A stretch of 64,000 bases of DNA from Candidatus Thorarchaeota archaeon (GTDB lineage: Archaea > Asgardarchaeota > Thorarchaeia > Thorarchaeales > Thorarchaeaceae). Each line of letters starts with the position of its first letter. The stretch's first letter is position 1. The stretch is taken from assembly GCA_963726195.1 (NCBI GenBank), contig CAVSBO010000003.1:1-64000 (forward strand), in the 5' to 3' direction. This document shows, one piece after another, positions 1 through 64,000 of this stretch. The notes under the pieces were generated by a model. The model was not told where the DNA came from. It did no database searches and was given only the letters and a program-made list of their open reading frames with translations. Both the position numbers and the translations under genes were made by a program.

Positions 1-2421
1 GCGGGCTGATGCCAAATCCGACTCCATCTTTTTCATGTTGTCGAGCGGGTAGATGAGCTTGCTGAAGTCTTTCGGATGCTTTTCGTAGACCCGTTCAATT
101 GTTGAGTAGTATTTGCTCCTCTCGCGCAGAGTCTTCTCATACTCCTGCTTGTCCTTATTGGACATGGTCTTGATCATGTTGATCATTTCCTCTTGGATGG
201 TCGCGAGGGTCAAACAGACATCGAGTGACTCAAACACATGCTTTGGCTGCGAGGCTAACTGGGCAGGTACTTGGTCAATTAGAGTCTTCATCCTTTCAAC
301 CGATTCTCCCATGCCCTGCTGTTCGAACGTCTTCACGGCATTGTTGATTTGGACATACGCTTCGGAGGCTCGGCTCTTGATTTTCTGAAGCACAACAGGA
401 GAGGTTGTAAGCTTCTGAAGTCTATCGAATGACTCGGCTGCTCCCTCCAGTTCCTCTGGTGGGTTTGACCTGAGATTGGCAAGCGTCTGGAGCTCCTTGT
501 CCAAGTCGACACCAATGTTCTTCGCCTTCGCGAAAGACGTCTCCAGCTTTGTGACTTCGTCCATCAGAAGTGTGATGACCACCGACGAAATCTTCTGCTC
601 ATAGACCTCAATCATTTTGCGTGCTATTGCGGGCAGGCTGAACACGGTTTCCGCGGCGACACCGATGTTGTTGAGTTCAGCAATTCCTTCCTGAACTTCG
701 GGCGGCATCACGACACCTGTGCCCATCAGCTTCGCGGCTGCAAGCCTAATCTTCACGCCGAGTCTGTACCTGAGATTCTCAAGTGCCTCCTTTGCCATGA
801 CGAGAATTGCATCCTTGATGTTTCTCATCTCGGCCCGGATTGCTGCGAATTCATTCAGCTTCTGCAGCTTCTGCTTCCCTTCGTCCAGCTTCTCAGTTAT
901 GGGGAGGAATATCTCCGCATAGGCTGGCTTGATTGTCTGCAAATCCTCGATGATTGCTTCAATTTCCTGATTGCATGCATCGCGGAAAGTGGCCACTCCG
1001 CTGTCGACAGCTTGTTTTAGCTGTGCGAGAGCCTGAAGTAAGTATACGTTTCCGCCAGTCTGAAGATCCTCGACTTTGGGTGCCTTCTTACTAAGCTGGG
1101 CGTAATCGAGGACGCGGTCTGCTGAAGTTGCCAATTCATTGAACCGAGCCATATATGACCGAATTCTATCAGTAATGAACTTCCGCTCCTCTTCCTGCAT
1201 GGTCCTAGCTTTGAGGTAAATCCTCACCAAGGCATCGATGTCTGCCTTATCCAGTTGAGCCCTCGAATCGGCAAGAAACTGCTTTACAGCAGGCAGGTCT
1301 TTGATGCCAGCATCTCCGGGAGCTTCAACTGCCTTGTCGATTTCTTGTAGGATGTCTTCGGTCCTGTCCTTCAGAGCAATTCTGACCTGACCTGTCCACT
1401 CTCCCATTCTCCCTAATGATGAGAGCAAGCTTGCGATGTCTTCGCTTTCTATCCCGGCCGAGGGACCCTGTGGAATGATATCTGCTGTAGTAGGGATTCC
1501 CCCTTCGGCAATCTTGCTCGTGACTTCGTGCTTTATGTTGATGATTTTGTCCCTTAGCATGCTAGCCATCTGAGTTCTAGCTGACTGAAGCTGGTTATCT
1601 AAGCTCATCAAAGTGGTCAGGTTGGTTGCCTTGGCGGCATCTCTGCCAAGGACTCGGAGCTTTTGACTGAAGTCGACCGGCAATTCAAGTCCTAGCCTTG
1701 ATGCGGTCTCCATGGAAACAGAGAGCGAATCGAGGTCTGATACAAGATGAACTGACAGCATACGACTTACTTCATCCTTCCTGCTGTCAAGATAGGTTCT
1801 CTCCGCCTTCAGCTTCTCCGATAGCAGAATGAGATTCATAATCGAAAGAGTGGAGATATCATCAGTAGATGTTGTGGTAGCGAGCTCTCCCTTGTCGATA
1901 CTGACGTGCCTCTCATAAGTCTCCACAGTGCGCTTGTTCTCGTCAAGCAACGTCTTGGTTTCTCTGGAGAGTTGCTGGTATAGCGCTACCGACCGTTTGG
2001 AGAAGGTTTCTGCGAAGCTGAAAAGCTTTTGAAAATCCTCGGTGCTGCCTGCGGCCGCGGACGGAACGTTCGATATGGCGTATGCTTTGATCTCTTCAGG
2101 CTTGAGCATCTGCAATCGTGGCAGAACAGATATGATGTCTTTCTGCTCCTTCTTGAAGAGTTCAGCGAAATCCCTTACGGTTCTCATGAAGTAGTCCTGG
2201 AGGTCGCTGGCAATCTTGTCAGCCTGTGTCTTCACCTTGCCCTTCTTGAGCATGCCAGCTGTTGCTGCATCATTCTCAAGCTTAGTGAGGTTCGCAAAGA
2301 TGTCATAGAGATGATGCATCTGCCTTTCTGCCTGCTCCTCGAGCGATGGGTCGACGGACACAAGCATGGCTTTCATTTCTGCTATCTTGTCGAGTTGTAT
2401 GCGCCATTGACGGCTATCCAA
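1..2421 (-). CDS. Large alpha-helical/coiled-coil hypothetical protein, >807 aa, 3' end outside window
   Basis: Absent from the ORF track, consistent with no stop inside the window. Manual translation from TTG at 2421 (GGAGG upstream) gives MDSRQWRIQLDKIAEMKAML..., and the same frame at the window edge reads ...KLIYPLDNMKKMESDLASAR. Amphipathic helical, rich in K/E/D/L/A. Confidence 0.85.
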   Translation of the reverse strand, partial: MDSRQWRIQLDKIAEMKAMLVSVDPSLEEQAERQMHHLYDIFANLTKLENDAATAGMLKKGKVKTQADKIASDLQDYFMRTVRDFAELFKKEQKDIISVLPRLQMLKPEEIKAYAISNVPSAAAGSTEDFQKLFSFAETFSKRSVALYQQLSRETKTLLDENKRTVETYERHVSIDKGELATTTSTDDISTLSIMNLILLSEKLKAERTYLDSRKDEVSRMLSVHLVSDLDSLSVSMETASRLGLELPVDFSQKLRVLGRDAAKATNLTTLMSLDNQLQSARTQMASMLRDKIINIKHEVTSKIAEGGIPTTADIIPQGPSAGIESEDIASLLSSLGRMGEWTGQVRIALKDRTEDILQEIDKAVEAPGDAGIKDLPAVKQFLADSRAQLDKADIDALVRIYLKARTMQEEERKFITDRIRSYMARFNELATSADRVLDYAQLSKKAPKVEDLQTGGNVYLLQALAQLKQAVDSGVATFRDACNQEIEAIIEDLQTIKPAYAEIFLPITEKLDEGKQKLQKLNEFAAIRAEMRNIKDAILVMAKEALENLRYRLGVKIRLAAAKLMGTGVVMPPEVQEGIAELNNIGVAAETVFSLPAIARKMIEVYEQKISSVVITLLMDEVTKLETSFAKAKNIGVDLDKELQTLANLRSNPPEELEGAAESFDRLQKLTTSPVVLQKIKSRASEAYVQINNAVKTFEQQGMGESVERMKTLIDQVPAQLASQPKHVFESLDVCLTLATIQEEMINMIKTMSNKDKQEYEKTLRERSKYYSTIERVYEKHPKDFSKLIYPLDNMKKMESDLASAR

Positions 2422-2633
2422 AATGCCTGCCTCCGTATGGTACGACTCAAAGTCTGGACTCTGTGTTTATTAAATGAATGTCGCATGTTTTCAATCCTCG
2501 AAAACGTGGAGCAACGAGCGGCAGATTTCCAGCTATGGTGTCAAGTGAACAGTCTTACGGTTCCTTGAGAGTCGAAGCTAATGATTGGAATGGGCGAAGA
2601 GTATGGTGGGTCCAGCGAGAGTAGAATCTCGGT

Positions 2634-3270
2634 CTAGCTGGCGTCCCCGTCGTCGGAATCCTCGTCATCTTCCTCGGATGCTAGGACTTCGCCTCGAACG
2701 TACTCAAGCCAATCCTCGCTTTCGTCTTCGAGCATTGGTTCGATCGAAAACGCGTACTCTGCCGCATCCAAAGCTGAATCATAGTCGTCATTCAGAAAAT
2801 GACAGACCGCGTAGTTGTACCACGTCGCTGCAGAGTTTGGCTCGAGTAGCAGAGCTCTCTCGAAAGCATCCATGGCTTCGTCTATTTCTTCATTGAGCAT
2901 GAGGGTTATCCCGAGCAACTGCCAGTCACGTGCATTCCTCGGACGGAGCCGTAGGCTTTCCTTCAGGGCCTTGATTCCTTCGAGATCTTCGTTGAGAAGC
3001 AAATGTAGGTAGGCCTTGTCCGCCCAGATTCGGCCCGCCCTAGGTGCGAAGACGAGAATGTGGTCGAGTGCTTCTATGGCCTTCTTGGGCTGCCTCAATT
3101 CGAGGTTGCAAGACAGCGACTTGCTCCCAAGCCCTAACATTGGTCGGTTCAACAGATAGTCCCCGTTCTAAGGTCGCAATTGCAGCGTCGAATCTGCGTT
3201 TCCGCATCAAGGCCTCGGCCTTGTCTAGGAACCGTCCGATTCGCGACGGGACCGTATCAATCTGAACCAC
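2634..3270 (-). CDS. TPR repeat protein with acidic tail (one frameshift near 3125)
   Basis: ORFs 3040-3270 and 2634-3152 join into consecutive TPRs (AIATLERGLSVEPTNVRAW, ALLLEPNSAATWYNYA). Confidence 0.85.
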
Positions 3271-3446
3271 TTGGTTGCCTTCTCCTCACGGCGAGTTCAT
3301 AGAAGACGTCGTTTCCTCTATTTCTGGGGTCAAAAACCGCAGAGAAAAAGCTTTGTCTGTTAGCAAAAATGCCGGGGGTGCATGGGAGCCACATGTAATA
3401 TATGACGCCCATGCATCATGGTCTATTTCGGATTTCTCTGGTATCC

Positions 3447-4919
3447 CTAGTGCTGCCAGCCGGTCATCTGGATTCTCACTATGTTGGTCAATAGGAGGCT
3501 TCCCGGAATGACTAGTACAAGTGGGTAGGCCGAGCCTTTAAGCAGTTCACCATTGACCCAACCAGCCACCACTATATTGTTGGTGATCATGTCGTCAATC
3601 AGCTGCGTTGAGTTCAATGTATAGTTCCCGTCATGCGAATCGTACAAGGTCAGATTGTATTTATGATTGGCAAGCGTAGTGTTGAATTCGTAGTGGGGTG
3701 TGTTGTTTCCACCGTCAAACGAACCGACTATGTCCCAGAGTGCTGCGCCCCAATACACGTCTGACCCCACAGTGATGGCACGGCGATGATGTGTAGTACA
3801 CGACGCCATCGAGTAGTAATCACTGTAAGGCATATTCCATGATTGTGGACCCTGCAGTTGAAGGTACCAGGGTTTGACTTCGTCTATGACAGTGATGTTC
3901 ACAACGAGCTTTGCCCACCAAGCGCCATCGGTTACGTACCCATCCTTGTTGAGCATGGCCATTCTCAGAGGTCCGGAACTGCTCGCCAACGGAGTTCCGT
4001 TCAATTTGTATGCCACTATGAGTGTGCAGTTGACTACTCCAACAGAGCTGCCGTTCGTCTTGTCGTATCCCAGAAAACGGCCTTCCACCTCAGTACGGTT
4101 GAAGACAGTCTCATATGCATCAGCGCTAATCACCCTCAGACTGTAGTTAGCAGGAAGTGCGCCGCTCAACGTCAAGAGATCAAGGACCTTGACTCCGGTG
4201 TAGTTCCCGATACCAGTGATGTTTCCACTTGATTTCTTGTACCCAGCTAGTCCTGAAGTCGCTGGCATCTTCATGAGCTGGCTCACAGTGTAACTTCTAA
4301 TCTGACCTCCGAGCTTGACCGTGAGAGCGTCTGCGATTAGGATAGTGTCTACCTTGGAGACGCACTTAGGGCCAGCTGCTCCTGAGTATAGGTCTGATTC
4401 GAATGCTCCTGCACCGTCAGCATTCGAGAAGTATCCATCTAGAGGTAGGAACATGATTCTGAATCCGTCGGTCCAAGTCGGTACTTCTGTACCGTTGTAC
4501 GAAAACGCTAGGACCATGTCACCTTGAAGAGCATACATCGTTGTGTTAGCGTGGACATTTAGGTAGCTAAAGGTCTGATTGTAACCGTCTGTGGCATTGA
4601 TGATTGCCAGCTGGTTGCCAGCCATTCCCCCTGCAAGACCTATCAGGTCTGCTATCTTCACTCCTTTGTACTCACCTGCTCCTCGAATGTTGCCATACGA
4701 GTTCTGGAAAGAACCGTTTCTCGTGATTACGTTCATGGTTTTCATTTGATTGAGGGTCACAACGTGAACCAACCCATCGCTGCCAACCACTCGCACAGAG
4801 GGACCTGTTGTGGGTGTTGTTGGCTGCTGCATTAGAACAAGAACTGCTACCGCAGTGCCGGCTATCACAACTACGATTGCCAACACAGCATAGAGCTTGG
4901 TATTCGTGCCTGAGCTCAT
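3447..4919 (-). CDS. Membrane-anchored protein with three molybdopterin-oxidoreductase-like (Oxidored_molyb) repeats
   Basis: N-terminal TM (LYAVLAIVVVIAGTAVAVLVL) and a Pro/Thr linker, then repeated Y(K/T)GV.l.DL...A.DgY...lA..yNG..l...GPlr motifs. Likely start MSSGTNTK at 4919. Confidence 0.7.
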   Translation of the reverse strand: MSSGTNTKLYAVLAIVVVIAGTAVAVLVLMQQPTTPTTGPSVRVVGSDGLVHVVTLNQMKTMNVITRNGSFQNSYGNIRGAGEYKGVKIADLIGLAGGMAGNQLAIINATDGYNQTFSYLNVHANTTMYALQGDMVLAFSYNGTEVPTWTDGFRIMFLPLDGYFSNADGAGAFESDLYSGAAGPKCVSKVDTILIADALTVKLGGQIRSYTVSQLMKMPATSGLAGYKKSSGNITGIGNYTGVKVLDLLTLSGALPANYSLRVISADAYETVFNRTEVEGRFLGYDKTNGSSVGVVNCTLIVAYKLNGTPLASSSGPLRMAMLNKDGYVTDGAWWAKLVVNITVIDEVKPWYLQLQGPQSWNMPYSDYYSMASCTTHHRRAITVGSDVYWGAALWDIVGSFDGGNNTPHYEFNTTLANHKYNLTLYDSHDGNYTLNSTQLIDDMITNNIVVAGWVNGELLKGSAYPLVLVIPGSLLLTNIVRIQMTGWQH

Positions 4920-5064
4920 TGGCGAGAAAGCCTCCGATATGCTCAGGTGTACCGGTCGATGTCTGATAAAAGCGTTCCTGAAGAGCCCAAGAAGGCGCGT
5001 TGGGTCGAGGCCTTGCACGCAAACGATAAGTGGCACATTCTGCCAGTTCATGATGGTGCCGCGC

Positions 5065-5379
5065 ATGACAAGCTATAGCGGTTCTGGCGAATCGATTGAA
5101 GACCCTATTGTGATCTCCGGTGTCAAGACTGACCTTCAAGCAGTCGATGCTGAATACGAGTACTTGGCCAAGCGGTTTGGGAGAAAGGGCACAGATTGGA
5201 AGCTTGTGTTGCAGAGCCTGCTCGGCTCTGGTAAGAGGAAGATTGACAGTATGGAGATCGAGCTCTCCAACGGTAAGCGGTTGACTCTCTACTTCGACAT
5301 TACGAAATACTTCGGCGTCTTCGATGAATCCGACATGTCCAATCAGAGCACCAAAGGAAAGAAGAAACCCCTTCAGTAG
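5065..5379 (+). CDS. Small hypothetical protein (G.S.EDPIVI...YFDITKYFG type)
   Basis: ATG at 5065 inside ORF 4897-5379. Divergent from the upstream gene and globular-looking. Confidence 0.65.
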   Translation: MTSYSGSGESIEDPIVISGVKTDLQAVDAEYEYLAKRFGRKGTDWKLVLQSLLGSGKRKIDSMEIELSNGKRLTLYFDITKYFGVFDESDMSNQSTKGKKKPLQ

Positions 5380-5411
5380 GGGAGTCGTCCTACCGTTAGG
5401 CAGGAGCGGTT

Positions 5412-5795
5412 CTACCCTACTGTTGCGATGGCATCTATCTCTATTCCTGAGTCTCTCGGCAAAGCGGCTACTTGGACTGTTGACCTTGCTGGGGGATTCT
5501 TTGGGAACCACCTGCCGTATTCAGTGTTCATCTCTTGAAAGTCCTTCATGTCACGAAGGTAGATTGTGGTCTTGACTACCTTGTCCATGGAAGACCCGGC
5601 GGCCTCAAGAACCGTCTTCATGTTATCTAGAATCTGTTTCGTTTGGACCGTGATTGAGCCCGTAACTGCTTCACCGGTCTTGGGGTTAATTGGCACTTGT
5701 CCTGAACAGAAGACTAGTCCCTTCGCCTTGATGGCCTGAGAGTACGGCCCGATCGGCTTTGGTGACTTGTCTGTAAAGACGACTTCGCGACTCAT
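5412..5795 (-). CDS. ridA: RidA/YjgF family enamine/imine deaminase
   Basis: PIGPYSQAI, SGQVP, PPARSTVQV and IEIDAIA motifs. Confidence 0.95.
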   Translation of the reverse strand: MSREVVFTDKSPKPIGPYSQAIKAKGLVFCSGQVPINPKTGEAVTGSITVQTKQILDNMKTVLEAAGSSMDKVVKTTIYLRDMKDFQEMNTEYGRWFPKNPPARSTVQVAALPRDSGIEIDAIATVG

Positions 5796-5858
5796 TTTGC
5801 ATCGATTGAGCGTGCGCTCCGCTGAGTCATTAAGGTGACGGTCCTCTGCCTATGATGG

Positions 5859-6847
5859 CTATTTCTTCTTTGAAGGAGCAGAAGGTGCAGGTGCTGCGGG
5901 TACGACTCTTGTTCCGGTCTCACCACGCAATGCCTTCGTGATGTTTGGAGGGTCGGTGATAATTGCCAACTGGCCACCTTTCTTGACGAAGTCGATGCAA
6001 GCTTCAATCTTGGGAAGCATGCTGCCAGCAGCGAAATGGCCTTCCTTGATGTATCGTTGCGCCTCGTTGATGTCTCATCTTGTCTATAGCCTTCTGGTTT
6101 GGTTTGTCGAAATTCAGGTAAGCCTTCTCGACGGCAGTTGAGATAATCAGTACATCGGCATTGAGGCCACTTGCAAGCAATGCGGAAGCCCTGTCCTTGT
6201 CAATGACGGCGGCCACACCCTCGAGGTCTCCGTTCGGCTTTCTTACGACTGGAATCCCGCCTCCGCCAACCGCATAGACGATAATGCCTTGGGCTATCAA
6301 GTTCTTAATGATAGGCAATTCGATGATTTCCTTCGGGTATGGGAGATGGTACGACTCTGCGCCAACCTCTGCCAGCATCTTCCTTTATTGCCCATCCTTC
6401 AGTCTGAGCTCGGGTCTTCGCCTCTTGTTCTTCTAGGAAAGAGCCAATCGGTTTGTCAGGGTTCTTGAAAGCTTGGTCATCAGTATCAACGCGAACGAGC
6501 GTGACGACGGTTGACACGGGCTTCGTCACTTTTCGCTTTTGGAACTCATTGTACAGTGCTCTCTGAATCATGTAACCGATTGCGCCCTGTGTGTCAGCAC
6601 CACAGTAGTCGAGAGGAACCTCATGGAGTTCCTTCCTAGCGATTTCCGATCTCCTGAGAATGAACCCGACTTGAGGACCATTTCCCGAGGTTATCACGAC
6701 ATCCCAACCTTCTTGGATCATGTCGGCGATGTGTCTGCACGTTTCTGCACAAGCTGCATACTGGTCTGGAACGGTCTGATGCTGCTTGTCCTTTATCAAC
6801 GAGTTGCCACCGATAGCAACCACTGCCTTACGGCCCATCTTTTTCAT
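5859..6847 (-). CDS. arcC: Carbamate kinase (two frameshifts)
   Basis: VVAIGGNSL, GNGPQVG, GWRRVVPSP, GGGGIPV, AVIDKD, and GHFAAGSMLPKIEA in a third frame. Stop TAG at 5859-5861. Confidence 0.93.
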
Positions 6848-7019
6848 CTCCTGTAAATGGAGAACCAAGCGGTTGCTCTTCGACTAATTAAAGGAAACGG
6901 TGAACAGTCCGTAACACGCCCGGGAGGAGGCCTAGCCCGATGCATGAATGTGTAATCGCAAAGAAGCTTGACTTATATACGTCCTCAACAGTAATCAGCT
7001 TACGTGAGGTGGGATTTCG

Positions 7020-7244
7020 TTGGAACGAGAACGCATCTGCCATTATCTTAAACTCATCATTGTGGTTGAACTGGTAGTTACATTCATAGCAGAGGCCGTA
7101 ATCACCAATATGGACCCGTTCTGGATGCAGCTTCTTGCATTTCCCTACCTTCCCATGGTGGATCTCATCACGATTGCTGTCTGGGTCGGATGTAAGAACT
7201 CGGGCACAAGTAGTTCCTCGTCATCGCGTACGTTTCATTTATAG
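7020..7244 (+). CDS. Small two-TM hypothetical membrane protein
   Basis: Two hydrophobic segments. TATA-like TTATATA about 45 bp upstream and GAGGTG just before the TTG. Confidence 0.5.
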   Translation: MERERICHYLKLIIVVELVVTFIAEAVITNMDPFWMQLLAFPYLPMVDLITIAVWVGCKNSGTSSSSSSRTFHL

Positions 7245-7249
7245 TCTAA

Positions 7250-9355
<2,106 letters not shown>

Positions 9356-9473
9356 TAGGGGGAGGCTTCATTCGTCTTTGTGAAGGCTAGCGGTATTATG
9401 ATTACTTGCAGTAGTAGTACAAACGGAACTGGTAGCTAGGGCTAGTCTTATTTGTCGCAGAGAACGCGGAACC

Positions 9474-10961
9474 TTGTCTATTATGACTGCATACAAGTGG
9501 CGCGCGCTCTCTGTTACTTCCCTCGGCTCACTTCTTTCTATCTTAGACGGGTCCATTTTCATTATTGCCTTGCCGAGCATAATGAAAGGGCTCGATGCAG
9601 ATCTTCTGACCGTCACTTGGATTATCATGGGGTACATGCTAATCATGACCCTCTTGGTGCCAACCTTTGGTCGCATCGCCGACATGGTTGGTCGTAAGAA
9701 GTTGTACCTAGGTGGGTTCATTCTCTTTACTGCTTCATCCTTATTCTGCGGAACGGCTACGTCAGGATTTCAGCTCTTGATCTTCCGCATGATTCAAGCT
9801 ATCGGAGGGTCTCTGCTCGTGGCGAACAGTGCCGCGATTGTCACGGATGCGTTTCCCAAGGAGGAATTAGGCACCGCGATGGGAATCAACAGCATGATCT
9901 TCGGCGCGGGGGCTGCGATTGGTCCCGTTCTGGGTGGTCTGCTTCTCCAATTTGGCTGGCGCTTTATTTTCTTCATCAACATCCCAACGGGCACGATTGG
10001 CACCATATGGGGAGCAGTCCAACTCAAGGAAGTGGTGAAATTCCAGAAAAGGGAAAAGTTCGACTGGAGCGGCACCATCCTGTTTAGCATCGGCATTTCA
10101 GGATTATTGGTGGCGTTATCATTTGGGGGTTTTGTCGGGTGGTTGAGCCCCATGATCATGGTCTTGATTCCAGTCGGGACGCTTTGTTTCTTGGTTTTTG
10201 CACAAGTGGAAAAGAAAGCGGAGTTTCCCATGATGGACTTGCGCTTGTTCAAATCATCGCGATTGGCCTACGGGTTTGGCGCCGTGCTACTAAATGCCGT
10301 TGCCCGGGGTGCAGTCGTTTTCCTCCTTACTTTCTTCCTGCAAATCATCTTGGGGCTGAACCCCATCCTGGCTGCAATCTACTTGACTCCCTTTGCTCTT
10401 GCGCAGGCCGTTGGGGCGCCAGTTAGTGGCAGACTTGCCGACCGGTACGGGGCACGGGGGTTGATGACGATTGGCTTGCTTGTATCAGCTATTGGCTTGC
10501 TAGGCATGATGTTTATCTCCATCGATACCTCGTTTCTGGAGTTGGTCTTATGGATGACTCTCATGGGCCTCGGCTCGGGGCTATTCTTCTCCCCCAACGC
10601 CAAGGTGATAATGGAGGTTGTGCCGCCTCACAAGCGCGGCATTGCCACCGGCGTGCGGTCGATGTTGTTTAATGCGGGGAGCGTCGTTAGCACGGGGTTG
10701 GCCTTGGCAATCCTCTCCTCGGCGATATCGCTCAATGCGTTGACGAATCTGTTCCTTGGACTGCAAGTAGGATCTGAAGGCGTGGCAATCGCTGACTTCA
10801 TTGTTGGGATTAGATTCGTGTTCACAATTTCATTCGCGGCGACTTTGCTTGCAGCATTCGTTTCGTCCCGCAAAGGTGTCGCTCCGCAATGGGAAAACAA
10901 CGGCGAGGAGATTCCCGAGGGAGAGGCAGCGAACGTTCCTGCCGGAGAACACTCTTTCTGA
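9474..10961 (+). CDS. MFS transporter, DHA2/EmrB-like (14 TM)
   Basis: GRIADMVGRKK motif A, GPVLGG, WRFIFFINIP. Confidence 0.92.
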   Translation: MSIMTAYKWRALSVTSLGSLLSILDGSIFIIALPSIMKGLDADLLTVTWIIMGYMLIMTLLVPTFGRIADMVGRKKLYLGGFILFTASSLFCGTATSGFQLLIFRMIQAIGGSLLVANSAAIVTDAFPKEELGTAMGINSMIFGAGAAIGPVLGGLLLQFGWRFIFFINIPTGTIGTIWGAVQLKEVVKFQKREKFDWSGTILFSIGISGLLVALSFGGFVGWLSPMIMVLIPVGTLCFLVFAQVEKKAEFPMMDLRLFKSSRLAYGFGAVLLNAVARGAVVFLLTFFLQIILGLNPILAAIYLTPFALAQAVGAPVSGRLADRYGARGLMTIGLLVSAIGLLGMMFISIDTSFLELVLWMTLMGLGSGLFFSPNAKVIMEVVPPHKRGIATGVRSMLFNAGSVVSTGLALAILSSAISLNALTNLFLGLQVGSEGVAIADFIVGIRFVFTISFAATLLAAFVSSRKGVAPQWENNGEEIPEGEAANVPAGEHSF

Positions 10962-11156
10962 TCTGAAGGATATCGATTGCGGTGTCGTGGGAGTGCCAAC
11001 TCGAAGGGGTGAGACAGACGCCATGTTGCCCTTCCTCAGGTCTCTTTTCCACCGCAGTCCGTTCTTTGGCGGAGATTATGTGGTGCCATTGCATCAATGG
11101 CAAGTCATTGATTGAGGCAGGAAATGGTACTCCGTCAGACGGAATCGGAGGATACC

Positions 11157-12438
11157 CTATTTTGACGGAAGTGCGACTTCGCTGTTTTTTGTCTTCCAGT
11201 AGGTTACGTATTCGGGATCTGAGCCAGCCTCGATAGGGTTCTTTGCCACCAAATCCTCGGCTAAGCTTCTCGTGTTTCTGTATTGCATTCTCGATTGCTG
11301 TCCTACCGGCTCTCTTTGACCAAGAATGATATACCTCGTCCTGAAGCTTGGTCATGTCCGGAAATCTAAGGCCGCGCGCTCCAAACCTCATAGCAAGTGC
11401 ACGATTGACCTTCTCCCGACGCCACCAGTAGGACTTCGCGGAGTATGCTTTGTCTCCCACACCGAAACCTGAGTAAACATACGGCGTATCGAACTCGAAA
11501 GGCCAATACACACTCATGCATGGATTTGACGAGCCAATGAACCAGTGTGTCGATTTATCTCCAATCTCTGATATTTGGCTACCCGTTGTTGAGGAGCTGT
11601 TTGAAGGTCCTGCGTGCTGACAAATGGCGGCCACTTCTTGGTTCCAAGGCGTCCAACCGTCAGGATGATTCCTGAGAATCGAGGCCATGCCGAAGAAGTC
11701 CAACTTGCCTCTCATCTGTTCGAGGGTATCTGCTGAACAATGAAGCCTATCATCACATCGAGCAATGTACCTCAGGGCCTCGTTTCCGTATGCCGCCGCG
11801 AAGTCGAAGTCCTGCTTGCTTTCAGTCCAGCCTTTCTCCATAGCGTGCTCAACTACGTCCTTGGAACCAAGGTCCCACTGAGAATGAATAGTATAACCGT
11901 TCGAGATGGAACGCACCGAATCAACTCTCTGCGCCACCCATCTCCTATCTGACGTCTCAAGCACCCAAGCCTCGTCTCTGTCTGCTATGAGAAAGCTGTT
12001 GTGATAAGTATTGACTCCTCCAAGCTCACAGATTCCGCCCTGACCATGTTTTTCCAGAAGCGATGTTATGATATCGAGGGCATTTCGGGCCGTCTTCGCT
12101 CTTTCTAGACCGAGGCGTAGGAGATCCATTCCGAGAAGACCTACCTCGGGTACTTCTTCATTGGAGAAGACTGCCTCATTGCCGATTGCCACGCCATATT
12201 CGTTTGCTCCCATCTCTGCTCCCCAGAGCCAGAAGGGAGACGAGAGGTACACGGCGTATGTTTCCTTAACCTGAGGAATGCTAATGTAGGTGCACTTCAC
12301 AGTCTCGCTCTTGTCGTGCTGGGCCTTCGGCACATACCTAATCACTTGCGGCTCATTAGGAGGCCTATCGCTGTTCTTTCCGAAAAGGGTCCTCCCGTCA
12401 GTAGTGGAGTTCGGAAGGGCGACAAGCGTATCACACAT
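11157..12438 (-). CDS. Peptidase C69/secernin-like Ntn hydrolase (C-terminal frameshift)
   Basis: MCDT N-terminal nucleophile, FGKNSDRPPNE, WGAEMGANEYGVAIGNEA. The true C-terminus (...YVTYWKTKNSEVALPSK*) is in a shifted frame ending at 11157. Confidence 0.9.
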
Positions 12439-12459
12439 TTGCACCACACTCAAAGAGGT

Positions 12460-13204
12460 TCATTTCTTCGGCTGAGGTTCGTTGAGCCACTCTTCCTCAT
12501 AGTCGAGTTCCATGTCACATGCATCTGATACATCTTTGCCAGTCATCGCATCAATGAGCATCTTACTCCTCAGCATGATGCTCTTGTTCTTCATGTTGAG
12601 CGCTGTCGCGAATTCCATTGTTTTCAGCATCAGATCGGTTGGTGCGAAAACTCTGTCTGCGAGCCCGATTTGGAGTGCCTCATGTGCCGAAACGACGCGT
12701 GCAGTGAGAATCAGATCTTTCGTCCTCAGCTGGACCAACCAAATGTATGAGGTTCGATGCTGCGCCTGCTCCGGGGAATACCGAAAGGTCAACCTCTGGA
12801 AACCTGAACCCTGCCGTGTCCGAACAGAACCTGAAGTCGCACGCAACAGCAACCATCGCGCCGAAACCAACAGCATATCCATTAATGGCCGCAATCGTGA
12901 AGCAACTCTTTGCCTGTCTTATTAGGCGGGTTGTTTTCTCTAGAAGCTTGAAGAAAGAGACTCGGTCTTGTCCCTTCAGACTCCGGATGGTTTCTAGGTC
13001 AAAGCCAGCCGAAAAGGCTTTGTCACCTTCTCCAGTGAAGATAATCGTCGTGATGTTTGGATCGTTCGTGAGTCGTCCCACGTTGTCACTGAACGAAGTC
13101 AGCATCTGCCTTGTTACGGAGTTCAGCTTGTCAGGTCTAGAGATTGTGATAGTCGTTACGGGCTCGGCCCTGTCAACCCTGATTTCTCCGTTTGGCTGCG
13201 TCAC
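12460..13204 (-). CDS. Enoyl-CoA hydratase/isomerase (one frameshift)
   Basis: AFSAGFDL, AAINGYAVG, ACDFR, PEV..PGAG, then DLILTARVVSAHEALQIGL in the second frame. Confidence 0.9.
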
Positions 13205-13239
13205 GGCCTAAAGGCGGGTCATTATGAGCATAAATGCTT

Positions 13240-13635
13240 TCAGGGTTGCTTCTTCCCTTTTTCCTTCCCCTGGGTCTTGCTTTCGTAATCTTCGATTGCC
13301 TTCTGAAGTGCCTCTGCTGCGAGATTGCTGCAGTGCATTTTGTGAGGAGGCAAGCCATCAAGGGCATCCGCTACCATCTTTCGGGTTATCGTCTTTGCTT
13401 CTTCGATTGTCTTGCCCATGGCCATTTGTGTCGTCATGGAAGAAGTGGCTATGGCTGCAACGCATCCGAACGTCTCCACCTTGATGTCCACAATTCTGTC
13501 GTCTTCCACTCTTATGAAAAGCCTAAGCATGTCACCACACACCGGGTTACCGACTGTGCCGACACCATCAGCATCTTCGATTCTACCCATGTTCTGGGGA
13601 TTCTTGAACTCCCGCATGACTTTGTCCGTGTACAT
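13240..13635 (-). CDS. iscU: Fe-S cluster scaffold IscU/NifU
   Basis: GNPVCGD, FGCVAAIATSS, LPPHKMHCS. Confidence 0.96.
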   Translation of the reverse strand: MYTDKVMREFKNPQNMGRIEDADGVGTVGNPVCGDMLRLFIRVEDDRIVDIKVETFGCVAAIATSSMTTQMAMGKTIEEAKTITRKMVADALDGLPPHKMHCSNLAAEALQKAIEDYESKTQGKEKGKKQP

Positions 13636-13690
13636 TTGTATTCCTCCAACGACTCACACGAATGGAGTACGGTGATTTCCATGACTTGAC

Positions 13691-14923
13691 CTATCTTCGT
13701 TCTGAATCCTCGTCGTCCTCGGAGCAACTTTCCTCTTCATCGTGATTGGTCTCAGACCCCGCCATGAAGTATTCGCCTCTTTTGAGAGGACTGAACTCAC
13801 GTAATCGATTCACTATCGGTATGAGCGCCTCAACAAACCCGTCGATTTGTTCTCTCGTGTTGAAACGAGATAACGAAACCCTCACAGACCCATGAGCGAC
13901 TTCAGGTCTCAAACCGATTGCCTTCAGTACGTGACTGCCTTGGAGGGTCTTTGATGAGCACGCAGAACCGGTGGAGATTGCGAACCCGTTCATATCGAGT
14001 TCGACAAGCATGGATTCTCCTTCAATCTGTTCTACAATAATACTGAACAGATTGGGAAGTCTCTTCACTGGGTGTCCCGTCACTTTGTAATCCTCTAGAG
14101 AGGCACTGATTTTCTGCTCTAGATATTGTCTCAGGGAAAGCAGGTTGTCTGACTCGTCCTGGCCCCATGTTTTCACTGCTTCGGCAAAACCAACGGCTCC
14201 CGGGATGTTTTGGACTCCCGGTCTGAGCCTTCTTTCCTCGTCTCCGCCCTCCATGATTCTTTCAACTCTCGTGCCCTTCTTCACAAAAAGCGCACCAATT
14301 CCTTTGGGACCATGGATTACCTGGGCATCTACTGTTACGAGATTAATTGGGACTGCTTGGGTGTCGATGGGCACTTTCATGTAGCTCTGCGTGGCATCTG
14401 TATGGAAAACTATACCACGGGCAGAAGTAATCTTTGCTATCTCTTCAATTGGTTGAAGGGTTCCTATTTCGCCATTGGCGTGTTGAATCGACACCAGAAT
14501 CGTGTCCTTTCTGATTCTCTTCTTCAGCTGACCCACATCTATGAGACCGTATTCGTCCACATCCAAGATGTCGAGCTCAAAGCCCTCCTTCTCAAGAGCC
14601 TTACAAGTTTGCAGCACTGACATGACCTCGATGGGGCTCGTGATTATGTGTTTCCCGCGCTCCTTGTTGGCCAGTGCGACGCCTCTGATGGCAAGGTTGT
14701 TCGACTCTGTTTGTCCTGATGTGAAAACTACTGTCAGAGGATCTGCGTTGATAGAATCAGCAATGACCTTCCTCGCGTTCTCAAGCCCTTTCATTGCTGC
14801 AACGTCTCGGGAATGGCCAAGTTCCGTCCCTGCGGTTCCATAGCTTTCCCTAAAGTAGGGAAGCATCGCCTCGATGACTCGCTCATCCACTCTCGTGGAG
14901 CCGGCATTGTCGAGAAAGGCCAT
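13691..14923 (-). CDS. iscS: Cysteine desulfurase IscS/NifS
   Basis: FLDNAG, TESNN, FHTDATQ, HGPKGIG, STGSACSS, SVRVSLSRFNT. Confidence 0.93.
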   Translation of the reverse strand: MAFLDNAGSTRVDERVIEAMLPYFRESYGTAGTELGHSRDVAAMKGLENARKVIADSINADPLTVVFTSGQTESNNLAIRGVALANKERGKHIITSPIEVMSVLQTCKALEKEGFELDILDVDEYGLIDVGQLKKRIRKDTILVSIQHANGEIGTLQPIEEIAKITSARGIVFHTDATQSYMKVPIDTQAVPINLVTVDAQVIHGPKGIGALFVKKGTRVERIMEGGDEERRLRPGVQNIPGAVGFAEAVKTWGQDESDNLLSLRQYLEQKISASLEDYKVTGHPVKRLPNLFSIIVEQIEGESMLVELDMNGFAISTGSACSSKTLQGSHVLKAIGLRPEVAHGSVRVSLSRFNTREQIDGFVEALIPIVNRLREFSPLKRGEYFMAGSETNHDEEESCSEDDEDSERR

Positions 14924-14924
14924 G

Positions 14925-15380
14925 TTATCTTCCTCCGTCCTTGCAGGCTCGACACTCCTCCTCCACTTCCTCGCACTGCCCTCGATGAACATCGCACATG
15001 ATTCCAGCATCTCTCAAGGCTCTGATGAGTCGGTTGACTTCCTTCGTCATGGCTTGATACACGTACTTGTCGGGCTCTCTAGCCTGCCATGCCTTTATCA
15101 TAGCGTCAACTGATTTCTCAATCTCCGGGATGAAAGAATCCGGTATCTCGATGACGTCGCCCCGAGATCTCTTCGACTTCGCTAACTTGTATTGCGTGAC
15201 CGCTGGTTCGGTTACTCCGAGGATGCCTGCTATGTCCTTCTGTGGTATACCCTTCTTGATCATCAAGCGAGCCATCACCCTTCGAAGAGATGGAAGAACG
15301 TACCATACTTCGAGCTCTTGCGGCATTAGCCATGTTCTTCGCTTGACCTGCTTCTTTTTCCGTTTTTGTGCTTCCGACAC
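14925..15380 (-). CDS. Archaeal HTH transcriptional regulator with C-terminal Cys/His cluster (COG2522-like)
   Basis: PQELEVWYVLPSLR, QKDIAGILGVTEPAVTQY HTH, CDVH...C....CRAC. Confidence 0.85.
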   Translation of the reverse strand: MSEAQKRKKKQVKRRTWLMPQELEVWYVLPSLRRVMARLMIKKGIPQKDIAGILGVTEPAVTQYKLAKSKRSRGDVIEIPDSFIPEIEKSVDAMIKAWQAREPDKYVYQAMTKEVNRLIRALRDAGIMCDVHRGQCEEVEEECRACKDGGR

Positions 15381-15407
15381 GGCAATCTCTCGGGTAGACG
15401 CAATTTC

Positions 15408-15457
15408 ACAATAGTTCAGATGCGTCCTAACAATAGTGAAGAGAATTCACTAATAAG
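15408..15457 (-). promoter_or_regulatory. Candidate promoter/operator of the regulator-iscS-iscU operon
   Basis: Inverted repeat TAGTGAA-N5-TTCACTA (15434-15452), direct repeat ACAATAGT at 15408 and 15430, and an adjacent TTATTA TATA-like element on the minus strand. Confidence 0.45.
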
Positions 15458-15691
15458 GATTCCCTTGTGTGGAAGGAACAAATGATCTGAGCTCAGCTAA
15501 CTCGCAATTTCCGAGGATTCGTGTCAGCTGTAGGTCTCAGTCATTGTGCTGAACGGATGTGATTCGAATGACACCTCGTCTGATTGTCAAACAGGAGACG
15601 AAGATAGATGAGCGCGTAGTGGGCAGTTCCTACATGAAGAGTTAAATCCAAGCGCGAAGGACATGCCCCAAGTCAAATCGGAGGACAAATC

Positions 15692-16087
15692 GTGTCAGTC
15701 TTTCTAGGCATTGAACATGCTGGCGTTGTCGCCAAGGATACTGTTACTCTTTCGAAATGGTACGCGCAGACCTTCGGCATGGTCGAAGTCTACAACAACA
15801 AGAAGACCCCACCTACCATATTCATGAAGGCCCCCAACGGCATGATGATAGAGTTCGTTCCAATCGCAGGAAAGCCGAAGACTCTTCCTGAGGAAAAGGA
15901 TGAGGGTTGGAGGCACGTTGCCATTTCGGTGAAGAAAATCGAGAGCGCCATAGCTGAGCTGGACAAGAAGGGAGTCCAGTGGGTTGGTGAGATGAAGAGT
16001 AGCCCTGAGACTGGCGTGAAGGCTCGCTTCTTCAGAGACCCTGAAGGTAACATTCTCCATATAATCGAACGACCTAAGCCATTGTGA
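15692..16087 (+). CDS. VOC/glyoxalase family protein
   Basis: IEHAG, IEF, RHVAISV, FFRDPEGNILHI. Confidence 0.9.
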   Translation: MSVFLGIEHAGVVAKDTVTLSKWYAQTFGMVEVYNNKKTPPTIFMKAPNGMMIEFVPIAGKPKTLPEEKDEGWRHVAISVKKIESAIAELDKKGVQWVGEMKSSPETGVKARFFRDPEGNILHIIERPKPL

Positions 16088-16264
16088 ACGACTTGTCTGA
16101 ATTTCGACTCATTCGGTCATAACCACCCTCTGCTGGCCAAGAAGCCGATTCGCAAGCGAGAGTTGTGGTCTTAGTGTTTCGTTCCGGTCTAGTGGCCCCG
16201 GAACATCGAATCGGCAATACATAATAGTAGGAAGAGAGTGGCTCCCTGACCTAGGTGCAACTCC

Positions 16265-17260
16265 TTGAAAGTCTTGGTGACGGGAGCCACGGGCTTCATC
16301 GGGCATAAGATGGTCAATCGCCTTCTGAACGACGGCTACGAAGTTGCGGCTTTGGTTCGAAGCACAAGCAAAACTGAGGATCTGCCTGGTCAAGTCGAAC
16401 TCAGAGCTGGAGACATGCTCGATGAGAAGAGCTTGGAAGCCGCTGTGAAAGGTGTCGATGCAGTGATTCACCTTGCTGCATACTTCGATTTCTATCCGCG
16501 CGACAAGAAGCAGATGTTCCGAGTCAATGTCAACGGCACACGTGCCATGATGAATGCTTGCATCGGAACATCGGTCGAGAGGTTCATCTATTGTTCGTCA
16601 ACGGAGGCGATAGGTCCTGTCAAGCACCCACCCGGCAGCGAGGAAACCGAACTCAGGCCGACCTATGACTATGGTCGTAGCAAGGTGATGGCCGAGAACG
16701 CGGTTAGAGAGATAAGCAGTGACGCGGGCTTGCCTCACATGATAATCAGACCGACAGGCGTTATGGGAGAGGGCGACTTCTATTCGGCGTATGAGTTGAT
16801 TAAGAATCTCAATGACCGGGCAGTCCCTGTTCTGCCTGGTGACGGCCAGAAACACATAATGTACTCACATGTTGATGATGTTGTAGACGGTTTCACCAAG
16901 GCTCTGACCTCCCGTACTGCGCTGAACAACACGATAATACTATGCCCCAACGAGCCCATCACGTACAAGGATCTGATAGAGTTCATTGCAGGTTGCCTCG
17001 GCGTAAAACCGCCGACAAGATATATCCCAACCTCCCTTGCCAAATTCGGCATTGGTCTTATGAGTCCATTCAAGAACCGACATGGAACCACCTTCCTCTG
17101 GCACAGACAGACCATTCAGAGCATGGTTGAAGATCGATGGTACACGAATGAGAAGGCGAAGCGGCTCTTAGGATGGTCTCCTCACTACACAATGGTGGAT
17201 TGCATTAAGAGAACGGTAGACTGGTACTTCGCCAACGGTCATTTGGAAAAGAAGGCGTGA
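16265..17260 (+). CDS. NAD-dependent epimerase/dehydratase (extended SDR)
   Basis: TGATGFIG, HLAA, YGRSK. Confidence 0.92.
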   Translation: MKVLVTGATGFIGHKMVNRLLNDGYEVAALVRSTSKTEDLPGQVELRAGDMLDEKSLEAAVKGVDAVIHLAAYFDFYPRDKKQMFRVNVNGTRAMMNACIGTSVERFIYCSSTEAIGPVKHPPGSEETELRPTYDYGRSKVMAENAVREISSDAGLPHMIIRPTGVMGEGDFYSAYELIKNLNDRAVPVLPGDGQKHIMYSHVDDVVDGFTKALTSRTALNNTIILCPNEPITYKDLIEFIAGCLGVKPPTRYIPTSLAKFGIGLMSPFKNRHGTTFLWHRQTIQSMVEDRWYTNEKAKRLLGWSPHYTMVDCIKRTVDWYFANGHLEKKA

Positions 17261-17263
17261 AGA

Positions 17264-18862
17264 ATGGAAGCTCTTCTAGGTCTGCTCCTGATAGTGCTCC
17301 CCATAGCACTAGCTCTTGTCATGCTTGTCTTCCTGCACAGAGCTGCGGACACGACCGGAGTAGTCGTTTGGTTCGTAACAGTCGCAATCGCGGTATTTGC
17401 CTTTCAAACAGATTTCATCGTTGCGCTGACCGCCAGCGTCGCTGGCATCGTCAAATCATTCCCAATATCGCTAATGGTTGCAACATCGATACTCATGATG
17501 ACATACATGCAGGAAACTGGTTCGCTTCAAAGGCTCGTTGTCTTCTTCAAGACACTCGGCGGCGGTAGCAGGCCGATGCAGATTATGATCATCAGTCTTG
17601 GCCTAGGCTTGTTCCTCGTTGGCATTGGTGCGACGCCGGTCTCAATGCTGCCGCCAGTCATGCTCGCACTTGGGTTTAGCCCGCTTGTGGCCGTCGCCCT
17701 TCCTGCGATAGGATACGACCCGTTGACCACGTTTGCGTTGCTGGGTGTGCCGGCAGTTGTGTTCAGGGATACGTACTCGCAGGTCAGCGGCGTCAACGTT
17801 CCACTCTGGCAGGCCGGATCAGTCTTTGCGCTCTACATGCCCATCGTCACAACAGGTATTGCAATATCGATGCTTTGGATTGGAGGAGGCCGCCAGCTAG
17901 TCAAGAGCAGGGAAGGTATCCTGCTTGCTGTCCTCTGCGGCCTGACTGCCGGTTTCGTGTCAATCATATGCAATACAGCACTTGTGAACCAGACGACGCT
18001 GACCGACGTTTTTGCGGGCGCAGCAGTTCTGCTGGTTCTCTTTGTCTACAACAAGGCCCGACATCGTCCGCTCGTAGACAAGAGCGTCTTGACCGAGAAC
18101 GACAACGTAGTTGTGGGCTCGATGAGTCTGAAGCGCGCCAGCATTCCTTGGGTGATTCTTGTGATTCTATGTCTGATTACCAATCTCATTCCATACGTTA
18201 GAGACGTTCTGTACACACAGCTTGACGTGAAGATCATAGTTGGCAGTTATCCGGCTGCCATTAGCACAAGAGTCCTGTGGCAGGCATACACTCTCATGTT
18301 GATTGCAACCGCCTTATCTATTCCATTCCTCAAGCGAGATAAGACGACACTCCGGAACGTGTTCGGCAAGTTCATGAAACGTGCACCAAGGCCGGTACTT
18401 GCCGCTGCAATCTTCTTTGCCATGGCTGAGGTCATGAACTATAGCGGCTACTACTTGGACTTGGGCAAATGGACGTTTCCTGCTGGCGATCCTACAAACA
18501 ACATGGTCTACCTGCTTGCAACGGTGACCTCTGCAACACTGGGTCGCGGATATCCTCTGACCGCGGCGTTCCTCGGACTGCTGGCTGGCTTCATTTCGGG
18601 ATCCGAGACGTCGGCGATAGCAATGTTCACGAAGTATCACCAAGAGGCGAGCACATTGATTGGAGCAAACTCAATCGTAGTTGCGGCTTCCAATGGTATT
18701 GGTGGCGGTTTGGCTAGCGTCCTGAGCCCGGCAAAGATTCAGAATGCTGCTGCGGTCATTGACCAGATTGGCATCGAAGGTCGGGTTATCCGCTACGGTG
18801 CAGTGGTGGCAATCCTGATGACAGCAGTTGTGGCAATAATGACGATGCTATGGGCATTCTGA
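17264..18862 (+). CDS. lctP: L-lactate permease family transporter
   Basis: Polytopic. GFISGSETSA and LSPAKIQNAAA motifs of LctP. Confidence 0.8.
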   Translation: MEALLGLLLIVLPIALALVMLVFLHRAADTTGVVVWFVTVAIAVFAFQTDFIVALTASVAGIVKSFPISLMVATSILMMTYMQETGSLQRLVVFFKTLGGGSRPMQIMIISLGLGLFLVGIGATPVSMLPPVMLALGFSPLVAVALPAIGYDPLTTFALLGVPAVVFRDTYSQVSGVNVPLWQAGSVFALYMPIVTTGIAISMLWIGGGRQLVKSREGILLAVLCGLTAGFVSIICNTALVNQTTLTDVFAGAAVLLVLFVYNKARHRPLVDKSVLTENDNVVVGSMSLKRASIPWVILVILCLITNLIPYVRDVLYTQLDVKIIVGSYPAAISTRVLWQAYTLMLIATALSIPFLKRDKTTLRNVFGKFMKRAPRPVLAAAIFFAMAEVMNYSGYYLDLGKWTFPAGDPTNNMVYLLATVTSATLGRGYPLTAAFLGLLAGFISGSETSAIAMFTKYHQEASTLIGANSIVVAASNGIGGGLASVLSPAKIQNAAAVIDQIGIEGRVIRYGAVVAILMTAVVAIMTMLWAF

Positions 18863-18941
18863 CCACGCCGGCGTGCAGTCTCGGCAAATGCCAATTGCAC
18901 TAAAGAAGCCTTGCGCCAGTTAGAAGTAACTCGTGCTTACC

Positions 18942-19745
18942 CTACGTCGATTCTTGTTCAGGAGAGGTATGATTTGAGGGCTCCATGCGCTTTCCCTTTT
19001 CCAGGAGATCTACTACGTCATCTACGAAACTGAAGTATCGGCCGCTCCGGCATTGATCAATCCTCGGACGTGGGACGTCGACTTGGATTTCCCCGATGAG
19101 TCTGCCGGGTCTGGGGGACATGACTAGCACTCTGTCCGCCATCAGCACAGCCTCTTCCACATTGTGGCTGACCATTATGAAAGTGTTGGGTGGCTCCGGG
19201 TCGCGCCAGATTCTCAGAACCATCTCACGCAGTGTCTTCGCGGTCAGTTCATCTAAGGAGGAGAACGGCTCATCCATGAGAAGAATATCTGGCTTCAGTG
19301 CAAGAGCACGCGCAATACCGACCCGCTGCTTCATGCCGCCAGAGAGGTCATGTGGATAGGTATTCTCAAAGCCATCCAGCTCGACATTGTGCAGGTTCTC
19401 CAGAGCGCGATTATAACGTGTCTGACCGTCGAGACCGGTGATTTCCAAAGGGAGCGTAACATTCTCCAATGCTGTCTTCCAAGGCAGCAATCCAAACAGC
19501 TGAAAAACCATCGTGATTTTCTGGATAGGTTTGGTGACCGGACTGCCTTTGTATAGTATGCGACCCGAATCCGCCTGTTCCAACCCAGCTGCTATGCGAA
19601 GCAGCGTTGACTTGCCGCACCCGGAGGGTCCGACAATGCACACGAATTCCTCGTCGACGGAGAACGAGACGTTTTGCAGGACTTCGATTCGCGTCGTTTC
19701 CTTTGCAAAGCTCTTGAATATGGAATCGATTTCAAACACCGCCAT
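18942..19745 (-). CDS. ABC transporter ATP-binding protein, NitT/TauT type
   Basis: GPSGCGKST, LSGGMKQR, LLMDEPF, SHN. Confidence 0.93.
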   Translation of the reverse strand: MAVFEIDSIFKSFAKETTRIEVLQNVSFSVDEEFVCIVGPSGCGKSTLLRIAAGLEQADSGRILYKGSPVTKPIQKITMVFQLFGLLPWKTALENVTLPLEITGLDGQTRYNRALENLHNVELDGFENTYPHDLSGGMKQRVGIARALALKPDILLMDEPFSSLDELTAKTLREMVLRIWRDPEPPNTFIMVSHNVEEAVLMADRVLVMSPRPGRLIGEIQVDVPRPRIDQCRSGRYFSFVDDVVDLLEKGKRMEPSNHTSPEQEST

Positions 19746-19747
19746 GC

Positions 19748-21400
19748 CTAGCCCATCACCTCGTGCTTTTCTCCCCTTTTCATTAATGGTCTCCAAATGA
19801 GGCCCTCCATTGTCAGTACTATGGCGGCCACGACCGCGAGTAGTATGACGAGGACGACAGTATTGCCGTAGTAGTACCCTGCTCGGTCCATGAACGAACC
19901 GATACCTGGCACATACGCAGGTGGGATCGTCTCGAGATACTCTGCAAAGATGACTGTATTCCAGCCCGTCCCCCACGATAATATGCTGCCTGTCACGATG
20001 GCTGGCGTAATAGAGGGCAATATGATGTGCCTGATTCGGTACCATCCTTTGTAACCAAAGACTTGACCGACTTCACGAATCTCGCTCGGTATCACCTTCA
20101 CTGCACTGACGATGTTCATGAACATGTACCAAATCATGTCCAATACAAGCATCAGGATGCAGGTCACCTCGAGGGCGGCTGCAGTGGATGTGAACAGCCC
20201 ACTCAAACCGAGGTAAATCACGGGGAAGAGAGCAAGAATAGGTACGCCTTGGCCTACGTCGTAGATTGGATAGAGGATTCTAGCTGCCCCCTTGTGCTCC
20301 GCAGCCAAAACCCCTAACGCGATAGCTACCACCAATGCGATCAAGTAGGCAACAGTGAGGCGGCTCATGGTCAGAATAATCATTATTGGGAGATTGATCA
20401 GCTCGTTTGCCGGCTGTTCTGACAAGCCTTGTAGAATAAGTGCACCCGTCGGAAGCTGAAAAACGAGAATGTATGCAATCACAATTGCTGCCGAGACGCC
20501 AATTACAGTCACGATGCTTTTCTCCACGCGAGAGTACTTATGCAATCGTTGCCGTGCGCCCGCGAAGGGTCGAGACCAATGAGCTCCTTCCAATCGAAGC
20601 CGCTGCGTCACCTTTGCAAAACCAACGTTCCCGGGTGTTGAAACCTGTCTTCTGAAGATGGGCCGATAGACCTCGGAGCTTGTGCGCTCCATGAGCTGCT
20701 CCCATGTTATTCTGTTGAAGTAAATCACGATGAAGGTAATATACAATAGCAGGTTGATGGACAACACAATGTCTTGACGCTGAAACGCGGCGACAGCAAG
20801 TAGGTATCCTAGCCCACCAGATGGCGGCGAGATTATGCTGTTGTGATACGTAATGTACTCCGCTGCAATGATAAAGAACCAACCATCACACCATGCGAGG
20901 TTTCCTCCCGAGACGAGGGCAGGCCGGATTGATGGAAGCACAATGTGCCTGACGTATGGCCATCCCACTATGCCAAAACTTCGCCCTGCTTCTGTGACGC
21001 TGGGAGAGATACTCCGAACCGCCCCCACGACCCCGAAGAAGATGGACCACGCCATGGATGTGAAGAGCAAGACGATAACGGCCAATTCTATACCAAAGGC
21101 TCCCCAAACAAACAGAACAGCGATAACCATCGGGAAGTATCCCAGAATGGGCAGAGACTGCAAGAGATCAACGATGGGGACGATGACACGCGAGGCAGTT
21201 TTATTCATAGCGCACAAGATACCGAATGAAGCACCCCACGCAATGGAAATGAGCAAAGTGATTCCGATTCGAATGACCGTGCTAAGGGTGTACCATGGAA
21301 GGAGCTTGACCTCCGGATATGGCTCGATGGCCGCGATGTAGAATGCGGCGGCTATAAGGACAGCCACACCTCCGAATAGACTCAGAAGGTACCTTCGCAT
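19748..21400 (-). CDS. ABC transporter permease, NitT/TauT type with duplicated domain
   Basis: Two permease halves with EAA-like motifs (EAGRSFG, EVGQVFG; RHIVLPSI, RHIILPSI). Confidence 0.9.
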   Translation of the reverse strand: MRRYLLSLFGGVAVLIAAAFYIAAIEPYPEVKLLPWYTLSTVIRIGITLLISIAWGASFGILCAMNKTASRVIVPIVDLLQSLPILGYFPMVIAVLFVWGAFGIELAVIVLLFTSMAWSIFFGVVGAVRSISPSVTEAGRSFGIVGWPYVRHIVLPSIRPALVSGGNLAWCDGWFFIIAAEYITYHNSIISPPSGGLGYLLAVAAFQRQDIVLSINLLLYITFIVIYFNRITWEQLMERTSSEVYRPIFRRQVSTPGNVGFAKVTQRLRLEGAHWSRPFAGARQRLHKYSRVEKSIVTVIGVSAAIVIAYILVFQLPTGALILQGLSEQPANELINLPIMIILTMSRLTVAYLIALVVAIALGVLAAEHKGAARILYPIYDVGQGVPILALFPVIYLGLSGLFTSTAAALEVTCILMLVLDMIWYMFMNIVSAVKVIPSEIREVGQVFGYKGWYRIRHIILPSITPAIVTGSILSWGTGWNTVIFAEYLETIPPAYVPGIGSFMDRAGYYYGNTVVLVILLAVVAAIVLTMEGLIWRPLMKRGEKHEVMG

Positions 21401-21585
21401 GATTCATTCCTCGTTGTCCTCGAGTTCATTCCAGAGTATGAGTTACCGGGCTCCGACAGCGCAGACATGCGCCTTATACGCATAGAGGTTATGCTGGAGA
21501 ACGCGAGTTGAGACCTATTCAAACTAATCCGAACCAGAGATTGGTCTATATACTCGATGGCTGTTGAGCTGCACAAGTGCTTGAT

Positions 21586-22021
21586 ATGAAGTGGGTGACT
21601 CGAGCGAAGCCTCATGTTGATCGGTGCGCGTCAGCATGGTTAATCAAGAGATTCATCGACAAGACAGCGAAGTTTGATTTCATCAAGAAAGATGATCCAA
21701 TACCTCGAGGGTCCATTGCCTTCACACTACCGGCGGCTCGAGATCAAGCCCGTCGAAGGAAAGAAAACAACGTACGATGTCCTTCTGGCAAAGTACGATG
21801 TTCGTGACCAAGTAGCGATGAGAATAGGTGAGATTATTCATGACTTCGAGATAGATGCGGACGAAGATACAAATCGAGTTGCACTCAAGGAAACGCTGGG
21901 CTTGTGCTATGTTCTCAAGGGCCTTGACCCAACATCGAAGTCGGATTACGAGATAGTTGACAAGGCACTGGTTGTCTTGGACGCCCTCTATGCTACCTTG
22001 AAGGATAAGACCCAACACTGA
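21586..22021 (+). CDS. chrB: ChrB C-terminal-domain (chromate resistance) protein (one frameshift)
   Basis: MKWVTR..PHVDRCASAWLIKRFID signature, then TYDVLLAKY in the second frame. Confidence 0.8.
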
Positions 22022-23257
22022 ATGCTAGGACGGCTTGTCATGTCTGGCAGATTCTACGCAGCACTGTGTGTGACTGGCTTCTTCGCAATTCTCAGCTCCA
22101 CGATGTCGAAGAGCCCTGTCCTTGCTCCGTTCGCAGAGAGTCTCGGAACACCGGTCTACTTGATGGGCTTCGTTGCATCCGCATCGACAATTCCCGGCCT
22201 ACTTGCGAGTCTTCCCGCTGGGTCGCTTTCTGATCGGTTGGGCAGGGGGAAGATGATTGCGGTCGCGGGAATCATATTCGCTACAGCCCCCTTTCTCTAT
22301 CTCTTTGTCACCACTCCTTATCAGTTGATAATGGTCAGGTTCTACCACGGCTTTGCCACAGCTATCCTCGTCCCGGTCGCAAACGCCGCAATTGTGGAGA
22401 TGTATCCTGAGAGCAAGGGACAGAGCGTATCGACGTTTTCATCTTCCACTGCTGTCGGGCGAGCAATTGCTCCTACCCTTGGGGGCTACATGCTTTTGGT
22501 TACGGTTTCGAATTACCACGAGTTATACATAGTTGTCGGGGTTTTCGGTGTCCTCACCCTGGCCGCGGCAGCGGGTTTGCGTGGGAGAAGAGAGTCTTAC
22601 GAGGCGCCGGTCAGCAATGGAGCAACTCCCGGAAGCGCCGTGAAGGGATCGATTGAGGTTGCTTTGAATCGAGGCATAGTCGCGACGAGTCTTGTCGAAG
22701 CGGCACAATACTACACTTATGGCGCGTTTGAATTCTATGTCGTACTCTACGCTCAGTCACTCAACATCGACACGTTTAGAGTCGGCATAGTTCTTGCGGC
22801 TGAAATAGCTACATTTGTTGTTGGCAAGCCCATCTTGGGCGGGCTCTCAGACAGAATAGGAAGAGGACGACCCATTGTGCTCGGATTGGTCGTAGGTGGG
22901 GTGACAATGTTTGCGGCTCAGTTCGCTGTTACATTCTATCAACTCGTCTTGATCGCGGTGCTCTATGGTTTGGGTTTCTCGCTGGTTACGTCTTCAACTC
23001 CTCCCCTCGTCTCAGAATTAGCGCGAAAGGAACTTTACGGGGTGGCGATGGGTTTTCTTGGCACCATCATGGATGTGGGACAAGTGTTAGGACCTATCGT
23101 GACTGGGTTCATTCTCGCCGCAGGATATGGATACTCAGGCTCGTTTATGTCACTGGGCCTCTTGCTTTTTTCAGCTGCAATCATCTTCTCTGGCATTCGT
23201 CACACGTGTAACTTGTCCAGTTCCGAATCCTTATCAGCTGAGGGCACAGGCGAGTGA
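22022..23257 (+). CDS. MFS transporter (12 TM)
   Basis: GSLSDRLGR and GGLSDRIGR motif A in both halves. Confidence 0.92.
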   Translation: MLGRLVMSGRFYAALCVTGFFAILSSTMSKSPVLAPFAESLGTPVYLMGFVASASTIPGLLASLPAGSLSDRLGRGKMIAVAGIIFATAPFLYLFVTTPYQLIMVRFYHGFATAILVPVANAAIVEMYPESKGQSVSTFSSSTAVGRAIAPTLGGYMLLVTVSNYHELYIVVGVFGVLTLAAAAGLRGRRESYEAPVSNGATPGSAVKGSIEVALNRGIVATSLVEAAQYYTYGAFEFYVVLYAQSLNIDTFRVGIVLAAEIATFVVGKPILGGLSDRIGRGRPIVLGLVVGGVTMFAAQFAVTFYQLVLIAVLYGLGFSLVTSSTPPLVSELARKELYGVAMGFLGTIMDVGQVLGPIVTGFILAAGYGYSGSFMSLGLLLFSAAIIFSGIRHTCNLSSSESLSAEGTGE

Positions 23258-23260
23258 GCG

Positions 23261-23909
23261 ATGTCTCTACCCAACCTGACCTACTGGCGAGAAAAGACTC
23301 TCTATGTCAATCCCTCCCATCGATGCACTAATCGCTGCATGTTCTGCATCCGGAACTACGACACGGGGGTCTTCGGTTTCGACCTGAGTCTTGACAAGGA
23401 CCCCACCGCTGAGGAGCTTTCTGATGCAATAAGAAGAACCTGGAGACCGGACTTCGTTGAGGCGGCCATTGTCGGACTGGGCGAACCGTTGTTGAATCTC
23501 GAAGGCACTCTGGCGTCGGTGAGGCAGGTCAAGTCCCTAGCCAGCGTTCCTGTGAGAATCAACACAAACGGGGAGGCCCTGCTCGTATATCCGCGCCGCG
23601 ATGTTCCTCTAGAACTTGCCAAAGCCGGAATGGACCACGTTCAGGTGTCAATCAATGCACCGGACTCGCGTACCTACGTCAAGCTGTGTCGGCCGACTTT
23701 CGGGGAGAAGACATACACATCAATGCTCAAGTTCGCTGAGAGATGTTCTCAAGTACATGAGTGTCGAGCTATCAGTGGTGAGAGTTCCTGGTGTCGACAT
23801 TGAAGCATGCAGGCGCGTCGCTGAGAGAATCGGGGCGGAATTCAAAGTAAGGGAGTATCGTGGTCCCCCTGAGTTGCTTGATGCAATAGCAAGGCTTCTA
23901 GTTGCGTGA
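23261..23909 (+). CDS. Radical SAM protein, TatD-associated type (one frameshift)
   Basis: LYVN..RCTNRCMFCIR, GLGEPL, RINTNG, SINAPD. Confidence 0.85.
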
Positions 23910-23975
23910 TTATTGTCACACTGTTTCAGCAACTATATCAGGCAGACCGAAGGGTGCGAAGGCGGAAGGTGGTCA

Positions 23976-24817
23976 ATGGTGTTCCAAGTCGCGGGTCGTG
24001 TCTACGCAGACACTGATGGCAAGAATGGCGGCAACTTTGGTGCTATCGTGTTGGACGAGCAGATCGTGATAATTGATACTGGTATTGCTCACACGATAAC
24101 ATCGACAGTCCGTGACTCCTTGTCAAAGCAATTCGCTCTTCCTATTTGGAAGGTGGTATTCACGCACAGCCACAGTGACCATGTTTTCGGGGCTCAGGCT
24201 TTCGATGGCGCCAGCATGATAGGTTCATTGAGGATGGCGGAATCCTGTCGTGAAGCTCTGAAGCGCGATTGGAATCTCTCTGAGATTAGGAATTATGCAA
24301 GCCAGACAAAGGATGAACGACCAGAGTTCTGGGCTTCCGTTCAGAATCTGCGGATAAAACACCCGACGTGTTGTTTGAAGATGAGATTGCAATCGGCAGA
24401 GCCGGTGATATCAGGATTAGGCACGTGGGCGGCCACACCGCAGATTCTTCGATCGTCACTGTCGAGCCCGAGCATGTATGCTTCTCTGGCGATTTGCTGT
24501 TCTGTGGCACCTTCCCATTTGCCGGAGATTCAACCGGCAATCCCGATACTTGGATCAAGAATCTTGAAACACTTCGAAAAGCTCACTACAAACAAATCGT
24601 GCCCGGACACGGCTCCATCTGCGGGGATGATGAAATAGCTCGTCATATTGATTTCTTCAAATCACTCAGGACCAACATCAAGAAGGCTCTGAGGCAAGGT
24701 ATCTCAGTGGAACAGTTCATTGAGAAGGGCATGATTCCGAAGTACTATACTGAAGGTGCAGATAGGCGGGCCAAGTCCACAGTCGACGGATGGTACAAGT
24801 TCTACGGAAAGAGCTGA
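23976..24817 (+). CDS. Metallo-beta-lactamase fold hydrolase (one frameshift)
   Basis: THSHSDH, GGHT, FSGD, VPGHG. Confidence 0.9.
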
Positions 24818-24822
24818 GCGAA

Positions 24823-26736
24823 ATGCGCCTGATGGAACCCGCCTCGATTGGCAGTCTTCATCTCCAGAACAGGCTTGTAATGCTTGCAACGCACTTGAGC
24901 TACTGCGAGGACGGAGTTGTTTCTCAGAAGCTCATAGACTTCTATTCTGTTCGAGCTCGCTACAGGCCCGGTCTGATAATTGTGGGTGGGTGTTACATAG
25001 AGCACTTGGGGATGAGCACGCCAACGATGATTGGAATAAGCAAAGACGAACACATCCCCGGACTTGCCAAGCTTGTGTCTGCGGTTCATTCGTCTGGTGT
25101 ACCAGTCGGGGCTCAGCTGTATCATGCTGGACGATACGCTCACTCTCTAGTACTCGGTGAGACCGCGATCTCTGCCTCTGCGGTTCCCTCTAGATTCACA
25201 AAAGAGACTCCTCGAGAGCTATCAATTGATGAAATACGAACTACTGTCGACAACTTCGGTGCTGCAGCTGCTCGTGCCAAAACGGCGGGGTTCGATGCGG
25301 TCGAGATTCTAGGGTCTGCGGGATACCTCATCAATCAGTTTCTTGCTGCGGCGACGAATCTAAGGAGCGACGAATACGGCGGCGACCTCAAGTCACGAGC
25401 AAGGTTTGCTGTCGAGGTTGTCAAAGCTGTTAGGCATAAGACCGGAGCCCGTTTCCCGATTCTGTACAGAATGGGTGGAGACGACTTTGTTCCCGGAGGA
25501 AATACCCTTGTTGAGAATCGTCAACTCGCACCATTGCTGGTCAAGGCAGGCGTCGACTGCTTCAATGTCACCGGGGGCTGGCATGAGACTCGCATTCCGC
25601 AGATTACCATGAACGTGCCCAGAGGTCATTACTCGTATCTTGCAGAAGGCATCGCGGAAGTCGTGCACGTTCCAGTCATTGCATGTAACCGCATCAACAG
25701 TCCGAGTGTTGCAGAGCATATTCTCTCCCGGGGAAAGGTCAGCCTCATCGGGATGTCACGTGCCTTCATTGCGGACCCTGAAATTCCCGAAAAGATCAGA
25801 TCCGGTCGATTTCAAGAGATTCGCCCCTGCATTGCCTGCAATCAAGGTTGTCTGGACAGAGTCTTCATGATTGAACCAGTCACCTGTGCCTTGAATCCGG
25901 AGGCAGGAATGGAGTCAGAACGAGTGATAGGTCCTCCCGGGAAGGGATCAGTGGCGGTGGTCGGAGCTGGACCCGCAGGCATGGAGGCCTCAAGGGTTTT
26001 GTCGCTCAGAGGGTTCGATGTGACGTTGTTCGAACAGAACTCAGAACCGGGTGGACTTCTCAGGCTCGCCGCCAAGATTCCAGGCAGAGGAGAGTTCGCG
26101 GCCTACACATCCTATATGCGGAGGGAGCTCGAAAGACTCGGAGTGGATATGCGTCTCAGAACTCCAGCTACTCTTTCGCTATTGGCAGCGGAATCTTACG
26201 AGGCCGTGATCTGTGCCACTGGCACGGTTCCGTGTTTGCCGCCCATCGACGGTGTGGAGCAACCACACGTCATGACCGCCTATGATGCTATTGAGCTTTC
26301 ACCAACGAGTCTGGGCAGGGCTGTGATAGTCGGCGGTGGAGCAATTGGGTGTTATGCGGCTCTCTTCGTAGCACCACAAGCAGAATCCGTGGAGATTCTG
26401 GAGAGAGGTGATGCAATCGGCACAGATCTCGGCCGTTCTACTCGATGGGTCATCTTGAAGGCTCTAGGCGACAAGGGGGTCCATTTACATCCAAAGGTCG
26501 AGGTTTCTGAGATTATCGGCGATTACGTGCTGACGTTGGAGAACGGACGCAGATCCATGCAATCAGCTGACACAGTAATCATCGCCGCAAAGCCGCTTCC
26601 TCAGAATAGACTGGCTGACCAACTCCGTCAGAATGGAATCAGAGTTGACACGGTCGGTTCGATTCAAGGGACTGACGATTTGCTGGAGTGTGTGCATAGC
26701 TCCTACGTTTTTGCCAACAAGTTCGTAATCTCGTGA
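24823..26736 (+). CDS. fadH: NADH:flavin oxidoreductase / 2,4-dienoyl-CoA reductase (FadH-like)
   Basis: OYE TIM barrel (QLYHAGR, GYLINQFL), CIACNQGC...C Fe-S motif, GAGPAG FAD domain. Confidence 0.88.
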   Translation: MRLMEPASIGSLHLQNRLVMLATHLSYCEDGVVSQKLIDFYSVRARYRPGLIIVGGCYIEHLGMSTPTMIGISKDEHIPGLAKLVSAVHSSGVPVGAQLYHAGRYAHSLVLGETAISASAVPSRFTKETPRELSIDEIRTTVDNFGAAAARAKTAGFDAVEILGSAGYLINQFLAAATNLRSDEYGGDLKSRARFAVEVVKAVRHKTGARFPILYRMGGDDFVPGGNTLVENRQLAPLLVKAGVDCFNVTGGWHETRIPQITMNVPRGHYSYLAEGIAEVVHVPVIACNRINSPSVAEHILSRGKVSLIGMSRAFIADPEIPEKIRSGRFQEIRPCIACNQGCLDRVFMIEPVTCALNPEAGMESERVIGPPGKGSVAVVGAGPAGMEASRVLSLRGFDVTLFEQNSEPGGLLRLAAKIPGRGEFAAYTSYMRRELERLGVDMRLRTPATLSLLAAESYEAVICATGTVPCLPPIDGVEQPHVMTAYDAIELSPTSLGRAVIVGGGAIGCYAALFVAPQAESVEILERGDAIGTDLGRSTRWVILKALGDKGVHLHPKVEVSEIIGDYVLTLENGRRSMQSADTVIIAAKPLPQNRLADQLRQNGIRVDTVGSIQGTDDLLECVHSSYVFANKFVIS

Positions 26737-26765
26737 CAACAATAGAAAGAGGCTCTTCGAAATCA

Positions 26766-27386
26766 TCACGAATGTATTGGGTCGCCGCGTTTGCACGCCA
26801 TCTGCACCGGACAGCTCTTGCAACCTCCTTTCTTACAGTACTCAAGATGCAATCTCACAAGCTGGGACTCAAAGTCTCCGATATCTTCTAGTCCTATCTT
26901 CTGAGCGACCTGAACCGCCAAGTTCGAGGGAGGAGGGTCCGCTTTCTTCCATATGCCTTTGAGTTCGCGGAGGAAGATGTTGACCCCTACAGGACCTACA
27001 CCTTTGAACCCCATGAGCATCTTCTCTAACTCGCGCGGCGAATCTGCTTGCGTGTGGATTTCATCAAGATCACCGTAATGTTCCCTGAGATTTCTCATGA
27101 TGTCAAGCAGATTTGATGCTGTGGAAAAATCATATCTCGTGTAACCACCCGAATCTAGCACTTCCACGAGCTTGTCCCAACCCGCATGCTCTATTGCGTC
27201 AGGTGAAATGAGACCCTCTTCTTGGAACCTGACGAATGTCCTCTTGGAAATCTCGGTCGATATTCTCTTCGCAAACAGAATGGAGGCGAGGAACCATTCG
27301 AACCTAGCTCTAGTATTGGATAGGTCGAGGTCTAGCTCCTGTGAATAGCTCTTCAGCTGCTTGAGTCTTGATGTTATTGTATCCAT
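26766..27386 (-). CDS. HhH-GPD superfamily base-excision DNA repair protein
   Basis: WFLASILF, FKGVGPVG HhH, C-terminal CxxxxCxxCPxxxxC cluster. Confidence 0.8.
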   Translation of the reverse strand: MDTITSRLKQLKSYSQELDLDLSNTRARFEWFLASILFAKRISTEISKRTFVRFQEEGLISPDAIEHAGWDKLVEVLDSGGYTRYDFSTASNLLDIMRNLREHYGDLDEIHTQADSPRELEKMLMGFKGVGPVGVNIFLRELKGIWKKADPPPSNLAVQVAQKIGLEDIGDFESQLVRLHLEYCKKGGCKSCPVQMACKRGDPIHS

Positions 27387-27525
27387 CCCGGCACATCGCA
27401 AGACGAATGGTTCTGAGCCTATTCAATTTGCCGAGCATGAAGCTGGGTATCTGCACTAGACATCAGAGTTATAGGCAGTCGCCAAGACCCGCAAAGTCGA
27501 TTGTCGCAACCAGGGATGGGCTAAG

Positions 27526-28692
27526 ATGTCCATAGATGACAAACCCGACAGCAGCGTTCTCTCTTATCCGACATTCACTGAGCTCAACGCAATGCTGATC
27601 AAGCACTTCCAAGTTCTCGAGAGTGAGCTGCAATACGGTGTACCTTCATTTCTCATTCAGTGGCCAGAGGGCACGAAGCCGTCAAGGCGAGAGCAAGAAG
27701 AGGTATTCGCCGAGCTGGATGACATGTCAGATCGCCTTCACTTGTGGCCAGTAATTCGGTGGGATAACCGCAAGTTGGGCCAGTACGTGGTCAGATTCGT
27801 TCCATCTCAGAAGGCGCGTAAGTCTGACAATAGAATCAACTATGCGCTTTTCGCTGCTACTTTGGGGACAATCGCCATAGGCGGCTTCCTGCAGGCCACC
27901 AGTCCTGTGTTTCTGACGTTATTCTATCCAAGCGGTTGGACATTCATTGACCTTCTCTTTGTCACACTCGTATTCATGGCATCCCTCATGGGCATTATCT
28001 TCTGCCACGAGATGGGCCACTTCATTACGGCAAGGCGGAAAGGCATAGACTCGAGTCCACCGTATTTCATACCGGGTCTTCCACAAATCGGCGGCACTTT
28101 CGGAGCGTTCATCCAACAGAAGAGTCCGCCACGCAGCAGACGCGACCTTTTTGATCTTGGCGTGGCGGGTCCTCTGGCAGGATTTGCAGTCACAATTGTC
28201 GTGCTCATAATCGGTTTCTGGCTGTCTGTGCCCCTCACACCTGCGCAGGAGTCTGCTCTGGAGACGGAGTTTCCAGACGTGACTAGCTCGCTTCCGACTC
28301 CTCTCATATTCTTGCTGCTGGAGTTTGTCTTCCAAGGACGCATTCCGGCAGGTGGCACCTTGTACCTTCATCCAATCGCGTTCGCTGGCTGGGTTGGGTG
28401 CCTGGTCACTTCGCTTAACCTGTTTCCGGTGAGTCAACTCGACGGAGGCCATGCGCTCCGCGCCTTGGTCAGCTCGGAAAAACACAGAATTATCGGATTC
28501 GCAGCGATAATAGTGATGTTCCTCTTGGGATACTTCCTGATGGCAATACTCGTGTTGGTTCTATCTCAAGGAGGCGTGCATCCAGGACCGCTCAATGATA
28601 CTGTGCCAATCTCTGCATCTCGAAAGGCTGCATTTGTGTTGGCCATGATCATACTTGTCTTGGCAATTCCACCCTTGGGATTCAGCTTCTGA
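27526..28692 (+). CDS. Site-2 protease (M50) zinc metalloprotease
   Basis: HEMGH, AGPLAG, NLFPVSQLDGGH. Confidence 0.93.
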   Translation: MSIDDKPDSSVLSYPTFTELNAMLIKHFQVLESELQYGVPSFLIQWPEGTKPSRREQEEVFAELDDMSDRLHLWPVIRWDNRKLGQYVVRFVPSQKARKSDNRINYALFAATLGTIAIGGFLQATSPVFLTLFYPSGWTFIDLLFVTLVFMASLMGIIFCHEMGHFITARRKGIDSSPPYFIPGLPQIGGTFGAFIQQKSPPRSRRDLFDLGVAGPLAGFAVTIVVLIIGFWLSVPLTPAQESALETEFPDVTSSLPTPLIFLLLEFVFQGRIPAGGTLYLHPIAFAGWVGCLVTSLNLFPVSQLDGGHALRALVSSEKHRIIGFAAIIVMFLLGYFLMAILVLVLSQGGVHPGPLNDTVPISASRKAAFVLAMIILVLAIPPLGFSF

Positions 28693-28790
28693 AGATTGAC
28701 CGAGAAAGGACCTTTTGCAAGAACGAGAGACAGTATCGAGAGGCCACGTTAGAGCAACAGGCTCATTGACACTCGCAAAGCATGTGAGTG

Positions 28791-29468
28791 TCAGTCATCG
28801 TCTTCGTCGTCCTCATCCTCTTCTTCTTTCTCTTCTTCCTTTGGTTGTTCCTCTTTCACCGGTTGACGCTTCTTGGCTGGTTCTTCAACGGTCTCCCAGT
28901 CTTCTCCCTCAGGTATTCTCATGACGCCCAGTTCGAGAAGTCTCTCCATGACCTTCTCCGCTGCTTCATCGATTTGAGGTTCAAACTTGGCGCCGGTAAT
29001 CACCAGCTTGCCAGATCCAAAGAGAAGTATCACAACCTTCGGGTCACGCATACGGTAAATCAGGCCGGGGAACTGCTCTGGCTCGTACAGAGTATTCTCA
29101 AGTTTCATCGCGGCAAGTTCTAGGTTCAGTTCCGCACCGAGCGATGCGCTGGCAACTATATTCTGAACGACGATAATGGGTTTTCCTGTTATTTCTATGC
29201 CAGCCTCTTTGATGTTCTTCACAATTTTGTGGACTGCCCTCTTGGCTTCCTTCTCGCTCTTAGCCCCGGTGCATACCATCTTGCCAGAGTTGAAAATCAG
29301 TGTGGCGGTCTTCGGTTTCTTCAGTCTGTATACAAGGCCTGGAAACTGTTCTGGGTCAAACTCAACATTGGGCATGGTGGCCGCAATCTCGTCCAAGTCA
29401 AGGCGCTGGTTCAGAATCACAGAGGCTACAACGTTCTCTATCTTCGTGTGGGGTTTTGGTCGGGGCAT
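28791..29468 (-). CDS. tbp: TATA-box binding protein
   Basis: Two repeats (ENVVAS..PEQFPGL..LIFNSGKMVCTG; QNIVAS..YEPEQFPGL..LLFGSGKLVITG) and an acidic tail. Confidence 0.98.
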   Translation of the reverse strand: MPRPKPHTKIENVVASVILNQRLDLDEIAATMPNVEFDPEQFPGLVYRLKKPKTATLIFNSGKMVCTGAKSEKEAKRAVHKIVKNIKEAGIEITGKPIIVVQNIVASASLGAELNLELAAMKLENTLYEPEQFPGLIYRMRDPKVVILLFGSGKLVITGAKFEPQIDEAAEKVMERLLELGVMRIPEGEDWETVEEPAKKRQPVKEEQPKEEEKEEEDEDDEDDD

Positions 29469-29557
29469 AAACTCGGTCCTGTGCCTTATATAGGTCAAAG
29501 GGTCAGCATATAAGACGTTTTTAAAGCTGATGAAAAGTGAGGGCGGCTCCTGTGGGA

Positions 29558-30397
29558 CTAAATATGAGAGTCCAACCATTCCAACAAGTCATCGAGGACT
29601 TGTCCTCTCTTTGTCTCCACTTCATTGTACACTTCGTGTTTCAACCCTTCGTACAGCTTGTACGTTTTGTCTCTGCAATGCGCGAGACTGACGAATAGCT
29701 CCTCCGCACCCAGCACCACAGTGTCGTCTCCGCCTTTCTGAATTAGAATGGGAAGAGTGAGCTTGTTCGCTGCTTTTGCCATGCCAGCCGACAGCTTTCT
29801 CATCGCTTCCAACAAGCCAAGACTCATCTTGCCAGCAAATACGAGCGGATCCTCCTCGAATGCTTTGACTACCGTCGGATCGTTTGAGAGGCGATCTGCC
29901 GGAAAGGAGGCAGTGACCATCCTCTTGGGTCTTGCTTTGCTGAGACCGGCTACGAGAACGGATCTACCCGTTGTCAGGTCAGAGTAGTTCATTCCGGCTC
30001 CCGACAGTATCAGGCCGTCAAGTGTCGCTTGGTGGACGCTTGCGTAATGTGTCGCTATCATTGCGCCCAAGGAATGTCCTAGCATGAATATCGGTATGTC
30101 AGCTCCCTCTTTCTCACGTATTAGGTCGTTCATCTTAAGCTGATCCTCGATGAAGTCATTGTACGAATCAACATGCCCTCTTTCCCCGTCACTCTTGCCG
30201 TGTCCGTAGAGATCCATCACGTAGACTGCATAGCCAGCTGGAACCAGCTTATCGAGCACGTTCTGGTAGCGGCCACTATGCTCAGCGTATCCGTGTACAA
30301 TCTGAACCACGGCCTTGCGACTCTCAACTGGCAAGCATGCTAGGTAATGGAGCGTGCGACCTACCTCAATAGAGATGCTTCCTTCCTGATAGTTCAT
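29558..30397 (-). CDS. Alpha/beta hydrolase (lysophospholipase/monoacylglycerol lipase-like)
   Basis: HGYAEHSGRY, GHGKS, GHSLG, HEVYNE. Confidence 0.92.
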   Translation of the reverse strand: MNYQEGSISIEVGRTLHYLACLPVESRKAVVQIVHGYAEHSGRYQNVLDKLVPAGYAVYVMDLYGHGKSDGERGHVDSYNDFIEDQLKMNDLIREKEGADIPIFMLGHSLGAMIATHYASVHQATLDGLILSGAGMNYSDLTTGRSVLVAGLSKARPKRMVTASFPADRLSNDPTVVKAFEEDPLVFAGKMSLGLLEAMRKLSAGMAKAANKLTLPILIQKGGDDTVVLGAEELFVSLAHCRDKTYKLYEGLKHEVYNEVETKRGQVLDDLLEWLDSHI

Positions 30398-30627
30398 ACA
30401 TCAAACAATCCTAACGTTCATGTGCACGGTGGGCGCTCGAATAATGGGAAAAACTCTGCCATATGTAGGCTTCGACTGGCTGGCGAGCTTGTCAGAGTGT
30501 TCCGGCAGTACATTGCTCACATTCGGCGTCTGCTAGGAAATGCTTTTATGCCCGCCGAAGGTTCGCCGCCGGCAAGCCACGAAGTTGGCGAAGGTTCAGT
30601 CGAATCGCAGCGCTTAGAGAGTGACAC

Positions 30628-32526
30628 TTGATGAGGGATTTCAAAAAGGCGATTGCATTCATCTTCGTTCTTATTGTCTTCGCGAACTGTACGTTCCCGA
30701 TTCGGGTCGAGAACGGAACTCAGTCAGGAGCAGTTCTCTTCAAGGCACCTTTGACAACTGCTGCGACGAATCTTGTTGTTACTAACAAGACCATTAACGT
30801 CAATCAGTCATTCAATGATGACGATTTCCTCTTCTATGTGAAGAATAATACTCTACCTATCGCCGGAGCACTTGTGAGCTTGTACTACTCGGGCAACCTC
30901 AGTTTGTACTCTAACAAGACAACCGTGGGTGATGGCTCGGTACTTTTCTACAATGTACCCCAGTCCACATACAGATGGAATGTCACTCTGCCACTGTATC
31001 CGAGCGTGTTCAAGACAGGAATAATGGTGTCTAATGGTCCCGAGGCTTACGCCACAGTGAAGATCGGCAATCTTGACTGGCGCAACGACGACGATGACCT
31101 CAATGCAAGCGTTATTGACGTTGAAGGCAAGCCGGCAAAAGGACTGAACTTCTCAATACTCTTCAGGGACAACGTCAGTGTATGGAGTCAAGTCGTGCTC
31201 GGAACGAATGGTAGCGCCTATTTCTCTGAGATACCCAAAGGCAACTACACTTGGAAAGTTACAGTGATGTCTGGGACATATGCAGGAGACGTTCTACAAC
31301 AGGGCAACTTCACATCGGACGGCACTGCGGTTCTTGTCCACCAGATTGTTGCACCCCTTTTCGCAGGTGCCCGTTACTATGGCCTCGAGGTCTTCACCTA
31401 TTATGAAACGAGCATAACCCCGATGGCTGGCGCACTTGTGAACGTGACATACAAGAATGGCACCGTGATTGGCTACAAGTACACCCCGGCGAATGGAACA
31501 GTAAGGTTCCTCGAGTTGCCAGTTGCGTTCATCAATTGGACGGTTACACTGGGCGGCAAATCACTGGGGAACTACTGGTACAATCTGACAACAGCGTCGA
31601 CAGACATACGCGCGCCCGTAATCACCAACCCGGGCGACAAGGAGTTCCTCTACGGAACGAAGAACATAACGATTACTTGGACAGTGACCGATGAAAACCC
31701 ACAGAAGCTCAGGGTTTACGTGAACAGTATCCTCAACAAGACGATGAATTGGACTGCCAGTCCGTTCGATTATGTGTTCAATATCACAGGTTATGGCCTT
31801 GGCCGATACTCAGTGCAGCTAGTGGCTGATGACAAGAACAGCAACGAGGCAAAGAACACCATCAATCTGAGAATCTACGAGAATGTGACACCGGTCATCG
31901 TGGGCCCGAGTGATATTGAGTACTACTTCAATCAGACAGGGCACAGCATTCGATGGAACATCACCGAGGCTCACATGGACAAGTACGTGGTTTCAAGAAA
32001 TGGCACAGCTGTAGCGAACGGTTCTCTCAGCGCCGAGAAACCTTTCGTGGGCGTGAGTGTCGATGGGTTGAGCATTGGTACCTACGTTTACACATGCTGG
32101 GTCAACGACACAAGCGGCAACTCTGCAACCGACAATGTAACTGTTCATGTGAAAAGGTACGACATACCTCCGCAGTTCGTCGTGACTCCGTCAACAATCT
32201 ACTACTCTCTCGGTGACACGAACATGGTGCGAAACTGGACAGTAAGGGACCAGTTCAAGCTGAGCTACAACATAACCGTTGACGGTCTTCTCGTTGTGTC
32301 AGAGAAGTGGAATTCTGAGGTCATTAGATTTGACTTCTCAGGTCTCTCTCAGGGGCAGCATTCAGTGGTTCTCATAGTCCTAGACCTTGGAGGAAACACT
32401 GCGTCTTCACAAGTCCTTGTCATCGTATCATCTCCAATGATTGTAAATGCGATGATAGTGGGTGGCTTGGCTGCCGTAGGAATTATGGCCGTAGCATTCG
32501 TAGTTTGGTTTGTAAAGTACAGGTAG
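30628..32526 (+). CDS. Secreted, C-terminally TM-anchored Ig-like repeat glycoprotein
   Basis: Signal peptide, many N-x-S/T sequons, repeated D..P.I..P.D..Y..G...I.W units, C-terminal TM ending KYR. Confidence 0.8.
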   Translation: MMRDFKKAIAFIFVLIVFANCTFPIRVENGTQSGAVLFKAPLTTAATNLVVTNKTINVNQSFNDDDFLFYVKNNTLPIAGALVSLYYSGNLSLYSNKTTVGDGSVLFYNVPQSTYRWNVTLPLYPSVFKTGIMVSNGPEAYATVKIGNLDWRNDDDDLNASVIDVEGKPAKGLNFSILFRDNVSVWSQVVLGTNGSAYFSEIPKGNYTWKVTVMSGTYAGDVLQQGNFTSDGTAVLVHQIVAPLFAGARYYGLEVFTYYETSITPMAGALVNVTYKNGTVIGYKYTPANGTVRFLELPVAFINWTVTLGGKSLGNYWYNLTTASTDIRAPVITNPGDKEFLYGTKNITITWTVTDENPQKLRVYVNSILNKTMNWTASPFDYVFNITGYGLGRYSVQLVADDKNSNEAKNTINLRIYENVTPVIVGPSDIEYYFNQTGHSIRWNITEAHMDKYVVSRNGTAVANGSLSAEKPFVGVSVDGLSIGTYVYTCWVNDTSGNSATDNVTVHVKRYDIPPQFVVTPSTIYYSLGDTNMVRNWTVRDQFKLSYNITVDGLLVVSEKWNSEVIRFDFSGLSQGQHSVVLIVLDLGGNTASSQVLVIVSSPMIVNAMIVGGLAAVGIMAVAFVVWFVKYR

Positions 32527-32609
32527 TCTCGTAGGCGTCTTGGGTCGTCATCCTTTTATCGACTGTAGGTTGCACACCACGAACCGACTACTAGTTAGAC
32601 ATTTACTCG

Positions 32610-33915
32610 GTGAGCTCAATGAAGTACCTGCATGTCAAAGATGTGCTTGATGGAAAATGCGACGGAAAGAGAGTCGCCCTTCGGGGTTGGGTCCACAGGA
32701 TCAGAAAGCAGAAAACCATGGTCTTTGTTCTTCTCCGTGACCATTCGGGCGTCGTTCAGACTGTGGTTAAGCAGGGCTCTGTCAGCGACCAAACATATGC
32801 AGATGCAGACAGAATGCTCGTCGAGTCGCTCGTTACTTTGGAGGGAGTTGCAAAGACTGACCGGAGGGCCGAGGGCGGTTATGAAGTACAGGTTGACAAG
32901 CTACAGGTGCTTCAGTTTGCGGAAGAGTTTCCAATCACCGAGGACCAAAGCGTGGAGTTTCTGAACGACTACAGACACCTCTGGCTAAGGTCGAGGAAGA
33001 TAACCAACATCCTGAAGGTGAGGGACCAAGTCTTCTTCGCCTCAAGAGAGTATCTCCGCAAGAACGGATTCTACGAGACGACTTCCCCGATGTTCGTGGC
33101 CACGATGGGCGAGGAAGGAGCAGACCTCTTCGAGGTCGACTACTTCGGGAGGAAAGCCTACCTCACGCAAACTTCCCAAATGCATCTCGAACCTCAGATA
33201 GTTGGCCTTGAGAGGGTATTCACCCTGGCCCCTTCCTTCAGAGCTGAAAAGTCGCGAACGAGGAAGCACTTGACAGAATACTGGCATCTTGAGGTTGAGG
33301 AAGCTTGGTGCGACCACGAAGCCAACCTGAAGAGACAGGAGGAGCTGAATCAGCTACATCTGCCAATCAGTAGCACAGAACCGAAGTGGGGAAGTGCGAG
33401 AGCTTGGGGTGGACCCAAAAAGGCTTCTAGACGTGAAGCCGCCGTTCGATAGAATCACGTACACTGAGGCGATTGAGATTTGTACGAAGGCGGGCCTTGA
33501 CATAAAGTGGGGCGAAGATATCCGAACCGAAGCAGAGGACATACTAACAAAGGACAGCGACAAGTTCCTCTTTGTCCAGTTCTATCCAAAGGAGATCAAG
33601 TCCTTCTACATGAAGCACAATGACGCCGACCCGCGAACATACAAGAACGATGACCTTCTCGCTCCAAGAGGTTTCGGCGAAATCATAGGTGGCAGCCAAC
33701 GCGAGGACGAAGAATCACGAATCATTGAGAACCTGACGCGGATCGGGGACGATCCGGCGAAGTATCAATGGTACATTGAACTAAGGAAGTACGGGAGTGT
33801 CGAGCACTCCGGTTTTGGCGTGGGCATTGACAGACTAATCACTTGGATGCTCAACTTGGAGCATATTCGAGAGTGTGTGCCTTTCCCACGCGACGTAAGA
33901 AGACTGTATCCGTGA
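32610..33915 (+). CDS. asnS: Asparagine--tRNA ligase (one frameshift)
   Basis: OB fold GWVHRIR, RHLWLRS, FRAEKSRTRKHLTEYW, EIIGGSQRE, WYIELRKYGSVEHSGFG. Confidence 0.93.
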
Positions 33916-33957
33916 GCTCAGTGGCAAGATGTTGCAAAGTGATCTTCAGAAAGTTGT

Positions 33958-34185
33958 CTATTCAAGGTCACGTTTCATCCTGATTAGCTCACGCTGATGA
34001 ACTCGCACCATATAGACCGAGAACGCCAAACCCACAAGCCCGGCAGCTACTCCGACGAGCCACAGGTCGCTTGCTAAGGGGTGATGCAGCCATTTCGTGA
34101 GTAGGTATACATTTAGACTAAAGAAGAAAACCCCGAAGGTCACAATGACTGAATAGAACGACCAAGGCATCTTCACTTTGCTCAA
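33958..34185 (-). CDS. Small two-TM membrane protein
   Basis: Two hydrophobic helices and a charged tail. Confidence 0.7.
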   Translation of the reverse strand: MSKVKMPWSFYSVIVTFGVFFFSLNVYLLTKWLHHPLASDLWLVGVAAGLVGLAFSVYMVRVHQRELIRMKRDLE

Positions 34186-34289
34186 TCACTGCACCAAGAT
34201 TAATCGCAACGGTTTAACATAAAGAGTTTTGCCGATGTTGCTAGATGACTTCTGGGTGCATTATCGTATCACATCGTAATTGGCTCTCA

Positions 34290-35201
34290 CTAGGTCTCTG
34301 CGTCTTGGTCTGTGCCCTCAGGGGCAGTTTGTTCTTCTTTCTCAGATTCAAGCGGACTGACGAGAAGACCTTGAGCGGTGACTTTGAGCACAACTCTCTT
34401 TTCAATGCCTGCGAGCCTTCTCACGGTCTCCGGGATCACCATTCTTCCCTTTGCATCAATTTCACTTATGTCACCGTAGAGCACGTGTCTCTGACCCTCA
34501 ATCAAGCCATCTCTGATACGGAGAACACGACTAGCATATTCAGCAACTCTCGGATTGTGAGTCACGTTGATGATTGTTGTTTCAAAATCCATGTTTATTC
34601 TCTTTAGGGCCTCCATCACCATTTCTGTGGTTTCCGTATCAAGTTCGCCGGTCACCTCATCTGCGAGAAGCATTTCCGGCTTGTTGGCCAACGCCACACA
34701 TATCGCTACTCTCTGGTTTTCACCACCCGATAGCTGGTGCGGCTTGTGCTGCATTCTGTTCTGTAAACCCATTGTCTCTAGCAACATTCGTGCTCTCTCA
34801 TCTGCAGCCTGCCCCTGCACACCTGCCAGCTTCATTGGGAGCTTGACATTTTTGATGGCCGACAAACCAGGAACCAGATTACCCGTCTGCCAAACAAACC
34901 CAACCATGCGCCTTCTATAGATCATTGACCTGTAATCGTCCAAGAGCGTTATATTATGGCCATCGAAAAGGACTACACCGGCCGTTGGTTTGTCAAGAGC
35001 TCCGAGCAACTTGAGCAACGTAGACTTGCCGGAACCTGACGGACCCACAATGGAGAGAAACTCTTTTGGTCTGACCTCAAAGTCAATTCCTCTGAGTGCA
35101 ATGACCTCTTTGGTTCCTCGACGGTAGACCTTCATGAGATCCCTCACAATGACCTTGTAGTCTTTTGCAATCTGCTCCAGGTCTTCTGACATATCATTCA
35201 T
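34290..35201 (-). CDS. LolD/MacB-type ABC ATPase with C-terminal AbrB-like domain
   Basis: GPSGSGKS, LSGGENQR, LADEVTGELD; C-terminal IDAKGRMVIPETVRR. Confidence 0.9.
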   Translation of the reverse strand: MNDMSEDLEQIAKDYKVIVRDLMKVYRRGTKEVIALRGIDFEVRPKEFLSIVGPSGSGKSTLLKLLGALDKPTAGVVLFDGHNITLLDDYRSMIYRRRMVGFVWQTGNLVPGLSAIKNVKLPMKLAGVQGQAADERARMLLETMGLQNRMQHKPHQLSGGENQRVAICVALANKPEMLLADEVTGELDTETTEMVMEALKRINMDFETTIINVTHNPRVAEYASRVLRIRDGLIEGQRHVLYGDISEIDAKGRMVIPETVRRLAGIEKRVVLKVTAQGLLVSPLESEKEEQTAPEGTDQDAET

Positions 35202-38022
35202 TCCTCAACTTGGATTTCTTCAGCGATGTTTGCGCTCAGGCCTCTCTTCGTAACGATGAGGGTTGAGCACAAAGAACACAGGAAGGTTAGGCCGACAATT
35301 GACAGAAGCAACTCCGTCGGTATGACAAGTCCGATTGGCAAGCGTGACCAAATTGCAGCGGTCTCAGTCCCAAAGAACATCAGTGGAATCTTCATGAACA
35401 GGTATGTGAGAACGAGACTCAGGAGAGCGCCTATCGCGGCAGCAATCATAAGTCCTACTACCGTCTCTACCGCAACTGATATGCTGATGGACCTTGTCTC
35501 TCCTCCGATGGCTCTGAACACAGAAAGCTGTCTCCTTAGCTTGTGTATTCTCTCCACAGATACGAGACCAACTCCTAATGTTAGGAATGCTACTGAGAAG
35601 ACAATGTTCAGAGTGTACACTCCAAAAACCGCTCTGCCTGCTCTCGACGCGAGGGCATCATCTATTCTCTTGAGGCCAGAGTCAATTGTCTTGAAGCTAT
35701 CAGGTGCGATACTGTGCAGATCTTGAATCACTTTCGTGTAGTTAGCGTTATCATTGAGGTGTATGTATAGACTGTCTATTTTCGCCGTCCTGAGACACGA
35801 CTGAACATAGGGGAGATTGATTATGAGAAAATCGCTTAAGTCAGGTTGCCCCGGAAAATAGGTCTCTCCTTGGCCTTCCAAGTTTTGAGCCAGCACATCC
35901 ACAATTGTGCAGGTGCTTCTGTTCACCCAACTCGTACCTTGGACTGTCAGTTCGAGGCTGTTGCCATATGTGACAGTTTCCCCTGAGGGACTATACGAGC
36001 GAGAAATGACCGGTTTGAAAGAAGTAATCACGCTTGAATTGCTCTGCGCAAGACGCTGTAAGGATGCCTGCGGGTCGCCGCTGTATGCGAAGTAGGGCAG
36101 CCAGAAACCAGCTTGGAACCACTTGGACGGTTGGACTGCGAACATGCGGATGGACCTATTCTGCATCACAGTACCGAAGTAGCTTGCGTCTGCGTACCTG
36201 ATGTAGGCATTCGTGGAAAACATCGCGGCAACGGAGCTTACACCGTCGACAGCTGTGAGATTGTTTACGATGTTGAGTGTCAGGTTTTCTTTTCCACTAC
36301 TGATGTCGATCCTTACGTCAGCACCGGATTCGAACATAAGGAGGTCTCTCATATGATAGTAGCCTGTCGTGGCAGAAACCCCCGAGAACAGGCCCGCAGT
36401 GAATACCATCGCGAGAAATACGACGCCGAGGGATTGGGTTTTGCGGTACAGAACTAGGTTGCGACTGACAATCCTTGCCCCAGCTGATAGCGAAGGTCTC
36501 TTCAGCCAACTGAGAACCCTTGCTTGCACACTTGCTGCCGGTCTGGATAGAATACGCGTGAAACTGAACAAGAAAAGAGCAAGGAACCAAACCATAGTGA
36601 ACAATATTGAGGCCTGAATTGAGGGATCGGCGACATAGCTGAAATACCCCGATTATCCCAGTAAGAACGAAAGCGCTGATTCCTAAAGCGATGATGTCGG
36701 CCCACGGAGTCTGAGACATTTCAGGCACCGACAGGTCTTCCCGAGCAATTGCCGCGTGGGCTTCGGTGGCTGACATCGTTAGTGCGCGAACCGCGCTTGG
36801 GAGTGCCACAATGAATCCAACTGTAAACGAAAACCCGAATACGAACGCGAGTGATTCTAGAGGCGGAGCAAAGGTGAACACTTGGAGCTGAGAGAACTGA
36901 AACTCAAGCAGAGTTCTCACAGTACCCGACAGAGCCGCCGCAAGATAACCGACGATGACTGCGCCCACACTGCCTACCAGCCCTGTAAACAGAGCTGCTG
37001 TCATTATCCACATGAAAGCTTGGGAACCTGATGCTCCTCTGGTTTTGAGAGTGCCCGTGTCTCTTCTTCTTTGGTCAGCGGAAAGCGTCGACTCATAGTT
37101 AACCAACATCACACCCATGATTATCGTGGGAAGTGATGCACAGACGGAGACTGCACTCATGCTGGAAGACCATGCAGAGAACTCGGACACTGCGTCCAAT
37201 AGCTTGAACCCATTGTTTGCGACATCTGCAAACGGAAGAGACTCTCTGTTCAATTCGCCGTGCGATGTCGTTGAGCTGGGTCGTGGCGACTGCAGCGCCG
37301 CTCCTAATGACTGCCCCCCTGTCGAGTGCAACCCATATCTGTTGTTCAGGGCTTGCGTATCCAGACCCATTCGGATTACCAAAAACTATCGACATTGAGT
37401 GCCTTGTTGTGACAACCCTGAGAGTGGAAATCTGAGGCCCCAAATAATAGAGCGCATGGCTGAATAGCTGTGAGTTAAAAACCCCAACAACGCGAAGTGT
37501 CTGATTCAATTCAATCCTGTTACCGTGTTCATCATAGGAGTAGGCATGGAATGTAAGGTTCTTGCCGACGTCAGTGCCCCAGAAGCCCAGCATCTCCTTT
37601 TGGACATAGCAAGTGCTATCGTTGAGCTGGGGGCTGCCCGGCGTCAGATGAATTGCATTCTGAAATGTGTGGAATAATGAATCGTCCACGCCGAGATATG
37701 TCAATTCCGAATACTCGTAGTTTGTCTGATTATAATCCCAAGTCTGAATGCAAGAGACCACCTCTGTTGCGGTAACGTACTGCTGTTCTTGTGCAATGTG
37801 TGTTATGTTTTCCAGTGACGTTGCGTTTTGCTGGTAGAAAGCCCATGTGAGTTCGAGTTGCATGTCAACTGGGACCTGCTGGACTCCAGCTTGGAAAACC
37901 TCTGGACCGGTCCAATCCAAGTAGAAGATGACGCCACCGACAACACCCGAAGAAAGGGCGAAGATGAAAAAGGAAGCGACCAGCCGTGGGCCGCGAGCAG
38001 CCAAAGATGAGGGTATGAACAC
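35198..38022 (-). CDS. Large FtsX/MacB-type ABC permease (two frameshifts)
   Basis: ORFs 37099-38022, 36318-37382 and 35198-36604 join. RRRDTGTLKTRGAS and RRQLSVFRAIG FtsX motifs. Confidence 0.85.
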
Positions 38023-40846
38023 TCACAGTTCACCTCCATACGGATTTGCTTCGGCCCAAGCCGCATTGAGCGCCGTGGCTAGGTTCACCCTCGGGCTCAG
38101 GGCTGCCACGACCGCGACAAAACCCGCTGTTGACCCCACGAATAGTAGAAGAATCAGAACAAACTGCGCCCAAGGAACCACAACTGCGACAGCCACAGGG
38201 AAGATGTAGTAACTGGTGCCGTACAAGACTAACGTATTGATTATGAGAATCGGTGAAAACACGAGTGCGAGTAGGAGGCTCAAGAAAGCCAGGACCAGCA
38301 TTTCTGTACCTTGTGTCTTGGCCACAAGACCCGTATCCGATCCCATTGCCCTGAGCAGAGCCATTTCCCGACGTCGCGCCTGAATATCCTCCCCAGCATA
38401 CACAGTGAATGCTGCAAACAAGGACAGGATCATGCAGACAGTAAACATTGTGTCAACGGATCGGTCCATTTTGTATGTAGCCTGATTTATGTAACCGGTC
38501 AAGTCCTTTGTGACGGAGGCCCAATCACCATCACCGATAGTGACATTCCAGGCCGAGCCGATAATCTGCTGAGCAAGGTTTGTGCCATTCACGTCTGGGT
38601 AGGTCCTGATACAATACAGGGGCACTCCTTCCACCGTTAGATTGACTTGTTCCGACAGATACTCCCTGTTGGTCCATACCGTATTCATGCCCACTTGATT
38701 GTACCCATAGTAATAGTACGGAGACGAAAACACTGTAATTGAATAAGCCCCGTAGAACACAAGTGAGGAAGGTTGTTTGTAGCCTGTATCAACAAGAAGA
38801 GCACTGCTCAGCGCGGGCACCACAGCGAGTATCGTGAAAACGATTACTTTCGTTTCGCTTGTAGAAGAATACGATGTACGTAACGCGTCTCCAACACTCA
38901 GGCCATACTCTGTCGCAATGTCGGAGGTGATGATTATCCCATTTGGAGTGGATGCGAGACCAAGCATTGCCTCCTTGAGTTGTGAGGATTCGAGCGGAGT
39001 TCCGCTGGAATCATAGCCGACCTCCAAGTATTCAGAAGGGTCCATTACCACAGCAGTCGTGTACTCGTAGTTGGTCGCTGAGAGCATCATGTTGAGGACA
39101 GACAGAGATGCTCCTGCCTGTACTCCTGAATGAGATGACGCATTGCCGACAAAGTTGCGCCTGTCCCAGGGCGACAGCTTGTCGAGGTGGAATGTCAGAT
39201 CCGCTCCAAAAGCGAATCTTGCTTGATCCAACTTCGTGGCTGGAATAGATGTGCCAACGAACGCGTAACCCCACGCAATGGTCAAGCTGAGCACTATGAT
39301 CACTGCAACGAGGCCTGCTGACGATGCTTCCTTACCGATTCTTCTGACCGCGTATGCCGGAAGGCGACCAGTGATTCGTGACAGCCTTTGGGATAACCAA
39401 TATGCGCCGCGTCTAAAACCCTTGACAGTCAGACTTGCGAGTCCTAGGAACAATGTGATAGGCGAGAGGTACGCTATCATTGTCAATGCTGGATTCATCT
39501 GAATAGCGGGACCTGCAGTGTATGTCAGAGACATCGCCAGCCCGGAGAGTATCAGGATCGCAAAGTCCCAACGCACGATGGCAAGCACTCTGGATACTCT
39601 GGCGAGTTTTCCTCCCTGGACTTCTGCGCTCATCCTTGTCTTGTAGAATGCCTTGTACACTAGAAACGCTGAAGCCGGCAGGAGTGAGCCAATAATCACA
39701 GACATCAAGATGGATTCGACACTAACCAAGAGCGGCTCACTCCAGAATCGCGACGCGTCAAACTCGAAGAAACCCGTGGCTGAGACAGTCTATCCTGCTG
39801 ACAAGCAGACCGAAGAACACCCCAAGAAACAACCCAGCGACCGTGAGCACAGCAAGTTCCTTGATGACCATGTGGTCCAAGTCTGAATTTGATGCTCCTC
39901 TTGATATCAGCATGCTGCTTTCATACCGGCGATCGTTGATGTTGAACCGGAGCGCCAGAAGCATCGTGAGCAGGACAATCAGTATCACTGCTGCTCCTCT
40001 CGCGACTTCAGAGAACCGCATTGCCATTCTCCAGCTCATGAAGGAACCGATGGCATTTGCTAACGAGTCCTGTACATAGAATCGCGTGTAGTAGTAATTC
40101 TGTGGATTGTAGCTGGGGTCAAGGGCTTTGATACTTTCCTCGATGCTACGCATATAGTTCCATGCAGCGTTGGCGTCATATGGTGTCAAGGGCGTCCTGT
40201 CCACATCGACAAGCACAGTAGGCTGCATGTTGGTTTGGCTCATCAGTGTGTTGTTCACTACTGCCACACCTAAAGAGTAGTAGGAATACTCAGATGTCAT
40301 CAACGGAGTAGAATAGACCCCCACGACCTTCAGAACTGACCAATTGGGATATACCGAGCAGTTGACGGTGTCCCCAATCCCTATGTGGAGTTGCTCAACG
40401 ACATTCACGAGTAGCGCGGTCTCTGACGTGTTCTTCGGCAGTCGCCCTTGCAGGAACACAAATGATTCCGGAAAAACGCCAAGGAAGTCCGAACCAAGCT
40501 CGACAATACTCCCATAGTACTGATCAAGGCTGGTTTGGTTCCCTGCACTCAGAATCGCCCACGTGCTCTCGAGATAAGCGGCCCTCTCTATTCCCGGCAA
40601 GCCTCTGATGGTCGTGACCATCTCCGCAAGTGTGGGCGAGTAGTATCTATCGGATACTGAGACTGACATTGCAAAGGGTCCGATGTCTGTCATGGTGACC
40701 CACTCATGCACTGAGTACGAATCCACGTACGCCGCTATTCCCATGACCATCGTGGTAGCGAGAACAAAACACGCGAGTGTCATGCCTTTTCTTCTGAGAC
40801 CGCGCGCAAACTCATAGTCCGCTGGAGCTGCGGCCATCTCACTCAC
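38023..40846 (-). CDS. Large FtsX/MacB-type ABC permease (one frameshift near 39770)
   Basis: RRYESSMLISRGAS and RRREMALLRAMG motifs; large extracytoplasmic loops. Confidence 0.85.
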
Positions 40847-41550
40847 CCGGAGCGCTCCTCGACGATGAGACCATCTCTCATGTTGTATACTCGATCCATT
40901 TGTTTACCGACATCAGGATCATGAGTCACAACGATGAGAGTACCCCCTTCTTCCTTGGTCAAACCAATCAGTACCTTCATGACGTCTGAACCAGTTAGCG
41001 TATCTAAGTCTCCAGTTGGTTCGTCCGCCAAGACTATGACTGAGCTGGTTGTGCCCTTCGGCTTCGCCAGTGCACGAGCAATTGCGACGCGCTGTTGTTC
41101 TCCGCCGGATAGCTCGTCAGGCCTATGATCCGCTCTCTCCGTGAGGCCGACTAGCCCAAGTAGATAATCGACTTTCTCCTTTCTCTCTGTCTCGGGAACA
41201 CCGCTGATAAGAAGCGGCAATTCGACATTCTCGTACGCCGTCAAGACGGGAAGCAGATTGAAGAACTGGAACACGAATGAAATCTTGTTCCTTCTAATGA
41301 GCGTCAATTCGCTCTCGCTCATGTGAGTAATGTCCACGCCGTCTATGATGACGCGTCCGTCTGTGGGTCTGTCGAGCGCGCCAATGAGATTGAGAAGAGT
41401 TGTCTTGCCTGAGCCCGATGGGCCCATGATTCCGATCGCTTCACCTCGCGTTACCCTGAGCGTGACACCTCTTAGGGCTGGAACCTTGATCTCGCCCATC
41501 TTGTATATCTTCGACACTGAGTCCAGGTCGACAACGTTTTCGGAACTCAT
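40843..41550 (-). CDS. LolD/MacB-type ABC ATPase
   Basis: GPSGSGKT, LSGGEQQRVAIARAL, ADEPTGDLD, VTHD. Confidence 0.95.
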   Translation of the reverse strand: MSSENVVDLDSVSKIYKMGEIKVPALRGVTLRVTRGEAIGIMGPSGSGKTTLLNLIGALDRPTDGRVIIDGVDITHMSESELTLIRRNKISFVFQFFNLLPVLTAYENVELPLLISGVPETERKEKVDYLLGLVGLTERADHRPDELSGGEQQRVAIARALAKPKGTTSSVIVLADEPTGDLDTLTGSDVMKVLIGLTKEEGGTLIVVTHDPDVGKQMDRVYNMRDGLIVEERSG

Positions 41551-41804
41551 CCAATTCCTCCCACGGCCAATAACTGCGGAGAAGTTACCGAATCTTGACC
41601 TCATTTGCTAATAAACAACGTCCTGCCAGCAGAGCAAGTCTCTCTCGGGCCAAACATCATGGAAAACCAATGCTCACGCATCGAGGCAGCGCTCCTCCTA
41701 TGGTATGATTTCGGACATCTGCAAACCTTGTGCGGAGAGAGCAGAACCTTTATCTCATCATTGGACATATTTGGTCATAGAATAGATAAAGAGAATCGGA
41801 AGGA

Positions 41805-42449
41805 ATGTCTGAGGGAACATTGCATGGAGAACATTACGAGTTCTTCAGCTGGAGAGGGTTTGGTGTCGGTGCGTCAATAATCGGTGCCTCCATGCTAGTT
41901 CAGTCATCGATAGGGTTCCCCGACATATGGACTAAGTCACCAGTCACTTATCTCATATTGATTGCCACCTCTGCATTAGTCGTGGGCATTTCCTCAGGGG
42001 CTGTGCTAGTCTATCTGGTTGCGCCGAATCAAGACGTGATTGGGCTGTCCGGACTCGGAAGCGACGATGCGAGCCAGCATGTAGTCTCCATACTCGTTCT
42101 GCTAGCTCTCGTGCAACCCGTTATCTCAGGGTATGTGTTCTTCTATCAGTACTTCAATAGCGACCCGCTTGCGGCCATTTGGGTGATGATTGCCTTTGCG
42201 GCACCGACCGCAGGTATTGTTGTCGCCTTTTTCGATAGGCGCGCGGTCGTGATCTCCGACCTGAGGAAGTATTTCCGAACCAACAACCGTCTTGACTTGG
42301 TCGGACTCGAATGGCTCCAAGGTCTTGGGCCACGTACGACAACCTACAGGATTGGCATGCTTGAAACTGCAGCTTCCAAAGTGAAGGGTGTGCAGTTTTC
42401 GGGTCATGAAATCATTACGGAGAAAAAATCGACATCTTTCAACGGCTAG
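41805..42449 (+). CDS. Four-TM hypothetical membrane protein
   Basis: Four hydrophobic segments and a soluble C-terminus. Confidence 0.75.
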   Translation: MSEGTLHGEHYEFFSWRGFGVGASIIGASMLVQSSIGFPDIWTKSPVTYLILIATSALVVGISSGAVLVYLVAPNQDVIGLSGLGSDDASQHVVSILVLLALVQPVISGYVFFYQYFNSDPLAAIWVMIAFAAPTAGIVVAFFDRRAVVISDLRKYFRTNNRLDLVGLEWLQGLGPRTTTYRIGMLETAASKVKGVQFSGHEIITEKKSTSFNG

Positions 42450-42461
42450 GAGGCCGTTCTG

Positions 42462-42809
42462 TCATCGCTGTTTGTGACGACGGTTCATATGAACGGCAAG
42501 CCCCTCTTCCGTCCATGCAGCCCATGTGCACTTTAGACAGGTGAGCTTCCGACTGCCGACCCCGAAACGAGGAGCGGCTCTCTCCTCCAGCTCATAGATT
42601 GTTCCGCCATAGCCGCTGCTTCTCTTGGAAGTGACTTTGAACCGTTTCTTGAAACAGTCCTCGCAAATCCCAAGTATCTTCTGTTCATCGTTGGAGTAGC
42701 TTTCCTCGAGAGTCTTGCCTGATTTCAATGGGGCTATCTCTTGACCGCAACTCTCGCATAGGTCTGGCGTCGCAATCACCGTTTCCCTAGTATGAGCTAG
42801 GCCTGTCAT
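42462..42809 (-). CDS. Zinc-finger protein (CxxC/CxxC plus C2H2)
   Basis: CESC...CEDC and CLKC-x12-H-x4-H. Confidence 0.75.
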   Translation of the reverse strand: MTGLAHTRETVIATPDLCESCGQEIAPLKSGKTLEESYSNDEQKILGICEDCFKKRFKVTSKRSSGYGGTIYELEERAAPRFGVGSRKLTCLKCTWAAWTEEGLAVHMNRRHKQR

Positions 42810-42984
42810 TTACGCAGACGACCAGCGACTATTTTACTCTTCCCTGTCACAACTAATGCTACGCAGACAGCAGCCGAGACCGCTGGCGCAAGTATTGGTT
42901 GGTAGCGAATGTCCTTCTCGATTCAACTAGCTACCACAGTCCAAAGGAATCGAAACAATAGCTTGCGGCAGTCGATTCGAGATT

Positions 42985-44172
42985 CTAGCTTGTTTGCTGA
43001 TTCGTTGACTTCACGAAGAGTTCTGCCGTCATCCTGAACAAGTAGTCAACACCTTGACCGCTCATGCACGATGTTTCTACAAAAGCCACAGGGTACAGCT
43101 TCTCCCCTGAACCTAGTTTCGCCGCAATGTCACTTGCGAGCTTCAGTCCCTCTTCTTGTGACACGGGTGTTTCTCTGTCGACAAGGGGCGCGCTTGCTCG
43201 AAGGTCGGTCTTGTTCCCGACAATGACAAGTGGTGTGCGTGGTCGCGCGGCCGTTGTGCTTTCCTTAAGCCAGAAATCGATGCTCTCGAAGGACCAGCGG
43301 TCAGAAGTACTGTACACGATGATGATCACATCGGTTCCCTGATAGAAGGCCTTTCTCGTTACTCTAGATACAGAAGCAGCATCAAATGACCAGACCTGCA
43401 ACCTTACCATGTACTCATCGAGTTCAACTACCTTCTCTGATACATACGGCCTCTTTTCTGCCTCGGCACCCGGTTCCAGCGGTTTCAGTGCTCCCTTCTG
43501 GATCAGACATGACTTACCAACGCCCTCTTCACCCAGGATCAGGGCTTTCGCGATTACTTCTGTCTTTGGTAGTCCGGTCGATAGAGAAGCTCTTTCACCT
43601 GAAACGCCCGAGACCTCAGGCGAGGCTCCCTCTGGTATGGCTGTTCGAAATCGAGGGGCACCAACTATCTCTTCGGTCCCTTCAACATCAATCTTGATTC
43701 TGCTTTTCTCAGGAACCGAACCAGAGAAGCTCTTGGGTCTAGACGCGAGAAACGAGTCACTCAGCGATTCCACGACGCTCAGTGCCTCTTCGACATCACG
43801 ATACTCAATCCCTGAAATCTCGCCTTTCGGCTCAGCTTTGACCGCGTCGGGAGCGACGGCCTCTGACAGATTCTTGGCCTTGCCCGGCGGGGGTTTCTTC
43901 TTCGCCTTCTTTTTGGCTGCATTCGCGGTTGATGCCCTTCTAGCGGCGAGAGCTTCTGATTTCTCTGTTGGTTCCAAGTCTGAGACTATCCTCTTCACCT
44001 GGGGCACACCTAGTTTCTGAAGAGTCTCTTTGGCGACGCTCGGAGCTAGCTTCTTGCCCGCCTGCCGGAAGTAGCCCTCGAGGTCTGAGCAGACGTCATC
44101 AAATGACCTGTTCCTTGTTGGAATCTTCCGCTTTAGGACGCCCTTATCGCGGACCTCAACGTAACTGGGCAA
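42985..44172 (-). CDS. Rab/Ras-like small GTPase domain with long N-terminal extension
   Basis: G1 GEEGVGKS, RLQVW, FYQGTDVIIIVY, G4 VGNKTDL, G5 ETSC; G3 degenerate. Confidence 0.85.
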   Translation of the reverse strand: MPSYVEVRDKGVLKRKIPTRNRSFDDVCSDLEGYFRQAGKKLAPSVAKETLQKLGVPQVKRIVSDLEPTEKSEALAARRASTANAAKKKAKKKPPPGKAKNLSEAVAPDAVKAEPKGEISGIEYRDVEEALSVVESLSDSFLASRPKSFSGSVPEKSRIKIDVEGTEEIVGAPRFRTAIPEGASPEVSGVSGERASLSTGLPKTEVIAKALILGEEGVGKSCLIQKGALKPLEPGAEAEKRPYVSEKVVELDEYMVRLQVWSFDAASVSRVTRKAFYQGTDVIIIVYSTSDRWSFESIDFWLKESTTAARPRTPLVIVGNKTDLRASAPLVDRETPVSQEEGLKLASDIAAKLGSGEKLYPVAFVETSCMSGQGVDYLFRMTAELFVKSTNQQTS

Positions 44173-44366
44173 GAGAGTTACACCGACGGTGGTTCCGGGT
44201 ATTATCAGGTTTGGCGCCTCTGAATGAACTGTGTTTGTCCATAGCTTGCTGATGCTGTTTGATAACCGTTTCGCTGAGCTGTTGAGGCAGGTACCGAACG
44301 TTTTTGTACCCGTAGGGTATCTCAGGACGCGGCTCAGTTTCGAACATAGAGCGCGAGGTTGGTAAT

Positions 44367-44927
44367 TTGGCGGAGATTGATTTCAGAGACTATGTCGAAG
44401 TAATCAAGGACTGGCCATCACCGGGCAGGGCCGTTTGCGACATAAGCAGGCTGCTCGAGAATCCGAGGGTCTTCCATGAAGCTGTCATGGCCTTGGCCAG
44501 GCCGATTGTCGAGCTCAAGCCCAACAAGATTATCGGTATTGAGCAAAGAGGATTGGCTTTGGGTAGCGCTATCGCTTACTACCTCGGGTGCGGGATTGTT
44601 CCTGCTCGTTCGATTGCTTACTTGCCTGATGACTATAGTAGGCCCGTGGAATTCCTGCCATCAGACAGATTCGCAGACAGAAGGCTCGCGCTCGTCTCGG
44701 ACTCGATTTCACCGGGCGACAGGGTTGCCATCGTGGACGACTGGCTCATTCAGGGAACGACCGTTCTTGCTGTGGCAAGGATCGTTCAGAAACTCGGCGC
44801 CAGTGTGGTAGGTGTCGCCTGTGTGATAAACAACATGTCGGAAGCACGTCGCAAGATGCTGGGGCGGCCTGAGATTCACTGTCTCATACGTAACTTGCGA
44901 ACTGACATCTTGCATCCCGATAACTAG
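44367..44927 (+). CDS. apt: Adenine phosphoribosyltransferase-like PRTase
   Basis: DWPSPG...DIS, GIEQRG, VAIVDDWLIQGTT. Confidence 0.8.
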   Translation: MAEIDFRDYVEVIKDWPSPGRAVCDISRLLENPRVFHEAVMALARPIVELKPNKIIGIEQRGLALGSAIAYYLGCGIVPARSIAYLPDDYSRPVEFLPSDRFADRRLALVSDSISPGDRVAIVDDWLIQGTTVLAVARIVQKLGASVVGVACVINNMSEARRKMLGRPEIHCLIRNLRTDILHPDN

Positions 44928-44995
44928 TGAGCGACACTCTTGAAGTCATGAGTACCACCATCTCGGCTGAAATCCTGCACACTCGCCATCGAATG

Positions 44996-45043
44996 AAAAA
45001 AAAGTGAGGAAGCGCTGGGGTTGGATTTGTCACCCACAGCGCT
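44996..45043 (-). terminator. Hairpin plus oligo-T terminator downstream of the acyl-CoA ligase
   Basis: Minus strand AGCGCTGTGGG...CCCCAGCGCT stem followed by T8. Confidence 0.6.
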
Positions 45044-45051
45044 ACTGCAAA

Positions 45052-46895
45052 CTAACTCTGAGTCTTCTCTCTCAGCTCTCTGCGGAGAACCTTTCCGACC
45101 ATTGTCTTCGGCAAGTCAGTAACGAACTCGACTGATGTTGGAACCTTGTAGACGGCCATCTTCTCTTTGCAGAACTTGCGAATCTCTTCCTCAGTTGCGG
45201 TCTTGCCCGGCTGAAGAATGATGAACGCCTTCACGGTCTCCCCACGCACCTTGTCAGGCACGCCAATGACTGCGGCTTCCTTGACTGCCGGATGCTCGAA
45301 CAGAATCTCTTCCACATCTCTTGGCCAGACCTTGTATCCTGCGGCATTGATCAAGTCCTTCTTGCGGTCGACTATGAAAGTCCACCCATCTTTGTCCATC
45401 TTGGCAATGTCGCCGGTGAGTAGCCAGCCATCCTTAGAAAGTACAGCGGCTGTTTCGTCAGGTCGGTTGTGATAGCCCATCATAACTTGTGGTCCCTTGA
45501 CGGCAAGTTCACCAATCTCATCAGGCCCCAAGACCTTTGAAGAGTTCTCAAGGTCTACTATCCTGCTGTAGGTACTCGGGAATGGGAGCCCTATCGAACC
45601 GATTTTTCGGAGGCCTTTGTCCAAGGGGTTTGCGTGAGTGACTGGAGACGCCTCAGTCAAACCGTATCCTTCGATGATGATTGCGTTCGTCGCTTCCTCA
45701 AACCTCTTGGTGACTTCAGCTGGCAATGCCATAGCGCCTGCGATTGCCATCTTCAGAGAGGTAAGCTTGTACTTCTTCACATCGGGGTGGCTATAGATGG
45801 AAATCGCCATTGTAGACACTATTGGGAACATTGTCGGTTTGAGGTTGTTAATCTCCTCCAACAGATGCTTGACGTCACGCGGATTAGGAATCAGGATTAT
45901 GCCGCTTGCCCATGATATGGCCAAGTTCATTGACACGGTCTGTCCGAATATGTGCTGCATTGGAAGCGCTGCCACAAAGACCTCTTTACCTTTGGTGGCA
46001 ATCCAGTCCATCCAAGCGCCACACTGAGCGCAGTTCGCCTTCAAGTTGTTGTGTGTTAGCATTGCGGCCTTGGGAGTTCCGGTGGTTCCGCCTGTGAACT
46101 GATAGACAGCGAGGTCCTTCGCCGGATCGATGGTGACCTTCGGGGCTTCGGGCTTAGCTGCCGCAAGAAAATCGAGCCAATTGCGGTCACCCTTGCGAAG
46201 GGGAGGAACATCCTTCATCTCATTCTTGTAAACGGTCTTTGGGGCAAGAGCTTTTTCGCTGAGCCGAGAGGATCCCAGCCGGCCGTGACTATGACGTTTT
46301 CGAGGTCGGATTCTTTGCGAACTTCCTCGACAAGGCGGTAGAAGAAGTTGAGAACCACAATCGTCTTTGCTTTCGTGTCCTGCAAGTATGTCCTAAGCTC
46401 TTTTGCTACGCTCAATGGGTTGATTGGTGCAACGATGGCGCCGCACTTCAGTGCTGCGAAGTATGATATTACGAACTGAGGACAGTTTGGAAGCATTATC
46501 GCGACCGTATCACCCTTCTTGACACCAAGTGATGCGAATCCATTCGCCGCCTTGTCTATGAATGTGCCAAGTTCCTTGTAGGTGACCTTGATGCCTTCGT
46601 AGTATAGGGCGACGTTGTTTGGAAACTCCGCAATAGCCTTGTCAAGCTGGGCGTACAATGGTCCATCTGGAATCTTGATGTCCGGCGGAGTCTTGCCGAC
46701 ATAGCTCTTCAGCCAAGGTCTTTCCTCTCTTGGGGGTGCGGCCATGGGCTTCGGAGCAGTGGGAGCTGGAGCTGCAGCTGGCTTTGGAGCTGGAGCTGGT
46801 TTCGGGGCAGGAGCTGGAGCTGCTGGAGCTGGTTTCGGTGGGGCAGCAGCAGGCTTCTTCTCCTCCTTCTTGGGTTTCGCTTCTTTTTTAGCCAT
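45052..46895 (-). CDS. fadD: Long-chain fatty acid--CoA ligase with Pro/Ala/Lys-rich N-terminal extension (one frameshift)
   Basis: FTGGTTGTPK, EGYGLTEASP, TGDIA, DRKKDLI, LPKTMVGK. Confidence 0.92.
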
Positions 46896-47005
46896 GATCT
46901 CTCTCCTCTGTTATAACAAAGGCAAGTATGTGGGATGGACTGTCATGCTAGATTTATCCCTTTGGGAGCCTCGTCTGCGACCATATAGCATGGTGCCATA
47001 GCATC

Positions 47006-48262
47006 TCAAGCAGTGCACGTACGGCTAGATGAACTACAGGTCCGGACTGCTGTCTCTTGACATGCTAGTGAACAGCCTCCCTGAGAACAGACCAAAAACG
47101 CTCTTGCCGCAATGCTTGCGGCCCTGTTCGCCTTCGTTGATCCAGATGACATCAGACTTGCTACCATGTCTTGCAGCTTGGTATCGCGATGACCTATTTC
47201 AAACAAAATGTCTGCAAGCGAACTAGTGAAGAGCTTCTGAGCGACCAGTTGTCGCTTCATGTCACGTCCAAAGCTATGCCTCCACGCTCTCTCATAAGTG
47301 ATAAAGGATTCTGCTTGGAGGTCGTCTTGCTCCAGTGCGCTCGCCAATGCAATAGCGGCGAACTTGCCTGCACGCATTGCGTAAGCTATCCCTCCACCCG
47401 TCAGGGGACTCACCATGCCTGCGGAGTCGCCCACCAAAAGGCACCGGTCTGAAATTGTGCATGGTATTGACCCTGCCGTGGGAACCAAAGCTCCTCTTGC
47501 ATGAGATGGATCTGCGCTGGGAACGAGGAGACCTTTCTTTTTTAGCATTCTAACGAACAGGGCAAACCGGGCTACGAGGTTTCCTCCAGTATTAGTGACG
47601 AAGCCCAGTCCAACATTCACGGTCTGCGTTTTCGGAAAGATCCAACCATACCCGGGACGCTGTCCGAAGTTAGCAAAGAAGTGGTATTCTTTGTCTTCGC
47701 CATAGTAGTCCGAAATCTGCGACTCCTTTGCAGGGACCTCCATGACTTTGCATGCTGTGAGCGCTCTTGGAGGCCACCGTATGTTGAGACCTGTGTCACG
47801 TGCGACGGTGCTGCTAACTCCGTCCGCACCGATGATAGCCCTTGCATCGACTACCTTTCCGTCAGAAAGCTGGACTGCTGCTTTTTCATCGCCGATTTGA
47901 ACCGACTTCACCCTGACAGGAGTGAGATAGTCTGCGCCTTGTACGAGGGCATCGTGAAACAGAGTATTGTCAAACTGCTCTCTTAATGTCATAATCATCT
48001 CTGCGTGGCCTTTGAGAGTGACGAGCCCGTTTCCTGAATGAAGCACGCCGGTTCTTGAGATACTCTTAGGAAAGCTATTGTCTCTGCTCTTTAGGTAGCC
48101 AAACTCCTCAAGTAGCTGAGGAGAGAAACCCCCTCCACAAGGCTTGTCCCTTGGGAACTTGCACTTGTCAATAAGACATACACTCAATCCCAGCTTGGCC
48201 AAGTACCTTGCAGCCGTTGATCCTGCAGGTCCAGCGCCGACTATCGCAACATCGTACATCAT
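47006..48262 (-). CDS. Geranylgeranyl reductase family FAD oxidoreductase
   Basis: [39 protein letters not shown]. Extreme C-terminus may be frameshifted. Confidence 0.9.
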
Positions 48263-48414
48263 TGGTCAACTTGTGCGAGGCAAGATCCCGTCTATTCTCT
48301 TTGCTGGTTGCGGAGGATCGAGTACGTCTTCATCCCTGCATAACCACTCCATGAATATGGCTCGGATTGCGGCTGCGAAAACGACGAGCAACAGCCAGAT
48401 GTGTCCTCTGGTTC

Positions 48415-48687
48415 CTATATTCTGGCGCCGCAGTTCTTGCAGTTCGTTGTTCCCTGTTCGTTCTTAGTGCCGCAGAATGGACAGACCACCAGTACCTTCT
48501 CAATCACCGTTTGGGTCTGAATCACTCTTGTCGGTTGGGTTTCAGAGGGTCTCTCCACATAGTGGATCTCTTTCACCACTTTCTGTCTTCGTCGACAGCA
48601 ACAACTACAGCAACAAGCAATAAGCAAAAGAATGACCAAGAATGAAAAGAGACCGTACAAAGCGAGAAATTGTGTAATCTGCAGCAA
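48415..48687 (-). CDS. Single-TM protein with Cys string and C-terminal zinc ribbon
   Basis: TM followed by CCCSCCCRRRQK; CPFCG...CKNCGA. Confidence 0.75.
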   Translation of the reverse strand: MLQITQFLALYGLFSFLVILLLIACCCSCCCRRRQKVVKEIHYVERPSETQPTRVIQTQTVIEKVLVVCPFCGTKNEQGTTNCKNCGARI

Positions 48688-48862
48688 CTGAATCCGCCTA
48701 ATCTAGAATCCGCAGAACTGGCATTTATCTTATACTTGTACGAAGAGTAATGCGTCTCCGGTTACGTTGACCATATTCAATGCATAGGAACATGACAAGT
48801 CGCGGCAATGTAACAACGCGGGAACATACCCCCCTGTCAATTGCCACTCAAAGCGGGGTGAA

Positions 48863-49780
48863 CTAGATTCTTGGTGGCTTGAGATAGACCTCGAAAACGC
48901 CTGTCCAGAGGTCGCTGCTTTCTTCGGCCTTGATTAGCATGTCTCCATCAAAATTGACACCCACGGGCTTGGCGCTGCTCTTCTTCCAGATATCTGAGAA
49001 GATGATTGAATGAACCTGCGTCTGAAAATCCTCTGTCACCCGAGATATTATTCTCTCGATGTATGCACTGTCAATTCCCTGAGCTGAAAGATCGCCAGTC
49101 TGTTTGAATATCCGTTCCTTTGTTATCGCCCCTTCCTTCTTGTCGAAGGCGTAGCCCAATCCGCCTACCAAGTAGAAGACACCGTGCGGTACACTAGGTT
49201 CGTTGCCGATTACAATTATGTCATTGTTCGTGAGCACGACAAACTGTGGACTTGCGACATTGAAGGGTATGGACGCAGCTTCGACCGAAACCTCATCCAT
49301 GCCAAGGTCGATTGAAAGGAAGTGATCGAGTGTCTTCACCTTTGTGTCAAAGGCGAACGGCTCGAAGTCGCCGGCGAGTATGACGTTCCTAGCTTTCCTT
49401 ATGAGGAGGTCAATGATGCCCTGGCACTTCTTCAGGAACTCAACCCGTTCTTCCTTCTTGTGAAGTATGCGTCGGGCAGATATTACCAGCTTAAGATACT
49501 CAAGCGACCTAAAGCCAGATAGGAGTGTCTTGCTGAAGTAGGTGTTTCTATCGGACTCCAGGAAGCCCTCATTGCGAGCCAACTCGCGCGGAAGGGGTTC
49601 TCCTATATAGACCTGCGCAGGTCGATCTGCTTCCTGGGTCTTGAAGAAGATACCAATATCCAAGCCCACCCGAGGAATCTCAGTAAGCTGTCTGACAAAG
49701 GCTCCGTCAGGTACAATCTCTCGTGAACGCGCTTTTTGGTAGATTTGTGTGTATTTGCTGAAGATATCGGTCCGCGACAT
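48863..49780 (-). CDS. Hypothetical soluble protein
   Basis: 305-aa ORF with GGAG upstream; no recognised motif. Confidence 0.75.
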   Translation of the reverse strand: MSRTDIFSKYTQIYQKARSREIVPDGAFVRQLTEIPRVGLDIGIFFKTQEADRPAQVYIGEPLPRELARNEGFLESDRNTYFSKTLLSGFRSLEYLKLVISARRILHKKEERVEFLKKCQGIIDLLIRKARNVILAGDFEPFAFDTKVKTLDHFLSIDLGMDEVSVEAASIPFNVASPQFVVLTNNDIIVIGNEPSVPHGVFYLVGGLGYAFDKKEGAITKERIFKQTGDLSAQGIDSAYIERIISRVTEDFQTQVHSIIFSDIWKKSSAKPVGVNFDGDMLIKAEESSDLWTGVFEVYLKPPRI

Positions 49781-49947
49781 TGAGCTCCCTTTGCAGAAGA
49801 TTGGACCATCCTCTATTATCTTTGTCGTGTCTCATCAGCGGAAAGCCAGCAGGCACGATGTATAAATACACGGCACAACAACTCCCAATGAACTGACTGT
49901 CTACTGCTTTGACCGCCTCCGGAGGCGCTTCAAGCAGGTCTAGGTGC

Positions 49948-50250
49948 ATGGGAATGAGTAGAAGAGTCAAAAGTGGCAGCTTGCTGGTCACAGGTGTTAT
50001 CATGTTTGCGTTCTCTTTCATAGCGATGTTGCCTATTGATGGACTGTATGTTGTTTCGTTGGCAGTAATGTTTTGTGGAATAGTGCTAGCAGGAATCGGA
50101 GGCGCAATGGCAAAGGGGTATGAGGGTTCCCTCGATGCACCGGCGGGTGAATGCTACTTCTGCAAGGGCACCGGAAAAGTGCCTGGCGTAAAGGAGCCTG
50201 AGACGTGCCCGCGTTGCGGTGGAACGGGCAGGGCAAGACCTGACGAGTAG
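49948..50250 (+). CDS. Two-TM protein with DnaJ-type zinc finger
   Basis: CYFCKGTG and CPRCGGTG after two TMs. Confidence 0.75.
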   Translation: MGMSRRVKSGSLLVTGVIMFAFSFIAMLPIDGLYVVSLAVMFCGIVLAGIGGAMAKGYEGSLDAPAGECYFCKGTGKVPGVKEPETCPRCGGTGRARPDE

Positions 50251-50260
50251 AGGGGTATGG

Positions 50261-51004
50261 ATGCCGAGGTCAGCGCATGTTCATCCGGGAAAGCGAGACT
50301 TGCACAGAGCGATTGTCATAGGCCATCGAGGTGCTTGGGCTTATGCCCCGGAGAACACCATGCTTTCATTCGAGACTGCATGGAAACTGAAGGCCGACAT
50401 GGTTGAGTTGGATGTTCGTGCAACTTCGGATGGCCAACTCGTATGTATTCATGATTCTGATGTTTCAAGAATCACGGGGACAAGCGGGCTTATTGCAGAA
50501 ATGACGCTCAAAGAAGTCAGGCGCCTTGACGCAGGGAGAGGACAGAAGATTCCTCTTCTTGGAGAAGTGCTGGACTATGCCCGAGGCAGACTGGCGGTTG
50601 ACATCGAGCTCAAAGTTACAGGCATAGAGGAGAGTTTGCTTGGCCTTGTGAGAGAACGAGAGATGATTGGCTCGGTCATCTTCTCATCGTTCTTGCATTC
50701 AACTCTAGAGCACCTAAGAGATCTTGACAAGGAAGCCAAGACTGCAGTTCTATACAGTGAACCGATGGACGACCCTGTGCAGTATGCACTAAATCTCGAG
50801 TCGAATGCTATCAATCCATTGTTCTACATTCTGGAGCCCGAACACGTAAGGCTTGCTCATGAATCAGGGTTGAAAACCTATCCTTGGACCGTCAACGATG
50901 CTGAAATGATGACACAGCTGCTCTCGATGAATGTGGATGGGCTGGTCACGGACTGTCCGGACATAGCAGTGCAGGTATTCGACTCATACTTCGGACCGCA
51001 CTAG
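50261..51004 (+). CDS. Glycerophosphodiester phosphodiesterase
   Basis: IGHRGA..PENT, VELDV, IHD, IELK, WTVND, TDCP. Confidence 0.93.
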   Translation: MPRSAHVHPGKRDLHRAIVIGHRGAWAYAPENTMLSFETAWKLKADMVELDVRATSDGQLVCIHDSDVSRITGTSGLIAEMTLKEVRRLDAGRGQKIPLLGEVLDYARGRLAVDIELKVTGIEESLLGLVREREMIGSVIFSSFLHSTLEHLRDLDKEAKTAVLYSEPMDDPVQYALNLESNAINPLFYILEPEHVRLAHESGLKTYPWTVNDAEMMTQLLSMNVDGLVTDCPDIAVQVFDSYFGPH

Positions 51005-51082
51005 CTGCCTTCCAAATGCATTTGCGGCACTTATCCCCAATTCGAGGGCCTGATGCTTTGCCTCTTACTACAGAACCCGTAT

Positions 51083-53027
51083 TCATCGGGATATTTTCAG
51101 CTTGAGGCCTTGTGTTATCATCTTCAGCCTGATTCCGGCTGAGAGCCATGTAATCACGCAGGTTATCTCAATGCTCACTATTAGCATTACAAGCAGCGTA
51201 ATGCCAACTGAGATGTCGCTAGCCGTTGGGAACCTTGAGAATATCGAAAACAAGAACAGAGCGACTAGTATCCCGGCCACAAGGCCTGCGGCAGCCGCAA
51301 TTCTCACGAACTGCCCCTCGAGTTGATATCCTGCTTTGAGAATGTCATTGCCTAAGTTCAGGTTGAGGGAGATGACGAGGACAAAGCTGATGGCGTATAG
51401 GCCAAAGATAAGTGCTGCAGATGTGAGAGCTTGGTGGGTCACGCCCGGATTACCCGATATCGTTATCGCCATCAGTGCGAATATTAGGCTCATACCTCCA
51501 ATGATTCCTGAGCCGCCATAGCCGCGGCCAAAGGCAAAGCCGCCAATCGCCACATTGCGGACCAGCAGGCAGCCCAATACTGTGCCCATTATCGTAGCTC
51601 CCTGCACATTCGGTGGAACGCCTGCTACGAATGCCACGTTGAACCATCTGTTGGCGGGCCAAAGGGCAGGAGGGCCACTCCCAAATCCACCCAACATGAA
51701 GATTACAAACAGTATTGACGAGGCTATGGTCACTATCACAGTTAGGAACTGCTGCGAGAAATGCGTGAATTTCCGGAACCAAGTCTCAATCATGAGTATT
51801 GCTTGAGTAAGAATCACTAGTACCCAAGCGAAAATGACAACCCCTGATAGCACATAGGGCCCCAAGAGCATATAGATCGAGGCCAACACCAACGGCAGAC
51901 CTGTCACAACATCAGTCGACCGAGTGTAAGCATAGCCCATGAGAAACATTATGGCGGCGGGACATAGTGTCAGAAAGACACTCCACCTAGGAACGAGATA
52001 TGACAACCCACCCCCTGAAGCCGCCAAGCCAGTGGAGCACTGGCCAGCACCAAAGATGCCGACGATTGCCATGAAAATCATCAAGTACTTCCAGGCGCCC
52101 TTCACAATATCCTCTGATATCTGCGACTCGCGGAGTCTCTTTAGCGCCCAGTCTTGGTCCCAACAACGACCAGAACAACATGGATGACAGAATAGATCCG
52201 ACAAGATAGGGCGCCGTTGTAAAGACGACGTGCGGCCCGACGGTAGTGCCGCTAGACCAAGGCAGCCACACGGGCGTGCCATCAACGACCTGAAGGGCAC
52301 TACCCAGAGCCGCAGCGCCTCCCAGAAGGAATGTGACAAACCCAGAGAGTCCAAAACCGAACTTAGCGGTATCCGTGCTTCTGGCGTATTCCCTAATCTG
52401 AGATCTCGGACCCCACCAGAACTGGAACATCGCCAGCTGACCTCCCAGCAATAGCAAGTATCCAAGGGCTGGGCTGACAGCGAGCATGGGAAGGAAGAAT
52501 CCATTCATCAAACCTGCAAGCATACCCCAGTATGACTTGCTTGAGTCAATGTATACAACTGAGTTAAATTGCCATACAATGATGAAGACTGAGCCACTTA
52601 CGGCAAGTGAGCCCATGTACGCTTCAACTGGGCTAGACTCCGTTGGCAATACGCCAGTGCCACTCAAAATCGCAAGAGCGACGCTGAGGGTAACTACCGC
52701 TGTGAAAATCATCCGCAATGGTGTATTTGATTCAGTGAGCGACCCGATCACTTTGGCTCCTCTGTATTGCAATAGTAGCCCGACGGCAAGAAGAATGACG
52801 AACGCTCCTGACACACCGATGCCAGCCTGGTTCTGAGTGAGTTGAAGCCCGAATGCTGGAATCTCAAGTGCCAACCCCGCTGGAACCATACCGACTGCCG
52901 CTAATGACACGAGACCAAGTACGGATGCTGCGACACCCAGAAGACTGCCAAAGCCTGCTAGCCTGTCAAGAGGTAGGTTCGTTTCCGATTCCGAGCCGAC
53001 TATTTCAGAAGTAACAGACTCTGCCAT
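51083..53027 (-). CDS. Large polytopic hypothetical membrane protein (one frameshift near 52140)
   Basis: ORFs 51987-53027 and 51083-52504 join at GPRLGAK/LRESQ; at least 15 hydrophobic segments. Confidence 0.75.
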
Positions 53028-53199
53028 CTATCAGTCCTCAGGTCGATGGTCCATGCAACGCGACAACGACCGCTTCTGGTGGTATAAATGCATATCGGAC
53101 CAAGCGAGCGAATGATTTGGTCAAATCGATGGAATAGCTGGTCCCACAATTCAAAGCATAAAAGAAGGAGTCTACTAGAAAGAGTCGGTGGTTAACGAA

Positions 53200-53346
53200 G
53201 TGACTGCAGTTGAGCTCTATGTGAAAGGGAAGAGAATAGCTATGAACGAGTTTGCAAGCAAGATTGTTGCCGATGTCTTCATGGCTGTTCTTTCGAACTT
53301 GAAGGACGTAAGTGTAGAAGGGATTACAAGAATAGAAGTTAGGTAA
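53200..53346 (+). CDS. 48-aa protein resembling the MobB C-terminal-like small domain
   Basis: GTG start; MTAVELYVKGKRIAMNEFASKIVADVFMAVLSNLKDVSVEGITRIEVR. Below the ORF-track cutoff. Confidence 0.7.
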   Translation: MTAVELYVKGKRIAMNEFASKIVADVFMAVLSNLKDVSVEGITRIEVR

Positions 53347-53452
53347 TCCACCTTCAAGCCGGAGGCGCAGATGACTTGCCTAGGGCAACGAAAGAGGATT
53401 GACGCCGCACCAAGTTAATATGCGGACAAGGACAGCTCAGCACGACAGGAAA

Positions 53453-53575
53453 GTGAAAGACACTTACCAACGTAAGACCACGGACAGCCTTCTTTTCCTA
53501 GTGTTGCTCATCTCTCTAGTTATTCTGCTCTGGGCTTTGGCACTAATCTTCGTGCCATACTGGCTTTCGCCATGA
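53453..53575 (+). CDS. 40-aa single-TM microprotein
   Basis: MKDTYQRKTTDSLLFLVLLISLVILLWALALIFVPYWLSP; TTAATA about 35 bp upstream. Confidence 0.5.
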   Translation: MKDTYQRKTTDSLLFLVLLISLVILLWALALIFVPYWLSP

Positions 53576-53594
53576 GACACTCGTAGGCACATTG

Positions 53595-54358
53595 CTACTT
53601 GATTGCCGAGTAGATCTCTTGCATATGTTGAGTGAATTCACTTTCAGGATGCTTCAGACACACAATGTATCTACTACCTGCCTCAATCAGTATTTGGAGC
53701 ATAGGAATAATAGTGACCACTTTCGTCTTGAACTTCCGCTCAACTTCTTCGATTATGGCCTTGTCTTCGTAGATACTGGGCTTCTTGTTGATTATGATGC
53801 GGGTATCCGGCACCTGCAGCTTGTTGGCAACGCTCAAAGTCGCCGCTGTCCCCAGCAGATCTTGTTCATCGATTCTGGCCACTACGAGTAGAAAGTCCGT
53901 TGTCGCCATCGATAACAGAGTTTCGCGGTCGAGACCCGGATGGGTGTCGATGATTAGGTAGTCCAAGTTCTTTGCTTTGATTACTTCGCTGAACCCGTTC
54001 TTAAGGTCGCTAACTTCGTAACCTTCCCTGAGAATGCGTGTAATATCGGTGGCGCTCATCGAACTTGGAATCAAGAAAGCTGTCCTCGCTTTATTCCGAG
54101 TTCGCTGGTCATATCCATGCATGCATCCTTGATGTCACACTCCCCTCGCAAGTAGTCATTGAGTGTGTGCTTGAGCTTCTGTCTGCCCAGCCCAAAGATT
54201 ACATGGATACCCGGTGATGCTACGTCGGTATCCATTACGGCGACTCTCTTACCATCGAGGGCCACAACTGCAGCGAGATTCGCCGCTATGTTTGATTTTC
54301 CAGTTCCCCCTCTGAAGCTGTGAATACATACTATCTTGCATGCTATATCAGCGCACAT
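53595..54358 (-). CDS. MinD/ParA family ATPase, RGG variant (one frameshift near 54075)
   Basis: HSFRGGTGKSNIAANLA, VMDTD, YLIIDTHPG, IIINK. Confidence 0.9.
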
Positions 54359-55646
54359 GCTGCATCACCCTATCCGTTTTATATTCGACATAGTTGCCCA
54401 ACGACTTGAGCACTTCAAGTATACGAGCCGCAGGGATTCCCGTTTTGTCAGCTATTTCCTTCAGCGAATATGCTCCTGTGCAGTAACGCCAGACGGCATC
54501 GACTACGCGATAGTCCTTATTATTCATTCCTGCGATTTCTAGGAAGGCTGCGAAGCGCTGGTCCCTTTCCGACATAACAGGAAACAGCTTTGCGATCCTC
54601 ACTATGCCTTTTGAAATGAGGTGCGCCAACACCTCTGTCGTCACTTCTGTTGTGAAGCCCGTCTTCTCCACTATGTCTGCAATTGTATTCTTCTGATCCA
54701 CCGTATTTAGTACAACTATGGCGCTAGCACGCAAGCTGTCCTGTAATCCGGCTAGAATCCTACGTGGGCTGTCCAGCACCTTGGTCACTGGAAGCAAAGG
54801 CACAACAACGTCATAGTCATAGAAGGCGGTTGACTCTGCCAAGTATGTTGGCAGAACCTTCTTCATCTTTGTTAGCTCGAGTGACATGACAGCTGCAAGG
54901 ACCGGCTCCACTATCCTCAGAAGCTCGCCGTTTGGTCTAGCTGCATCGACGACGAAGATGCAATACACTTCATTGTCTGACCTGGTAACGAAGAAGCACG
55001 TCATCGGATCTAGGCTGGTGTGTACGAGAGTGAGGCTCTTCTCCGCGGCCTTTGGACCTGAGCCTAGACCGTTCAAGAGGTCGAGCAAAGCTTCCATCTC
55101 ATAAGTTCTCAAGTTGGATGCTAGGACAAACCCATCATTCGTGAGTGCTGCTCCTCTCATCACACCTGGACTGTTCTCCGCCTGCGCCATAACGACCTTC
55201 AACTGTCTCAAGTCATCGGCGGGCAGGAGACCTATCTTGTAGCGTCTTGCCAGACCGGGAATCCCATCAAATCTCTGGAGCGTAGCCTCTACAGTATCTG
55301 TGAAACCCTTGAACGCTCGGGGATCGCTAGTCTCACGTTTGAGTTCTGTATAGAAAGTGCTCACAAACTGATCTGCCAGGTCGCGAAGGATTACGCGATA
55401 TATCTCGGCGCTGTCTTCCTGTAGGATTAGCGCTACGAACAATAGGTCGCCCTTGCGCAACCAGACGAACTTGTTAGAAGCAAAGGATACGACCCTGATT
55501 TGTTGCTCACTTACCTGCTCCGCTAGAGAACCCATAGCAGAGAGAAAGGCCGCAACCAATTCGTCTAGCTTCTTTGCGCCGCTGACACTGTAATGAAACA
55601 GAGGGATTCCTGTTTCTCGCAGAATGATAACTTCCTTTACCAACAC
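54348..55646 (-). CDS. Longin-roadblock-wHTH-wHTH protein (NPRL2/GATOR1-like)
   Basis: Longin start IILRETGIPLF..AAFLSAM; roadblock-like GAALTNDGFVLASNL; two wHTH (TIADIVEKTG..LISKGIV; CTGAYSLKEIADKTG). Confidence 0.75.
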   Translation of the reverse strand: MLVKEVIILRETGIPLFHYSVSGAKKLDELVAAFLSAMGSLAEQVSEQQIRVVSFASNKFVWLRKGDLLFVALILQEDSAEIYRVILRDLADQFVSTFYTELKRETSDPRAFKGFTDTVEATLQRFDGIPGLARRYKIGLLPADDLRQLKVVMAQAENSPGVMRGAALTNDGFVLASNLRTYEMEALLDLLNGLGSGPKAAEKSLTLVHTSLDPMTCFFVTRSDNEVYCIFVVDAARPNGELLRIVEPVLAAVMSLELTKMKKVLPTYLAESTAFYDYDVVVPLLPVTKVLDSPRRILAGLQDSLRASAIVVLNTVDQKNTIADIVEKTGFTTEVTTEVLAHLISKGIVRIAKLFPVMSERDQRFAAFLEIAGMNNKDYRVVDAVWRYCTGAYSLKEIADKTGIPAARILEVLKSLGNYVEYKTDRVMQHVR

Positions 55647-55744
55647 AAAACCCTCAGCGAGCTGAGAACGACTTCTGAGCCGCTCCCACTGCTATTATAC
55701 CTTGTCAGCGCAATATCCGCATACCAAAACGGGCCCAGGTTCAG

Positions 55745-56647
55745 TTAGACGTTCTCGTGGGTTAGCCCAGTGACTTCTACGAGTTTCCAGCTGACAGCAT
55801 TGCCAAGCTTCCCGAGAACATCGTGCAGTTTCTCAGCAGTGACTCCAATCTTTTCGCCTATTTCGACGAGGGATTTCTCGCCATTGCAGAGCGGTCGTGC
55901 TCGATTCAGGACCTGATTGTCCCGCTTGGGGATGCCAACCATGTCGAGGTAGATGTCGAACCGAGTATCGCTTGTCTGGATAACGGGACACATCTTGAAG
56001 ATCTTGACCACGCCCCATATCACCAGATACTCGACAACCTCTGTTACTTGTTCAATCTCAAGGCCGGATGATTGACTAACATCGTGAATGGAGGTTTTTC
56101 CGTCAATTGCCTCTGTTATCTTGCTGCCAGTGCTGCCAAAATCGCGATGCAGCTCATCCAAAAGCCCCATCGACTTCACCGCCACATCGAACGCTTCTTG
56201 GTTTATCATTGGGACAACAAATGAGCTAAGACTCGATGCTACCGCAAGCACTCCTTCATAGAACGCGAAGGACCTCTTGACCTCATCAGCGAAGCCCTTG
56301 AAGGAATCCTCGAAGAGAACGTCGGCCTTAATCTCCTCTCGGTATCTGGTGAGGAACTTGTGGCTGAGGTCTCTGAGCACAGCCCTCAGGACGCGCTTCT
56401 GTGCACCTGACCCGACCAGAAATATGAACAGGACCTCTTCCTCGGTCTCATAGAGGATTTCCGAGCCTTCAAACGACAAACTCTGTATTGAACGCTCTCC
56501 AAACTCAGCCGCGAAGCTGGAGATAGCACTAAGGAATCCAGACAGCAGAGTGTCGAGCTTCCTGGTCTCATCGGGTGAATAATGAAAGAGAGGAATTCCT
56601 CCTGCCGTGAGAACCATGAACTCGTGCACTTTGAGCGGTCCGGTCAT
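55745..56647 (-). CDS. Longin-wHTH-wHTH protein (NPRL2/GATOR1-like), paralog of the downstream gene
   Basis: VLTAGGIPLF..SGFLSAISSF longin; IDGKTSIHDVS..LVIWGVV; CNGEKSLVEIG..VSWK. Confidence 0.78.
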   Translation of the reverse strand: MTGPLKVHEFMVLTAGGIPLFHYSPDETRKLDTLLSGFLSAISSFAAEFGERSIQSLSFEGSEILYETEEEVLFIFLVGSGAQKRVLRAVLRDLSHKFLTRYREEIKADVLFEDSFKGFADEVKRSFAFYEGVLAVASSLSSFVVPMINQEAFDVAVKSMGLLDELHRDFGSTGSKITEAIDGKTSIHDVSQSSGLEIEQVTEVVEYLVIWGVVKIFKMCPVIQTSDTRFDIYLDMVGIPKRDNQVLNRARPLCNGEKSLVEIGEKIGVTAEKLHDVLGKLGNAVSWKLVEVTGLTHENV

Positions 56648-56799
56648 TACCTATACTGCCCTCTTTGGGCTCGTTTTCGTTATGATTTAAGCGTTGTAGT
56701 GTTTGCGCATTCATCGAGTCGTAGAAGAGTACCTGCCAATCCGACAGATGTGTCTGTTCGCGAAACGTACATATTGCACTCGTTGTGCAGACTGAGTGA

Positions 56800-58410
56800 T
56801 TGGGTATGCTTGAGTACAGGGAGTTCCCCCTAAAGAAAGCCACATATTTCGTGTTCGTTTCCCCGGCAATGGCTTACTACATTTACACGATCATCCGACT
56901 GAGTAACCAGGTTCTTTTTCCGACGTTTGGTCGGCAGAATCTGCAGTTCCTAGGAATAGGTCTTGTTGCAGCCGTCGTGACGTTGCTCATTGCTGGATTC
57001 GTTCTTGATCGCATTGAGAGAGGATATGTCATGACAACGGTCGGCGCGATTGTCCCTCTCTTCATAGGTATTGTCGTCGCGCAGATTGGATCTCCGAGCG
57101 CGTTTTCTCCCGGTCTTGAAATGCTATTCACAGTGTCCGTCTTTTCTGGTCTCGCACTCGCATTGCTTAGCTGGATAGTCCAACTCAGCAAGGCGATCGT
57201 GGCCAAGTATCGAGGGAGGGTCGTCGCGGCTTTTATGGCATTATCCTTGATTTTGTTCGCTATCTACTCAGCCCTTCAGTCAAATGGCATAGAACTGTAT
57301 ACCTCCGGAGTTCCAATAATGGAAATCATAGCGATTGTCGCCATATTAGCGCGTCTTGCGTTCAAACCCTGGAAAATGGAATACAAGCGGCTTGCAGTTC
57401 AGGAAAAAGCATTCTCGTATTTCGTTCCGGTCATGATTCTCATGGCTGGTCATATGCTATGGTACTTCGGCACGCAGTTAGGTATAATCAAAGTGCTTCA
57501 AGATGCCGGGTACACGACTTACCAGTCTTTGGGTCAGTATTCAGGTCTCGCACTCTATGAGCCAGTCTTGATGGTTGTAGGTATTATCGTGTCAGGTGCT
57601 ATTGCTGACAGCAGAGGAAGAAAGAGCGCTTTCACGATGGGGGTGCTTCTGTTCGGTCTGCTAACGATACTCAGTCCGATTGCTGTAGAAGCGGTCCAAC
57701 TTTACGCGGCTTCTCTCTTGGTTTCCGAACGGTTCATTGAGGGATTCTTGCTCGGACTTCTTCTATTGCTCATTTGGCCCGAAATCGGCTCGCCGAGGAC
57801 CAAGAGCCGAAGGACTGCTGCCGTTTGGGTTTTCTTTGCAGGGTACGTAGCCCTCTTCTGGGCCGTGTCATTTCAGGTATCATTTGTTGTCAATTGGCAT
57901 GCTCCTGTCGAACTGCGAGTGTTGGGCACGCAGATAGCGATTCTTCTAGCAATGGTTGCTCTCTACAGGTCGGCGCCCATTCCTGAGGTTCTTGGAAACG
58001 AAGTGGAGATGGAAGAGCTGAGCCTCGATTTCGACGAACGTCTTGTGAAACAGACAGTCGAGCAGTATGTCGAGTCGGGCGAATTCGAGTCGATTCGAAG
58101 CCAGATCGATATCGCCGGCATGCAAGAGCTCAGCGATAAGGACATGCACGAGATAATTGGTCCGGACTTCGAAAAAGTTCTCCCGTTGCGCAAGATTCCG
58201 GGCATTGGCGCGAGGATGGAAGAAAGACTTCGAGAAGCCGGTTATGAGTCAGCGGCTCAGCTCGCTGGGGAGACTCCTCAAAGATTGTCATCAAAGGTGA
58301 AGGGGCTCAGTGAGGCGCAGGCCGACAAGATTCTCGGAAGTGTTCGTGAAGCGGTTAGGGATGCCATGAAGTCAAAGCCTGACAAAGACGACGAGAAGAA
58401 AAGACCCTGA
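56800..58410 (+). CDS. MFS-fold membrane protein fused to C-terminal HhH domain
   Basis: About 12 TMs, GFVLDRIER and GAIADSRGRK motif A; LRKIPGIGARMEERLREAGY...GLSEAQADKI. Confidence 0.78.
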   Translation: MGMLEYREFPLKKATYFVFVSPAMAYYIYTIIRLSNQVLFPTFGRQNLQFLGIGLVAAVVTLLIAGFVLDRIERGYVMTTVGAIVPLFIGIVVAQIGSPSAFSPGLEMLFTVSVFSGLALALLSWIVQLSKAIVAKYRGRVVAAFMALSLILFAIYSALQSNGIELYTSGVPIMEIIAIVAILARLAFKPWKMEYKRLAVQEKAFSYFVPVMILMAGHMLWYFGTQLGIIKVLQDAGYTTYQSLGQYSGLALYEPVLMVVGIIVSGAIADSRGRKSAFTMGVLLFGLLTILSPIAVEAVQLYAASLLVSERFIEGFLLGLLLLLIWPEIGSPRTKSRRTAAVWVFFAGYVALFWAVSFQVSFVVNWHAPVELRVLGTQIAILLAMVALYRSAPIPEVLGNEVEMEELSLDFDERLVKQTVEQYVESGEFESIRSQIDIAGMQELSDKDMHEIIGPDFEKVLPLRKIPGIGARMEERLREAGYESAAQLAGETPQRLSSKVKGLSEAQADKILGSVREAVRDAMKSKPDKDDEKKRP

Positions 58411-58421
58411 GTGACTATCGG

Positions 58422-59354
58422 TCAGCTTCTCGCTCCCTCGGTCCCAGCAGAATAGTATGCCAATCCGGTTCCTCCGAGAAGGTCCGTGTTGTTCATCTGC
58501 TTGCCGCAATTAGCACAGGACAGCACTATCTTTGGTTCCTTTGTTGCCTCTCCGCAGCCTTTGCAGAGCAGTTCTACATCAATGATACTTAGTTCCGAAA
58601 CCTTTGCTGGTTGCTTGCATCGCTGGCAATGAACCTCTGTCAGGTCGTCGACAATCACGGTTTGAGTCTTATTGCCGCACTTTGGGCAATACACCAGATA
58701 GACCTTGTAGATATCACTACTTCCGCACGAAGGACAAGTGAGGTGCAGAGTTACCTCCGTGCCGCCACACTGTTTGCATTCGACCTTTCGTCCATAGGTC
58801 TTGGGAACCAAGCGCCCTGCGCGTTCGAGATCCTTAAGGAGTCTCCAGACCTCCTCCTCATCGGCTCCCAAGTACTCAGAAGCCTGAGGGTACCTCGCTG
58901 TCGCCTTAAGGATGTGCTTGGGAATGAGTGCGGGCACCCTACCCGATTCCATGTCTTCAACAAGCCTCGTCACATGCGGGTTAGAGAGCAGTTCGTCACC
59001 CGAAGTCTCTGCGATTAGTTCCTGCAATAGCAGGAAAGCCCGGGTTATCTCTGTGTCCCAAGTGCTGCTGTTGAAGTTAATCCGGCCTACGAGTCTTAGT
59101 AGGTTTCTCTCAACGACTGAGGGTTCATCGCTGTCATCAAGCAACACTGCAATGCAGTTGGGCGTATCAAGGTATGATACCATCAGTCCCTTCGCCAGCT
59201 TTGTGTAACCCACTTTTGCCTCTTGGTTTATACCATGGCCCATGAAAATGACTATGGCATCTTCGGTCGTGAGAGGATTGTTCTCAGGGTATGATCTGCC
59301 TAAGAGGGGACCAAGAGTTTGGTCCCACCAAATGGCATAGATGGCCTTAGGCAT
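58422..59354 (-). CDS. uDENN/longin-like domain fused to TackOD1-like wHTH + multi-zinc-ribbon domain
   Basis: IYAIWWDQTLGPLLGRSYPE start; RYP..LLKDLERAG.L; six CxxC pairs. Confidence 0.72.
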   Translation of the reverse strand: MPKAIYAIWWDQTLGPLLGRSYPENNPLTTEDAIVIFMGHGINQEAKVGYTKLAKGLMVSYLDTPNCIAVLLDDSDEPSVVERNLLRLVGRINFNSSTWDTEITRAFLLLQELIAETSGDELLSNPHVTRLVEDMESGRVPALIPKHILKATARYPQASEYLGADEEEVWRLLKDLERAGRLVPKTYGRKVECKQCGGTEVTLHLTCPSCGSSDIYKVYLVYCPKCGNKTQTVIVDDLTEVHCQRCKQPAKVSELSIIDVELLCKGCGEATKEPKIVLSCANCGKQMNNTDLLGGTGLAYYSAGTEGARS

Positions 59355-59471
59355 CGGTCCGTCTCCTCAACAAGCATTAGTCTGAAAGGTCCCGGTTTTG
59401 CTCAGAGCGCGAGGTCTTAATAGCGTTCACCTTACGGACATTTCTTCGAGACCGAGGGCAACGCCACCGAA

Positions 59472-59482
59472 GAGTATAAAAC
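59472..59482 (+). promoter_or_regulatory. TATA box of the Ig-like surface protein gene
   Basis: GAAGAG-TATAAAA (BRE-like purines plus TATA) about 60 bp upstream of ATG 59542. Confidence 0.5.
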
Positions 59483-59541
59483 GGGCCCCCAGTTCAAACG
59501 GCCGCTCACCGCAAACAAGACCAATGGCAGATGGTGCATGA

Positions 59542-61284
59542 ATGCTTTCGCAGCGTCAGGGTAGATTCATCGTTGCTACAATAGTGCTCTGGCTGGTCCT
59601 ATCGCCTTACGTTGCGTGGTCCTCTGGCCTTGTGACGAACAACCCTCGTCCAGAGCACCGGTTCATGACTGCGGCTCCTACCATAGACAGTCCTCCTGAC
59701 CAGACCTATGAGAATGGCACAATCAACAAGAAAATCGTGTGGACCCCCTTAGATCCCTCACCGAAGAACGAAACCGTAACTAGGAATGGTACGGTGTATC
59801 AGTCTGGACCTTGGTCAAATGGGTCCATTGTGGTTCTACTAGACCATCTCTACTCTCAGAAGCTTGTCACAACCCTCCCGATCACATTCTCGTTCGTATG
59901 CAAGGTTTTCAACGTGAAGAACGAGTCTGTGTCCGACGAGGCCCTCGTAACGTTGATTCCGGATACAACACCGCCTATCATATCGGCTCCAGCCAACTTC
60001 AGCTACGAAGTCGGCAGCTTCGGACACAAGATTACTTGGAACATTACTGAGGCGAACCCCAGTTTCTACAACGTAACTAGATTGTCAAACGAGACCACCA
60101 GCAACCATACTGTGTTGCAGTCAGGACACTGGGATGGCAGAAACATCACAATCGGCGTCGATGGACTCAATGCAACCCATTGGTACATCTACAGTCTTTT
60201 CGTAAATGACACCCTCAAACACAATGCTACTAGCGCCGTGAACGTGACTGTATACTTAGACGTGACTTCGCCGACTGTCACCCATCCGGGTAATCTGGCT
60301 TATGAGTTTGGCTCAAAAGGGCACAAGATCACCTGGCATGTCTATGACAGCAATCCCAAGAACTACACGGTCAAGATAATCACAATCTATACCAACTCAA
60401 CCTACGGCAATGTATCCGCTTTTCACTGGCTTGCTAACATCAGCATGGTGCCGTGGACCTTCACCGACCCCAAGGGCAATAATGTATCGATAGACGTGGA
60501 CTCGGTCTTCTTGGGGAACTACAGCTTCAGGATACTGCTCTTCGATAAGTATGGACATAATAACAGTGACTCGCTCAATCTCACGATCTACAAGGACCTT
60601 CGGGCTCCCGTTGTGACTGCAAATACGCATCTCACATACGAGGAAGGCTACAAAGGCAACTATCTCAACTGGAGCGCAGATGAGAGCAACCCACGCTTGT
60701 ACAACCTTACCCGCGACGGGGTCGTGCTGATGAACGGCACATGGAGGGGTGAGAACCTGAGCGTCAACGTAGATCGCCTCTCAGTAGGTATTCATATTTA
60801 CAACATGACTCTCACTGATTTCTTCTACCAGAGAACAGTAACACTCACGACCGTGAATGTGACCCCTGACGCGCATGTTCCGACCATCAGCGATATCGTG
60901 GTTATCCAGTCGTTCACTACGTCCTATGCGGACAACCTGACAGTGCAGGCCTATTGTTGGGATATCAATAACATCAGCAGTATAAGAGTCGAATGGGGGA
61001 TAGACACCAACCACACCTCGAATGTCACAATGCACTCTCAGGGAAGAAGTCTGTACTCAGCTTCACTAGGCGAGTATTCTGTAGGGTCTGTTGTGCTGTA
61101 CCGGATCATAGCAGTCGACAATTCGTCTGTGAAGAACGTTCACACTACTCAGTACATGAGTGTCACTGTCACGTCCATGATACGGGAGCAAAGCCCTGCT
61201 CTGCTTTGGGGCTCACTCCTGGCCTTGGGCATGCTATCATCTTTCATCATCGCGATCCTGTACTTCAGGACAAAGCCAAGATAG
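59542..61284 (+). CDS. Secreted TM-anchored Ig-like repeat glycoprotein, paralogous to 30628-32526
   Basis: Signal peptide, repeated D..P.I..P....YE.G..G..I.W...(D/E).NP..Y units, C-terminal TM. Confidence 0.8.
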   Translation: MLSQRQGRFIVATIVLWLVLSPYVAWSSGLVTNNPRPEHRFMTAAPTIDSPPDQTYENGTINKKIVWTPLDPSPKNETVTRNGTVYQSGPWSNGSIVVLLDHLYSQKLVTTLPITFSFVCKVFNVKNESVSDEALVTLIPDTTPPIISAPANFSYEVGSFGHKITWNITEANPSFYNVTRLSNETTSNHTVLQSGHWDGRNITIGVDGLNATHWYIYSLFVNDTLKHNATSAVNVTVYLDVTSPTVTHPGNLAYEFGSKGHKITWHVYDSNPKNYTVKIITIYTNSTYGNVSAFHWLANISMVPWTFTDPKGNNVSIDVDSVFLGNYSFRILLFDKYGHNNSDSLNLTIYKDLRAPVVTANTHLTYEEGYKGNYLNWSADESNPRLYNLTRDGVVLMNGTWRGENLSVNVDRLSVGIHIYNMTLTDFFYQRTVTLTTVNVTPDAHVPTISDIVVIQSFTTSYADNLTVQAYCWDINNISSIRVEWGIDTNHTSNVTMHSQGRSLYSASLGEYSVGSVVLYRIIAVDNSSVKNVHTTQYMSVTVTSMIREQSPALLWGSLLALGMLSSFIIAILYFRTKPR

Positions 61285-61286
61285 AA

Positions 61287-61804
61287 TCACTGCTGTCCTA
61301 GCATTGAGAGAATGTCCCGGTGCATTAGCTCCCTGTTTGAGACCGTGAGCTCCAGTAACCTAACATCGGGACGCTCTTTCACTTCTTGGACAAAGCTACC
61401 TCCCTTTTGCTGAAGTGTGCCAAGGACTCTTCGCATCTCAAGGCATCTCCTGACCTCAGGAGCGAAGTTCGGCGAGGTCAGTTCCATGCTAGCAATCTCA
61501 TCTATGACTATTGACTTGCCGCTCTCTCTCGCGTGTCTGAGAACCGGCACTATGATGCGTTCAATGTCAGGCACGTTGACAACGTACCGGCCTATCCGTG
61601 GCCCTGACTTGGAGTTGAGTCAGCAAGCACGCCTTGTTGACCGTCTGTTGTACTGATACTGAATCCTGTCCTTTCAGTTCCACGCCGAATCTCGCTGGTC
61701 CAGAATCCTTCGGCGCGCGACTCTCCAAGTACATCGATTACCTTTCTGATTACAGTACTCTTTCCAATGCCCGGTCGTCCCGTCAAGAGTATGTTCTGCT
61801 GCAT
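61287..61804 (-). CDS. NTPase_1 (THEP1/HCR-NTPase) family (one frameshift)
   Basis: LTGRPGIGKST, GFWTSEIR, IVIDEIASME. Confidence 0.88.
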
Positions 61805-61933
61805 CGCCTACACGTCTGGAGGGGAGCCTTATGAATGAAGCTCACATCTCGGTTGAGAACAACAGGCTCTGCTCACGAACTATCAATCGCCCTTGGAGTG
61901 AAGCACTCTGTATGGGACCTTGGCCCAGAGTGG

Positions 61934-63014
61934 TCACTCTTCAGCTGCTTGGCCGGGCCTGAGTGAGTAATAGCGCATCGCCTTGGAGCGCGCGGATTTC
62001 TCGATTGCCTCAAGGGACTTAGCTTCTATCCGTTCGCCTTCGATTACACCTTTGGTCATGGCATCTTGAAGGACTTTCTCGCCTCGCTCCGTCCTGGCAA
62101 GCACGGTTGTCCAGCCAGCTTCGGAGCCCACATTGCCGCAGGATATGTCTGCGTTCTTGCATGTGAAGTCACGGCAATACGAGCAAGACTTGGCGGCGAC
62201 ACTACCGAGTTCTTTCACAGGCCACTCCTGTTTTCCAGTGGATGTCGTAGCATTGAACACGCCGGACGAAATCGTCATTCGCCGGATACTCTTCATGTCC
62301 AGACCCGCGGTCTGGAGGAAGCTCAGCTAATCCTTGGTACCCAAACGACTCAGTACAGAACAACCCTATCTTGAACACAGTTGCGCCTGCAAAGAATCCC
62401 GCGGGCTGGGTTTCCATCTTTTGTATCGAATCGATATGGCAAGATGTTCCCACGACGGCCAGATTGTGAACGCCGCTTCTGAGGGCTTTCATCATCTCGG
62501 GTACGATGGGTGAATGAGTGTAGATGGTGCCTGCGGAGGCTAACACTTCCTGCCGCTTTCTCGCAAAGAATGGAGTGGGCATCCATGGCTTGCTGGGATC
62601 TTGCCTTGTGACAATCGCGCCCTCTATCATTCGCTTGTCAAGCATGTGTGCCAGAACAGCCGTCGCTGCTCCTCCGTCTTGTCGTGCTTGATTCTCCAAT
62701 TTCGACTTGATTCTCCAAGCGCTCTTGAAATCGCCAATCAAGTCTCGCTGAAGAACGACCGTACGAGGGCATATCGTGTAACACACGCCGCAACTTGTGC
62801 ATTCGCCTGTGAGTGTGGGAACATACTTCCCAGAAGAGCAGTCGCCGGTCAATGCACTGACGGGGCAGAAGGAAACACAGCTGCCGCACTCAGTGCACAC
62901 CTCAGTCTTAACAATCTCCTTCTCGAGTTTCTTGAATGCATATCTCTTGGTGTTCTGTTTCAACCATGCCTGAACCTTGAGAAGGTTCTCGTCCATGAAG
63001 TCAGTCAAGTTCAT
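61934..63014 (-). CDS. Coenzyme F420 hydrogenase/dehydrogenase beta subunit (FrhB/FdhB) with ferredoxin domain (one frameshift)
   Basis: CTECGSCVSFCP, CTSCGVCYTICP, QDGGAAT, VGTSC, IGLFC, CSYCRDF..ADISCG. Confidence 0.88.
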
Positions 63015-63214
63015 GCACCGTCTTTCGTTTGAATGTGATTGGCAATTGCGAAGCTGACAGGCATATAGCACTGACGCTAACGGACACAAAGGTATAAAGA
63101 GCAAAGCGAAGGACAGCGCGATTCGTTCCAGCGCCAAGTCCTGGGTGAATCTGGGAGGAGGCCGGATTCAATTCTGGGCCGTCCGTGTGCGTTTGGATGC
63201 ATAAGGTGTCGAGG

Positions 63215-63935
63215 ATGAAGCTTATCAAAAGAGAAGATTGAATCTCTGATACAAGAGAGTGCCGGGCACACGTGCGACCCCATTCAATGCTGCGTCCAAC
63301 TCGTTGCAGTCGCTGACTTGCCGAGTCAGTTTGGTCAGTTCCAGATATGCGGCTTTGTGAGTCCCTGTGATGACAAGGAACATACGGCCCTTATCAAAGG
63401 TGATGTAGTTGACAAGGAGGGAGTAGTCGTCCGTTTGCATTCGGAATGCTTGACAGGAGACGTAATGGGCAGCAAGCGTTGTGACTGCAGAGACCAGTTG
63501 CTCGAGTCACTCAAGTATATCGAAAAGACCGGCGAGGGCGTGCTAGTCTACCTGCGCCAAGAGGGTCGGAACATCGGTCTCACGGAGAAAATCAAAGCGT
63601 ATTCGTTGCAGGACGAGGGCGTTGATACCTTCGACGCAAACGTGATTCTGGGTCATCAACCTGACGAACGCGACTATGGTGTCGCCGCACACATGCTGAA
63701 ATCACTTAGAGTCAAGTCAATACGACTTCTCACTAATAACCCTGAGAAGATCGCCCAACTCAAAGCGCATGGCGTGAAAGTCCTTGAAAGAATCCCGTTG
63801 ATAACAAAGCAAACAACCTACAACGAGTTCTATATCCAGACCAAGCAGAAGCGTGCAGGTCATCTGTTCGGGGCGGATGCACAGGTGACTTCCATCAAAG
63901 AGATAGAACGCATGTCGGGCAAGAGGAAGGACTGA
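63215..63935 (+). CDS. ribA: GTP cyclohydrolase II (start uncertain, probable 5' indel)
   Basis: VRLHSECLTGD..GSKRCDC, RQEGR, LLTNNPEK. The frame stays open upstream of 63318 (EKIESLIQE...), but ATG 63215 is out of frame. Confidence 0.9.
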
Positions 63936-64000
63936 GGACTCGGTTCGTCTTCGCAAATCCCTCAGTGCAAGGGTGTGTTCTAAGCCATTGGCGAATCCAC

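Follow-up and report, generated by a model that had tools for sequence, protein, structure and literature searches.

Two paralogous longin proteins of a Candidatus Thorarchaeota archaeon, A and B, are encoded immediately upstream of an atypical MinD/ParA-type ATPase. On the basis of the gene neighbourhood, we propose that the three genes constitute one operon specifying a nucleotide switch with a longin/roadblock partner, a reading to which we assign a probability of about one half. The arrangement suggests that a regulator of the NPRL2/NPRL3 type serves an ATPase here, not a small GTPase—to our knowledge, longin and roadblock platforms are known solely as regulators of small GTPases. Coordinates (Table 1) refer to the window, i.e., the whole 64,000-nucleotide stretch of DNA analyzed (contig CAVSBO010000003.1 of assembly GCA_963726195.1, positions 1 to 64,000, forward strand).

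Table 1. Features of the A/B/ATPase locus and its conserved neighbours in the window.
Feature	Position	Strand	Description
Gene A	55745-56647	minus	300 aa; longin and two winged helices; NPRL2-like architecture
Gene B, paralog of A	54348-55646	minus	432 aa, GTG start; longin, roadblock and two winged helices
MinD/ParA-type (SIMIBI class) ATPase	53595-54358	minus	~253 aa, read in two frames; Pfam and NCBIfam matches on both pieces
ATPase ORF, MinD N-piece	54071-54358	minus	
ATPase ORF, MinD C-piece	53595-54122	minus	
Frameshift site in the ATPase gene	54077-54078	minus	One base fewer than relatives
B/ATPase overlap, ATGTGCGCTGA	54348-54358	minus	11 bp
Polytopic membrane protein, divergent neighbour	56800-58410	plus	536 aa; MFS-like GxxxDxxGRK motif; C-terminal helix-hairpin-helix (HHH_5, E 4e-9)
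Protein with C-terminal TackOD1 zinc-ribbon output domain	58422-59354	minus	310 aa; PF18551, E 1.1e-18

Organization and conservation of the gene block

The open reading frames of A, B and the ATPase follow one another on the minus strand in the layout given by the initial annotation. The stop codon of B (54348-54350) and the ATG of the ATPase gene (54356-54358) produce the 11-bp overlap that had been claimed, and this configuration, as read from the DNA, suggests translational coupling. An indel had also been suspected near position 54075, and a DNA alignment with two genomes of the same genus located it: one base is absent after 54077 in the window, where contigs of two peat-metagenome runs (~99.6% identical) carry an extra C on the plus strand. 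The ATPase gene is intact in the two congeners and in the assemblies of these two runs; a third run is 100% identical to the window, with no contig spanning 54077. The frameshift in the window copy was counted against a switch formed by A, B and the ATPase.

Synteny was surveyed over 50 loci, comprising 40 from 17 genera of Thorarchaeia and 10 from Hermodarchaeota. In 37 of the 40 Thorarchaeia loci, the ATPase gene follows A or B on the same strand: 31 display the order A, B, ATPase, in five the ATPase comes directly after A, and in one it comes after a B-like gene. Spacing is tight, with fewer than 130 nt to the gene preceding the ATPase in 36 of these 37 linked loci and a B-to-ATPase alignment gap of -26 to +59 nt in 30 Thorarchaeia loci other than that of the window. 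Even in the three loci where A and B lie apart, with 2-3.7 kb inserted between them, B is still joined to the ATPase. The membrane protein, the ATPase and a single B-like gene occur together in all 10 Hermodarchaeota loci, where the gaps measure 84-109 nt, and a single-protein scan for related loci retrieved Hermodarchaeota-type genomes only. The linkage to the ATPase noted in the initial annotation is thus conserved across Thorarchaeia and extends to Hermodarchaeota.

This conservation extends to the divergent side of the block. The membrane protein gene adjoins A in every Thorarchaeia locus holding A (39/39) and the B-like gene in all 10 Hermodarchaeota loci. The gene of the TackOD1 protein is present in 36 of the 39 Thorarchaeia loci with A—the other three end near that side, at a contig end—and was not seen in the 10 Hermodarchaeota loci; an hhalign comparison of this protein with the A family gave no significant match (E 0.077).

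The gene complement nevertheless varies. Five genomes of one Thorarchaeia genus lack B at the locus, and searches of these genomes with A and with a two-winged-helix profile found no full-length B elsewhere, while Hermodarchaeota and one other Thorarchaeia family carry a single B-like gene. Paralogs in tandem would be consistent with an A/B heterodimer, but the lineages with only one of the two genes show that such a dimer is not obligatory. Every Asgard family with the ATPase also has the double winged-helix module. Three observations count against the proposed switch: the double winged-helix family occurs without the ATPase in several Asgard families (f15, f16 and f21); it is unlinked in f17-f19, where the ATPase gene follows those of a TPR protein and a small ORF (the small ORFs showing no similarity to A or B); and the linkage is broken in two Thorarchaeia genomes.

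An ATPase with a deviant Walker A motif

Matches to Pfam ParA, CbiA and AAA_31 above cut-off on the N-terminal piece of the ATPase make its fold family clear. The protein retains its full set of catalytic motifs, including switch I (DTD) and switch II (DTHPG), but its deviant Walker A motif, HSFRGGTGKS, has Arg at the position of the signature Lys. This replacement is invariant in 37 of 37 orthologs, which bears out the description of the enzyme as atypical. An intact ortholog scored well below the NCBIfam cut-offs for both archaeal MinD (TIGR01969; 81.3 vs 201.75 bits) and bacterial MinD (TIGR01968; 56.5 vs 212.9 bits). The closest solved relative is MinD-1 of A. fulgidus (1hyq, E 1.5e-12), and the nearest solved structures as a whole are those of archaeal MinD and FleN/FlhG. 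A C-terminal membrane-targeting helix is absent, as the orthologs stop a few residues past the MinD-core alignment. The ATPase is single-copy per genome, no canonical MinD was found in this genome, and the gene is the best conserved of the three (71-95% identity, vs 47-81% for A and 36-76% for B).

Genes for ParA/MinD ATPases usually lie beside that of a partner or cargo (bioRxiv 10.1101/2022.06.09.495121), and the locus described here conforms to the pattern of MinD-MinE, ParA-ParB, McdA-McdB and archaeal MinD4, in which a deviant Walker A ATPase is encoded next to its presumed partner. Several differences set it apart. The present family has Arg in place of the signature Lys, no membrane-targeting helix and an archaeal MinD score far below cut-off. 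Moreover, known partners act via a basic, disordered N-terminal peptide (bioRxiv 10.1101/2022.06.09.495121), whereas A and B, the presumed partners in this case, are folded longin proteins devoid of such a peptide, a point that weighs against the proposed switch.

Relationship of A and B to NPRL2/NPRL3 and other longin proteins

A consists of a longin domain (residues ~3-137), a helical linker and two winged helices (~183-226 and ~241-291). B contains a longin domain (1-130), an inserted roadblock domain (139-260) and two winged helices (~303-423). Identity between the two proteins is 32% across the N-terminal 140 residues (BLASTP, E 2e-24); across the C-terminal 128 it is 34% (E 3e-22). The profiles of the two families can be aligned over their full length (hhalign, E 9e-57), B having an insert of ~150 residues. 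Two C-terminal winged helices are visible in the AlphaFold models of both A (pLDDT 84.9, pTM 0.77) and B (pLDDT 81). Together, the BLASTP matches over both halves, the profile alignment and the models corroborate the initial annotation in describing two longin and double winged-helix paralogs.

Both proteins have an N-terminal longin domain, as NPRL2 and NPRL3 do. When the A model was searched against the PDB with Foldseek, chains of NPRL2/NPRL3 or of the yeast SEA complex took all of the first ten places (E 2.8e-8 to 1.2e-6), with longin-only structures ranking below (E 1.5e-5 or weaker). The full-length alignments to NPRL3/NPRL2 are loose (TM ~0.3, rmsd 12-17 Å), and a rigid aligner matched the longin domain only. 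At the sequence level, Pfam NPR2 (PF06218) scored 10.9 bits (E 0.19) vs a cut-off of 27.5, a result that does not place the protein in the family; this sub-threshold match is also the sole one to NPR2 in the whole 2.9-Mb genome (E 0.22). HTH_NPRL3 (PF24064) hit six of the 54 family members, with a best E of 3.4e-4, and the family profile aligned to human NPRL2 with an E of 0.5; no match to NPR2, NPR3 or HTH_NPRL3 passed its curated cut-off. Phmmer searches with the single sequences of A and B returned nothing relevant from the PDB, and an ESM Atlas search with residues 140-300 of A yielded scores of at most 0.79, i.e., noise level, among which one NPR2 cluster (0.75) is a lead only. The GATOR1-like reading of the initial annotation is supported insofar as the whole-length fold of A resembles NPRL2/NPRL3, and does not extend to membership of Pfam NPR2.

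For B, the best fold matches do not bear that reading out: tri-longin Rab exchange factors rank first (Mon1/Ccz1, Fuzzy/Inturned and BLOC-3, E 6e-9 to 6e-8), not GATOR1, in alignments that are non-rigid (rmsd 8-10 Å). Sub-threshold Pfam Fuz_longin_1 matches were likewise recorded. Mon1-Ccz1, Fuzzy-Inturned and HPS1-HPS4 resemble B in their tandem longin/roadblock-type domains, and these exchange factors work as paralog heterodimers; they differ in possessing three longin domains, whereas in B only two domains of this type precede the winged helices.

The domain order of GATOR1 NPRL2/NPRL3 (Npr2/Npr3 of the yeast SEA complex) is shared, namely a longin domain, then C-terminal winged helices, in two paralogs. 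In NPRL3, an additional middle segment separates the longin domain from the C-terminal ones, a possible counterpart to the roadblock insert of B. The locus departs from GATOR1 in that the neighbouring NTPase is a MinD-type ATPase rather than a Rag GTPase, the score lies below the Pfam NPR2 cut-off and no IML1/DEPDC5 homolog was found in this genome (88.9% complete). In the A and B families, a G-[IV]-P turn connects strands 1 and 2; its Gly is invariant in both, as is its Pro in A, and Pro is also the consensus at this position in B and in the Hermodarchaeota relative. This turn sits at the place corresponding to the GP motif published for the longin domain, just before the second strand (PMC12290439), the motif here being G-[IV]-P instead of GP. 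No residue could be assigned as a counterpart of the NPRL2 arginine finger. B also has a conserved K-G-D hairpin.

An NPRL2-like family, with a longin and an 'NPRL2-specific C-terminal domain', has been reported from most genomes of Thor and a few of Loki (Liu et al., bioRxiv 10.1101/2020.10.19.343400; Nature 2021), and A and B very probably belong to it. The words MinD and ATPase are absent from the text of the preprint, in which neither an operon nor a paralog pair nor a roadblock insert is described. The family itself had thus been described already. For the linkage, of which the initial annotation knew no description, a literature search, with most subscription journals outside its scope, found no published account of NPRL2-like or longin proteins linked to a MinD-type ATPase in archaea.

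Two further systems invite comparison. In the bacterial pair MglA-MglB, a Ras-like GTPase with a roadblock activator, MglA is a TRAFAC small GTPase, and MglB lacks both the longin domain and the winged helices. The SRP receptor alpha subunit unites an SRX longin domain with a SIMIBI-class GTPase by fusion, in contrast to the proposed operon; SRX binds the Arf-like beta subunit instead of the SIMIBI domain.

Candidate functions of the proposed operon

In the proposed switch, the longin domains of A and B would mediate their pairing, in the manner of NPRL2-NPRL3, Mon1-Ccz1 and MglB dimers, and the protein would be a homodimer in lineages with a single gene. The longin platform might then bind the ATP-bound dimer of the ATPase and either control ATP hydrolysis, doing for an ATPase what a GTPase-activating protein does for a GTPase, or act as an adaptor positioned by the ATPase. 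The winged helices, which are acidic, would make contact with proteins and not with DNA; median pI is 4.8 for A and 5.5 for B, compared with 8.3 for the ATPase. Since the ATPase lacks a membrane-targeting helix, the divergently encoded MFS-like membrane protein with its helix-hairpin-helix tail would be a likely anchor or input.

The choice of partner is the point at which other explanations diverge. All solved relatives of the A/B fold act on small GTPases, several of which are encoded in this genome (including a Ras-family fusion at 42985-44172), and the family is present without the ATPase in other Asgard lineages. A and B could therefore regulate a Rag-, Arf- or Rab-like GTPase encoded elsewhere, in GATOR1 fashion, with the ATPase co-transcribed for another reason, e.g., the positioning of the complex. 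We consider this unlikely, however, as no small GTPase gene occurs in the conserved block of any of the 50 loci compared, the MinD-like protein is the only NTPase kept beside A and B—often in overlapping frames—and the genome (88.9% complete) yielded no DEPDC5/IML1 homolog.

Rather more doubtful is a ParA-type DNA-handling system, in which a nucleoid-bound ATPase would work with A and B as winged-helix DNA-binding adaptors (cf. ParB, SegB and AspA) and DNA would be tethered by the tail of the membrane protein. The strongly acidic character of A (median net charge -16, with -4 in the first recognition helix) argues against such a role, as do its best whole-length fold matches, which are protein-binding NPRL2/3 chains. 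In favour of DNA handling, generic HTH models (TrmB, HTH_47 and MarR) score at least as high as NPRL-specific ones, TrmB and HTH_47 matches being repeated and sub-threshold; the second winged helix of B, with a median pI of 8.1, is mildly basic; the neighbouring membrane protein has a helix-hairpin-helix domain; and winged-helix partners of ParA systems are known from archaea (PMC8682754).

Synteny without functional coupling, by mere inheritance in one related clade, is very improbable. In its favour, the linkage is missing in f17-f19, and a close relationship between Thorarchaeia and Hermodarchaeota, which is possible, would mean that their loci are not independent samples. Against it, the gene order outlives insertions, loss of B and rearrangements, and operon-scale spacing and overlapping frames persist over 17 genera and a second lineage at B identities down to ~30%.

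Beyond the nucleotide switch itself, a more far-reaching scenario, speculative and on balance improbable, can be outlined. An NPRL2/NPRL3-type longin dimer might first have regulated, as ATPase activator or effector, a SIMIBI ATPase of the MinD-like kind, with docking to a membrane protein resembling an MFS-type transporter. The operon would then be an archaeal nutrient or positioning switch, and the eukaryotic pairing of GATOR1 with Rag GTPases and lysosomal transporters would reflect a later change of NTPase partner.

Longin/roadblock platforms are central to ideas on the Asgard origin of eukaryotic trafficking and of mTORC1 nutrient sensing. The proposed operon points to an unexpected candidate, an Arg-variant MinD-like ATPase, as the partner of those Asgard proteins that are nearest to NPRL2/NPRL3 in shape; all parts are small soluble proteins, and the idea that A and B act on the ATPase is thus open to experiment. 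Should they not do so, the search for their substrate would return to the many small GTPases of Asgard archaea. If they do, the principle of the longin regulator would extend to the SIMIBI class, and an orphan archaeal MinD family would gain a function.

The longin gene pair, the linked ATPase and their neighbours

The source genome, a member of Thorarchaeia (2.9 Mb in 19 contigs, completeness 88.9%), encodes two longin proteins, A and B, followed by an ATPase of the MinD/ParA type. The initial annotation had described A and B as co-oriented paralogs, the second overlapping the ATPase start by 11 bp, and both points are borne out. All three genes lie on the minus strand, and the B stop overlaps the ATPase start by exactly that length. 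A and B match each other by BLASTP in their N-terminal (E 2e-24) and C-terminal (E 3e-22) thirds, and their family profiles align end to end (E 9e-57), with B carrying an extra insert of ~150 residues relative to A. In the A-B spacer, near-identical peat-metagenome contigs have one base fewer at window position 55664, which leaves the coding unaffected.

Features of the gene block and nearby genes
Feature	Position	Strand	Description
Polytopic membrane protein	56800-58410	+	536 aa; MFS-type GxxxDxxGRK motif, C-terminal helix-hairpin-helix (HhH) domain
TackOD1 protein	58422-59354	-	TackOD1 zinc-ribbon output domain (PF18551, E 1e-18)
A	55745-56647	-	300 aa ORF
B	54348-55646	-	432 aa ORF
MinD/ParA-type ATPase	53595-54358	-	two overlapping frames
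AMP-binding (acyl-CoA synthetase-like) enzyme	45052-46895	-	two ORFs, 46215-46895 and 45052-46218, overlapping by 4 nt
Ras-family GTPase protein	42985-44172	-	395 aa; C-terminal GTPase domain (PF00071, E 7e-20), N-terminal half ~200 aa

The indel suspected near 54075 in the ATPase was likewise located: both same-genus genomes are one base longer at the site (…CTGTTC… versus …CT-TTC… in the window), and contigs from two peat-metagenome runs, ~99.6% identical to the window, hold an extra base after 54077. Because the ATPase forms one intact frame of ~250 aa in every relative read, the window copy would carry a lesion specific to its strain, or else an error of assembly; no contig crosses the site in the single run that matches the window at 100% identity. 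The split AMP-binding enzyme may reflect a second assembly indel or a natural split.

Two neighbouring genes also belong to the block. The membrane protein, divergently transcribed from the longin genes, occurs in 39/39 Thorarchaeia loci holding A, and the TackOD1 protein in 36 of those 39; in hhalign, the N-terminal half of the latter did not match the A family significantly. The Ras-family GTPase protein is encoded ~10 kb off the cluster, outside the conserved block.

Relation of A and B to NPRL2 and NPRL3

Confident AlphaFold2 models built on family alignments (A: pLDDT 84.9, pTM 0.77; B: pLDDT 81) place two winged helices at the C-terminal end of both proteins. The NPRL2/NPRL3 resemblance expected from the initial annotation was recovered for A: in a Foldseek search of the PDB, chains of NPRL3, NPRL2 or the yeast SEA complex fill the top ten places (E 2.8e-8 to 1.2e-6), and longin-only proteins rank next, from E 1.5e-5; the TM of only ~0.3 to NPRL2/3 chains is due to differing domain orientations. 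For B, however, the tri-longin Rab exchange factors Mon1/Ccz1, Fuzzy/Inturned and BLOC-3 (E 6e-9 to 6e-8) come ahead of NPRL2/3 (E ~1e-6).

The proposed C-terminal match to human NPRL2 does not reach significance at the sequence level. A is the sole match of the Pfam NPR2 model in the whole genome, over residues 148-219, although below threshold (E 0.19), and the A-family profile reaches human NPRL2 over residues 182-238 (E 0.5). HTH_NPRL3 matches 6/54 family members, fewer than the generic TrmB and HTH_47 models do. The sequence evidence is consistent with NPRL2, yet below threshold, and A and B are therefore NPRL2/3-like by architecture only, not family members by sequence. A G-[IV]-P turn is conserved in both, where it matches the position of the GP motif; that motif and an arginine finger were connected with Asgard longins, chiefly of Heimdallarchaeia, in a survey of longin GAP complexes published in 2025 (PMC12290439). 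An equivalent arginine could not be assigned in A or B. No homolog of DEPDC5, a further GATOR1 subunit, was found in this 88.9% complete genome.

Conservation of the linkage across Asgard genomes

The A family is present in 74/87 Thorarchaeia genomes, and in 23/24 of high-quality ones. The linkage of the three genes, for which the initial annotation had proposed a synteny survey, proved largely conserved among 40 loci from 17 genera, with genes mapped by tblastn: A, B and the ATPase share one strand in 31 loci, with B-to-ATPase alignment gaps of -26 to +59 nt in 30 of them and 1217 nt in one. Where 2-3.7 kb is inserted between A and B, B is still joined to the ATPase. In five loci, all of one genus, the ATPase directly follows A, and a full-length B did not turn up anywhere else in those genomes when they were searched with A and the two-winged-helix profile. 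One locus, in a second Thorarchaeia family, pairs a single B-like gene with the ATPase; one, cut by a contig end, is not informative; and two have lost the linkage, by rearrangement (genome G003) or with the genes on separate contigs (G007).

The loss of B in that one genus (loci L051-L053, L061 and L062; genomes G058, G062, G067, G065 and G063) leaves A-ATPase gaps of 88-122 nt, and coordinates suggest the same loss in another genus (G030, gap 233 nt). In G003, a short remnant resembling the B C-terminus lies directly upstream of the ATPase (L088:4814-4951), with full B 3.3 kb away—a trace of the rearrangement.

Outside Thorarchaeia, the Arg-variant ATPase occurs in 18/19 genomes of one family with records titled Hermodarchaeota. 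The 10 loci examined there all combine the same membrane protein—again divergent from the longin genes, and ending in a Lys-rich tail—with one B-like gene (422 aa, ~30% identity with B) and the ATPase, at gaps of 84-109 nt; no TackOD1 protein was seen in these loci. Three other Asgard families have the ATPase downstream of a TPR-protein gene and a small ORF, with an A-like gene (343-360 aa) located elsewhere, adjoined by unrelated genes. In loci L079, L080 and L081, from two of these families (f17 and f18), that ORF measures 110-137 aa, and in two of the three loci a ~200-aa ORF comes after the ATPase, with a gene resembling ADP-forming acyl-CoA synthetases next in line; these neighbours may constitute a different partner set. 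The double winged-helix module was found in 133/400 Asgard genomes, some of their families being without this ATPase; all ATPase-holding families also hold the module, whereas the converse is false—counts that carry no statistical claim, related genomes being non-independent samples.

The Arg-variant ATPase and candidate roles of the pair

The ATPase called atypical in the initial annotation indeed departs from canonical MinD: the motif HSFRGGTGKS, with Arg at the ParA/MinD signature-Lys position, was present in 37/37 orthologs read, and an intact ortholog scored 81 bits against minD_arch (cut-off 202). Among solved structures, A. fulgidus MinD-1 and FleN come closest to it. The protein has both switch motifs, DTD (switch I) and DTHPG (switch II), and the orthologs read have no membrane-targeting helix at the C-terminal end. 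The ATPase, encoded once per genome, is better conserved among Thorarchaeia loci (identity 71-95%) than either A (47-81%) or B (36-76%). No canonical MinD was detected in this genome; the sole other ParA/MinD-like loci (C3:893629-894360 and C3:826421-826993) both fall below the archaeal MinD cut-off, and the organism therefore seems to be without one.

As to novelty, a literature search of incomplete coverage returned no paper joining NPRL2-like proteins with MinD in archaea. The NPRL2-like assignment itself is not new, since Liu et al. (bioRxiv 10.1101/2020.10.19.343400) reported a 'longin plus NPRL2-specific C-terminal domain' family in most Thorarchaeota and a few Lokiarchaeota genomes, along with NPRL2-like longins fused to two-component domains; the words 'MinD' and 'ATPase' are absent from that preprint's text. 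The operon with the Arg-variant MinD-like ATPase and the MFS/HhH membrane protein appears undescribed so far. Overall, the observation is confirmed and its interpretation supported in part, namely for the NPRL2/3-like architecture and for the conserved linkage to the ATPase; a heterodimer and regulation are candidate readings.

The main evidence for a partnership is the tight, long-kept operon. Since ParA/MinD ATPases usually have their partner or cargo encoded alongside (bioRxiv 10.1101/2022.06.09.495121), and since A and B are predicted to fold like dimeric platforms that control P-loop switches, A/B most likely represents the cognate partner of the Arg-variant ATPase. It is possible that A and B act instead on small GTPases encoded elsewhere in the genome. 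DNA binding by the winged helices is disfavored by their acidity (net charge -4 in the first recognition helix of A; median pI 4.8 in A, 5.5 in B), although for the second winged helix of B this argument is not decisive. As cognate partner, A/B might stimulate hydrolysis, stabilize a nucleotide state or serve as cargo, roles among which sequence cannot tell. Known ParA/MinD partners act via a basic N-terminal peptide (bioRxiv 10.1101/2022.06.09.495121), which is absent from A and B, so any mechanism linking the pair to the ATPase would be unusual.

Follow-up and report, generated by a model that had tools for sequence, protein, structure and literature searches.

A longin-TackOD1 fusion in Thorarchaeia: a possible non-catalytic adaptor between an NTPase switch and a zinc-ribbon effector

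Background

Nutrient signalling at the lysosome of eukaryotes is under the control of the longin-longin GTPase-activating (GAP) complexes GATOR1, folliculin and C9orf72-SMCR8. A GP motif has been reported to be specific to GAP-type longins and absent from DENND proteins, and the W33-D34 pair of C9orf72 has been reported as essential (PMC12290439). TackOD1 is known as a domain lying downstream of receiver domains, in REC-TackOD1 architectures, with a cysteine array described as five CxxC and one HxxC (PMC5847659), and TackOD1 proteins (arCOG06883) are found mostly in thaumarchaeal type IV pilus loci (PMC4858521). For Asgard archaea, Liu et al. (bioRxiv 10.1101/2020.10.19.343400) describe "NPRL2-like longin" proteins, some of them fused to domains related to two-component systems. 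Two recent papers on Asgard structure prediction mention neither TackOD1 nor the family reported here, in which a longin domain is joined to TackOD1.

Results

Gene and domain architecture

The window analysed is a 64,000-nucleotide stretch of a Candidatus Thorarchaeota contig (CAVSBO010000003.1), and the gene under study divides as follows.

58422..59354, minus strand: longin-TackOD1 gene, whole, 310 aa plus stop codon (open reading frame list and translation)
58995..59354, minus strand: longin domain, residues 1-120 (AlphaFold2 secondary structure and VIA-align)
59307..59327, minus strand: W10-D11-Q-T-L14-G15-P16 ("WD" plus "GP"), in the strand 1 / strand 2 loop (41 homologs)
58905..58994, minus strand: helical linker, residues 121-150 (helices 119-122 and 126-136 in the model)
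58785..58904, minus strand: winged-helix core, residues 151-190, which opens the TackOD1 match (Pfam and weak fold matches)
58473..58784, minus strand: three zinc ribbons made of six CxxC pairs, residues 191-294 (invariant cysteines; strand-rich model, pLDDT 91)
58425..58472, minus strand: closing strand 295-302 and disordered tail (models)

The reading frame is intact and stop-free over its 310 residues, and its translation starts with the very N-terminal sequence quoted in the sequence-only reading. Full-length homologs sharing 52-85% identity fall in more than 120 protein clusters; the gene is a genuine one. Longin, linker and TackOD1 together take up all 310 residues according to Pfam and the model, and the whole protein has a pI of ~5.1. 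The fusion occurs in ~63 of the 77 genomes of one Thorarchaeial family, while a profile of its N-terminal longin finds matches in 213 of the 301 Asgard genomes. The existence of this unusual architecture is thereby confirmed; its function is what we infer below.

The N-terminal longin domain

The proposal that the protein begins with a longin is borne out by the AlphaFold2 model of residues 1-120 (pLDDT 86.5), which has the topology of the longin superfamily, strand-strand-helix-strand-strand-strand-helix-helix, with strands at 4-11, 15-22, 48-53, 56-63 and 66-71 and helices at 30-38, 78-89 and 99-116 (pLDDT 83-93). VIA-align placed human NPRL2 (8fw5_B, Z 10.7) at the top and yeast Npr2 (8adl_S) at Z 10.2, in alignments spanning 116-117 residues, but these scores are tied with those of AP-3 sigma, FNIP2, Lst4 and an Asgard longin, the Lokiarchaeal 8yqg_B reaching Z 10.1. 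Matches at Z>=8 comprised 26 chains, and nearly all of the best 50 rows were longin or roadblock domains; the longins listed include AP sigma/mu, FNIP2, FLCN, Lst4, DENND1A, VAMP7, Sec22, SR-alpha and the Asgard longin. The C9orf72 longin scored Z 7.5, below NPRL2. At the sequence level, no named longin family was matched by Pfam searches with the whole protein and 25 N-terminal domains or by the single sequence and profiles against PDB sequences, nor did the first 30 residues find a named longin relative among PDB sequences, and Pfam NPR2 (PF06218) did not match the protein at E<=1. Leads from the ESM Atlas were all weak (0.80-0.81), one of them being an Asgard cluster with NPR2 in 19% of its members. 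The subclass of this modelled longin is assigned from tied structural scores and a seven-residue motif.

Of this motif, the 41 homologs keep W10, L14, G15 and P16 without exception and D11 with at least 90% conservation. Comparison with C9orf72 residues 29-48 shows identical spacing, W10-D11..L14-G15-P16 corresponding to W33-D34..L37-G38-P39, the WD standing five residues ahead of the GP as it does in C9orf72. G15-P16 lies at the start of strand 2, where GAP-type longins carry their GP, and matches G20-P21 of NPRL2, the TLGP...PE spacing being that of NPRL2 (T18-L-G-P21). The human NPRL2 peptide quoted for this comparison in the sequence-only reading is correct and corresponds to NPRL2 residues 10-29 in PDB 6ces_N. 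Counting against a GAP-type longin, conservation of the GP does not extend to the wider Asgard family, which has GT, GA, GV or GI instead. The "uDENN/NPRL2-type" assignment holds for the longin fold, the NPRL2/Npr2 top matches and the TLGP...PE shared with NPRL2, but the uDENN label has to be dropped, because the protein lacks a DENN core (the central DENN and downstream dDENN modules are absent from its 310 residues) and because of the reported absence of the GP motif from DENND proteins.

In regards to an arginine finger, sequence alignment across the family homologs revealed no conserved arginine in the strand 4 / strand 5 loop, which is here shortened to four residues (D63-T64-P65-N66); the corresponding loop of a ~362-aa family of Asgard paralogs holds a conserved A-R-G, like L-A-R164-G in FLCN, the finger positions being placed by sequence alignment and not by superposition. 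We rejected the equation of E82-R83-N84 with S77-R78-N79 of NPRL2, and with it R83 as a finger: R83 sits in helix 2, past the acidic stretch that follows strand 5, whereas NPRL2 R78 and FLCN R164 align before strand 5. Since the WD and GP are kept and a conserved finger arginine is missing from the alignment, the longin module appears to resemble a non-catalytic partner of the C9orf72 kind.

The TackOD1 half

The C-terminal half is TackOD1, as had been suspected from the letters: Pfam PF18551 matches residues 151-293 with E 1.1e-18 and 67.9 bits, against a cut-off of 32 bits, and the genome contains no second TackOD1 match. The six CxxC pairs that had been noticed are C193/196, 207/210, 223/226, 243/246, 264/267 and 280/283, and all 12 cysteines are invariant in the 41 homologs. 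The proposed wHTH-like segment is likewise seen as a winged-helix-like region at ~148-190 in both AlphaFold2 models, and fold searches with the C-terminal model returned winged-helix matches only, all weak (Z<=4.3), including SelB, TFE-alpha, Sso10a and Fur/ArsR-type domains. In the model the zinc ribbons seem to be inserted in place of the winged-helix wing, and the closing strand 295-302 probably returns to the winged helix, the aligned ranges of these matches covering model residues 16 to ~170. The zinc-ribbon body had no match among solved structures in the fold searches with this half, and a search with the C-terminal region recovered only its own family.

The recognition helix (~164-180) begins with D-E-E-E rather than with polar or basic residues and is acidic, with a net charge of -3 here and a family mean of -4.5 (range -8 to -2); the family means are -2.0 for the winged helix and -4.6 for the zinc-ribbon body, and basic residues (K185, R189, K190) are found at the wing base. 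The suggested nucleic-acid-binding output is therefore doubtful, the acidic helix making DNA binding less likely. To describe the protein as one in which a longin replaces the receiver is fair, since TackOD1 follows receivers elsewhere and since other Asgard TackOD1 proteins have a second type of N-terminal domain that weakly matches the longins of the window.

Gene neighbourhood and paralogs

The following features surround the gene.

59416..59423, minus strand: TATA-like box CTATTAAG of the gene's own promoter, 61 nt ahead of the ATG
59542..61284, plus strand: predicted surface repeat protein, 580 aa, divergent neighbour (signal peptide, many NxS/T sites, C-terminal membrane helix)
56800..58410, plus strand: multi-pass membrane protein, 536 aa, with C-terminal helix-hairpin-helix, convergent (Pfam HHH_5, E 4e-9)
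53595..56647, minus strand: longin-wHTH paralog pair (300 aa and 432 aa), then a MinD/ParA-like ATPase gene (weak Pfam Fuz_longin_1 and wHTH matches; synteny)

The surface protein is the most persistent neighbour, its gene sitting next to longin-TackOD1 in divergent orientation in 11 of 12 family loci and likewise in G025, a genome from a second family. The 187-bp spacer between the two genes (59355-59541) holds back-to-back TATA-like boxes; the box upstream of longin-TackOD1 recurs at a similar distance in most of the 19 relatives examined, and no other conserved element that could be an operator was found upstream of the gene. The membrane-protein gene keeps its position in all 12 family loci, and the order surface protein, longin-TackOD1, membrane protein, longin-wHTH pair, MinD-like ATPase is kept across ten genera. 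Here the ATPase gene is split by a 1-nt deletion relative to a same-genus genome. An extra gene found between longin-TackOD1 and the membrane-protein gene in seven of the 12 family loci was considered as a GTPase, and encodes instead a ~260-290-aa enzyme-like protein.

At a distance of 1775 bp, the nearer gene of the longin-wHTH pair (55745-56647) falls within the 2 kb given in the sequence-only reading. Its suggestion that the two belong to the same system fared less evenly: adjacency is conserved in the ten genera of the family, but it is absent in the two more distant lineages examined, and longin-TackOD1 has its own promoter and shares no operon with the pair, which counts against the main reading we give below. 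The genes for longin-TackOD1, the surface protein and the 300-aa longin do co-occur, being jointly present in 20 family genomes and jointly missing in three, that is, concordant in 23 of 24. In three genomes the 432-aa paralog stands elsewhere or is lacking, and one genome has its surface-protein gene at a distance of 31 kb. The housekeeping genes nearby, for RibA, an Fe-S protein and a THEP1-like NTPase, are equally syntenic, so that a gene order kept inside one family may be a matter of descent alone.

The family loci have no small GTPase gene conserved next to longin-TackOD1, and a Rab-like GTPase cassette 5 kb away was rejected as a conserved partner, being shared with the same-genus genome only. 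The genome encodes roughly 21 small GTPases. Elsewhere in it are two paralogs of the longin, on contig 7 near 41.4 kb and on contig 3 near 712.7 kb; one of the two has a 19-bp overlap with an Arf-like GTPase gene, and the other is found 2.6 kb upstream of such a gene. For KaiC, the genome has a single good homolog, on another contig (contig 7), in a roadblock/KaiB-like/KaiC cluster; the roadblock and KaiB-like proteins beside it were tried as relatives and did not match the longin profile of the fusion.

Discussion

Proposed mechanism and alternatives

Domain identities, motifs, conservation, synteny and the own-genome paralogs near Arf-like GTPase genes are directly established. We propose, with a probability of roughly 0.4 for the whole reading, that the protein is a cytoplasmic, two-module, non-catalytic adaptor, in which a longin (1-120) would couple an NTPase switch to a TackOD1 effector (151-302). 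The longin is of the class used by the eukaryotic longin-longin GTPase-activating complexes (NPRL2, FLCN, SMCR8, C9orf72), in which the WD and GP residues kept here line the nucleotide-facing pocket. It may pair with another longin or with a roadblock protein, an arginine-bearing paralog and the neighbouring longin-wHTH pair being candidates, to form a platform for the switch, most likely an Arf/Rag-like GTPase. The state of the switch could then be passed to TackOD1, which would engage a downstream partner, with protein a likelier candidate than DNA. In favour of this reading stand the longin fold, the WDxxLGP motif combined with a loop lacking a finger arginine, the Arf-like GTPase genes near the paralogs, the TackOD1 match, the co-occurrence of the three genes and the acidic recognition helix. 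Against it, the profile searches tied the N-terminal domain to no named longin family, the GP varies among Asgard relatives, no GTPase gene is conserved alongside, the gene has its own promoter, and the synteny is shared by housekeeping genes.

The divergent layout, with its shared spacer and back-to-back TATA-like boxes conserved in nearly all family loci and in a second family, would also suit a one-component transcription regulator whose longin senses or dimerises, whose winged helix and zinc ribbons bind DNA, and which controls the surface-protein gene and perhaps its own. The winged-helix fold, the basic residues at the wing base and the output position that TackOD1 holds in response regulators are consistent with this, but the acidity of the recognition helix, winged helix, zinc-ribbon body and protein as a whole argues against it, as do the D-E-E-E start of that helix, the weakness of the winged-helix matches and an upstream conservation limited to the TATA-like box. 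Many winged helices moreover bind protein, as in ESCRT-II and cullin, and we regard such a regulator as unlikely, if still a serious competitor. The persistence of the surface protein could also point to an envelope or pilus-like component controlled by the fusion as an adaptor or regulator working with a KaiC/RecA-type ATPase and not with a small GTPase. In G025 a KaiC-like ATPase gene directly adjoins the homolog of longin-TackOD1, in G029 a TackOD1 protein bearing the second type of N-terminal domain, and in G026 a stand-alone 132-aa copy of the longin; the pilus loci of the thaumarchaeal TackOD1 proteins would fit. This adjacency, however, is seen in three of ~13 distant loci examined, none of the 12 family loci has a KaiC-like gene within 9 kb of longin-TackOD1, and the genome's own good homolog is on the other contig. 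KaiC-like genes are abundant in archaea, and the adjacency could therefore be due to chance; a KaiC partnership seems to us improbable.

A self-sufficient GAP, whose longin would provide a small GTPase with the catalytic residue unaided, could be imagined from the GP motif and NPRL2-like fold and from the invariance of R20 and R83 within the Thorarchaeial family. Neither arginine is conserved in the nearest outgroups, however, and with R83 in helix 2, outside the loop where the NPRL2 and FLCN arginines align, and that loop cut to four residues, we give this very little credence. The neighbourhood might also be functionally meaningless, the protein acting elsewhere, for example as a zinc-dependent scaffold, in a gene order that is inherited synteny. 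The unrelated housekeeping genes conserved in the same block, the gene's own promoter and the genomes with displaced or missing neighbours speak for this, but the concordance of three genes in 23 of 24 genomes and a surface-protein pairing that persists at 24% identity in another family speak against it, leaving little room for mere descent. A narrower version of the adaptor that we prefer would make it an archaeal equivalent of the half of a longin-longin GAP that is not catalytic (C9orf72- or NPRL3-like), pairing with an arginine-bearing paralog, acting on an Arf/Rag-like GTPase and wiring the switch directly to TackOD1; in this full form the proposal is rather unlikely.

Significance

The longin-TackOD1 family offers a small, soluble and well-conserved Asgard protein with the WD and GP pocket residues and without the catalytic arginine, in which a eukaryote-like longin is fused to a domain otherwise serving as two-component output. 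It is tractable for asking whether Asgard longins form asymmetric pairs, one catalytic and one non-catalytic, which NTPase they serve and what the ligand of TackOD1 is. If the fusion were a non-catalytic GAP half, it would be a hybrid of eukaryote-type switch and prokaryote-type output, and would show how GTPase-regulating longin complexes worked before eukaryotes. Ordinary transcription control of the surface protein would be of smaller value, and would give TackOD1 its first functional assignment.

Comparison with known systems

The protein fits the description of the Asgard NPRL2-like longin fusions of Liu et al., whose text does not name TackOD1. NPRL2/Npr2, the catalytic subunit of GATOR1/SEACIT, also has a longin followed by a winged helix and shares T-L-G-P...P-E with the same spacing, whereas the protein described here has no arginine at the R78 position, no NPRL2-type C-terminal domain and no Pfam NPR2 match. 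C9orf72, which provides the Arf GAP C9orf72-SMCR8-WDR41 with its non-catalytic longin, has the same W-D-x-x-L-G-P spacing, and its complex carries the finger arginine on the partner and not on C9orf72 (PMC12290439), just as none is found in the longin-TackOD1 protein; unlike C9orf72, the latter has no DENN module, and sequence homology between them is undetectable outside the motif.

The longin is homologous to that of the ~362-aa Asgard longin-wHTH family from Njord-, Odin- and Hel-archaeal records (P0127-P0155), with pairwise E 6e-10, profile E down to 1e-29 and the shared signature M-P-x-x-I...W-D...G...Y-P-E...H; there the conserved A-R-G loop goes with an ordinary wHTH end, while here the arginine loop is lacking and the end is TackOD1. 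Finally, the TackOD1 (PF18551; arCOG06883) of thaumarchaeal response regulators has the same cysteine-rich zinc-ribbon array after a winged-helix segment, in the same C-terminal position of a signalling-type protein. All six metal-binding motifs are CxxC in our protein, compared with five CxxC and one HxxC in Galperin et al. (PMC5847659), and where those regulators have their receiver domain, this one has a longin.

The target protein and its longin domain

The target is an uninterrupted reading frame, in a window whose G+C content of about 50% is evenly spread:
58422-59354, minus strand: target ORF, 310 codons

It has more than 120 homolog clusters matching over the full length with 52-85% identity, nearly all of the named ones from Thorarchaeota and some labelled 'TackOD1 domain-containing metal-binding protein'. 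The sequence-only reading, a uDENN/NPRL2-type longin fused to a TackOD1-like output domain, was confirmed as an observation and is correct in substance as a domain assignment: the N-terminal sequence it quoted reads identically in the target, the six CxxC pairs are present with all 12 cysteines invariant among 41 homologs, and Pfam TackOD1 covers residues 151-293 (E 1.1e-18; score 67.9 bits, cut-off 32). The target is the sole TackOD1 protein of its own genome.

Residues 1-150 have no Pfam family match, and residues 1-145, searched exhaustively against 1.8 billion representative proteins, returned six relatives only. The AlphaFold2 model of the N-terminal domain, built on a 41-sequence alignment (pLDDT 86.5), has its elements in longin order, with strands at 4-11, 15-22, 48-53, 56-63 and 66-71 and helices at 30-38, 78-89 and 99-116. 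In a complete scan of 48,161 PDB representatives the top match to this model was human NPRL2 (8fw5_B; Z 10.7, rmsd 3.0, 117 residues), followed by yeast Npr2 (8adl_S; Z 10.2), both identities being verified from the PDB sequences, and then by AP-3 sigma, a Lokiarchaeal longin (8yqg_B), FNIP2, Lst4, DENND1A, VAMP7 and others; 26 chains reached Z>=8, and almost all of the 50 listed rows hold a longin or roadblock domain. This establishes the longin fold, and the NPRL2 subclass is no more than suggested, since scores within one Z unit count as tied.

Four peptides (two of NPRL2, one each of C9orf72 and FLCN) were compared with PDB sequences, in which NPRL2 10-29 is the NPRL2 peptide quoted by the sequence-only reading, C9orf72 29-48 reads TFAYWDNILGPRVRHIWAPK, FLCN 157-176 includes L-A-R164-G and NPRL2 73-92 includes Y-S-R78-N. 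The target motif T13-L-G-P16...P23-E24 has the same spacing as T18-L-G-P21...P28-E29 of NPRL2, and its W10-D11-x-x-L14-G15-P16 the same as W33-D34-x-x-L37-G38-P39 of C9orf72; throughout the target family W10, L14, G15, P16 and P23 are invariant, with D11 conserved to at least 90%. A 2025 study reported the GP motif to be specific to the GAP-type longins C9orf72, SMCR8, FLCN and NPRL2 and absent from FNIP2, NPRL3, adaptins, TRAPP and DENND proteins, with W33-D34 of C9orf72 essential (PMC12290439). The 'uDENN' label of the earlier assignment is therefore wrong, and 'GAP-type longin' describes the domain better.

The position of an arginine finger was assigned by sequence alignment, not by superposition. 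Aligned with the wider Asgard family, paralogs of about 362 aa have a conserved A-R-G directly before strand 5, similar to FLCN L-A-R164-G. At this position the target family has a loop of four residues (D63-T64-P65-N66) and no conserved arginine. R20 and R83 are invariant solely within the Thorarchaeial family. The likeness of R83 to NPRL2 S-R78-N, which would make the two counterparts, is probably coincidental because R83 sits in helix 2 of the model. Taken together, these features make the target resemble a non-catalytic subunit such as C9orf72.

Distribution

When 24 genomes of its family were sampled, 20 encoded the full-length protein; remoter full-length relatives (24% identity) occur in two other families. 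A profile of the N-terminal domain matches strongly (E<=2e-43) in 63 of 77 family genomes, the other 14 being mostly incomplete, and among 301 Asgard genomes it has matches in 213, which represent 51 of 70 genera and frequently encode several paralogs each. Most paralogs, from Njord-, Odin- and Helarchaeal records, are 360-400 aa long and end in ordinary wHTH domains. The longin type thus has a wide distribution among Asgard archaea, and its fusion to TackOD1 is a lineage-specific variant.

Gene neighbourhood

Gene order was compared at 12 loci belonging to ten genera of the family. RibA, an Fe-S protein and a THEP1-like NTPase are followed by the surface repeat protein, which is oriented divergently to the target. 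After the target come a convergently oriented membrane protein that ends in a helix-hairpin-helix, longin-wHTH proteins of 300 and 432 aa, and a MinD/ParA-like ATPase. The surface protein is adjacent in 11 of the 12 loci, the membrane protein and 300-aa longin in all, and the 432-aa paralog in nine. Features in the window are:
59416-59423, minus: TATA-like box of the target, CTATTAAG, 61 nt upstream
near 59470, plus: TATA-like box of the surface-protein gene, GTATAAAA, within the spacer 59355-59541
59542-61284, plus: predicted surface protein, 580 aa, with signal peptide and C-terminal membrane helix
53595-54358, minus: MinD/ParA-like ATPase, split
61287-61804, minus: THEP1-like NTPase, split
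43021-43548, minus: ORF of 465 aa carrying a Ras-family GTPase domain (E 1.8e-20); 15 kb separates it from the target

The two TATA-like boxes stand back-to-back about 50 bp apart, serving the divergent genes. That of the target recurs in most relatives, placed about as far upstream, which makes the target a separate transcription unit.

The surface protein has about four tandem repeats of about 100 aa and dozens of NxS/T sequons, and its repeat recurs in many giant proteins of related genomes (ORFs up to 4666 aa). Both split genes consist of two ORFs through a single-base deletion relative to a genome of the same genus; where found, the intact forms in family loci have 245-254 aa (MinD/ParA-like) and 170-184 aa (THEP1-like). 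A longin paralog on contig 7 is a third split gene. The splits are either assembly indels or recent pseudogenes.

In seven of the 12 loci one extra enzyme-like gene lies between the target and the membrane-protein gene. In L026 it is a different gene of 260 aa; the conserved gene of about 288 aa, which resembles one for a metabolic enzyme, lies, in the coordinates of each extracted locus, at:
L024:8155-9021
L025:10020-10904
L027:8023-8898
L029:8118-8987
L030:8077-8937
L032:10011-10877

Target, surface-protein ortholog and 300-aa longin ortholog are jointly present in 20 family genomes. Genomes G001, G005 and G012 (the last 97% complete) are without all three, and in G003 (83% complete) orthologs of the surface protein and of the 300-aa longin lie on separate contigs, with the target not matched. 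In G025, from another family, the target homolog is divergent to a surface-protein homolog (36-40% identity) and a pair-like gene lies on another contig; no pairing other than that of target and surface protein was observed to persist across deeper divergence.

GTPase and KaiC-like genes near related longins

Ras-superfamily matches in the genome number at least 21, and both its paralogs of the target's longin lie near Arf-like GTPase genes. The contig-3 arrangement looks like a longin-GTPase operon, and a gene for a small B-box-like zinc protein precedes it. The contig-7 paralog, near 41.4 kb and broken into pieces of 206 and 184 aa, has an Arf-like GTPase of 467 aa 2.6 kb downstream of it in the same orientation. 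A Rab-like GTPase cassette directly past the window end is common to the same-genus genome only.

A KaiC-like ATPase gene directly adjoins a related gene in three Asgard lineages outside the family: in G025 it is convergent with the longin-TackOD1 homolog, in G029 it follows a TackOD1 protein whose N-terminal domain is different at a distance of 17 bp, and in G026 it starts about 30 bp after a stand-alone copy of the longin (132 aa). Contig 7 carries the closest KaiC-like homolog of the target's own genome, as part of a roadblock/KaiB-like/KaiC cluster, which is 2-4 kb from two Ras-like GTPase genes and adjoins a WD40 protein.
G000 (own genome) contig 3, 712704-714748 (L081:3704-5748): 396-aa longin paralog and 290-aa Arf-like GTPase (Pfam Arf E 2.5e-20), genes overlapping by 19 bp
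G000 contig 7, 109055-111275 (L047:6056-8276): roadblock 134 aa, thioredoxin/KaiB-like 110 aa, KaiC 248 aa, truncated KaiC-like 210 aa
L033:8194-9876, L034:9023-10982, L037:9089-10221: KaiC-like genes beside longin-TackOD1, TackOD1 or stand-alone longin

Possible function

We tentatively favour, at a probability of about 0.4, a non-catalytic longin adaptor, in which the longin module would join a partner of longin or roadblock type as well as an NTPase switch, with the signal leaving via TackOD1. Ranked next, and rather unlikely, is a DNA-binding regulator of the divergent surface-protein gene. The C-terminal half, modelled alone (residues 140-310, pLDDT 91.1), has winged-helix domains as its sole fold matches (DsrD, SelB, TFE-alpha, Sso10a, ESCRT-II, Fur/ArsR types and Z-alpha; Z<=4.3), and Foldseek gave no match for the zinc-ribbon body. 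Because these matches align from model residue 16 to about 170, the model suggests three zinc ribbons inserted in the wing, with the last strand returning to the winged helix. However, the recognition helix starts D-E-E-E and has, averaged over the family, a net charge of -4.5; the mean values for the winged helix and the zinc-ribbon part are -2.0 and -4.6, and the pI of the whole protein is about 5.1, an acidity that makes classical DNA binding less likely.

More doubtful still is a role in a KaiC or surface-structure pathway, since the target's own family has no KaiC-like gene near it. The remaining weight falls on inherited synteny without functional meaning or on a self-sufficient GAP. The former is favoured by housekeeping genes being equally syntenic at the locus, which makes gene order within the family weak evidence of function; the latter fits poorly with an alignment lacking a conserved finger arginine, R20 and R83 being family-restricted.

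Comparison with known systems

NPRL2-like longin proteins of Asgard archaea, some of them fused to two-component-related domains, were described by Liu et al. (bioRxiv 10.1101/2020.10.19.343400); the target agrees with this description, and TackOD1 is not named in their text. TackOD1 has been described stand-alone and as REC-TackOD1 and REC-wHTH-TackOD1, with 'obscure' function (Galperin et al., PMC5847659), and the same proteins, as arCOG06883, occur mostly in thaumarchaeal type IV pilus loci (PMC4858521). Three mutually related Asgard TackOD1 proteins (G029, G025 and G035; E 1e-12 to 1e-23) have a common N-terminal domain different from the target's, whose match to the N-terminal longins of the 300-aa and 432-aa proteins in the window is weak, at 12-17 bits; one TackOD1 protein of 300 aa in G035 starts like the target, and others open with a coiled coil or a short segment. 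Just as TackOD1 recurs behind receivers in Thaumarchaeota, it thus recurs behind longin-like modules in Asgard archaea, the longin assignment of the second N-terminal type being weak, and this recurrence supports an interpretation of TackOD1 as an output or effector module. Asgard NPRL2-like longins and TackOD1 output proteins are kinds already known, and the variant joining them is apparently new.
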